Shown here: one piece after another, positions 1-32,000 of the stretch | How the letters are laid out: each line of letters begins with the position of its first letter | Position numbering within the stretch: position 1 is the stretch's first letter | NCBI GenBank assembly: GCA_008932965.1 | Contig: WBXG01000006.1 | Location: 8,144-40,143, forward strand | Reading direction: 5' to 3' | DNA: 32,000 nucleotides | DNA from: Verrucomicrobiota bacterium | GTDB lineage: Bacteria; Verrucomicrobiota; Verrucomicrobiia; Chthoniobacterales; UBA6821 | Program-made: the position numbers and the translations under genes | Notes under the pieces: model-generated | Database searches by the model: none | The model's input: the letters and a program-made list of their open reading frames with translations, nothing else | What the model was told of the DNA's origin: nothing

Positions 1-82
1 CTACTCATACATCCTCCCAAACGCCGGCGGTGTCTGGATCAAAATTTCAGAACCTCACGATGAGGCACTGAATATCCGGGTT
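1..82 (-). repeat. Window-truncated, degenerate copy of the palindromic repeat family (reverse orientation)
   Basis: It ends ...CACGATGAGGCACTGAATATCCGGGTT. It resembles the reverse complement of the left end of the copy at 5256-5532 (ATATTTCATACTGAATCGTCATGAGGCG...CACCACC.GCGG). It lies 14 nt beyond the pnp stop codon. Confidence 0.55.
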
Positions 83-95
83 CATAAAAGATCTG

Positions 96-2237
96 CTAGT
101 CTTCGCTACTACTCGAAGCAGCCGCTTGGTCACGATCTTTCATCGCAGCCTTGCGACTCAGTTTTACACGGCCTTTATCATCAAGACCGATGCATTTTAC
201 CCAAATAAGATCTCCTGTCTTCACAACATCTTCGACTTTATTGATACGAACCTCTGCTAACTCAGAAATATGGCAAAGGCCATCTTTTCCGGGAAGAACT
301 TCAACAAAGCAGCCAAATTCTTTAATAGAAACAACGGTTCCCTGATAGAGATCACCCACGAGAATTTCACGTGTCATTCCTTGAATGATTTCCTTGGCGC
401 GCTGTAAACTCTCAGCATTACTGGAGTAAATATTGACTGAACCATCATCTTCAATATTAATTTCAGCACCTGTCTCAGCAACAATTCCTTTGATTGTCTT
501 ACCACCGGGTCCAATAAGAAGTCCAATTTTATCAACGGAGATTTTTACTGTCTCGATACGTGGGGCATAAGGACTCATTTCAACACGTGCTGCAGGAAGT
601 GTTGTTGCCATATGCTCAAGAATCAATCCACGATTATGTTTGGTGTCTTCAATCGCTTCAGCCATCAGTTCATGAGTAATGCCAGGAAGCTTGAGGTCCA
701 GCTGGAATCCCGTAATCCCTTCGGTTGTTCCACAAAGTTTAAAATCCATATCACCAAAGTGATCTTCTGATCCAATGATATCGGTAAGAATTGAATATCG
801 AAGAATCGAGCCATCTTCTGATTGCTCAGTAACAAGTCCTGCTGAAATACCTGCGACAGGACGCTTGAGAGGAACACCAGCATCTAAAAGTGCTAGAACC
901 CCACCACATACCGAAGCCATCGAGGTAGAGCCATTGGATTCCATCACTTCACTAGTGACACGAATGGCATAAGGAAAATCAGAAGCTGATGGAATAACAG
1001 GGAAAATCGAGCGTTCCGCAAGAGCTCCATGCCCAATTTCACGACGACTTTGGCTTCCAAATCGACCTGTCTCTCCAACGCTGAACGGAGGAAAATTATA
1101 ATGCAAAAGAAAACGTTTTGTATCTTCACCACCTCCATAGGCATCGATGGTTTGTCCCTCATCAACCGTTCCTAAAGTAACTAAAGCGAGCGCTTGTGTC
1201 TCTCCACGCTGGAAAAGAGCAGAGCCGTGAGTTCGAGGAAGAAGTCCTGTTTCACTTGTAAGGGCTCGAAGTTCTTTTAAGCCACGGCCATCACATCGTT
1301 TTTGGCGATCAAGAATACTAACACGAAATGCTTTTTTCTGAAGATAGTCAAAAGCTTGAGAAATTTCAAAAGGTGTTGCTGTAGGAAATTTTTCTAGAAC
1401 TGCTGCACGCACCTCTTCTTTTAAGGCTCCTACAGCCTTTCCGCGAGCAACTTTTCCGGAGGTATAAAGGGCATTTTCGATACGTTCCCCAGCGATATTA
1501 TAAGCAATTTCTAATAAGCCCTCATCTACACTTAATAAAGGAACTTCTCTTTTTGTTTTTCCAATTTTAGCCACTAATTCACGTTGAGCAGCGATGATAA
1601 GGCGTACATTTTCGCGTGCAAAATCGAGTGCTTTGATAAAATCTGCTTCCGGAAGTTCATTCGCGGCACCCTCAATCATGATGACTTTATCTCCATCACC
1701 TACATAAACAAGGTCGAGATCGCTGAGCTCACGTTCACGATGCGTGGGATTAATCACAAAATCTCCGGCCACGCGTCCTACACGAACCGCTCCAATGGGA
1801 CCAGCAAATGGAATATCTGAAACACAGAGGGCTGCTGAAGCCCCATTAATGCTCAGTAAATCAGGATCATTTTCTCCATCTGCGCTGAGTAGGATACTTA
1901 TGATTTGAGTATCGTATAAGTAACCTTTAGGAAAAAGGGGGCGCAGGGGGCGATCGATCATTCGGCTCGTTAAAATTTCTTTTTCGCTAGGGCGCCCTTC
2001 ACGCTTAAAATAACCACCAGGAATCTTTCCAACAGCAGCAGCTTTTTCCTTGTAATCGACTGTTAGAGGAAAGAAATCTTGTCCCTCCTTCATCGTTGTC
2101 GCACTGACCGCACTTGTCATCACGACAGTATCTGCATAGCTTACGACAACGGCTCCATCGGCCAGCTTGGCGATTTTACCTGATTCAAAAGTAATAGGAG
2201 AGCGACCAACGAAAGCAGTAACAGTGTGTTGTGACAT
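96..2237 (-). CDS. pnp: Polyribonucleotide nucleotidyltransferase (PNPase)
   Basis: There are two RNase PH-like halves, a KH motif (LIGPGGKTIKGI) and a C-terminal S1 domain (GTVVSIKEFGCFVEVLPGKDGLCHISEL). The ATG at 2237 (MSQHTVTAFVGR...) is preferred. The ORF-track extension to 2357 adds 40 atypical residues. Gene order is the classical rpsO-pnp. Confidence 0.95.
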   Translation of the reverse strand: MSQHTVTAFVGRSPITFESGKIAKLADGAVVVSYADTVVMTSAVSATTMKEGQDFFPLTVDYKEKAAAVGKIPGGYFKREGRPSEKEILTSRMIDRPLRPLFPKGYLYDTQIISILLSADGENDPDLLSINGASAALCVSDIPFAGPIGAVRVGRVAGDFVINPTHRERELSDLDLVYVGDGDKVIMIEGAANELPEADFIKALDFARENVRLIIAAQRELVAKIGKTKREVPLLSVDEGLLEIAYNIAGERIENALYTSGKVARGKAVGALKEEVRAAVLEKFPTATPFEISQAFDYLQKKAFRVSILDRQKRCDGRGLKELRALTSETGLLPRTHGSALFQRGETQALALVTLGTVDEGQTIDAYGGGEDTKRFLLHYNFPPFSVGETGRFGSQSRREIGHGALAERSIFPVIPSASDFPYAIRVTSEVMESNGSTSMASVCGGVLALLDAGVPLKRPVAGISAGLVTEQSEDGSILRYSILTDIIGSEDHFGDMDFKLCGTTEGITGFQLDLKLPGITHELMAEAIEDTKHNRGLILEHMATTLPAARVEMSPYAPRIETVKISVDKIGLLIGPGGKTIKGIVAETGAEINIEDDGSVNIYSSNAESLQRAKEIIQGMTREILVGDLYQGTVVSIKEFGCFVEVLPGKDGLCHISELAEVRINKVEDVVKTGDLIWVKCIGLDDKGRVKLSRKAAMKDRDQAAASSSSED

Positions 2238-2431
2238 AATTTTTAGTAAGAGATAGGGTGTTACATTAGAAGCAATAAAGCTTTTTGTGTTTTTTGTTGT
2301 AGTTGAAATTTCAGGTTCAGCGCATGCCGATATCCTATTTGAGCAGAAACCTAACAAGGTTTGTTGGAACTAGGAGCCGCAGCTGCATTCTTTTTCCATT
2401 TCAACCTCAAACTTTAAAAGCCTCTATTCGG

Positions 2432-2686
2432 CTATTTTCTAAGTTGGAGTTGTTGAATGAGTGATTGATAACGGTCGTTTGCTTTTTTCTTGAGATAATC
2501 AAGGAGCGAACGGCGTTGTGCTACGAGTGCAAGTAAACCACGTCGAGAAGAATGATCTTTGACATGACTTTTGAGATGTTCAGTGAGTGTTGTAATACGC
2601 TGTGTGAGGCTCACAATTTGAACATCAGCGCTTCCTGTGTCTTTTTCATGCAGCCGAAATGCTACGGTTGTATCAGTTGTTGTCAT
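2432..2686 (-). CDS. rpsO: 30S ribosomal protein S15
   Basis: The 84-aa product carries an S15-like pattern ([34 protein letters not shown]). It lies directly upstream of pnp on the same strand. Confidence 0.93.
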
Positions 2687-2745
2687 ATTTTTTTACTAGT
2701 TAAAGAAGCTCTCACAGTTGTTATGGCTTGGCAAGAAGAAAGATT

Positions 2746-2810
2746 GAACCCTGATATTTCATACTCATCGCAGCTTCCTCGTCACGATGAGTATGGAATA
2801 TTCGGGTTTA
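2746..2810. repeat. Mini (about 65 bp) member of the palindromic repeat family
   Basis: Sequence: GAACCCTGATATTTCATACTCATCG-CAGCTTCCTCGTCA-CGATGAGTATGGAATATTCGGGTTTA. It is essentially two terminal inverted repeats back to back. It sits between the upstream terminator and the rpsO start. Confidence 0.7.
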
Positions 2811-2828
2811 TCAACTCTATGTATTCTT

Positions 2829-2859
2829 TAAAAAAAAAGCCTGGATCATCGATCCAGGC
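2829..2859 (-). terminator. Rho-independent terminator of the 2895-3341 gene
   Basis: A perfect 9-bp stem (GCCTGGATC/GATCCAGGC, 2839-2847 and 2851-2859) is followed on the minus strand by a run of about 9-10 T (plus-strand A run 2829-2838). The plus strand also reads stem plus TTTTATTT, so it may act in both directions. Confidence 0.65.
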
Positions 2860-2894
2860 TTTTATTTGATTAGAAAAAATAGAATTCTTTGAAA

Positions 2895-3341
2895 CTAGCT
2901 CCCAGCAGGGGAAGTTTTTAGTTTCATTTTTTGATGCATCTCTTGGCAATGTTTCTTAAGTTTTTCCATGATGGGCTTCATGCTCGGATCTTTTGTGCAA
3001 ATAGCATCACAGAGTTCTTTTTTATGTCCTTTAGTCCCAAGTGTCGGATTCTCTGCAATCACAGCTGCTTTTGTAGTACAAAAACGATGGCGTTCTTCTT
3101 TTGTTAAAACATCGTGGCACGATTTTTTCATGGTCCACTTGTCACAGGCCATTTCCTTTGTACAGGGCTTCTCCATCGTGCAGGCGCTCTTGTTGTCAGT
3201 GCCGCAACAGGAATTTGTTGTGGAGGTGACTGGATTGGAGATCGCAGCGGTAGTTGGCGATGGTGCCGTTTGTTCTTGGGCAACAGTGAAGCCGGTCATC
3301 AACAGAGCGGCTAGTAGGATAGTGCTAAGTCTCTTGTTCAT
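2895..3341 (-). CDS. Secreted cysteine-rich hypothetical protein
   Basis: The 148-aa ORF has an N-terminal signal-peptide-like segment (MNKRLSTILLAALLMTGFTVAQE). The mature part contains 10 Cys and is Lys/Thr-rich. I recognise no family. Confidence 0.55.
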   Translation of the reverse strand: MNKRLSTILLAALLMTGFTVAQEQTAPSPTTAAISNPVTSTTNSCCGTDNKSACTMEKPCTKEMACDKWTMKKSCHDVLTKEERHRFCTTKAAVIAENPTLGTKGHKKELCDAICTKDPSMKPIMEKLKKHCQEMHQKMKLKTSPAGS

Positions 3342-3463
3342 AGTAATTTTGTTAATAAGTTAGATGTATCTTGCGATAGGAAAGATAACATAACACACCT
3401 TACTTATTTCGCAAGGCCTGATGATGCTTCTAACTTCCTTGCCTCAAGGATCCTTAAGAATTA

Positions 3464-3718
3464 CTACAATTTATTTTCTGAAGCTTTGTCTGCATGTGCA
3501 AAAAAGCGATGAGAGAGAATAAAAAAAGTGGGAGCCCAAAGGCCAACAAAAATACCAAAGCGCTCTCCATAGGCTCTATGAGCACAAGCAGCAGCGTTAT
3601 TCCAATCTAGTGGAGAATTACCGCTCATAATATACCAAATAAGAATCGATCCAATAATGGAGGCAAAGCCTGCAACGAAACAAAAGCTACCAAGCAGTTG
3701 AAGTGTTGATTTATTCAT
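3464..3718 (-). CDS. Small membrane protein, hypothetical
   Basis: The 84-aa ORF has two hydrophobic stretches (LLGSFCFVAGFASIIGSILIWYI and FGIFVGLWAPTFFIL). I recognise no family. Confidence 0.45.
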   Translation of the reverse strand: MNKSTLQLLGSFCFVAGFASIIGSILIWYIMSGNSPLDWNNAAACAHRAYGERFGIFVGLWAPTFFILSHRFFAHADKASENKL

Positions 3719-3903
3719 AATGATTTTTAGTTTTTTAGTTTTTTTAAAAACGCTATTCCTATTTTGTTGAAACAGCGCAACTGCTTATTAGGTCATGGAT
3801 TCTTTCTATGTGCAAGAATTAAGAATCATAAAATGGACTCATCAATAATGCTACCTATGCTTGCCCGAATGCTTCACCCAAATTACCTACTAAAGAGCCC
3901 AAT

Positions 3904-4935
3904 CTAAATGGATGGGGGGCTGTTTATTTTCATGACTCGAAAACTTGTATATCCATCTTTTGTGACTGGCGGTGGAGCTTTTCCTTTTTCGACTTTATCT
4001 GTGGTATAGGTAGCTGCATACGCTTTCGGACAAGGATCAGTGCCAGGAACGAGGTAATACTGTGTCATCAAATTATGATCGTGATGATACAGTGTATCAC
4101 TCTGTGTGGTCGGGTTGCCACGGGTTGATGTCCATTCTTTAATTTCTAATTGAGAATAAAAGAGTCCATAATTATCATAGAGTCCATTCATGTGGGTTTC
4201 ATTTTGAGTATTTCCATAATAAAAATCGATTATTGGAAGTGACCACCGTGCACCTTCCTGTAATGTGATTCCAGTAAACATACTGCGATAGGTATCTCTA
4301 GTGGCATTAGCAAATCCACTAAGATAAGCATCATAACCGTTATCAATTTTATAGGCTCCAGTTTCTGTGGTTTCGTCTCCCTCAGGAGCCGTTGGCTGTC
4401 CATGGTGCAGCCAGTTACAGAAACGAGCAGCATCCAGTAAATTGATTCTAGTGATAGGGAGATCTCCTCTATGTACCTTATAGGATCGACCAGGAACTTC
4501 AATCTTCACTTCCGTATTAGGGTCGATCAAATCGTAATGGAATGTTCCATCGTTACGACTGCTTTTCTGAATTTTAGCTACATGAGGAGGAGCAGTCTGG
4601 CGATGAGTTTTAGGATCAAATTGACCAACAGGATCCTTAGACATATCACTGGAGTAGAGTCCAAAGGGATCACTTTTTGTTGCTACCGCATTTAAAAAAG
4701 CACAATACTCATTGCCGGTAATACAAGATTCTGAGATATAAAAAAAGGGACCGTTTTGATTAGGTTTACCGTTTTGATCATTCTCTTCGTAAACGGGAAT
4801 CTGTTTGATTTCAAAAGGGGGTACTAAAACTTCCAGGGGGGGGGAGTGAAGGCTCCTCAGAAGAGGGGGGGGCTTTAGGATCAGGCGTCGTTGTAGGAGA
4901 GTCCTCATTTCCGGAGGCAGGGAGAGAGGAATCAT
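3904..4935 (-). CDS. FGE/SUMF1-type (formylglycine-generating-enzyme fold) domain protein, probably the 3' part of a frame-split gene
   Basis: Motifs typical of the SUMF1/EgtB/PvdO-like family are present: ITGNEYCAFLNAVATKSDPFGLYSSDM and RINLLDAARFCNWLHHGQP...TETGAYKI. The first roughly 30 codons of the ORF overlap ORF 4811-5245 in another frame and are probably not translated as drawn. Confidence 0.7.
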   Translation of the reverse strand: MIPLSLPPEMRTLLQRRLILKPPPLLRSLHSPPLEVLVPPFEIKQIPVYEENDQNGKPNQNGPFFYISESCITGNEYCAFLNAVATKSDPFGLYSSDMSKDPVGQFDPKTHRQTAPPHVAKIQKSSRNDGTFHYDLIDPNTEVKIEVPGRSYKVHRGDLPITRINLLDAARFCNWLHHGQPTAPEGDETTETGAYKIDNGYDAYLSGFANATRDTYRSMFTGITLQEGARWSLPIIDFYYGNTQNETHMNGLYDNYGLFYSQLEIKEWTSTRGNPTTQSDTLYHHDHNLMTQYYLVPGTDPCPKAYAATYTTDKVEKGKAPPPVTKDGYTSFRVMKINSPPSI

Positions 4936-5245
4936 TTTGTTCTATGGTGGTTTCTCCAAGAGCTGTTGTTGTTGTTTTTATCCACGAACCATTAGCATAC
5001 GTGGTTAGCTTCACCGATGATCCATCAACATTATCAATCGTTTTTACGGAGGAGCCATCAGTCTTAGTGACGGTGGTGATTGTTGTACCATCAGATTTAT
5101 CAATCCTAGTGACTGTTGATCCATCCGGATTATGAATGATGACTGGCGGAATTACAGAGGGACCAGAGTCATCTGCAAAAATGGGCGTCATTAGAAAAAC
5201 AATCCAAAAAAAAGTGATAAAGAAAGAGGTAGGGATTCGATTCAT
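4811..5245 (-). CDS. Signal peptide plus short beta-repeat region, probably the 5' part of the same frame-split gene
   Basis: The signal peptide is MNRIPTSFFITFFWIVFLMTPIFA. An approximately 11-residue repeat follows (DGSTVTRIDKS / DGTTITTVTKT / DGSSVKTIDNV / DGSSVKLTTYA), then a Pro-rich tail that runs into the poly-C tracts. Confidence 0.6.
   Translation of the reverse strand: MNRIPTSFFITFFWIVFLMTPIFADDSGPSVIPPVIIHNPDGSTVTRIDKSDGTTITTVTKTDGSSVKTIDNVDGSSVKLTTYANGSWIKTTTTALGETTIEQNDSSLPASGNEDSPTTTPDPKAPPSSEEPSLPPPGSFSTPF
4836..4872 (-). repeat. Two homopolymer tracts (C9 and C8 on the coding strand) at the junction of two overlapping frames
   Basis: The plus-strand G runs are 4836-4844 (9 G) and 4865-4872 (8 G). 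On the minus strand they encode the Pro runs of both overlapping ORFs. Confidence 0.9.
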
Positions 5246-5255
5246 AAAAATTTTT

Positions 5256-5532
5256 GGGTTAACCCGGATATTTCATACTGAATCGTCATGAGGCGCTGCG
5301 AATCCTGATGCAGACACCACCAGCGGTCGGGAGACCGCGGGGGAGACTGCCCTGGCTTTAAGGGGGCAGCACTGAAAGGGCGAGACGAGCGGGAGCAAGC
5401 GAGTCAACGAAGGTGATGGATTGTGACGACGGCTGTATGTTTCATACTGCCCGAGGAGCAATTCGAAGGTCAAGCAGTATCAATCAGGTGTTCGCAAGCC
5501 GCAGCAGAATCGGTATGAAATAGGCGGGTTAA
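5256..5532 (+). mobile_element. Long-form (277 bp) palindromic MITE-like element, intergenic
   Basis: The element runs GGGTTAACCCGGATATTTCATACTGAATCG...CGGTATGAAATAGGCGGGTTAA. It carries the GC-rich internal module, which is near-identical to the one at 6039-6133 (1 mismatch by eye). Indels break the open frames seen in the genic copies. Confidence 0.85.
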
Positions 5533-6353
5533 GATTCTGGTGGTTCCAATAGCCTAATTTTGGGATCGATCCAGCGGCTATCAGGAAAAATCAGGGGAGG
5601 AGTGGTAGTAACGAGGGTTGCTTTTTCTAAAACAAACTCAGGATAAAAAGAATCACTTGCTGGTTCATACACTTTCTCGCCGGAGAAGTGCCCCTCAAGT
5701 TGATACTCATAATTATTATCAGCTCCTATTTGATTTTTTTTTCGGTCAGGAGCTAGCATTTTTTGCTCGTTGAACATGACTAATTGAGACCCTTTCCAAG
5801 GTTTGCTGGGCTCTTTTACCCAGCCCCACATATGATAGTCGACTTTATAAAAACGACGTCCTATGAAGTAGTGACCTGGTGTTTCATTGGCAATGGCCCT
5901 CTTAATGGCAGTACGATCAGAGGCATTTTGCTCAACGATGGTTGTGCACCCAGAAAGAAATAGAAAAAAACCTAACAGTATCCCTAGCCCGAATATTTCA
6001 TACTGATCGTGACGAGGAGGCCGCGAAAGCTGATGGGGCACCACCGGCGGTCGGGAGACCGCGGGGGAGACTGCCCTGGCTTTAAGGGGGCAGCACTGAA
6101 AGGGCGAGACGAGCGGGAGCAAGCGAGTCAACGCAGACACATATTTTGACGCAGGGCTGTGTGTGTACACACTGCCCGAGGAAGACTTCGAGATCAACAC
6201 AGCATCCATCTGACTTCCCGGTCTCCGCAGTAGATCAGAATGAAATATTTGGGCTAAAGCAACGAGGAATGGCTGTTGAAAGAATATTCTATCTTTAGAA
6301 ATTCTTTTTTCATCATGATGACTCTGAGATCGCTCTCGTGGATGATCAGGCAT
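5529..6353 (-). CDS. Putative lipoprotein whose 5' region is occupied by a repeat element (start uncertain, possible pseudogene)
   Basis: The C-terminal roughly 150 aa look like a genuine protein preceded by a lipobox (GILLGFFLFLSGC). Codons 33-123 of the ORF are exactly the 273-nt element at 5985-6257. There is no canonical start codon between the element and the lipobox. Confidence 0.55.
   Translation of the reverse strand: MPDHPRERSQSHHDEKRISKDRIFFQQPFLVALAQIFHSDLLRRPGSQMDAVLISKSSSGSVYTHSPASKYVSALTRLLPLVSPFQCCPLKARAVSPAVSRPPVVPHQLSRPPRHDQYEIFGLGILLGFFLFLSGCTTIVEQNASDRTAIKRAIANETPGHYFIGRRFYKVDYHMWGWVKEPSKPWKGSQLVMFNEQKMLAPDRKKNQIGADNNYEYQLEGHFSGEKVYEPASDSFYPEFVLEKATLVTTTPPLIFPDSRWIDPKIRLLEPPES
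5985..6257 (+). mobile_element. Long-form (273 bp = 91 codons) palindromic MITE-like element inside ORF 5529-6353
   Basis: The element runs TAGCCCGAATATTTCATACTGATCGTGACGAGGAGGCCGCGAAAGC...GATCAGAATGAAATATTTGGGCTAA. It is read on the minus strand as LAQIFHSDLLRRPGSQMDAV...PPRHDQYEIFGL without a stop. Confidence 0.9.
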
Positions 6354-6485
6354 TTGAGAAAATTACTGAGGTGATTCCCCAATGACAAGAGCAACATTTT
6401 CTATTAAAAAGTTGCATCACAAAGGTTCGGCTGATATGCGTTCTAACTTAAGTTCAAAAGCCGTCATTTCACTCTAAAATCAAAT

Positions 6486-6986
6486 ATGTCCATGGAACGT
6501 TTTCAAAACTTATTAAAAGATCTTGGGTCAAGCGTTGGGTTGCCTGATTTGAAACCGAGTGATGATGGTCTTTGCTCTCTTCGCTTTGATGATCGAGTTA
6601 CTATTGATTTAGAGAGTAATGATGAGACAGGAGCCATGATTTTCTCAAGTATTGTGGCAACATTATTACCCTATCAAACTGAAAAATTATACCCTGAATT
6701 ACTTGAAGCCAATCTCCTGTGGGCGGGAACTGGTGGGGCTACTCTAGGTGTTGATCCTGCAACATTAAGTGTCTTTATGTGCTACCAGGAAAAAATTGAA
6801 GGAATGGAATTTCTACGATTTCAAGAGTTGCTTAAAGGCTTCAGCGATGTTGCCCTCTTTTGGAACAAGCGTCTTCAACAAGGAGAAGAGTCAGAGACGA
6901 GCCAAACACCATCTGAATCGGTCTCCCTAACTGAGGTCACTCCTCCTGCTCCTTCTGCTGCTGGATCGGTGGGGACTTATGCATAG
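6486..6986 (+). CDS. Type III secretion chaperone-like protein (CesT/Tir-chaperone family pattern)
   Basis: The pattern FQNLLKDLGSSVGLPDLKPSDDGLCSLRFDDRVTIDLE...LLPYQTEKLYPELLEANLLWAGTGGATLGVDP...FLRFQELLKGFSDVALFWNKRL fits class I T3S chaperones. An acidic/Ser-Pro C-terminal tail follows. Confidence 0.6.
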   Translation: MSMERFQNLLKDLGSSVGLPDLKPSDDGLCSLRFDDRVTIDLESNDETGAMIFSSIVATLLPYQTEKLYPELLEANLLWAGTGGATLGVDPATLSVFMCYQEKIEGMEFLRFQELLKGFSDVALFWNKRLQQGEESETSQTPSESVSLTEVTPPAPSAAGSVGTYA

Positions 6987-7884
6987 CATTGATCCAGATT
7001 CTTCTGAAAAACTCTCCTTACCCGCTCTGAAAGAGGAACCAAGATTCCCTTCTCCATTAAAGTTAAAAATGCCTCCGATTCCTATTGGAACAAAATTATT
7101 AGGAGGATCTTCGCCTCTCTTTATTTTAGGCCCTTGTGTGATTGAGGGTGAAAAAGCCTTGATGCATGCAGCAAAAAAAATCTACTCGATCTGTGATGAT
7201 CTAGGGGTCGATTTTATTTTTAAAGCCTCCTATGATAAAGCAAATCGGACCTCAGCCACTTCCTATCGTGGTATGGGGCCTCGTGAAGGATGTGCGATGC
7301 TGGCCGAAGTTGGAGCAGCTATTGGGGTTCCTGTTACAACTGATATTCATACTGTAGAAGAAGTATTAATAGCGGCTGAATTCATTGACGTATTACAAAT
7401 CCCTGCTTTTCTCTGTCGTCAGACCGATTTGATCGTAGCTGCTGCTAAGACTGGACGTGTTGTTAATGTCAAAAAGGGACAATTTCTTGCCCCATGGGAT
7501 CTCAAGCCTATTGCAGAAAAACTGACACGTGCAGGGTGTGAAAAATTCTTTTTTACCGAACGAGGAACGACCTTTGGATATAACAACCTTGTGGCTGATA
7601 TGCGTTCTCTTTATTGGATTCGAGAAGGTGGTTATCATGTTGTTTTTGATGCCACACACTCGGTCCAACGTCCCGGCGGAGGGGGAGATCATACTACTGG
7701 CGATGGAATTTTAGCGCCCGTACTAGCAAGGGCGGCGATGGCGGCTGGTGTTGATGGAATTTTTTTAGAAACTCATGAAGATCCCACCAAAGCCTTTTCT
7801 GATGGTCCCAATCAAATTTCTCATGCCACTCTTCCTAAGGTGCTCCGCTCTCTCTTAGCAATTCATAGGGCAATTTATGAGTGA
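6979..7884 (+). CDS. kdsA: 3-deoxy-8-phosphooctulonate (KDO8P) synthase
   Basis: Motifs present are LFILGPCVIEGE, FKASYDKANRTS, QIPAFLCRQTDL and FDATHSVQRPGG. The alternative start ATG 7069 (MPPIPIGTKLLGG) gives a more typical length of about 271 aa. The 6979 start overlaps the upstream ORF by 8 nt. Confidence 0.93.
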   Translation: MHSIDPDSSEKLSLPALKEEPRFPSPLKLKMPPIPIGTKLLGGSSPLFILGPCVIEGEKALMHAAKKIYSICDDLGVDFIFKASYDKANRTSATSYRGMGPREGCAMLAEVGAAIGVPVTTDIHTVEEVLIAAEFIDVLQIPAFLCRQTDLIVAAAKTGRVVNVKKGQFLAPWDLKPIAEKLTRAGCEKFFFTERGTTFGYNNLVADMRSLYWIREGGYHVVFDATHSVQRPGGGGDHTTGDGILAPVLARAAMAAGVDGIFLETHEDPTKAFSDGPNQISHATLPKVLRSLLAIHRAIYE

Positions 7885-8139
7885 CCCTCATTCACATTCT
7901 GAAAAACTTTAGATCTTCTCTTATTTGTTTGGTACCTCATAACACTTCAGCATCAAGGATCTGCGCTCATTGCGCAGACATCGGTTGAAAAAATTGAAAT
8001 TCGAGAAAAGAGAAGTATTCTATAGTGTATTACGTTGAAAAAGGGATGATAGAAACGCTGAAAAATTTTCTTAGGACAAGGCCAAAGATCGAAGCACTAT
8101 CGAAAGATAGCCAATGATCTGAGAGCGTACCCCTTTCAA

Positions 8140-8649
8140 TTGAATCCATACTCTAATATGACCTTGTTTTTTTTAAGAGCCTCTATTTTTTTTATAATAT
8201 CGGCCTTGGCCATCGGGGCACAAGCACCTTCGACCATACAAGAAGAGCCCCATTCTCAAAAAGATACTACTCCTCCTATCGATCTCCCAGCTCCTCTAGG
8301 AGAGGATATGAAAGGGATTTTCATCCCTCAATATGATGCTGAAGGGAATCCTACGATGAACTTTATTGCAGAAAAAGCGCGCAAAATTAGTGAACAAGAA
8401 CTCGAGGTTGATTCGCTAAACATTCAGTTTTTTGAACGAGATGGGAAGGATGTGACCGTATTTGTACCGCATGGAATATTTCATTTAGACACCAAAATTC
8501 TTTCTACCGATAGTGAGGTTACTATTAAACGTGAAGATTTTGAGATGGTGGGAGAATCCGCTGCCTTTAATACTTCAACGCGATATGGCACTATGAAAGG
8601 ACATGTGCACACAGAAATTCGCAATGGAATACCCGCTAAGACACTTTAA
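8140..8649 (+). CDS. lptC: LptC-like periplasmic LPS export protein (membrane-anchored)
   Basis: It has an N-terminal anchor (LFFLRASIFFIISALAIGA) and a beta-rich body ending ...EVTIKREDFEMVGESAAFNTSTRYGTMKGHVHTEI. It lies immediately upstream of lptA-lptB. The start could be TTG 8140 or ATG 8158. Confidence 0.55.
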   Translation: MNPYSNMTLFFLRASIFFIISALAIGAQAPSTIQEEPHSQKDTTPPIDLPAPLGEDMKGIFIPQYDAEGNPTMNFIAEKARKISEQELEVDSLNIQFFERDGKDVTVFVPHGIFHLDTKILSTDSEVTIKREDFEMVGESAAFNTSTRYGTMKGHVHTEIRNGIPAKTL

Positions 8650-8661
8650 ATAGGAGCAATA

Positions 8662-9240
8662 ATGATACGCTTTTTATTTTTTCGTAGGGGTCTTTTTGTA
8701 ATTCTGCTGATATGCTTTGTTCATTGGAGCATGGGTGCAACAGCCTTGGAGGGAACATCACCTCCTAGTGATCCCTTAAAACTAGGAATTGGGAGTAAGC
8801 CCCGACCCAAGAATGCACGAACTATTATCGATGCAGAAGAGGGAGCATGGTTTGATGATTTAACCAATACCATTGAATTTAATGGGCATGTGGTTGTGCA
8901 CGATCCGCAGTTTATCCTCTATTGCGACAAGTTGCATGTTGTGATGAATAAAAATCGCCAAGGCCTTCAGCAGGTTATCGCCACAGGCAATGTCATTATT
9001 GAACAAGAAAATACGAATGATCAAGGGGAGGCTATCAAATCCGTAGCACGTGCTGGCGAGGCTCTTTATGATCCCGCGACTGGCGATATGACACTGAAAA
9101 TAGGACCTCAGATTCAACAAGGTCGAAGCTATCAAGTAGCAACAGAAGAGGGCACAGTGATGATTCTCAATAATAAGGGAACTTCAAGGACCATTGGAAA
9201 AAGTCGGGCTATGGTCGTCGACCCTGGCCAAACACCCTAG
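8662..9240 (+). CDS. lptA: LptA/OstA-N domain periplasmic LPS transport protein
   Basis: A signal peptide is followed by an OstA_N-like pattern (IEFNGHVVVHDPQFILYCDKLHVVMNKN...VIATGNVIIEQ). AGGAG lies 7 nt upstream of the ATG. It sits between lptC-like and lptB. Confidence 0.75.
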   Translation: MIRFLFFRRGLFVILLICFVHWSMGATALEGTSPPSDPLKLGIGSKPRPKNARTIIDAEEGAWFDDLTNTIEFNGHVVVHDPQFILYCDKLHVVMNKNRQGLQQVIATGNVIIEQENTNDQGEAIKSVARAGEALYDPATGDMTLKIGPQIQQGRSYQVATEEGTVMILNNKGTSRTIGKSRAMVVDPGQTP

Positions 9241-9273
9241 CCTGGATATTTCTTACTGAAATATCTGGGCTCA
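9237..9273. repeat. Minimal (about 35 bp) TIR-TIR hairpin of the repeat family
   Basis: Sequence: CTAGCCTGGATATTTC-TTACT-GAAATATCTGGGCTCA. The lptA stop codon TAG (9238-9240) lies in its terminal CTAG. Confidence 0.65.
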
Positions 9274-9312
9274 ACAATTCTTTACACTTTACTCAATACT
9301 CATTACCCGTTA

Positions 9313-10098
9313 TTGGGTGTGAGCCCTATGTCTTCTCATCATCCCTCTCCATTTTCTCCAGTAACATCGCACGATGAATCTATTTTAAGAACCGATGAGC
9401 TGGTAAAAATTTATAATGGGCGTTCCGTTGTCAATGGAGTGAACATTCATGTTCGGCCTGGTGAAATTGTTGGATTGTTAGGGCCTAATGGAGCAGGTAA
9501 AACGACTACATTTTATATGATCGTTGGACTCGTACGCCCAGATGGTGGTCGTACCTTCTTTAATGGGGTAGATGTCACTCATGAACCGATGTACAAACGA
9601 GCTCGTCTTGGTATGGGATACCTACCTCAAGAAGAGTCGATTTTTAGAAAGATGACGGTAGAGGAAAATATTCTCTCTATTTTACAAACAACCTCTCTGA
9701 ATCAACAACAGCAACGCGATCGTTGTGATGAATTGCTAACCCGTTTTGGGATTGATCATTTGGCTAAAAATGAGGCACTCACCTTGAGCGGTGGAGAAAA
9801 ACGCCGTTTGACCATTGCTCGTTCCTTAGTCATGAATCCTTCGCTCTTGATGCTCGATGAACCCTTTAGCGGTGTTGACCCTATTGCTGTTTATGATGTA
9901 CAGCAGGTTATTTCAGATCTACGTGATAGCGGCTTAGCAATTATTATTACAGATCATAATGTGCGAGAGACCTTGGCAATTACTGATCGTGCTTATCTTA
10001 TTTTTGAAGGGCGTGTTGAAAGTCAGGGAGACAAGGATTTCTTACTTCATGATCCAATTAGCCGTAAGCTTTATTTGGGAGAATCTTTTTCCATGTAA
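9313..10098 (+). CDS. lptB: LPS export ABC transporter ATP-binding protein
   Basis: It has Walker A GPNGAGKTT, the signature LSGGEKRR, Walker B LLMLDEPF and the LptB-like YLPQEESIFRKMTVEENI. The start is TTG 9313 or ATG 9328. Confidence 0.93.
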   Translation: MGVSPMSSHHPSPFSPVTSHDESILRTDELVKIYNGRSVVNGVNIHVRPGEIVGLLGPNGAGKTTTFYMIVGLVRPDGGRTFFNGVDVTHEPMYKRARLGMGYLPQEESIFRKMTVEENILSILQTTSLNQQQQRDRCDELLTRFGIDHLAKNEALTLSGGEKRRLTIARSLVMNPSLLMLDEPFSGVDPIAVYDVQQVISDLRDSGLAIIITDHNVRETLAITDRAYLIFEGRVESQGDKDFLLHDPISRKLYLGESFSM

Positions 10099-10151
10099 TT
10101 TTTAGACTTTTTTTTGTAATCTGATGATTCTTCTAATAAATTCCAAATCCT

Positions 10152-11156
10152 TTGCATCCCCTAAGGTGCCCAGCTTGTAATCCAGAATTTAAAAAAAGTT
10201 CAATTCCAAACATGCACAAAAATATTGTCAAAAAGCTTAGTGTTGCTGAATTTTTTACCCGTTATCAAAAAGAACTCCAATTAGAGCAGCTCAACAAAGA
10301 ATTAGGTGAGGAATCTTACATTAAGGAGCCTACCGTTAACCGGCCTGGGTTAGCACTTGCCGGATTTTTCAGGTATTTTCCATTTAAGCGTCTTCAGGTG
10401 GCTGGATATGCTGAGTTAAGTTATTTAAGGCATCTGCCAGTGGAAGAATGTGAGATGCGATTGAGAGAAATTTTTACACTTCGCATCCCGGCTCTTGTTA
10501 TTTCTCGCGGGTGCACGCTTTCCTCACAATTATTAAAACTTGCAGAAGAGTTTAAGGTACCTGTTCTTCGTACCCCGCTCATTACAATGGAATTTATTAA
10601 TGCGGCAACCATTGCTCTAGAAGAGGCATTTGCTCCGGTTACAACAGAATTTGGAAGCATGGTTGACATTCTTGGAATTGGTGTCCTCATCAAGGGTCAA
10701 ACAGGCATTGGTAAAAGTGAATGTGTCTTAGGGTTGATAGAACGTGGGTACAGTCTTGTGAGTGATGATATCACACGTTTTCGAAATTTTGAAGGTCGTG
10801 AATTATTTGGAACAAGTAGTGATGTGACACGATTTCATATGGAAATTCGCGGCATTGGTATTATTAATATTCCTGCCATTTTCGGTATCGGAGCTGTTCG
10901 TCCAGAAAAGAGACTTGACCTCATTGTTACCTTAAAAGATTGGAATGAAGTAGAGCATATTGAACGAGTGGGGCTCGACTTAGAATTTTTAACTATTCTA
11001 GGTATTGATATCCCTCATCTCACTATTCCTGTGAGGAATGGACGTGATGTTTCTCGTTTAGTAGAAGTTGCAGCACTAGATCAAAAACTCAAATCTATGG
11101 GCTATCATGCTGCTCTGGAATTCAATAATCGACTGCTTCAAGTCATGAAGGGGTAA
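10152..11156 (+). CDS. hprK: HPr kinase/phosphorylase
   Basis: It has the P-loop GQTGIGKSECVLGLIERGYSLVSDD and a central HprK-like pattern (MEIRGIGIINIPAIFG). It is followed directly by ptsH. ATG 10212 (MHKNIVKK...) is a more likely start than TTG 10152. Confidence 0.9.
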   Translation: MHPLRCPACNPEFKKSSIPNMHKNIVKKLSVAEFFTRYQKELQLEQLNKELGEESYIKEPTVNRPGLALAGFFRYFPFKRLQVAGYAELSYLRHLPVEECEMRLREIFTLRIPALVISRGCTLSSQLLKLAEEFKVPVLRTPLITMEFINAATIALEEAFAPVTTEFGSMVDILGIGVLIKGQTGIGKSECVLGLIERGYSLVSDDITRFRNFEGRELFGTSSDVTRFHMEIRGIGIINIPAIFGIGAVRPEKRLDLIVTLKDWNEVEHIERVGLDLEFLTILGIDIPHLTIPVRNGRDVSRLVEVAALDQKLKSMGYHAALEFNNRLLQVMKG

Positions 11157-11163
11157 AATTAAT

Positions 11164-11475
11164 ATGATGGATCCTAGTGATGATAAGAAAAATTTTAATG
11201 ATCCATTCTGTGTGATCAAGGATGTCACTATTAAAAATAGTAACGGTTTGCATGCTCGGCCTGCAGCACTCTTTGTGAAGACCGCTAATCAATTTCGTGT
11301 AGAAATTTCAGTAGAAAAAGAGGGAGAGCTTATCAATGGTAAAAGCATCATGGGATTGATGATGCTTGCTGCAGCAAAAGGGTCACAAATACGTCTGATT
11401 GCAAAAGGGGAAGAAGCAGTTGCTGCTATTGCTGCCCTTGAAGCGTTGATCATGAATTGCTTTGGTGAAGTGTAG
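11164..11475 (+). CDS. ptsH: Phosphocarrier protein HPr
   Basis: It has a His-15-type site (NSNGLHARPAALF) and a Ser-46-type site (NGKSIMGLMMLAA). Confidence 0.9.
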   Translation: MMDPSDDKKNFNDPFCVIKDVTIKNSNGLHARPAALFVKTANQFRVEISVEKEGELINGKSIMGLMMLAAAKGSQIRLIAKGEEAVAAIAALEALIMNCFGEV

Positions 11476-11499
11476 CAATAAGCTTTTGCAGCTGCTTTT

Positions 11500-11672
11500 T
11501 ACTCACCCTAATCGTGACGAGGAGGCCGCGAAGGCTGATGGGGTAAGGCAGGCGAGCATTTTGATGCAGGGCTGTATGTGTACATACTGCCCAAATCAAA
11601 ATGGGAGTCTAACGCAGCATCCATCTGACTTCGCGGTTTCCGTAGTAGATCAGTATGAAATATCCGGATTAA
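11500..11672 (+). mobile_element. Short-form palindromic MITE-like element with a degenerate left terminus
   Basis: The element runs ...TAATCGTGACGAGGAGGCCGCGAAGGCTGATGGGGTAAGGCAGG...GTAGTAGATCAGTATGAAATATCCGGATTAA. I count only 6 mismatches against the copy at 27032-27216 over about 160 nt aligned by eye. Confidence 0.85.
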
Positions 11673-11839
11673 CTGAAACAGGTCAAAAAAAAGACAACCC
11701 GCCACACCCAAAGGTGCGACGGGTTGTTGTTCCCCCCAGAACATTCTTTCAATTGATAGAAAAGTATAGTATAGGTAATTCTTTGCAATCCTTTTTTCTC
11801 AATAGAGGAAATATTCACTAGCACCTCCTCTCATTTTCT

Positions 11840-13402
11840 ATGCTTTCTGTTATTCGTAAAAATCAGCATTTTTTAACGTTTTTTATTGTTCTTTTTACAA
11901 TTGTTTCTTTTATCTGGCTTTATAATAGAACGAATTTATCTCAAATCGGTGTTAATGATGTCGCCACCGTTTACGGGCATGTGATCCAAAAGTCAGAATG
12001 TGAACGTGAGATTCGTGACTATCGTCTTGCAGTTGCCCTGGGGTTAACTGAGTTCGTGAATGATCTCGGTGGTTTTGCAGAAAATGAAGAAGTGGCCCTC
12101 ACCTCTTTTGTTTTTAATACGTTAGTGATTCAACATGAAGCCCCAAAATTAAGCATTGTACCAACCGATGAAAACATCGCAACGGTGATTCAATCATTTC
12201 CTATGTTCCAGACAGATGGATCTTTTGACAGTAGTAAGTATGCCCTTTTTTTGCAGGAGCAACTTATTCCACGTGGCTTTACAGAGCACCACTTAGAAGA
12301 AGTAGTACGTGATTCTCTCTATTTTAAAAAATTATATCAACTCATCACTGCACCAGTAATTGTGAGTGAAGCTCAGGTACGAGAAGCAGCCCAGATCTAT
12401 CAACCGGTGAGCCTGCAGGTTCTTAGTTTTGATCAAGATCATTATTTTAAGAATCTCGGGGGGGAGGCTCTAACCCCTGCAGAAAAAAAAGAATATTACG
12501 AAAAAAATAAATCACTCTTTGTCAATGAGGAGGAAAGAGCGGTTGATTATCTCTGTTTTACGCTCCCTTTGAATCAACAAAATTTACAAGGAAAGGACCG
12601 TGTTAAAGCCCTGCAGGCGCTTTCTGAGACTGCTTCTGGTTTTAAACAACAGACCCAAGAAGAACAACAGAACGGAAAAGATTTTGAAAAAAGTGCTGCA
12701 AAATATGGTTTTCACGTTGTTAAAACTGCCACTTTTAAGAAAAAAGAATCGGAATCTACTACTCCAGCAAAAACAAAGCTACCTCCTCCGGAGCTGATCT
12801 CCACTGCGTTCAAGCTTACTAATGTGGGAGCTATTTCTGAGATCATTCAAAGTGGAGATCATTTTTATATTCTTTCTTTAAGACAACTCATTCCTGCAAG
12901 ACCATTAACCTTGGAAGAAGCTGATTCGAAAATTGAGAAAATATTGCGAGACCAAAAAGCTTTTCAAGCAGTTCAGGAGGCTTCTAGTAATGCGATTAAA
13001 AGTTTAAATCAAGCCATGAAAGCTGGAAAAACATTTGCTCAAGCAAGTACTGAACTTGGACTCAAGCCAGTCATCATTTCAGGAAGTGTTTCCCCTGCAT
13101 CCCCAAAGCGTTCTTTGCATGAGCAGCAATATCTTGCATCAACATTATCCCTAAAAGAAGGTGAGACGAGTCAAGTGAACCATGCCGAGTGGGGAGACTT
13201 TATTGTTACCTTACAACGAAGGGAGCCCCTCAGTGATCATGATTGGCAAATACATCATGCGAGTATCGAAGAGGAATTATTAGAGCAAGGGCGGCATCTG
13301 CTTTTTTTTGAATGGCTGCGCCAGGCCCGAGCAGATGCTAAGATTAGTATGATTGATGGACACCATCGCCGCAGTCTTTTCTCCTCTATTTTCGGAAAAT
13401 AA
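11840..13402 (+). CDS. PpiD/SurA-N-like membrane-anchored periplasmic chaperone
   Basis: It has an N-terminal TM segment (FLTFFIVLFTIVSFIWLY) followed by a SurA-N-like helical region. The length and architecture fit PpiD-type proteins. I could not confirm a parvulin signature. Confidence 0.6.
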   Translation: MLSVIRKNQHFLTFFIVLFTIVSFIWLYNRTNLSQIGVNDVATVYGHVIQKSECEREIRDYRLAVALGLTEFVNDLGGFAENEEVALTSFVFNTLVIQHEAPKLSIVPTDENIATVIQSFPMFQTDGSFDSSKYALFLQEQLIPRGFTEHHLEEVVRDSLYFKKLYQLITAPVIVSEAQVREAAQIYQPVSLQVLSFDQDHYFKNLGGEALTPAEKKEYYEKNKSLFVNEEERAVDYLCFTLPLNQQNLQGKDRVKALQALSETASGFKQQTQEEQQNGKDFEKSAAKYGFHVVKTATFKKKESESTTPAKTKLPPPELISTAFKLTNVGAISEIIQSGDHFYILSLRQLIPARPLTLEEADSKIEKILRDQKAFQAVQEASSNAIKSLNQAMKAGKTFAQASTELGLKPVIISGSVSPASPKRSLHEQQYLASTLSLKEGETSQVNHAEWGDFIVTLQRREPLSDHDWQIHHASIEEELLEQGRHLLFFEWLRQARADAKISMIDGHHRRSLFSSIFGK

Positions 13403-13468
13403 GATTCCTTAACTATCACGATGGTTTGACTCTGCTGGAGAACAGATCATGGTTCTAAAGTATATTTA

Positions 13469-13486
13469 TCCGGATATTTCATATGA
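13469..13486 (+). repeat. Solo terminal-repeat remnant overlapping the start codon of the TPR gene
   Basis: TCCGGATATTTCATATGA matches the family terminus CCGGATATTTCATACTGA. The ATG at 13483 lies within it. Confidence 0.5.
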
Positions 13487-13866
13487 AGGTGCATCTTAAT
13501 TCAGACTCTCATCATTCAGAGCTCTTTGATGAAGCAACAGGTGCTCTTGCTATTGGAGATCTTGAAGGTGCCGTCACCCTTTATCAGCAATGTGTCGACT
13601 TAGAGCCTGAATTTTTTGAAGGATGGCATGCCTTAGGAATGGCCTTGATGAAGATAGGTCGCTACTCGGATGCGATCCAAGCAGGATTACGAGCAACGGA
13701 GCTTGCTCCTAACGATCAACTGGCATGGTCAAGCCTTTCTCTTTTTTATGTTCGTAATCACCAAATTCCCGAGGCAGAAGCAGCAGGGGTGAAAGCAAAA
13801 ATTCTTTCATGGGGAGGAAAGATTGCACTTGGTGCTACGCAGAGAAGCCCGGATATTTCATCATGA
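13483..13866 (+). CDS. Small TPR-repeat protein
   Basis: The 127-aa product has TPR-like helices (GAVTLYQQCVDLEPEFFEGWHALGMALMKIGRYSDAIQAGLRATELAPNDQLAW). The last 5 codons (PDISS*) are encoded by a repeat terminus. Confidence 0.65.
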   Translation: MKVHLNSDSHHSELFDEATGALAIGDLEGAVTLYQQCVDLEPEFFEGWHALGMALMKIGRYSDAIQAGLRATELAPNDQLAWSSLSLFYVRNHQIPEAEAAGVKAKILSWGGKIALGATQRSPDISS

Positions 13867-13934
13867 AGTCTCATGCGGCGCTGCTGAGTCATATCGACGC
13901 TGCATTGTCACGATAAGCATGAAATATCTGGGAT
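13846..13934. repeat. Mini (about 89 bp) member of the repeat family
   Basis: The sequence runs AGCCCGGATATTTCATCATGAAG...GTCACGATAAGCATGAAATATCTGGGAT. Both termini are recognisable and the interior is heavily reduced. Confidence 0.65.
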
Positions 13935-14026
13935 CGAAAAATTGGAAAATCCTAGAATTCTCCTCTTATTACGTTTAGCTTCCTTCTCACAGTTTAATTT
14001 TCATTACCAATTTTCACTCTATCATC

Positions 14027-15892
14027 GTGAGCTATCGTGTCTTTGCCAGAAAATATCGCCCCCAACGATTCCAGGATGTCGTTGGTCAGCGGACTATTAT
14101 CCAAACGCTTCAAAATGCCATTAGCTCTCAAAAGCTTGCGCAAGCTTATCTCTTTGTTGGACCGCGTGGGGTTGGAAAAACCTCTATTGCCCGTATTTTT
14201 GCCAAAGCCCTCAACTGTTACCAAGGAGTAACAATCGATCCGTGTGGGTGTTGTTCTGCTTGTTTGGAAATTGCAGAAGGTCATAGCATGGATGTTCTGG
14301 AAATCGATGGAGCTAGTAATAATAGCGTCGAGAGCATCCGGACGCTTCGAGAGAATGCCGCCTTTGCACCTGTGCGAGGGCCTTACAAGATTTATCTCAT
14401 TGATGAGGTACATATGCTCACCACAGCTGCTTTTAATGCTCTTCTTAAGACGTTGGAGGAACCACCAGAACATGTGAAATTTATTTTTGCAACAACGGAG
14501 GCACAAAAACTTCCCTCCACCATTACGAGTCGATGCCAACGCTTTGACTTAAGTCGTCTCACCGAAAAAGAGATTGCTAATCATCTTCTTTTGATTGCAC
14601 AAAAAGAGGAAATCGCGTTGTCAGCAGAGGCTGCCTTAACAGTCGCTCACGGAGCTGATGGAGCGTTGCGGGATGCAGAATCGATGTTGGATCAGCTCGT
14701 GGCTTTTTGCGGCAAAACAATTTCGCAGCACGATGTGCAACACATTTTTGGATTTACTCCCAGTGATCTTGTTCATCAGCTAGGTAAAGCAATCCTTACG
14801 TTAGATGTCCATGCAGCATTGACATTAATTCAAGACCAGAGTGATGGAGGAAAGGATCTCTCTCGACTATTAAGTGATCTCATCTATTTTTTTCGCGATC
14901 TTCTCATTGAAACAGTCCATCCCTCCATGGAGCAGACCTGTTTTTCGATGCTTCGAGATTATCTCTCTTCAGAAAAGTTATTAACCCTTCTTGAGGAATT
15001 GGGAAAAGCTGAAGAACGCTTTAGATGGGCTACGAATAAGAAATTACAGTTTGATGTCCTTGCTATAAAAGCGATCCATCTTCTTCAAGAGGTAAGCCTC
15101 ACAGAAGTTCTCGAGGTTTTAACAACTCTCCGTGAAGGAAAGGCCCCTCCTGAAAAATTCAGGAAGCCAGTAGCAACATTGGTAAGAACCGAAGTGGACA
15201 AGAGTAAAAAAAATCATCAATCCCCCCTTGTCTCTTCTTCTCCAAAATTACTGGAAAGCGAGCCCCCTAGTCCCAATGATCCCAAGCCCCTAGCAATCTC
15301 CCCGGAGGAAAAAAGCGATCTCAGCCTCTCCTCCTCTGCCGTGCTACCAATGACTCCTTTAGACGAGGTGATCATTCCCATCAATAGAGAGTGCTGTAAC
15401 GTGGATGCTGTAGTAACTCCTCTTATCAATGACCCTTGGGGTGGCATTGCCACCGCTCTTGCCTTGGAATCACCCTTAAAATTTGGATGGCTCACTACTG
15501 GACGTTTTGTAGAACGAAAGAATCACCAGATGGTTATCGAGTTTCCCTCTTCTTATGAGGCCCAAACTGAAACCCTTTTTTGGTCCCAGGCACGAAAAAA
15601 AATTCAAGAGCGACTCACTCAAAATTTAGGAGAGAAAGTAGAATTAGTGACTCGTTTTACTGGAGAAGCCCTCGCCGAGGAAGTGTTGGATGAGGAGACC
15701 GTAGAACTAATGCCTTCTCAGGAGGCCCCCAAAGATAGTTCTCCTCAATCTGCTAAAAAAACAAAACCATCTCTATCTCAACAATCCCATACCATTCCAA
15801 CCCTGACCCAGGAGGAGCTAGATCATTTCAAAAATGATCCACTCATTAAAAAAGCGTTGGAGCTTTTTGAAGCTGAGATTGTGAAGAGCTAG
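14027..15892 (+). CDS. dnaX: DNA polymerase III subunit gamma/tau
   Basis: The start is GTG. It has Walker A GPRGVGKTS, a zinc module CGCCSAC, Walker B LIDEVHML and the sensor SRCQRF. The C-terminal half is long and Pro/Ser/Glu-rich. Confidence 0.93.
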   Translation: MSYRVFARKYRPQRFQDVVGQRTIIQTLQNAISSQKLAQAYLFVGPRGVGKTSIARIFAKALNCYQGVTIDPCGCCSACLEIAEGHSMDVLEIDGASNNSVESIRTLRENAAFAPVRGPYKIYLIDEVHMLTTAAFNALLKTLEEPPEHVKFIFATTEAQKLPSTITSRCQRFDLSRLTEKEIANHLLLIAQKEEIALSAEAALTVAHGADGALRDAESMLDQLVAFCGKTISQHDVQHIFGFTPSDLVHQLGKAILTLDVHAALTLIQDQSDGGKDLSRLLSDLIYFFRDLLIETVHPSMEQTCFSMLRDYLSSEKLLTLLEELGKAEERFRWATNKKLQFDVLAIKAIHLLQEVSLTEVLEVLTTLREGKAPPEKFRKPVATLVRTEVDKSKKNHQSPLVSSSPKLLESEPPSPNDPKPLAISPEEKSDLSLSSSAVLPMTPLDEVIIPINRECCNVDAVVTPLINDPWGGIATALALESPLKFGWLTTGRFVERKNHQMVIEFPSSYEAQTETLFWSQARKKIQERLTQNLGEKVELVTRFTGEALAEEVLDEETVELMPSQEAPKDSSPQSAKKTKPSLSQQSHTIPTLTQEELDHFKNDPLIKKALELFEAEIVKS

Positions 15893-15960
15893 CCTACATA
15901 CTGCTCCTTTTGATTCTCGATTCTTAGGTTCCATAGAATGATTGGATCTCTTTTTTTCTT

Positions 15961-18900
15961 GTGAGTACTTCTCCACAACCTCTCTTTTTTGATTGGAAGA
16001 ACCCCTGGCTACCGCCTCTTGCTACCTATTTGCTGCATACGTGGAATCAAGGAACAAGCGCTTCTCAAGAGGATCTTTCTTCAACTGTAGTTGTTCTTCC
16101 TGGTCGTCGTGCGGGAAGGAGGCTTTTAGAGTTATTGGCATTGGAAGCAGAGAAAGAGAAATGGAATTTGAATCCTCCTTCTATTGTGACACTACGCGAG
16201 GCGGTAACCCTACTGTTGAAACCAAGTGAAAAAACTCTTCCCGAAGCGAGTGGCGTATTGCAGCGATTTGCCTGGCGTGAGGCTTTTCGAATGCTTCCGA
16301 AGTATCATCGAGATCATATTCAACCTTTTTCTAAGAAGGTCATTCCTCCAAGAAGTAGTGAGGTGTTGATTGGAATCATAGAATCACTTGCAGAAGAGAT
16401 CGGAAGTAAGGGGCTTGATTTTCATACTGTGGCAGTTCGAGTGGGAGAGGTTTTTCCAGAATCTGCAGAACGAGAGCAACCTCGCTGGGAAGCACTTGCT
16501 TATCTTCAAAAAACCTACCGCAAGATGATGGCTTCATGGGGATATTCTGATCCTGCCGACTTTCTACGTTCTTCTCTCACCCATGGAGAAGTGTCCAAGG
16601 GTGTTCGAGTACTCGTAGCAGGAGTAGTGGAGGCTCCTCCACTTTTTGAATCTTTTTTTGAAAAAATAAAGCCCGCAGTGATTATTATTGCACCTAAGGA
16701 ACATGCGGCAGGCTTTACCAATCATGGATTACTTGTGAAAGAATATTGGTTAGAGCATCCACCAGTGATTCAAGATACAGAGCTCCTTCCATGCGAACGA
16801 AATGAAGATCAAGCAAAGGAGGTGGTTCGATTAATAACCCCTTTTAAGGATAGGAGATCCGAGGTAACTGTTGCTCTCCCAGATTCCTCAACACTCCCCT
16901 TACTACAAACTCGGTTGGCACATGTAGGAGTTACAACTCGATGGGCAGGGGGGCTTCCTTTTCGTGGAGGACGTTTGTATCAACTCTTAAGAGCCATTGC
17001 TCATTTTTTAGATCATCACAACTATTCAGGACCAACAATAGCAGCTCTCAGTGCTCTTGTGCGCCATCCTGATATTTATCCCCATTGCATGGCACCAGAG
17101 GCATTTTTAAAAAAACTTGATCTTTTAGAACGTGAGCATCTCCCGCTCTTTTTAGATAAGGGAAGTCTTGCTTCTTTCAAAAAAAATGAAGACCTCCTTC
17201 TCTGGATAGATGAACTTGAAACCCTCATTGGAATTGGGTCAGAGCCAGTATCGCTAGAGGAGGGAGCATCGAAATTACGAACTCTTTTGCAACATCTTTT
17301 CGGAAAACGGAAGGTACGGGGGAATACTTTTGAGGGGCATTATTTTTTAGGATGCCTCGAGGAATGCTTACACCTGCTAGATGAAATCGAAGAGATGGGT
17401 CCTCATATTTCTGAGCATTTTTCAATGAGTGCCTTTCTAGAAAATCTTCTGGAACTTCTTAAAGAAAAAAATATCCCAGAACAAGAAGAACCAGAAGCAC
17501 TCGAATTACTTGGATGGCTAGAGTTGCAGGCTGATGATGCTCCCTATTGCATCATCACTTCATGCCACGAAGGATCTTTTCCACAGAGTTTAACATCCAA
17601 TCCTTTTTTGTCTCAGGGGCTTCGCTCACGTTTGGGTCTTAGTGAGGAGAGTTTGTTGCTCGCACGTGATCATTATCTTCTTCAAAGTATTATGGCTTCC
17701 CGCCAGGTTATCTTGATAGCACCTCGCTACAATGGTCGTGGAGAACCTGCTCGTCCTAGCCGTCTTTTAATGCTCGGATTGACTTTAGAGGAGTTGCCGC
17801 AACGGGTCCTCCAATTAACACAACCTCTCTTAGCCCCGATATTTCATACTGATCGTGACGAAGAGACTGCGAAGGCTAATGGAGCGGGAGCGAGCGAGTC
17901 AACGCAGGCACGTATTTTGAAGCAGGGCTGTAGGAGTCTGACGCAGCATCCATCTGCCTTCTCGACCTCCGCAGGTGATCGGTATGAAATATCTGGGCTA
18001 AAAGAAGAAAAAATAAAGGAGCGAGCCCTCCCTCATCATGCTTCTCACTTTCATGCACGACCTCTCGGTACAGAAAAGGTCACCTGTGTGACAGTGACAG
18101 GACTCCGGACCTATTTACAATCACCGCGACTTTTTTATCTCCAGCATGTCCTGCGACTTCATGAAGTGGAGGAGGCTCCCCTAGAAATGAATGCTGGTCA
18201 TTTTGGACGACTCATTCATGAGGTCTTAGGAGCTTTTGGGATGGAAGAAAAAAATATCCCGTCAACCGATGCACGAACTTTATCAGAGTGGCTTCGAAGA
18301 AAACTTTTTTCTATAGCAGAGCACTATTTTGCTCCAGGACCCTCTCTTCCGATTCAATTACAATTGGAGGCCATGGCGGAGACCTTAGATGGCTTTGCAC
18401 AAGCTCAAGTAGCCCATTACCAGGAGGGATGGAGAATCATTGCAGCTGAAAACAACCATTACTCTTCATCCCCAGTGATTGAGGAAAAAATGGCACTCGA
18501 TGAGGGAGGCTCTCTTCTGTTACAGGGTCGCATTGATCGTATCGATTGGAATTACAAGCTGAGTCGCTGGATGATTATCGATTATAAAACACGGCACGAT
18601 CAGGAATGGAGCAATGCCACCCCTGATAGAGAACATTTTCAAAAAAAAGGAGAAAAAATTCTTTGGAAAGATCTTCAGCTTCCACTGTATTTAAGACTCT
18701 CTGCTCACTGGAAGGCGATTCAGGAATCAGGGCTTCCTGCTCCCACTATTGAGAATACCGATCTGTGCTACTTTCAGTTACCCATAGAAACGGAGCAAGC
18801 AGGAGTGAGTGAACCATTTGATCCTAAGATGATCCTGCCTGGATGGAATGAAGCACGTCGTATTATGAAAGCGATCGTAGATGGAAATTTTGATGCACTT

Positions 18901-19017
18901 GGAACAATCGAAGCCATACGTATGCCTACCCTTGCTGCTCTCTGTGGAATTTCAATACTAGAACCTAAAAAAAATGGGGTGATTCGCTCGGGGAGTGATT
19001 CAGAAACTATTGAGTGA
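15961..19017 (+). CDS. AddB-like subunit: PD-(D/E)XK nuclease family protein with degenerate helicase-like N-terminus, carrying an in-frame repeat insertion
   Basis: It has a C-terminal nuclease motif (GRIDRIDWNYKLSRWMIIDYKT). It overlaps the downstream UvrD-family gene by 4 nt (GTGA). Size and order match addB-addA/rexB-rexA pairs. Confidence 0.75.
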   Translation: MSTSPQPLFFDWKNPWLPPLATYLLHTWNQGTSASQEDLSSTVVVLPGRRAGRRLLELLALEAEKEKWNLNPPSIVTLREAVTLLLKPSEKTLPEASGVLQRFAWREAFRMLPKYHRDHIQPFSKKVIPPRSSEVLIGIIESLAEEIGSKGLDFHTVAVRVGEVFPESAEREQPRWEALAYLQKTYRKMMASWGYSDPADFLRSSLTHGEVSKGVRVLVAGVVEAPPLFESFFEKIKPAVIIIAPKEHAAGFTNHGLLVKEYWLEHPPVIQDTELLPCERNEDQAKEVVRLITPFKDRRSEVTVALPDSSTLPLLQTRLAHVGVTTRWAGGLPFRGGRLYQLLRAIAHFLDHHNYSGPTIAALSALVRHPDIYPHCMAPEAFLKKLDLLEREHLPLFLDKGSLASFKKNEDLLLWIDELETLIGIGSEPVSLEEGASKLRTLLQHLFGKRKVRGNTFEGHYFLGCLEECLHLLDEIEEMGPHISEHFSMSAFLENLLELLKEKNIPEQEEPEALELLGWLELQADDAPYCIITSCHEGSFPQSLTSNPFLSQGLRSRLGLSEESLLLARDHYLLQSIMASRQVILIAPRYNGRGEPARPSRLLMLGLTLEELPQRVLQLTQPLLAPIFHTDRDEETAKANGAGASESTQARILKQGCRSLTQHPSAFSTSAGDRYEISGLKEEKIKERALPHHASHFHARPLGTEKVTCVTVTGLRTYLQSPRLFYLQHVLRLHEVEEAPLEMNAGHFGRLIHEVLGAFGMEEKNIPSTDARTLSEWLRRKLFSIAEHYFAPGPSLPIQLQLEAMAETLDGFAQAQVAHYQEGWRIIAAENNHYSSSPVIEEKMALDEGGSLLLQGRIDRIDWNYKLSRWMIIDYKTRHDQEWSNATPDREHFQKKGEKILWKDLQLPLYLRLSAHWKAIQESGLPAPTIENTDLCYFQLPIETEQAGVSEPFDPKMILPGWNEARRIMKAIVDGNFDALGTIEAIRMPTLAALCGISILEPKKNGVIRSGSDSETIE
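17830..18001 (+). mobile_element. Intermediate-form palindromic MITE-like element inserted in frame (171 nt = 57 codons) in the addB-like gene
   Basis: The element runs TTAGCCCCGATATTTCATACTGATCGTGACGAAGAG...GGTGATCGGTATGAAATATCTGGGCTAA. It is translated as LAPIFHTDRDEETAKANGAGASESTQARILKQGCRSLTQHPSAFSTSAGDRYEISGL. Confidence 0.9.
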
Positions 19018-22000
19018 TTATGCCTCTTTTTATTCAACGAGCTTCAGCGGGATCAGGTAAAACAGAGCAACTTGCACGCCGTTATTTGCAGATTCTTTTG
19101 AATAAAGATCTCATGGGCTATGAGGTCGATCCAGTTACAATTGTAGCAGCAACGTTTACCCGGGAGGCTGCAGGAGAAATTTTAAATCGTATTTTGAAAA
19201 TACTTTCGACCGCATGTCTGGATAGATCGGTCTGCCAAAGGATTGTCGAAGAGACACCCCTCCCCGTCCCATCACCAATCGAATGCCAACGATTACTCCG
19301 ACGACTCATGGAGCGCATCGATGAGCTTCGTATTGGAACCATCGATTCCCTTTTCGCTCAGCAAGCACGTGCTTTTGTATTGGATCTTGGAATAGCCCCT
19401 CATTGGGAAATTGCAGATAGTCTGACGGTCCATAAACTGGCCCAAAGAACCTTGCTTCATCTCTTGAAGTTAGATCCGCTCTTTGCACAAGATTGGAAGA
19501 TTCTCCACCACTTTCAACGATCCCTTTCCTTGGTGAAAAAAGGGGCTCTTCTTCTTGAAAAAAATCGTTTTGTCGCACGTCATGAGCTACTCGAAACAAC
19601 TCCAGAAAAAAAATCTCCTCCACGAAGGGTTTCAAGAGAAGACCAAACATCGATTCATCACTTTTTTTCCTCATTTCATATTCCTCTTACTGGTCAGGGA
19701 AAACCGAATGGGCATTGGATTGCTGCTATAAAAAAAATAGAAGAGGCTTTTTCTCAACCGCTCTATCTCAAGGATGTATTAGACCATAGTCCTCTTTTCT
19801 CTCAACTACTTCATGAGGAACCCCGTTTTTATGGAAAAGAAATACCACCAGAATTCATTTATTTTTTTTCTCCGTTAATAGAAGCTTCACAAGCTGAACA
19901 ACAACGCTTGGCCTTACTTCGAGAAGGAGCATTGCATCGGCTTGCACACGATTATCACTATCTCCGAAGTGACTATTCCTTTGACGAAGGTCGCTACACT
20001 TTTCAAGAAATTGAAGAAATAGTAAGTCTCTCCTCCCAGAAAATATCTAAGGAGGAAATCGAATTTCAGATGGACCTCTCTACGGAGCATCTCTTAATTG
20101 ATGAATATCAGGATACCAGCGAGCGTCAGCATGCCTTTCTCTCTCCTTTGATTGGAGATGTGCTCGCAAAGGGAGGGGTTGCCTTTGTGGTTGGAGATGT
20201 GAAGCAGGGAATTTATGGATGGCGTGGAGGAAAGCGGCATCTTCTAGGTTCTTTAGAAAAAGACTACGAATCCTATCTTCAAAAAACCAAGCTTCACCAC
20301 ACAAGTTATCGTTCTAGCCCTGCCATTCTAGCAGCAGTGAATCACGTTTTTGAGGCACTCAAAAATTCAGATGTTGTTGAAGGAATGAACGCTGGAGAGC
20401 CATTTAAAGAAGCTGCAGCACGCTGGTCGCTTGAATTTGAACCCCAGGTATCAGCTACTTCTGTTGTTGGCTTAAAAGGGAGTGTCACGCTTCACAAAAT
20501 TCCAGTGGCTCCAGGAGAGCTTCAGAATGAGATCATGGAATTGGTTATTCAAAAAGTAGTGGAGCTAGTAGTAGCTCATCGACGAGAAGATCCATTACGT
20601 GAAATTGCAATTCTTGTGAGACGCACGAAATTTATTCCTTCTCTACTTTTGAACTTACGAGAGAGTGGAATATTAGCAAGTGGAGAGGGAGGCAATCCAC
20701 TCGCTGATACGTTGGCTGTTGAGGTGCTCCTCTCCCTACTCTCATGGATGGAGCATCCAGGAAATTCTGCAGCCTATGAACATGTACACTCATCCCCATT
20801 AGGAGATCTGTTAAAAGAACAGGGAGCTTCCCCCTCCACTCAAGGGGCTGCACTACGTGAACTACTAGTGGATCGGGGTTATGCAACATGCCTGCGTGCC
20901 TGGGCCACACGACCGGTTTTTCAAGAGGCATGCAGTGATTATGAAAAGGAACGCCTGGAACAATTCATAGCAATGGCTTCCCGCTTTGAATTGCTTGGTG
21001 GTGGGGCTCCCTCAGATCTTGTGGCACGGGCACGTGAGGAGCGCGTGGAGAGCCCTTTAAGTCGTGGAGTGAGGGTGCTTAGCATGCATGCTGCCAAGGG
21101 GCTCGAGTTTGAAAGTGTTGTTCTCATGGATCTCGACACCTCTATTTTTGGTGGGAGTGCCCATGCAATGCGTGTTCAAACAACAGATGATGGAAAATTC
21201 TTTATTCAGAATAATCGTGAAATGACCTTGCTACAAGGGAGAGAGCATTTATTAAAAATCCATCAAGAGGAGCAATGGGAGGAGGCATTGAGCCTCCTTT
21301 ATGTGGCGATGACACGAGCGATTTGCTTTTTAGATATTGTGCTCATGGACGATGTGAACCGGAAAATTCCAAAAAAAAGCATGGCAGGATGGCTACGTGT
21401 CTCTGGGCTTGAAGACCATCAACATGATGGTCTTTCGTTACGCGAGCAAAGAACAAAAACAGCTCTAGCCCCCATATTTCATACCGATCTACTACGGAAG
21501 CCGGGAAGTCAGATGGATGCTGCGTTGAGCTCGAAGTCTTCCTCGGGCAGTAGGGACTCATACAGCCCTGCGTCAAAATATGTGTCTGCGTTGACTTGCT
21601 CGCTCCCGCTCGTCTCGCCCTTTCAGGGCTGCCCCCTTAAAGCCAGGGCAGTCTCCACCGCGGTCTCCCGACCGCCGGTGGTGCCCCATCAGCTTTCGCA
21701 GCCTCCTCTTCACGATCAGAATAAAATATGCGGGCTAGAAAGTAATAGTGATAAGAAAAAGCCGTGTTCGTTCGAGGTAACCTCACTTCAAAGGTCTCCA
21801 CTATTGCTGAAGCGAACCCCCTCCAAAGAAAATCAAAAAGGGCTTCATGCGTTATCTGACTATTTTTATGATCGGAAAGCCCGTTCCTATGGAATCGTCC
21901 AGCATCGTGCACTAGCTCAGATAGAATGGATTAACAGGACTGCATCTCATCCATTGAACGAAATACTAGAGAAGAAAGAAGATCATGCTGTTTTTGATGA

Positions 22001-22298
22001 GGAGTATTTTTTCTCTAAATGGAAAAAATGGGGAATTACCACATTGGAGGTCTGGAGGGAGCGGCGCTTTGCTGTGATTCAAAAAAACGAACTACTCGTA
22101 GGGACTTTTGATCGAGTTATTATAGGTTCCCTTGAAAAACCCATGGTGGCTGAAATCGTCGATTTTAAAACAGCTCCAGCCCAGGACAAAGAGCGACGTT
22201 GTCATCACTACGAGCTGCAGCTCGAGGAGTATCGAAAGGCTCTTCAACATTTGCTTCCAACATTAAGACACATTGAAACAAAAGTTGTTTGGATTTAA
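19014..22298 (+). CDS. AddA-like UvrD/PcrA-family helicase with C-terminal PD-(D/E)XK nuclease, carrying an in-frame repeat insertion
   Basis: Helicase motifs present are ASAGSGKT, LIDEYQDTS, VGDVKQGIYGWRGG, MHAAKGLEFESVVL and LLYVAMTRA. The C-terminal nuclease motif is GTFDRVIIGS...AEIVDFKT. The start is GTG 19014 or ATG 19020. Confidence 0.85.
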   Translation: MIMPLFIQRASAGSGKTEQLARRYLQILLNKDLMGYEVDPVTIVAATFTREAAGEILNRILKILSTACLDRSVCQRIVEETPLPVPSPIECQRLLRRLMERIDELRIGTIDSLFAQQARAFVLDLGIAPHWEIADSLTVHKLAQRTLLHLLKLDPLFAQDWKILHHFQRSLSLVKKGALLLEKNRFVARHELLETTPEKKSPPRRVSREDQTSIHHFFSSFHIPLTGQGKPNGHWIAAIKKIEEAFSQPLYLKDVLDHSPLFSQLLHEEPRFYGKEIPPEFIYFFSPLIEASQAEQQRLALLREGALHRLAHDYHYLRSDYSFDEGRYTFQEIEEIVSLSSQKISKEEIEFQMDLSTEHLLIDEYQDTSERQHAFLSPLIGDVLAKGGVAFVVGDVKQGIYGWRGGKRHLLGSLEKDYESYLQKTKLHHTSYRSSPAILAAVNHVFEALKNSDVVEGMNAGEPFKEAAARWSLEFEPQVSATSVVGLKGSVTLHKIPVAPGELQNEIMELVIQKVVELVVAHRREDPLREIAILVRRTKFIPSLLLNLRESGILASGEGGNPLADTLAVEVLLSLLSWMEHPGNSAAYEHVHSSPLGDLLKEQGASPSTQGAALRELLVDRGYATCLRAWATRPVFQEACSDYEKERLEQFIAMASRFELLGGGAPSDLVARAREERVESPLSRGVRVLSMHAAKGLEFESVVLMDLDTSIFGGSAHAMRVQTTDDGKFFIQNNREMTLLQGREHLLKIHQEEQWEEALSLLYVAMTRAICFLDIVLMDDVNRKIPKKSMAGWLRVSGLEDHQHDGLSLREQRTKTALAPIFHTDLLRKPGSQMDAALSSKSSSGSRDSYSPASKYVSALTCSLPLVSPFQGCPLKARAVSTAVSRPPVVPHQLSQPPLHDQNKICGLESNSDKKKPCSFEVTSLQRSPLLLKRTPSKENQKGLHALSDYFYDRKARSYGIVQHRALAQIEWINRTASHPLNEILEKKEDHAVFDEEYFFSKWKKWGITTLEVWRERRFAVIQKNELLVGTFDRVIIGSLEKPMVAEIVDFKTAPAQDKERRCHHYELQLEEYRKALQHLLPTLRHIETKVVWI
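21465..21738 (-). mobile_element. Long-form palindromic MITE-like element inserted in frame (273 nt = 91 codons) in the addA-like gene
   Basis: The element runs CTAGCCCCCATATTTCATACCGATCTACTACGGAAGCC...CACGATCAGAATAAAATATGCGGGCTAG and includes the GC-rich module (21589-21683). It is translated as LAPIFHTDLLRKPGSQMDAALSSK...PPLHDQNKICGL. Confidence 0.9.
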
Positions 22299-22474
22299 CC
22301 CGCATATTTCATACCAATCACCTGTGGAGATCGGGTCAGATAGATGATGCGTTCATCTCAAAGTCTTCCTCAGGCAGTGTGTACACGCGCATATGTCGTC
22401 AGACTTCATCGCTCGTCTTGCCCTATCAGCCTCGAGACCTCCTAGTCACGATCAGTATGAAATATCCTGGCTAA
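22295..22474 (-). mobile_element. Palindromic MITE-like element (180 bp) abutting the addA-like stop codon
   Basis: The element runs TTAACCCGCATATTTCATACCAATCACC...GTCACGATCAGTATGAAATATCCTGGCTAA. The addA-like TAA (22296-22298) is within its terminal TTAA. Confidence 0.85.
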
Positions 22475-22481
22475 CCCCAGA

Positions 22482-22727
22482 TTAAATTACATTACCTGGA
22501 TCTAAGCCTACCTTGCCTGCATCAGCTACCTGCGTCTTACTCGAAATCGGCGATGCTGGTAATGATGATGCTATCCCACTTTCATTTATCTTACTTGGAG
22601 ATGTTCCTGAAACTTGATTCGATGATGGTTGCAACCCATTCCCTTGAGCCGAAGAAGGAGTATTAGGGGAGGCTGCAGAAACCTCCATAGCACTTAGAGA
22701 TACACTATTGTTTGGTATGTTATTCAT
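22482..22727 (-). CDS. Small (81 aa) Ser/Pro/Asn-rich hypothetical protein, paralog 1
   Basis: The ORF has a low-complexity, probably disordered composition. It shares NTP..AQ.N and ...KVG..P.N segments, and exactly the same length, with ORF 22895-23140. There is no obvious Shine-Dalgarno sequence. Confidence 0.4.
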   Translation of the reverse strand: MNNIPNNSVSLSAMEVSAASPNTPSSAQGNGLQPSSNQVSGTSPSKINESGIASSLPASPISSKTQVADAGKVGLDPGNVI

Positions 22728-22748
22728 AGGAAATAGTTAGTTTTGAGA

Positions 22749-22880
22749 TTAGCCTAAATATTTTATACTGATCGTGACGAGGCGGCCGTGAAGACTGATG
22801 GGGCAAGACTTCGAGATCAACGCAGTAATGAGGAGCTTTCCACAAGCCGTAATAGATTTAGTGTGAAATATCCGGGTTAG
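22749..22880 (+). mobile_element. Internally deleted (132 bp) variant of the palindromic element
   Basis: The element runs TTAGCCTAAATATTTTATACTGATCGTGACGAGGCGGCCGTGAAGACTGATGGGGCAAGACTTCGAGATCAACGCAG...TTAGTGTGAAATATCCGGGTTAG. The same variant occurs in reverse at 31869-32000. Confidence 0.8.
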
Positions 22881-22894
22881 ATTAAATTGCCCTC

Positions 22895-23140
22895 CTAGAC
22901 GCGACTCGTGGCAACCTGGTTATTGAATGGAGAGCCCACTTTTTGAGCAGCGTTGACTGAGGTGGTATTAGTGGTGGTCTCAGTAGTTGCTGGACTGTTT
23001 TGAGGAAGTCCTCTCGAAGGACTCACCGAGCTTTTAGTGCCCTTTGATATTGCTGAGTTTCTTTGTGCATTAGGGGTATTGACAGCTTGGGGTGGACTTA
23101 TCGAGTATTTACTACTCGATTGGACAGAAGAAATAGCCAT
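22895..23140 (-). CDS. Small (81 aa) Ser/Thr/Pro/Asn-rich hypothetical protein, paralog 2
   Basis: See paralog 1. The two form a tandem arrangement separated by a repeat element. Confidence 0.4.
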   Translation of the reverse strand: MAISSVQSSSKYSISPPQAVNTPNAQRNSAISKGTKSSVSPSRGLPQNSPATTETTTNTTSVNAAQKVGSPFNNQVATSRV

Positions 23141-23219
23141 AAGGATGAGTTGGTTGGTTTTTATTTAACAGGGTTTGCTGACAAGTCACCATAGGAACAT
23201 TTTTTAAAAAAATTGCACT

Positions 23220-23849
23220 CTATTTTTTTTGATAAAATCGAAGTGCTTCTATTGGGGTTCTAAGTTCATAAAATGGATAGATTCCATTTCTCCCCTTCTC
23301 ACCAGGATCAAGGACGAGATAATCGAGTCCTTCTTTACCCACAAGGAGAAGAAAATGAGTTTTTCCTGTTGGCCTGCGTATACGTATGATCACCGGATTC
23401 CCCCATAACAGATTCCAATCGATAAGCCCATAGCTGGGGTAATCTTCATATCGATGGATAGCCTTATTGGGAGGAAATGTTGCTGCTACCTCCCATTTAA
23501 TCCAAGCATCCCCTTCATAGCCGTTGTGTTCTATGAGGTAGTTATTGAGTTTTTTAGGATCGACATCATCTCCATAAAAACGAAGCACCATGGCTGCTGC
23601 ACTCAAGGCACACCCTGCAGAGCCTATCGTATCGTTACTTGTTCCAAGCTGCTCCTGGCTCCAAAGTGGATCTTGTTGGAAAAAGGGGTTCACCGGAATT
23701 TCCATTCTTCCTAGGATAGGAATTCCTCCATGACCACTGATTGAACCCCTCCAGAACCATAGGGTGAGTATGGTGCTAAGAAGCAGTATCGGCAGAAGCG
23801 TATTTTGTTTTCCAAGAATGACCTTTGTAGAGGAATACATTTGATGCAT
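23220..23849 (-). CDS. Membrane-anchored C39-like (papain-fold, Peptidase_C39_2/YvpB-like) cysteine peptidase
   Basis: The pattern is FQQDPLWSQEQLG...IGSAGCALSAAAMVLRFYG (catalytic Cys context), then GNPVIIRIRRPTGKTHFLLLVGKEGLDYLVLDPG (His/Asp context). An N-terminal TM segment is present (LLPILLLSTILTLWFW). The start is taken as ATG 23849 or 23840. The ORF track extends to 23915 and would overlap the divergent gene. Confidence 0.65.
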   Translation of the reverse strand: MHQMYSSTKVILGKQNTLLPILLLSTILTLWFWRGSISGHGGIPILGRMEIPVNPFFQQDPLWSQEQLGTSNDTIGSAGCALSAAAMVLRFYGDDVDPKKLNNYLIEHNGYEGDAWIKWEVAATFPPNKAIHRYEDYPSYGLIDWNLLWGNPVIIRIRRPTGKTHFLLLVGKEGLDYLVLDPGEKGRNGIYPFYELRTPIEALRFYQKK

Positions 23850-23860
23850 GATTCTCTTCC

Positions 23861-24652
23861 ATGAAAATTTGGAGAAAATATGGTCTCGTAACATGCGCAT
23901 TCTTTCTACTCGCAATGGTTCTTGATGGCAAGGAAGAGCAGAACCTCAATGAAGTCGTGTGCCAGGCGGTAGGCTCAATGCCAATGGGAGGTGGTTATGC
24001 CACAACGCCAACTTCCTTTAAAAACCTTCATCAAGCTCTTTCTATTAAAAAAGGATCGCTGGTGGTTCAACCCTCGATTGCAACCCCAAGTTTTTGTTCG
24101 GAGGCAACCTACCTCGTCTTTTTAAAAACCATCCAAAACTTACAGGAGCAAAAAAAACTTTTTCTTCACGAGGAACAACTTACTGCTCTTCTCCCCCATC
24201 ATGAATCGGATGGCCATGGTTTCTGGGGATGTTGGAATGCTAATGGCCCTGGAGTAGCACGCCTTTTTTATTTATGGGGTCTGGGTTCTAATTTCACGAA
24301 TCTCTCGTTTGCACAGCCTGGAGATTTTTTAAAAATCTTTTGGACTGATGCTATTGGATCTTCTGAGCACGGTCATAGTGTGATTTATCTTGGAACGGAA
24401 AAAAAGGGAGGTGTCACCTACCTCAATTGCTGGTCGAGCAATAAACCAGATGGGTATGGAAAACGCTCCTACCCACTTTCAAAGATGCATCATCTTATTT
24501 TCTCACGTCTGCAAAATCCTACATCGATCGAGCGCTCTATAGCACTGACCAAGAAAGACCCTTACCTGGCGTCATTGTTATTCCATCCCACCACTTGGGA
24601 TGAGGTGAAGAGGCTCTGTGGAATTCGGGTTAACCCGGATATTGCATACTAA
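23861..24652 (+). CDS. Secreted hypothetical protein with possible Cys/His (NlpC/P60-like or other papain-fold) hydrolase motifs
   Basis: It has a signal peptide (MKIWRKYGLVTCAFFLLAMVLDG), a candidate nucleophile context PSFCSEATYLVF, and a later AQPGDFLKIF...SEHGHSVIYLG. The last 6-9 codons (...RVNPDIAY*) are encoded by a solo repeat terminus. The family assignment is tentative. Confidence 0.5.
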   Translation: MKIWRKYGLVTCAFFLLAMVLDGKEEQNLNEVVCQAVGSMPMGGGYATTPTSFKNLHQALSIKKGSLVVQPSIATPSFCSEATYLVFLKTIQNLQEQKKLFLHEEQLTALLPHHESDGHGFWGCWNANGPGVARLFYLWGLGSNFTNLSFAQPGDFLKIFWTDAIGSSEHGHSVIYLGTEKKGGVTYLNCWSSNKPDGYGKRSYPLSKMHHLIFSRLQNPTSIERSIALTKKDPYLASLLFHPTTWDEVKRLCGIRVNPDIAY

Positions 24653-24654
24653 CG
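24626..24654 (+). repeat. Solo terminus of the repeat family between convergent genes
   Basis: CGGGTTAACCCGGATATTGCATACTAACG matches the left terminus plus the palindromic GGGTTAACCC junction. No matching right half is seen nearby. Confidence 0.6.
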
Positions 24655-24663
24655 CTACTCTCA

Positions 24664-32000: not shown

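Follow-up and report, generated by a model that had tools for sequence, protein, structure and literature searches.

Correia elements of Neisseria duplicate a TA dinucleotide and are processed by RNase III. CTAG is the target of IS630, which the YTAR context (TTAA or CTAG) of the repeat family described here resembles. The coding palindromes of Rickettsia (RPEs) are reportedly retained in the mRNA. According to Ogata et al. 2000 and 2002, as far as summarised in PMC10969869 and PMC3184786, RPEs are short (about 105-150 bp), hairpin-forming and high-copy, occur between genes and, with unusual frequency, in frame within unrelated housekeeping genes, and contribute a family-specific peptide at fold-compatible sites of host genes that are under selection. 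Correia elements (CREE) are 100-160-bp MITEs with an IHF-binding site and promoters (PMC3184786). They have TIRs of ~26 bp, terminal TAs, long and internally deleted forms, hundreds of copies, stable RNA hairpins and no known cognate transposase; they are essentially intergenic (promoters, IHF sites, RNA processing) and not known for coding read-through. MITEs of the IS630/Tc1-mariner group (e.g. Nezha of cyanobacteria) use a TA target with apparent TA duplication, carry TIRs, and are small and non-autonomous. Occasional in-frame ORF fusion is also described for QMITE1/2 of Coxiella (PMC5896051), intragenic ERIC/YPAL (Delihas 2007) and MITEs of Anabaena; the in-frame cases are few and for the most part affect hypothetical genes or the ends of genes, and intergenic copies have been annotated as small 'hypothetical proteins'.

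The present family was analysed in a 32,000-nt stretch of DNA (the window) from an uncultured lake Verrucomicrobium, where one copy lies within an AddB-like nuclease gene. With a length of 170-270 bp, it shares the above properties of the RPEs, but its hosts are Chthoniobacterales of lake and soil metagenomes and not an obligate intracellular alphaproteobacterium, and unlike RPEs it has clear 25-nt TIRs, TA flanks, TA-sharing tandem arrays and a frame that is open in both orientations. No link between the family and RPEs was found in Rfam or Pfam. By its host it does not belong to the RPEs, and the likeness, compared by features alone, may be described as functional analogy. The listed features of Correia elements, from TIRs to hairpins, recur as well, but the read-through in coding genes does not fit them. 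The target site suggests an IS630/Tc1-like transposase, an assignment made via the target site only; no IS630-type transposase with matching TIRs was found in the sequence at hand. 'Hypothetical proteins' annotated over intergenic copies occur here as in Coxiella, ERIC/YPAL and Anabaena, whereas about 13 Pfam-supported hosts in 730 kb, essential enzymes included, contrast with the few in-frame cases known for those MITEs. The AddB segment is a genuine coding MITE resembling the RPEs, and extends a known kind to a new phylum. We are confident, if short of certain, that a non-autonomous MITE inserted at a TA in the AddB linker and is read through, and that AddB has stayed functional.

Host gene and inserted copy

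The host gene (15961-19017, plus strand) encodes a protein of 1018 aa that combines the fold of an inactivated helicase with a PD-(D/E)XK nuclease domain. Pfam PDDEXK_1 (PF12705) was matched at residues 711-945 (E 5e-21), and the top five Foldseek matches of the protein model were chains of B. subtilis AddB (best 4ceh_B, E 2.3e-25). Two curated equivalog models were tried, TIGR02786 (addB_alphas; 70.8 bits, cut-off 486.5) and TIGR02773 (addB_Gpos; 21.4 bits, cut-off 903.7); because both cut-offs were missed, the protein is named 'AddB-like'.

The inserted copy (17830-18001, plus strand) was delimited by nhmmer, repeat finding, translation and GC content. It is a full-length copy of the F family, 172 nt long when counted as Y-TA...TA-R, and is matched over model positions 1-184 by an nhmmer profile trained on 40 copies taken from other genomes (E 4.5e-35). 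Its GC content is 52.9% vs 44.6% in the remaining gene. The original prediction had placed the start of an in-frame, stop-free repeat of 57 codons on a codon boundary within an intact ORF. The start is indeed in phase (15961 + 3 × 623 = 17830), the stretch from TTA at 17830 through CTA at 18000 comprises 171 nt or 57 codons with zero stops, and the ORF 15961-19017 is unbroken; the translated insert, in frame 0 at AddB residues 624-680, is LAPIFHTDRDEETAKANGAGASESTQARILKQGCRSLTQHPSAFSTSAGDRYEISGL. The figure of 57 codons is right for the repeat span; as a net gain it should probably be 56.

The repeat unit follows the pattern Y-TA-[core]-TA-R, here T-TA-GCCC...GGGC-TA-A. The left TIR (17830-17854, plus strand; TTAGCCCCGATATTTCATACTGATC), recognised by self-match and by the end logo of 141 copies, encodes L-A-P-I-F-H-T-D, and the right TIR (17977-18001, plus strand; GATCGGTATGAAATATCTGGGCTAA) encodes R-Y-E-I-S-G-L. 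The two 25-nt repeats (positions 1-25 vs 148-172 of the copy) match each other at 92%. The TA at 17831-17832 is a putative target-site duplication, with the putative second target TA at 17999-18000. If this is so, one Leu codon (TTA) existed before the insertion, and the net addition is probably 168 nt (56 codons), with a duplicated TA. The copy folds into a single long hairpin (-76.4 kcal/mol, z -5.9). Within the AddB mRNA, a hairpin of -76 kcal/mol could be a target of RNase III.

Properties of the repeat family

A total of 141 full copies were collected from 730 kb of Chthoniobacterales MAG sequence; the matches of the genome scan were nearly all to Chthoniobacterales MAGs. Copies are 132-382 nt long (mode 184) and lie in either orientation, also between genes. 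The logo of the 141 copies gives conserved ends of the form Y-TA-RCCCnnATATTTCATAC, with TA at 95-97% of both ends and correlated outermost bases Y/R. The consensus of the family forms a fold of -109.7 kcal/mol (z about -12). In eight tandem pairs exactly one TA is common to both members. One sequence (L014) reads flank-TA-F-TA-T2-TA and its relative (L001), ~95% identical in the flanks, flank-TA-T2-TA, a difference of the core and one TA that corresponds to an extra F copy in L014. The end logo, the tandem pairs, this comparison and the frame arithmetic are the basis of the net figure of 168 nt; net lengths are divisible by three only under the TA-duplication model. Presence/absence polymorphism, of the extra F copy in L014 and of a copy in the AddA gene (see below), marks the family as mobile. 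Another pair (L084 and L010) was considered as an empty site and rejected, as it concerns another element, in paralogous DNA that has diverged.

With TIRs, small size, many copies, a long stem-loop and no transposase gene, the family has the characters of MITEs. No Pfam domain was found in the element interior, and an Rfam scan of the window, introns included, gave no match. A search for an autonomous partner yielded TIR pairs 420-3000 nt apart that enclose ordinary genes (MBL-fold protein, membrane protein) and no transposase, and an all-vs-all comparison of the 440 ORFs of at least 200 aa in the 730 kb returned orthologues only and no multi-copy ORF; since the MAGs are incomplete, this does not prove the absence of a transposase.

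Open frame and coding hosts

The consensus sequences of subfamilies F and T2 can be read through in frame 0 from either strand; of the eight other frames, seven contain 4-6 stops and one a single stop. The family ends themselves put stops in two of the three frames (Y-TAR and GTA-TGA). Of the 184-nt copies, 77% are open in frame 0, vs 16% once the interior is shuffled. The canonical net lengths (168, 180 and 270 nt) can all be divided by three, and each of the 19 intragenic copies whose length fits the frame uses frame 0, the lone exception being 189 nt long. These copies add L-x-x-IFHTD ... YEISGL to their hosts. The raw count of intragenic copies is 20 of 141, about 13 with Pfam-supported hosts, among them GlnD, PheT, Dxr, LMW-PTP, PyrF, AroD, a PMT glycosyltransferase, a permease and AddB (another site); AddA of this window is a host as well, and in Dxr and LMW-PTP the insert splits the Pfam domain. 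Five to six of the 20 were discarded as genic copies and are really tandem arrays of open-frame elements. Variability at the three codon positions is 0.48, 0.58 and 0.57 bits, with neither a third-position excess nor periodicity; thus the variation among copies gives no sign of a codon-position constraint from selection on the encoded family peptide. Matches of the consensus peptide in a set of 5.8 billion proteins were mostly short spurious ORFs over intergenic copies, and are unfit for counting hosts.

Further copies in the window

The start of an AddA-like UvrD/RecB-type helicase-nuclease gene (19014-22298, plus strand; Pfam UvrD-helicase, UvrD_C and PDDEXK_1, and NCBIfam) overlaps the stop codon of the AddB-like gene. 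It contains a second in-frame copy (21465-21738, minus strand), a long form with a span of 274 nt and a net length of 270 nt, which lies in the orientation opposite to the gene and is 91% identical to the copy at 5984-6257. The insert forms residues 816-906, in the linker that precedes the nuclease domain, as in AddB, and AlphaFold2 assigns pLDDT <50 only to residues 818-928. This copy is missing in 82 of 84 orthologues, including one of 87% identity; the empty-site junction in L001 could not be read, the lysine-rich linker being too diverged. A further copy (22295-22474, minus strand; profile match) begins right at the AddA stop codon, whose TAA consists of the target TA and the first base of the element. 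It is followed by a 132-nt copy with an internal deletion (22749-22880, plus strand; profile match).

Elsewhere in the window are two long-form copies of 274 nt on the plus strand, at 5259-5532 (repeat and profile matches) and at 5984-6257, the latter within a called hypothetical ORF of 274 aa on the minus strand. A copy whose left end is degenerate (11490-11672, plus strand) is located between HPr and SurA-like genes, a canonical 184-nt copy (27032-27215, plus strand; nhmmer E 4e-62) just 5' of an RNase R-like gene, and two adjoining partial copies (profile match) at 31788-31997 on the minus strand. Besides the AddB copy, at least 10 copies or fragments were found in the window by BLAST and a repeat finder.

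The insertion site and the state of AddB

The original prediction had located the insert in an inter-domain linker, which the structure bears out: the linker extends between the last helicase-like helix (611-620) and the PD-(D/E)XK domain (Pfam 711-945). AlphaFold2 modelled the protein with a pLDDT of 88.4 and a pTM of 0.85, leaves residues 626-693 unstructured as the sole internal low-confidence stretch, and shows the domains unperturbed. In an alignment of 120 orthologues the linker is naturally variable in length (29-112 aa); it measures 89 aa in the window protein vs a median of 39. The insert columns are empty in 118 of the 120, the clean gap that was predicted, and are filled only in the window protein and one relative (P0002).

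At the same position, a relative of 76% aa identity has an extension of about 60 residues, whose ends read LLTRICDTD...YEIGGL. At the DNA level this segment belongs to a different subfamily, sits at exactly the same TA as the window copy, and is 90-94% identical to paralogous DNA copies in the relative's own genome. The orientation difference between subfamilies F and T2 is slight (64% vs 68%); with so weak a signal, an inversion of the AddB copies between the lineages is not claimed. The joined flanks of an empty AddB site (AACASARCCTCTCTTAAAAGAAGAAAA) were scanned for in metagenomes with 0 matches. As zero empty AddB sites are thus at hand, we infer both the duplication of the TA and the precise net length; an empty allele in a close strain would read ...CTCTTAAAAGAA...

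It is improbable that the insert has been co-opted, its loop or its L-x-x-IFHTD...YEISGL ends being functional in AddAB as a longer nuclease tether or a recognition tag. Both subunits do carry a copy in the equivalent pre-nuclease linker and two lineages have an element at the AddB site, but the insert interiors of these lineages are unrelated (pN 0.52 vs pS 0.67), the family lacks codon-position constraint, the AddA copy is missing in the 87%-identical relative, and the inserts are predicted to be fully disordered.

An inactivated AddB, that is, a young pseudogene or crippled protein whose ORF remains open merely via the frame of the element, is very unlikely. The open frame of the element would on its own keep the ORF intact; against this, the dN/dS of AddB outside the insert in the comparison with the relative, whose site is occupied too, is 0.22 at a dS of 0.65, near the values for AddA (0.17) and dnaX (0.145). 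The nuclease residues that are invariant in the family are all kept (D859, D862, D874, K876, Q906 and Y910), and the natural length variation of the linker and the unperturbed domains of the model argue likewise. The flanking AddB gene is under purifying selection. The suggestion that the insertion is tolerated agrees with these results and with the occurrence of the insert in three assemblies. From the sequence and the model, AddB with a disordered linker loop of ~56 residues would retain its activity.

We give still less weight to a removal of the insert after transcription or translation, through intron- or intein-like splicing or through hairpin processing and religation. The 170-nt RNA hairpin is very stable and of a type recognised by RNases, but cleavage by RNase III would destroy the message and not splice it. 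The window contains no Rfam intron family and the protein no Pfam intein/Hint domain; 57 aa are too small for an intein, and the next residue is Lys, not Cys, Ser or Thr. Selection for one frame and for divisibility by three in intragenic copies makes sense only if they are translated, and in-frame RPE copies are translational fusions according to a 2024 MITE review. Frame and selection suggest translation of the AddB insert also.

The segment could also be an ancestral or lineage-specific part of the protein, a domain or linker expansion and not mobile DNA, as the ~60 extra residues with similar ends in the 76%-identical relative might indicate. The original prediction had raised this possibility, and it is barely credible: the repeat family exists at the DNA level, which already refutes it. 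The relative's segment is another mobile subfamily with close DNA paralogues and not a conserved domain, nearly all orthologues lack the segment, and copies are found in either orientation, between genes as well as in unrelated proteins. Their variation is without codon periodicity, and the AddB insert peptide had just 32 weak matches among 1.84 billion representative proteins. A repeat-induced chimera of the assembly, at which contigs of this organism breaking at other repeat copies might hint (two independent assemblies, L003 and L004, terminate inside the copy at 22749-22880), has next to no chance of being right, as two assemblies other than that of the window, from different samples, contain the same insert with an identical protein (99.4% nucleotide identity over 16.9 kb, no indels), a different species carries an element at the same TA, and the junctions keep frame and flanks exactly.

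Proposed mechanism

The insertion of a MITE thus remains the preferred reading. The AddB segment would be an element with a core of roughly 166 nt between 25-nt TIRs, inserted at the TA inside a Leu codon (TTA) of the linker between the helicase body and the nuclease. Where the TA occupies codon positions 2-3, an incoming copy would be read through with neither frameshift nor stop, because the third frame is open and the net lengths are multiples of three. The ~56 added residues would then be a disordered loop at the protein surface, within a linker that permits it. For the TA shared with the relative, an old insertion that was later replaced may be the likeliest route, compared with independent hits: a newcomer copy would land on a TA flanking the resident, after which one copy would be lost.

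More tentatively, and with the balance of probability against it, the family may be an independent, free-living counterpart of the Rickettsia coding palindromes, harmless in genes and with in-place exchange at the TA of resident copies. The element ends would turn a Leu codon into Leu...Leu, and copies in essential genes would be swapped in place for newer subfamilies while the reading frame is never broken. Exchange at such landing pads, if true, would account for different young subfamilies at identical TA sites in lineages separated by a dS of 0.65.

Significance

In-frame 'coding palindromes' have hitherto been taken as a peculiarity of Rickettsia, similar elements elsewhere being merely conjectured in the 2024 MITE review. 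The family described here is a second, unrelated and abundant one, in environmental Verrucomicrobiota and with the hallmarks of a transposon. Its hosts include both subunits of a single repair complex as well as the essential enzymes PheT, Dxr, GlnD, PyrF and AroD. In practice, its copies break metagenome assemblies, spawn spurious 'hypothetical proteins' and inflate the protein lengths of MAGs. The family offers a tractable system for studying how selfish DNA becomes compatible with translation, how proteins tolerate loops of 56-90 residues, and whether resident copies serve as landing pads. If the in-place exchange is true, selfish DNA would, throughout a bacterial order, be adding loops to housekeeping proteins and renewing them by a general route that is still active.

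The AddB-like gene and its insert

The repeat copy at 17830-18001 lies within an ORF of 1018 aa (15961-19017) whose product carries a PD-(D/E)XK domain at residues 711-945. Positions 17830-18000 read TTA GCC CCG ATA TTT CAT ... GAA ATA TCT GGG CTA; in the register of the ORF they contain no stop and give the same 57 residues as the in-frame insertion of the original prediction. The G+C content of the insert is 52.9%, against 44.6% in the remaining gene. The best match of the AlphaFold2 (AF2) model was chain 4ceh_B, AddB in the Bacillus subtilis AddAB structure (E 2.3e-25). With the curated AddB equivalog models the protein scored 70.8 bits, below the cut-off of 486.5, and 'AddB-like' is thus the proper label. 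The gene 3' of AddB, overlapping its stop, encodes an AddA-like UvrD/RecB helicase-nuclease (19014-22298).

The AF2 model, run with 120 sequences, has a pLDDT of 88.4 and a pTM of 0.85. Its sole internal low-confidence stretch, residues 626-693, is without secondary structure and comprises the insert and the native linker; the insert is predicted to be unstructured and precedes the nuclease domain, in the inter-domain linker originally proposed. All family-invariant residues are kept, including D859, D862, D874, K876, Q906 and Y910. Against contig L001 of a syntenic relative (dS 0.65), dN/dS is 0.22 for AddB without the insert; AddA and dnaX give 0.17 and 0.145. The two AddB inserts are essentially unrelated (pN 0.52). 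Judged by these sequence comparisons, AddB is functional while the site is occupied, in line with the tolerance originally proposed. The insert is probably translated, being free of stops, since both halves of the protein are needed in one frame and intragenic copies are filtered for frame and length.

AddA carries a long-form copy (21465-21738) in the orientation opposite to that in AddB. It accounts for residues 816-906 (about 90 added; LAPIFHTDLLRKPGSQ...NKICGL), is shared with a strain of 98% identity, and is missing in 82 of 84 orthologues, including one that is 87% identical. The AddA model (pLDDT 84.0) is unstructured only at 818-928 and at three residues, 940-942. In both subunits the copy is located in the linker preceding the nuclease domain.

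Insertion, ancestry and assembly

The AddB homologues, which are PD-(D/E)XK proteins, come from MAGs of Chthoniobacterales and other Verrucomicrobiota. In alignments of 22 and 120 sequences the insert columns are filled only in the window protein and in P0002, the orthologue of one relative; 72 of the remaining orthologues have no residues there and 45 have fewer than ten. From the last helicase-like helix to the nuclease domain the window protein has 89 aa (median 39, range 29-112). The insert peptide matched 32 proteins at E <= 0.001 among 1.84 billion representatives, mostly short ORFs called across intergenic copies. These columns, near-empty among the 120 sequences, together with the repeat copies found elsewhere at the DNA level, rule out an ancestral AddB segment and uphold the reading as an insertion. 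An assembly artefact is likewise ruled out, because two contigs of this organism from other samples (L003 and L004) encode the identical protein and match the window at 99.4% identity across 16.9 kb, with zero indels; the misassembly considered in the original prediction did not occur. Both contigs terminate within the copy at 22749-22880; the repeats thus break assemblies and do not create the AddB junction.

Contigs L001 and L002 do not differ until they reach an element, and after 16255 they enter different gene neighbourhoods. Repeat copies are markers of assembly breaks or of true rearrangement points. Five AddB orthologues, P0005, P0009, P0007, P0024 and P0017 (alignment A1), contain lineage-specific inserts of other, unrelated kinds; P0005 and P0009 have an insert (...CAPSAPSPSPAAATLKTGS) at the same position, and that of P0024 reads IFHGGPSPGS...RERCGL. 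These may represent further in-frame repeat families.

Repeat copies in the window

The dispersed repeat family was identified within the window with a repeat finder and BLAST. A profile of 40 copies taken from other genomes matched 17830-18001 over model positions 1-184 (E 4.5e-35), and detected further copies or fragments at 2768-2808, 5259-5532, 5984-6257, 11490-11672, 13846-13934 (degenerate and internally deleted), 21465-21738, 22295-22474, 22749-22880, 27032-27215, 29506-29539 and 31788-31997, which combined make up about 6.4% of the window. The AddB copy has terminal inverted repeats (TIRs) of 25 nt each, TTAGCCCCGATATTTCATACTGATC and GATCGGTATGAAATATCTGGGCTAA, and the entire unit folds into a single imperfect hairpin (-76.4 kcal/mol, z -5.9); for the consensus of the family the folding energy is -109.7 kcal/mol (z about -12). 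No Rfam family matched the repeat.

In the stop TAA of AddA (22295-22298) the target TA is completed by the element at 22295-22474, which supplies its first base; as the element begins with R after TA, a copy landing in a TAA or TAG stop recreates a stop. A small TPR-protein gene (13483-13866) has a solo TIR upstream and the degenerate copy downstream (13466-13935), a bracketing also kept in the relative (L001 7466-7987). ORFs without Pfam domains run through repeat copies at 5529-6353 (-), 11462-11821 (+) and 26975-27340 (+) and are annotated as genes in public assemblies. Many 'hypothetical proteins' of 57-107 aa in the protein databases are merely translated intergenic copies.

The family in Chthoniobacterales

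A scan of GTDB species genomes yielded at least 95 stretches matching TTTCATRCYGATCGTGACGA; among the matches listed, nearly all are from four Chthoniobacterales MAGs (Kiruna_bin-02438, Tobar2m-G38, Deming_bin.170 and SMAG_U8253). In 730 kb, 141 full elements were delimited, and no transposase for the family was found. Measured from Y-TA to TA-R inclusive, the commonest length is 184 nt (57 copies), and the length is congruent to 1 mod 3 in 89 of the 141. The ends read Y-TA-RCCCnnATATTTCATAC, with TA present at 95-97% of either end; the outer Y and R vary together, TTAA and CTAG being over-represented.

Tandem pairs (n = 8), each with exactly one common TA (GGGY-TA-RCCC), were located at L014 4165-4526 (compared with L001 20714-20897), at L099 6878-7241, and on contigs L022, L048, L081, L087, L091, L093 and L095. 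L014 is polymorphic relative to L001 (about 95% identical), reading flank-TA-F-TA-T2-TA where L001 reads flank-TA-T2-TA (F, the family of the AddB copy; T2, a second subfamily). The unit of gain therefore appears to be the core plus one TA, and new copies seem to favour the TA adjoining a resident one. If the TA is duplicated, the element adds a net 168, 180 or 270 nt, each divisible by three; none of the symmetrical models without a target-site duplication yields such lengths. The net gain in AddB is therefore taken as 168 nt (56 codons), the Leu codon TTA presumably having been there already (CTC TTA AAA before insertion). An empty AddB/AddA insertion site was searched for and none was recovered.

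The same site in a relative

In L001/L002, whose AddB has 76% aa identity to that of the window, an element occupies exactly the same TA, CTC-T|TA|...|TA|A-AAG (L001 11870, window 17830). It is a T2 element of 184 nt, 90-94% identical to its paralogues, including L001 copies and those of other MAGs. At least three further orthologous sites are occupied in both (window 22295, 22749 and 11490; L001 16074, 16539 and 5507), by divergent F copies on the window side (mutual identity 55-91%) and by T2 copies on the L001 side (90-96%). With a dS of 0.65 in the flanks, the L001 copies must be younger than the split of the lineages, although both lineages share the sites. That one TA was hit independently is implausible for several sites; the pattern points to copies replaced in place or homogenised. 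The tandem arrays suggest as a likely route that a new copy would land on the TA next to a resident copy, with the frame kept since each unit is open and a multiple of three, and that one of the two tandem units would later be lost. By this route, the AddB site would already have held an element when the two lineages diverged.

Open frame and host genes

Two of the three frames meet a stop within the TIR at either end (Y|TAR, and GTA|TGA or GGC|TAA), and the third has no stop along the full consensus in either orientation, in both F and T2. Of the eight remaining frames, seven contain 4-6 stops each and T2 forward frame 2 a single one. Among 184-nt copies, 77% of orientation-reads have an open frame 0, against 16% with the interior shuffled; most extragenic copies of compatible length are likewise open (56 of 70). 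Twenty copies lie within long ORFs, 5 or 6 of these ORFs being mere tandem arrays of open elements. Nineteen have a frame-compatible length and all 19 are in frame 0, so that each insert starts with L-(T/A)-(R/P)-IFHTD and ends with (Y/C)-E-I-(S/C)-G-L in either orientation. The lone exception (L095 4890-5078, 189 nt) is one base off register, with a left end MISPHISY... and a right end still HEISGL.

Hosts supported by Pfam include GlnD (L027 3867-4050, where the insert separates the HD from the ACT domain), PheT (L029 3792-3975, between tRNA_bind and B3_4), PyrF, AroD, a PMT glycosyltransferase, a permease and, at a site other than that in the window, AddB from the Kiruna MAG. In two more such hosts, Dxr (L088 2769-2952) and LMW-PTP (L022 5002-5185), the insert splits the Pfam domain and is not in a linker. 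Essential or housekeeping genes (Dxr, LMW-PTP, PheT, GlnD) are among these in-frame hosts in other Chthoniobacterales MAGs. Variation among copies by codon position is 0.48, 0.58 and 0.57 bits; with no third-position excess, the encoded peptide itself is free of protein-level selection.

Comparison with known elements

In its behaviour, in-frame insertion into genes, the family matches the Rickettsia palindromic elements (RPE), as described in a 2024 MITE review (PMC10969869) and by Delihas 2011 (PMC3184786); in its anatomy (TIRs, TA, long and short forms, hairpin) it matches the Correia-type and IS630-type MITEs. In-frame MITEs were also reported for Coxiella (PMC5896051) and enterobacteria. 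No account of such a repeat family in Verrucomicrobiota or Chthoniobacterales was found in the literature. The in-frame repeat insertion in the AddB-like gene is real and was correctly interpreted, and is one instance of a wider RPE-like family that is apparently undescribed so far.

Follow-up and report, generated by a model that had tools for sequence, protein, structure and literature searches.

The gene of an AddA/RecB-type helicase-nuclease (19020..22298, + strand) in the 32-kb stretch of DNA analysed here (the window) contains a segment that is very probably a tolerated, translated selfish insertion, analogous to the Rickettsia palindromic elements (RPEs). A non-autonomous DNA transposon (MITE), which was presumably mobilised in trans by a transposase, would have inserted at a CTAG within the coding part of addA, with duplication of these 4 bp, later than the separation from the sister species and earlier than the divergence of the sampled strains. 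It would have landed in the flexible tether joining the helicase motor to the nuclease domain and, judging from its sequence, would be transcribed and translated there as a 90-residue Ser/Pro-rich disordered extension, about doubling the tether from 83 to 173 residues. This extension is probably neutral or slightly deleterious, without function.

The insertion in addA

To assign the host gene, we relied on Pfam, Foldseek and sequence motifs. Pfam detected UvrD-helicase, UvrD_C (end at residue 769) and PDDEXK_1 on AddA, with the PD-(D/E)XK nuclease domain at residues 955-1080, and the top Foldseek matches of the AddA model were RecB (8b1t_B) and AddA (4cei_A), with an E-value of about 1e-28. 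The residues of Walker A (GSGKT), DEYQD, motif VI (VAMTRA) and the nuclease motif D...DFK (D...D-x-K) were invariant in the AddA alignment. The gene starts with the ATG at 19020, the ORF list having a GTG at 19014 (ORF 19014-22298). It thus combines SF1 UvrD-like helicase motifs and a C-terminal PD-(D/E)XK nuclease, with the gene of an AddB-type partner subunit upstream (15961..19017, + strand), the latter being recognised by PDDEXK_1 at residues 711-945 and by homologues named ATP-dependent helicase/nuclease subunit B. Compared with the sister species, addA had a dN/dS of 0.156 upstream of the insert (helicase part) and 0.176 downstream of it (nuclease part), both values averaging over the time before and after the insertion; AddA itself is still under purifying selection.

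The repeat at 21465-21738 consists of a 266-nt core (21469..21734, + strand) between two copies of CTAG, the target-site duplication (left, 21465..21468; right, 21735..21738; both + strand). The ends of the core are inverted repeats, CCCCCATATTTCATACCGATC and GATCAGAATAAAATATGCGGG (21469-21489 and 21714-21734), and the core translates as APIFHTDLLRKPGSQMDAAL...PPLHDQNKICG. Its predicted fold has an energy of -107 kcal/mol (z = -4). A preliminary description of this DNA had reported a repeat copy at this location that begins on a codon boundary and has no stop, all of which is borne out in ORF 19014-22298. The same description had called it a 91-codon insertion; the insertion is indeed in frame, and its net size comes to 90 codons (270 nt), the first CTA being a Leu codon of the host target site.

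The copy is of a long form that differs from the 182-nt form of the family by an extra internal module of ~90 nt (30 codons; 21595..21684 with approximate boundaries, + strand), as judged by comparison of the peptides and by 98-nt repeats (D8, I4). The module is GC-rich with two local hairpins, and its core has matches inside long-form copies only. The host frame of the addA copy runs through without a stop and the other five frames carry 1, 3, 4, 6 and 6 stops, the single stop that closes the opposite orientation being located in the module.

The insert was expected to lie after helicase motif VI and before the C-terminal nuclease, in a linker, and the limits of UvrD_C and of the nuclease domain given by Pfam (769 and 955-1080) agree with this position. 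An AlphaFold model of AddA built from a 116-sequence alignment had a mean pLDDT of 85.7, and its only stretch below 50 was 820-928, comprising the insert and the native linker, so that the insertion falls in the sole stretch predicted to be disordered, the tether from helicase motor to nuclease domain. No secondary structure is present in the insert itself in this model (pLDDT about 25-35). A 12-sequence alignment had given a poor model, and at its pLDDT of 59 low confidence in the insert is meaningless. No Pfam domain was found in residues 770-955 of AddA, the region of the insert. Within the RecB/AddA architecture the insertion occupies the equivalent of the tether, which connects the last helicase helix to the nuclease domain. 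Motif VI and the PS motif of the nuclease are 75-141 aa apart in 114 homologues; in this species the element brings the distance to 173 aa and makes the tether about twice as long as usual. The PDB titles of RecBCD structures (e.g. 7mr0-7mr4) describe a RecB nuclease domain that docks and undocks.

The direction of the event is that of an insertion. In a syntenic locus of a sister species (L001, 86% nucleotide identity), the addA site is empty and AddA is exactly 90 aa shorter at this point, after correction for the start codon and for a 1-aa indel elsewhere, and the segment is missing in 114 of 116 AddA homologues; the earlier reading of the segment as an insertion is confirmed on both counts. 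In the species itself the insert is fixed among the sampled assemblies. All eight full-length variants, which come from independent assemblies of the species, have it open, with the 1092-codon frame intact. Nucleotide differences number 9 in the 273 nt of the insert and 25 in the 3006 nt outside (p = 0.0014), with nonsynonymous to synonymous changes of 8:1 in the insert and 11:11 outside, and variable residues make up 8/90 of the insert and 15/1002 of the rest of AddA. Compared with the remainder of addA, the insert changes about 4 to 6 times as fast, chiefly at the amino-acid level. Part of its higher substitution rate could stem from gene conversion by other copies and not from relaxed constraint.

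A dispersed repeat family with a YTAR target

We scanned DNA for the terminal repeat of the family, yielding more than 88 loci, nearly all in MAGs of Chthoniobacterales/Spartobacteria, and 147 TIR-paired copies in about 700 kb. Together with the copies in the window, these establish that the addA segment belongs to a dispersed repeat family, as had been proposed from the sequence. Every copy has TIRs of about 21-24 nt, TAGCCCGGATATTTCATACTGATC-like and inverted at both ends, with element ends CCCGG...CCGGG (end sequence CCCGGATATTTCATAC). Elements range from 64 to 300 nt with a mode of 182 nt and are devoid of a transposase gene. Left and right flanking 4-mers are identical in 88 of 146 elements, where 40 would be expected, and among flank pairs that are not palindromic CTAA/CTAA occurs 10 times and CTAA/TTAG never. 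The target consensus is YTAR (TTAA 72, CTAG 32, CTAA 18, TTAG 18). A 2-bp TA duplication of the IS630/Tc1 kind was rejected, since the co-varying flanking bases show the 4-bp YTAR. The family is therefore a MITE family with a 4-bp YTAR target duplication. A protein-database search with the 91-aa peptide retrieved 26 small hypothetical ORFs, from intergenic copies only; it missed even the known AddA cluster, and hosts were catalogued by the terminal-repeat DNA scan instead.

About 14 copies are present in the 32 kb of the window. The closest relative of the addA copy is a long form at 5984..6257 (- strand), in frame with ORF 5529-6353(-); as a reverse complement, the addA copy is 91% identical to 5984-6260 over 277 nt, far beyond chance. 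The similarity that had been claimed between the two encoded peptides is real, with the same element orientation and frame. The 5984-6257 copy directly precedes the hydrophobic region of a lipoprotein signal peptide and its lipobox (LSGC), and its translation is uncertain because of this position at the 5' end of the ORF. Among orthologues of this ORF, one locus (L057) has no copy there and another (L071) has a 182-nt copy further upstream. A third long-form copy (5259..5532) is closed by stops in all six frames, and its terminal TTA/TAA provides the stop codon of ORF 5529-6353(-). A 178-nt copy at 22295..22474 starts exactly on the addA stop, TAA 22296-22298, and is common to the sister species, where L001 has a TIR match at its own addA stop (13010). 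The canonical 182-nt form is represented by a near-perfect intergenic hairpin at 27032..27215 (fold -95 kcal/mol, z = -11), whose xTA frame is open in both orientations. The remaining copies that we delimited are an intergenic one of ~182 nt at 11490..11672, with a degraded left terminal repeat and 95% identity to 27046-27215, and three short ones: 130 nt and intergenic at 22750..22879, 91 nt and degraded at 13845..13935, and a minimal 64 nt at 2746..2809 that is essentially two terminal repeats.

AddB also has a copy (17830..18001, + strand; 170 nt TIR to TIR), located immediately upstream of its nuclease domain, in the opposite element orientation to the addA copy and with the peptide LAPIFHTDRDEETAKANG...GDRYEISGL. 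It was seen only here and in L001 and is missing in the 10 other orthologues, in line with the earlier statement that both AddAB subunits hold insertions of the same family. In a related species (P0007), AddA has a 182-nt copy at another site, an independent AddA insertion that its sister (P0006) is without. Orthologous sites are accordingly polymorphic for presence and absence in three comparisons: addA against L001, P0007 against P0006, and AddB against its 10 orthologues. It is from element anatomy and from presence and absence at such sites, and from these alone, that we infer mobility. A second, unrelated repeat family was found in both AddA and AddB of a different MAG.

In about 650 kb of sampled DNA we looked for an autonomous partner and saw no TIR pair 0.6-2.6 kb apart that encloses a single ORF; nor was a multi-copy protein present among 365 ORFs in the sampled loci. 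The terminal-repeat pattern was absent from the viral contigs scanned. Insertion sequences of the IS5 group and their MITEs insert at YTAR and duplicate 4 bp; piggyBac-type elements use a TTAA target and have CCC...GGG ends. The YTAR target and 4-bp direct duplication of the present family recall the former, and TTAA as its commonest target (72) and its CCCGG...CCGGG ends recall the latter; both likenesses are taken as leads only, and unlike in either group no transposase gene bounded by the family ends was seen in the sampled DNA.

Reading frame of intragenic copies and rival explanations

In the related Chthoniobacterales MAGs sampled (about 650 kb), every one of 26 intragenic copies occupies the permissive xTA phase and is of a length that preserves the frame. 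This phase accounts for only 56% of the YTAR sites in ORFs, giving p = 2.6e-7 for 26/26, with the qualification that a copy was counted as intragenic only if the frame stays open through it, a definition that partly presupposes the result. A conservative subset of 14-16 copies, which leaves out two copies in L020 (where the ORF is mostly repeat) and several close to the 5' end of an ORF (pseudopilin-like and lipoprotein genes), gives p of about 1e-4. As a control, ten ORFs stop inside an element, of which only one resembles an interrupted gene (AsnB-like, in a related MAG, with a single in-frame stop within the element). The hosts are genuine housekeeping genes, among them those for GlnD, PriA, Dxr, MurD, AddA, AddB, LMW-PTP, PheA and AroD, as well as a LivM-type permease, a PMT glycosyltransferase and OprB. 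About 18% of the copies sampled fall within ORFs and another 22% exactly on stop codons, where elements are 7.5-fold enriched.

The terminal repeats themselves contain stop codons (TAG, and TAC TGA), and these impose the restriction in frame. The TIRs close two of three frames, and the addA element with its duplication adds 270 nt, a multiple of three; a genic copy would thus survive only with the target TA at codon positions 2-3, and in addition only where the protein tolerates extra residues. The preliminary description had taken a single orientation and frame of the long form to be compatible with residence in genes, and had proposed to examine genic long-form copies genome-wide for this. 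In the MAGs sampled, the frame part is upheld, with all 26 copies in one phase, and orientation is unconstrained in the commoner 182-nt form, which is read both ways in genes (11 against 10). Of the long-form copies in the window, the two intact ones (E21466 in addA and E5985) are each open in one orientation and frame only, and the third (E5260) is closed in all six frames. A 281-nt variant of the long form, from another MAG, has the other orientation open, in a doubtful host ORF.

We weighed three other explanations of the addA segment. Its 90 residues might alter the tether or add an interaction surface and now be kept by selection, which would fit an insert that is fixed and open in all eight variants, a partner subunit that also has a copy just before its nuclease domain, and the second repeat family in AddA and AddB of a different MAG, where a change in tether length might be perhaps more than tolerated. 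Permissive linkers explain this recurrence in AddA and AddB equally well, however, and a kept function accords poorly with amino-acid variability about 6 times that of the rest of the protein, with eight nonsynonymous changes to one synonymous, with a predicted lack of structure at pLDDT of about 25-35, with a sister species and 114 homologues that manage without the insert and with related peptides in many unrelated proteins; we regard exaptation as improbable. Still less credence is due to the idea that addA is inactivated or becoming so and that the open frame through the element is coincidental. Ninety extra residues could damage a repair enzyme, and the AsnB-like host gene in a related MAG has an in-frame stop inside its element, but in addA the full frame is intact in eight independent assemblies, every helicase and nuclease catalytic motif is conserved and dN/dS stays at 0.16-0.18 to either side of the insert. 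A random frame of 91 codons would moreover be open with a chance of roughly 1-2% (estimated from a stop frequency of 3/64), and the remaining five frames of this copy are closed.

The element might also never reach the protein, being removed from the mRNA (e.g. by hairpin processing) or bypassed between the duplicated CTA codons. A strong hairpin that draws the element ends together, and a target duplication that puts identical CTA codons at both edges, would lend themselves to this. An element so removed or bypassed would require no open frame and no length in multiples of three, and yet both are found in 26/26 intragenic copies; nor was there an intron or other RNA family match in Rfam or an intein domain in Pfam. 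Such non-translation is in our view the least probable of the three. An intein or self-splicing intron was rejected, given the absence of a Pfam domain in residues 770-955 and of any Rfam match anywhere in the window. A tolerated, translated insertion thus stays the preferred explanation.

Relation to known repeats and significance

RPEs are short palindromic repeats of about 100-180 nt in many copies (Ogata et al. 2000, as summarised in PMC10969869 and PMC3184786), a large share of which lie in frame in unrelated housekeeping genes at positions compatible with the fold (PMC10969869, PMC3184786). Both RPEs and the present family add a family-specific peptide in frame to unrelated housekeeping genes (26 copies here), and both occur as several families per lineage, a second one having been seen here in another MAG. 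They differ in that the hosts here are free-living freshwater Chthoniobacterales and not an obligate intracellular alphaproteobacterium, and in that the present family has clear TIRs, a 4-bp YTAR duplication, copies in both orientations and a long form with a 30-codon module. Because nearly all repeat-bearing genomes are Chthoniobacterales/Spartobacteria, we treat the element as an RPE analogue and not a member, likened by behaviour with no claim of sequence relationship. The same sources review other bacterial MITEs fused in frame to ORFs, namely ERIC/YPAL/RU (Delihas 2007; PMC3184786, PMC10969869) and likewise pneumococcal BOX/RUP/SPRITE and Anabaena MITEs (PMC3184786, PMC10969869). These too are non-autonomous hairpin repeats with open frames, sometimes in genes or extending 3' ends, but intragenic copies are exceptional among them, against the 18% in ORFs and 22% on stops found here.

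Beyond the single insertion, the family may be adapted to life in and around coding sequence, as RPE-like 'translatable' transposons, a proposal that we consider possible and put forward tentatively. Its consensus would be a 60-codon cassette (90 in the long form) of frame-preserving length, the one TIR-compatible frame of which would be open in both orientations, and the YTAR target would direct it either in frame within genes or onto TAA/TAG stops, a landing that is harmless because the duplication regenerates the stop. The consensus is open in both orientations, as are, per orientation, 31 or 32 of 42 non-genic 182-nt copies. Such bidirectional openness arises by chance alone with P = 0.03 to 0.19, to which length would contribute another factor of one third, and is by itself only weakly unusual. 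The pattern may reflect filtering of copies once inserted as well as selection on the element.

Selfish repeats lying in frame in housekeeping genes are commonly presented as peculiar to Rickettsia and tied to small population size and relaxed selection. The present family displays RPE-like behaviour at high density in planktonic, free-living Verrucomicrobia, and its mechanism of insertion can be read from TIRs and the YTAR duplication, with sister species that have empty sites as natural controls. For annotation, many spurious small 'hypothetical proteins' in these genomes are repeat copies, and annotated protein lengths are inflated by mobile DNA. The family offers a system for studying how proteins tolerate, and perhaps recruit, disordered insertions of 60-90 residues, and for asking if tether length matters in AddAB/RecBCD-type enzymes. 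If the proposed adaptation to coding sequence is true, free-living Chthoniobacterales would continually gain disordered segments of 60 or 90 residues in essential proteins, including both subunits of AddAB.

Position and fixation of the addA insertion

The addA ORF (19014-22298, plus strand, ATG at 19020) carries Pfam UvrD-helicase, UvrD_C and PD-(D/E)XK nuclease domains and lies directly downstream of an AddB-type gene (15961-19017). The element within it (21465-21738) consists of CTAG, a 266-nt core whose ends are inverted repeats, and a second CTAG. A repeat finder run on the window paired 21462-21738 with 5984-6260 as an inverted match (277 nt, 91%) and linked many shorter copies to the addA copy. 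In six-frame translation the host frame of this copy was the only open one, with 1 stop in the equivalent reverse frame and 3-6 in the others. The preliminary description of the copy (an in-frame repeat insertion, open in this orientation and frame only) was accurate; overall, its observation was confirmed and its interpretation supported, with minor corrections.

A protein search retrieved a 1092-aa relative with the segment (98% identical) and a 1003-aa protein without it (87% identical). When orthologues were aligned, the insert residues were confined to the window protein and its near-identical relative, and the other Chthoniobacterales orthologues joined ...EQRxK... straight to the conserved ...KKKPCSFE... 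region. The contig of the 1003-aa protein, from a sister species, was syntenic with the window (addA 86% identical), and in the DNA alignment the element was cleanly missing from it. Once the start codon and a 1-aa indel elsewhere were discounted, the two genes differed at the site by 90 codons net, which equals the core (266 nt) together with a single 4-bp duplication. The insertion is in frame as first described, and its length is corrected from 91 to 90 codons. The reconstructed target was ...GCT CTAG AAA..., where the sister species reads CAAG. Among 116 homologues, motif VI and the pre-nuclease PS motif were 75-141 aa apart, except in the window protein and its relative (173 aa); without the element the window spacing would be 83 aa.

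Clustered at 90% identity, the insert-bearing protein formed a group of 8 full-length members (1092 or 1094 aa) drawn from NCBI, JGI and ENA assemblies, including KAB2644704.1 from a Verrucomicrobia MAG, identical to the window protein. The insert was open in all 8, and each of the 3 members of the sister cluster was 1003 aa long. The addA insertion is real and fixed; an assembly artefact was excluded by these two clusters.

A structure model was built from 116 sequences (mean pLDDT 85.7, pTM 0.76), a 12-sequence version being too poor for use. Its only stretch with pLDDT below 50, residues 820-928, corresponded to the insert (817-906) and the native linker after it, had no secondary structure, and bridged the last helicase helix (807-816) and the nuclease domain, which begins near residue 930. 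Foldseek grouped the model with RecB and AddA, and RecBCD entries titled "docked" and "undocked RecBNuc" fit the known mobility of the nuclease domain on its tether.

Compared with a 99%-identical strain, 9 of 273 nt differed in the insert and 25 of 3006 nt outside it (Fisher p = 0.0014); the changes in the insert were 8 nonsynonymous and 1 synonymous (11:11 outside). Across the 8 variants, 8 of 90 residues varied in the insert versus 15 of 1002 elsewhere, and no stop or frameshift was found. Against the sister species, addA dN/dS was 0.156 over the helicase part and, past the insert, 0.176 over the nuclease part. Intact frames, low dN/dS and faster change within the insert together indicate that the host frame is kept through the element; the inserted peptide itself is thus weakly constrained or unconstrained.

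Anatomy and reading frame of the repeat family

We scanned for the family with a consensus of its terminal inverted repeat (TIR), TAGCCCGGATATTTCATACTGATC; copies, complete or partial, numbered about 14 in the 32-kb window. This density is very high (roughly 6-7% of 1-32000), and the window genes are otherwise ordinary housekeeping genes (PNPase, KdsA, LptC/A/B, HprK, SurA-like, DnaX, AddBA, FabF, RNase R, secretin). Solo TIRs were seen at 9238, 24631, 29507 and 31870, several overlapping gene ends. In a wider scan of one genome per species, almost all of the matches listed belonged to a few Chthoniobacterales/Spartobacteria MAGs, recovered from freshwater and comparable metagenomes. We paired 147 left and right TIR ends among the matches listed and the window. 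Among the matches listed, the modal element length was 182 nt (69 copies of 153 pairs, duplicate loci still included), with a minor class near 272 nt.

The same Y-TA-R 4-mer flanked both sides in 88 of 146 elements among the matches listed (40 expected), with targets TTAA (72), CTAG (32), CTAA (18) and TTAG (18). Since non-palindromic pairs among the matches listed were direct (CTAA/CTAA, 10) and never inverted (0), the element duplicates 4 bp of target, YTAR. Some elements occur in tandem, two of them having a single duplication in common. Such doublets at three related loci (L020 2928-3388, L083 1583-1944 and L086 6879-7240) overlap by the shared TA, which suggests that the second element landed in the duplicated target of the first; the L086 doublet separates the prephenate dehydratase domain of PheA from its ACT domain, adding ~120 residues. 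Folding gave a near-perfect hairpin for the 182-nt form (-95 kcal/mol, z = -11), and -107 kcal/mol (z = -4) for the addA long form. Rfam gave 0 matches in the window, and no transposase partner was found in the sampled loci among the matches listed or in viral contigs. This anatomy is that of a MITE. A 4-bp YTAR duplication is a property of the IS5 group, and TTAA targets with CCC...GGG ends are piggyBac-type; the family resembles both in these features, which serve as leads only.

Read from either end, the TIR is open in one frame, xTA GCC CGG ATA TTT CAT ACT GAT (L-A-R-I-F-H-T-D), the second giving TAG and the third ...TAC TGA. Insertion lengthens the host sequence by a net 180 nt (182-nt form), 270 nt (long form) or 168 nt (AddB copy), each divisible by three. 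With stops in two TIR frames and such lengths, an element is host-compatible only where the target TA occupies codon positions 2-3 (the permissive phase). In the consensus of 63 182-nt copies among the matches listed, the permissive frame was open in both orientations and the other 4 frames were closed. The reverse orientation of the long form is closed by a single stop inside its extra 90-nt module, which accounts for the single usable orientation in the preliminary description; this holds for the long form and fails for the 182-nt form, read in genes 11 and 10 times in the two orientations among the matches listed and thus unconstrained.

Genic copies and their hosts

The frame of genic copies was tested on 142 non-redundant elements (among the matches listed and the window). 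Inside long open frames lay 26 of the 142, and all 26 among the matches listed were in the permissive phase with frame-preserving lengths, bearing out the predicted signature of purifying selection on hosts. YTAR sites in long ORFs among the matches listed split 56:44 between permissive and non-permissive phases, giving p = 2.6e-7 for 26/26; when the count was conservatively restricted to the 14-16 copies that are clearly internal, p was ~1e-4. Pfam-confirmed hosts were GlnD, PriA, Dxr, MurD, a low-molecular-weight phosphatase, a LivM-type permease, PheA, AroD, a PMT-family glycosyltransferase and an OprB porin.

For 31 of the 142 elements among the matches listed, the terminal TAA/TAG ended an upstream ORF that was 100 codons long or more; 76 had no long ORF entering, and in 9 by the first count (10 when listed case by case) a long ORF entered and stopped inside. 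Insertion on a stop codon leaves the protein unchanged because the target duplication regenerates the stop. One such copy (22295-22474), common to the sister species, takes the addA TAA (22296-22298) as its first three bases. Among the matches listed, stop codons made up 2.9% of YTAR sites versus 22% of elements (p = 2e-18), and ORFs of at least 150 codons covered 75% of sampled DNA versus 18% of elements. Together, the phase, stop-codon and ORF-depletion numbers show strong filtering against harmful insertions.

Where an ORF ended inside an element, 8 of 10 cases among the matches listed had no long same-strand ORF after it and look like natural 3' ends. The ninth was trmD, which encodes a tRNA methyltransferase and has a separate gene after it. 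The tenth was an asparagine-synthase-like gene (L051 1301-1482, minus strand) with an SGGIDS motif downstream; its element is in frame, with a single stop near the element end and the frame unchanged beyond. It is the sole candidate found for a host damaged via its element, and may reflect a sequencing error.

The AddB copy sits just before the AddB nuclease domain and was absent from ten other orthologues. At an identical position, 631 codons into the AddB ORF, the window carries a 170-nt copy (17830-18001) and the sister-species contig a 182-nt copy (L001 8806-8987) of a different subfamily in the opposite reading orientation, with interiors that barely align either way. Either two elements independently inserted at the same TTAA site, or an ancestral copy was replaced or inverted by recombination with other copies. 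The Chthoniobacterales AddB orthologues P0164 and P0175 carry their own unrelated insertions of at least 40 residues in the pre-nuclease linker (alignment A4, ~620-705 in window AddB), apparently a general hotspot of length variation. In a related species, the AddA homologue P0007 has a 182-nt copy of this family (L005 9102-9283) at another site, immediately past the IIDFKS motif in the nuclease domain region. The closely related P0006 is without it, and this is an independent in-frame insertion in the same gene.

A second, unrelated repeat family (~150-170 nt) occurs in frame right after AddA motif VI in another Chthoniobacterales MAG, Deming_bin.170 (L094 8311-8478), as an 86%-identical copy inside its AddB (L094 3647-3794), and as fragments inside a MurD ORF (L091 near 2709-2765 and 3415-3455); these genomes therefore hold several coding-compatible repeat families. 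The first family occurs twice in frame in a GlnD-type uridylyltransferase ORF (L023, 1027 aa stop-to-stop), close to the N-terminus and again at residues 853-913, ahead of the ACT domains. In two genes of lipoprotein type, this first repeat directly precedes the signal-peptide hydrophobic region and lipobox, as one element followed by GILLGFFLFLSGC or two followed by GIACIALSTVLFLTSC, and no start codon was visible in between in either gene; lipoprotein-type copies lie at window 5984-6257 (ORF 5529-6353, minus strand), L083 1583-1944 and L071 4757-4938. Because the element frame is open, translations of intergenic copies also appear as many spurious 53-138-aa "hypothetical proteins" (P0121-P0146) in public annotations of these MAGs.

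Origin of the insert and standing of the family

The best-supported reading is a selfish, translated MITE insertion in the tether: the element would have survived owing to where and how it landed, and its segment would be translated as a disordered extension of the flexible linker. Removal of the element from RNA, or its bypassing, is unlikely, as the frame and stop constraints would then be needless, yet they are universal here. That addA is a pseudogene conflicts with its intact catalytic motifs, low dN/dS and fixation across assemblies, and the substitution pattern makes exaptation of the insert less likely. A more novel possibility is that the repeat family is itself adapted to coding sequence, as a bidirectionally open whole-codon cassette with stop-codon-compatible targeting; shuffle tests leave this suggestive (P = 0.03-0.19 for openness, multiplied by one third to allow for length).

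In-frame palindromic repeats in housekeeping genes are the defining behaviour of Rickettsia palindromic elements (RPEs), and in-frame insertion of other bacterial MITEs into genes is sporadic (PMC10969869, PMC3184786). We found no paper in the literature mentioning both Chthoniobacterales and miniature inverted-repeat elements. The family described here behaves like RPEs without belonging to the RPE families. We therefore regard it as a new family with clear transposon anatomy, in a lineage that is both new and free-living.
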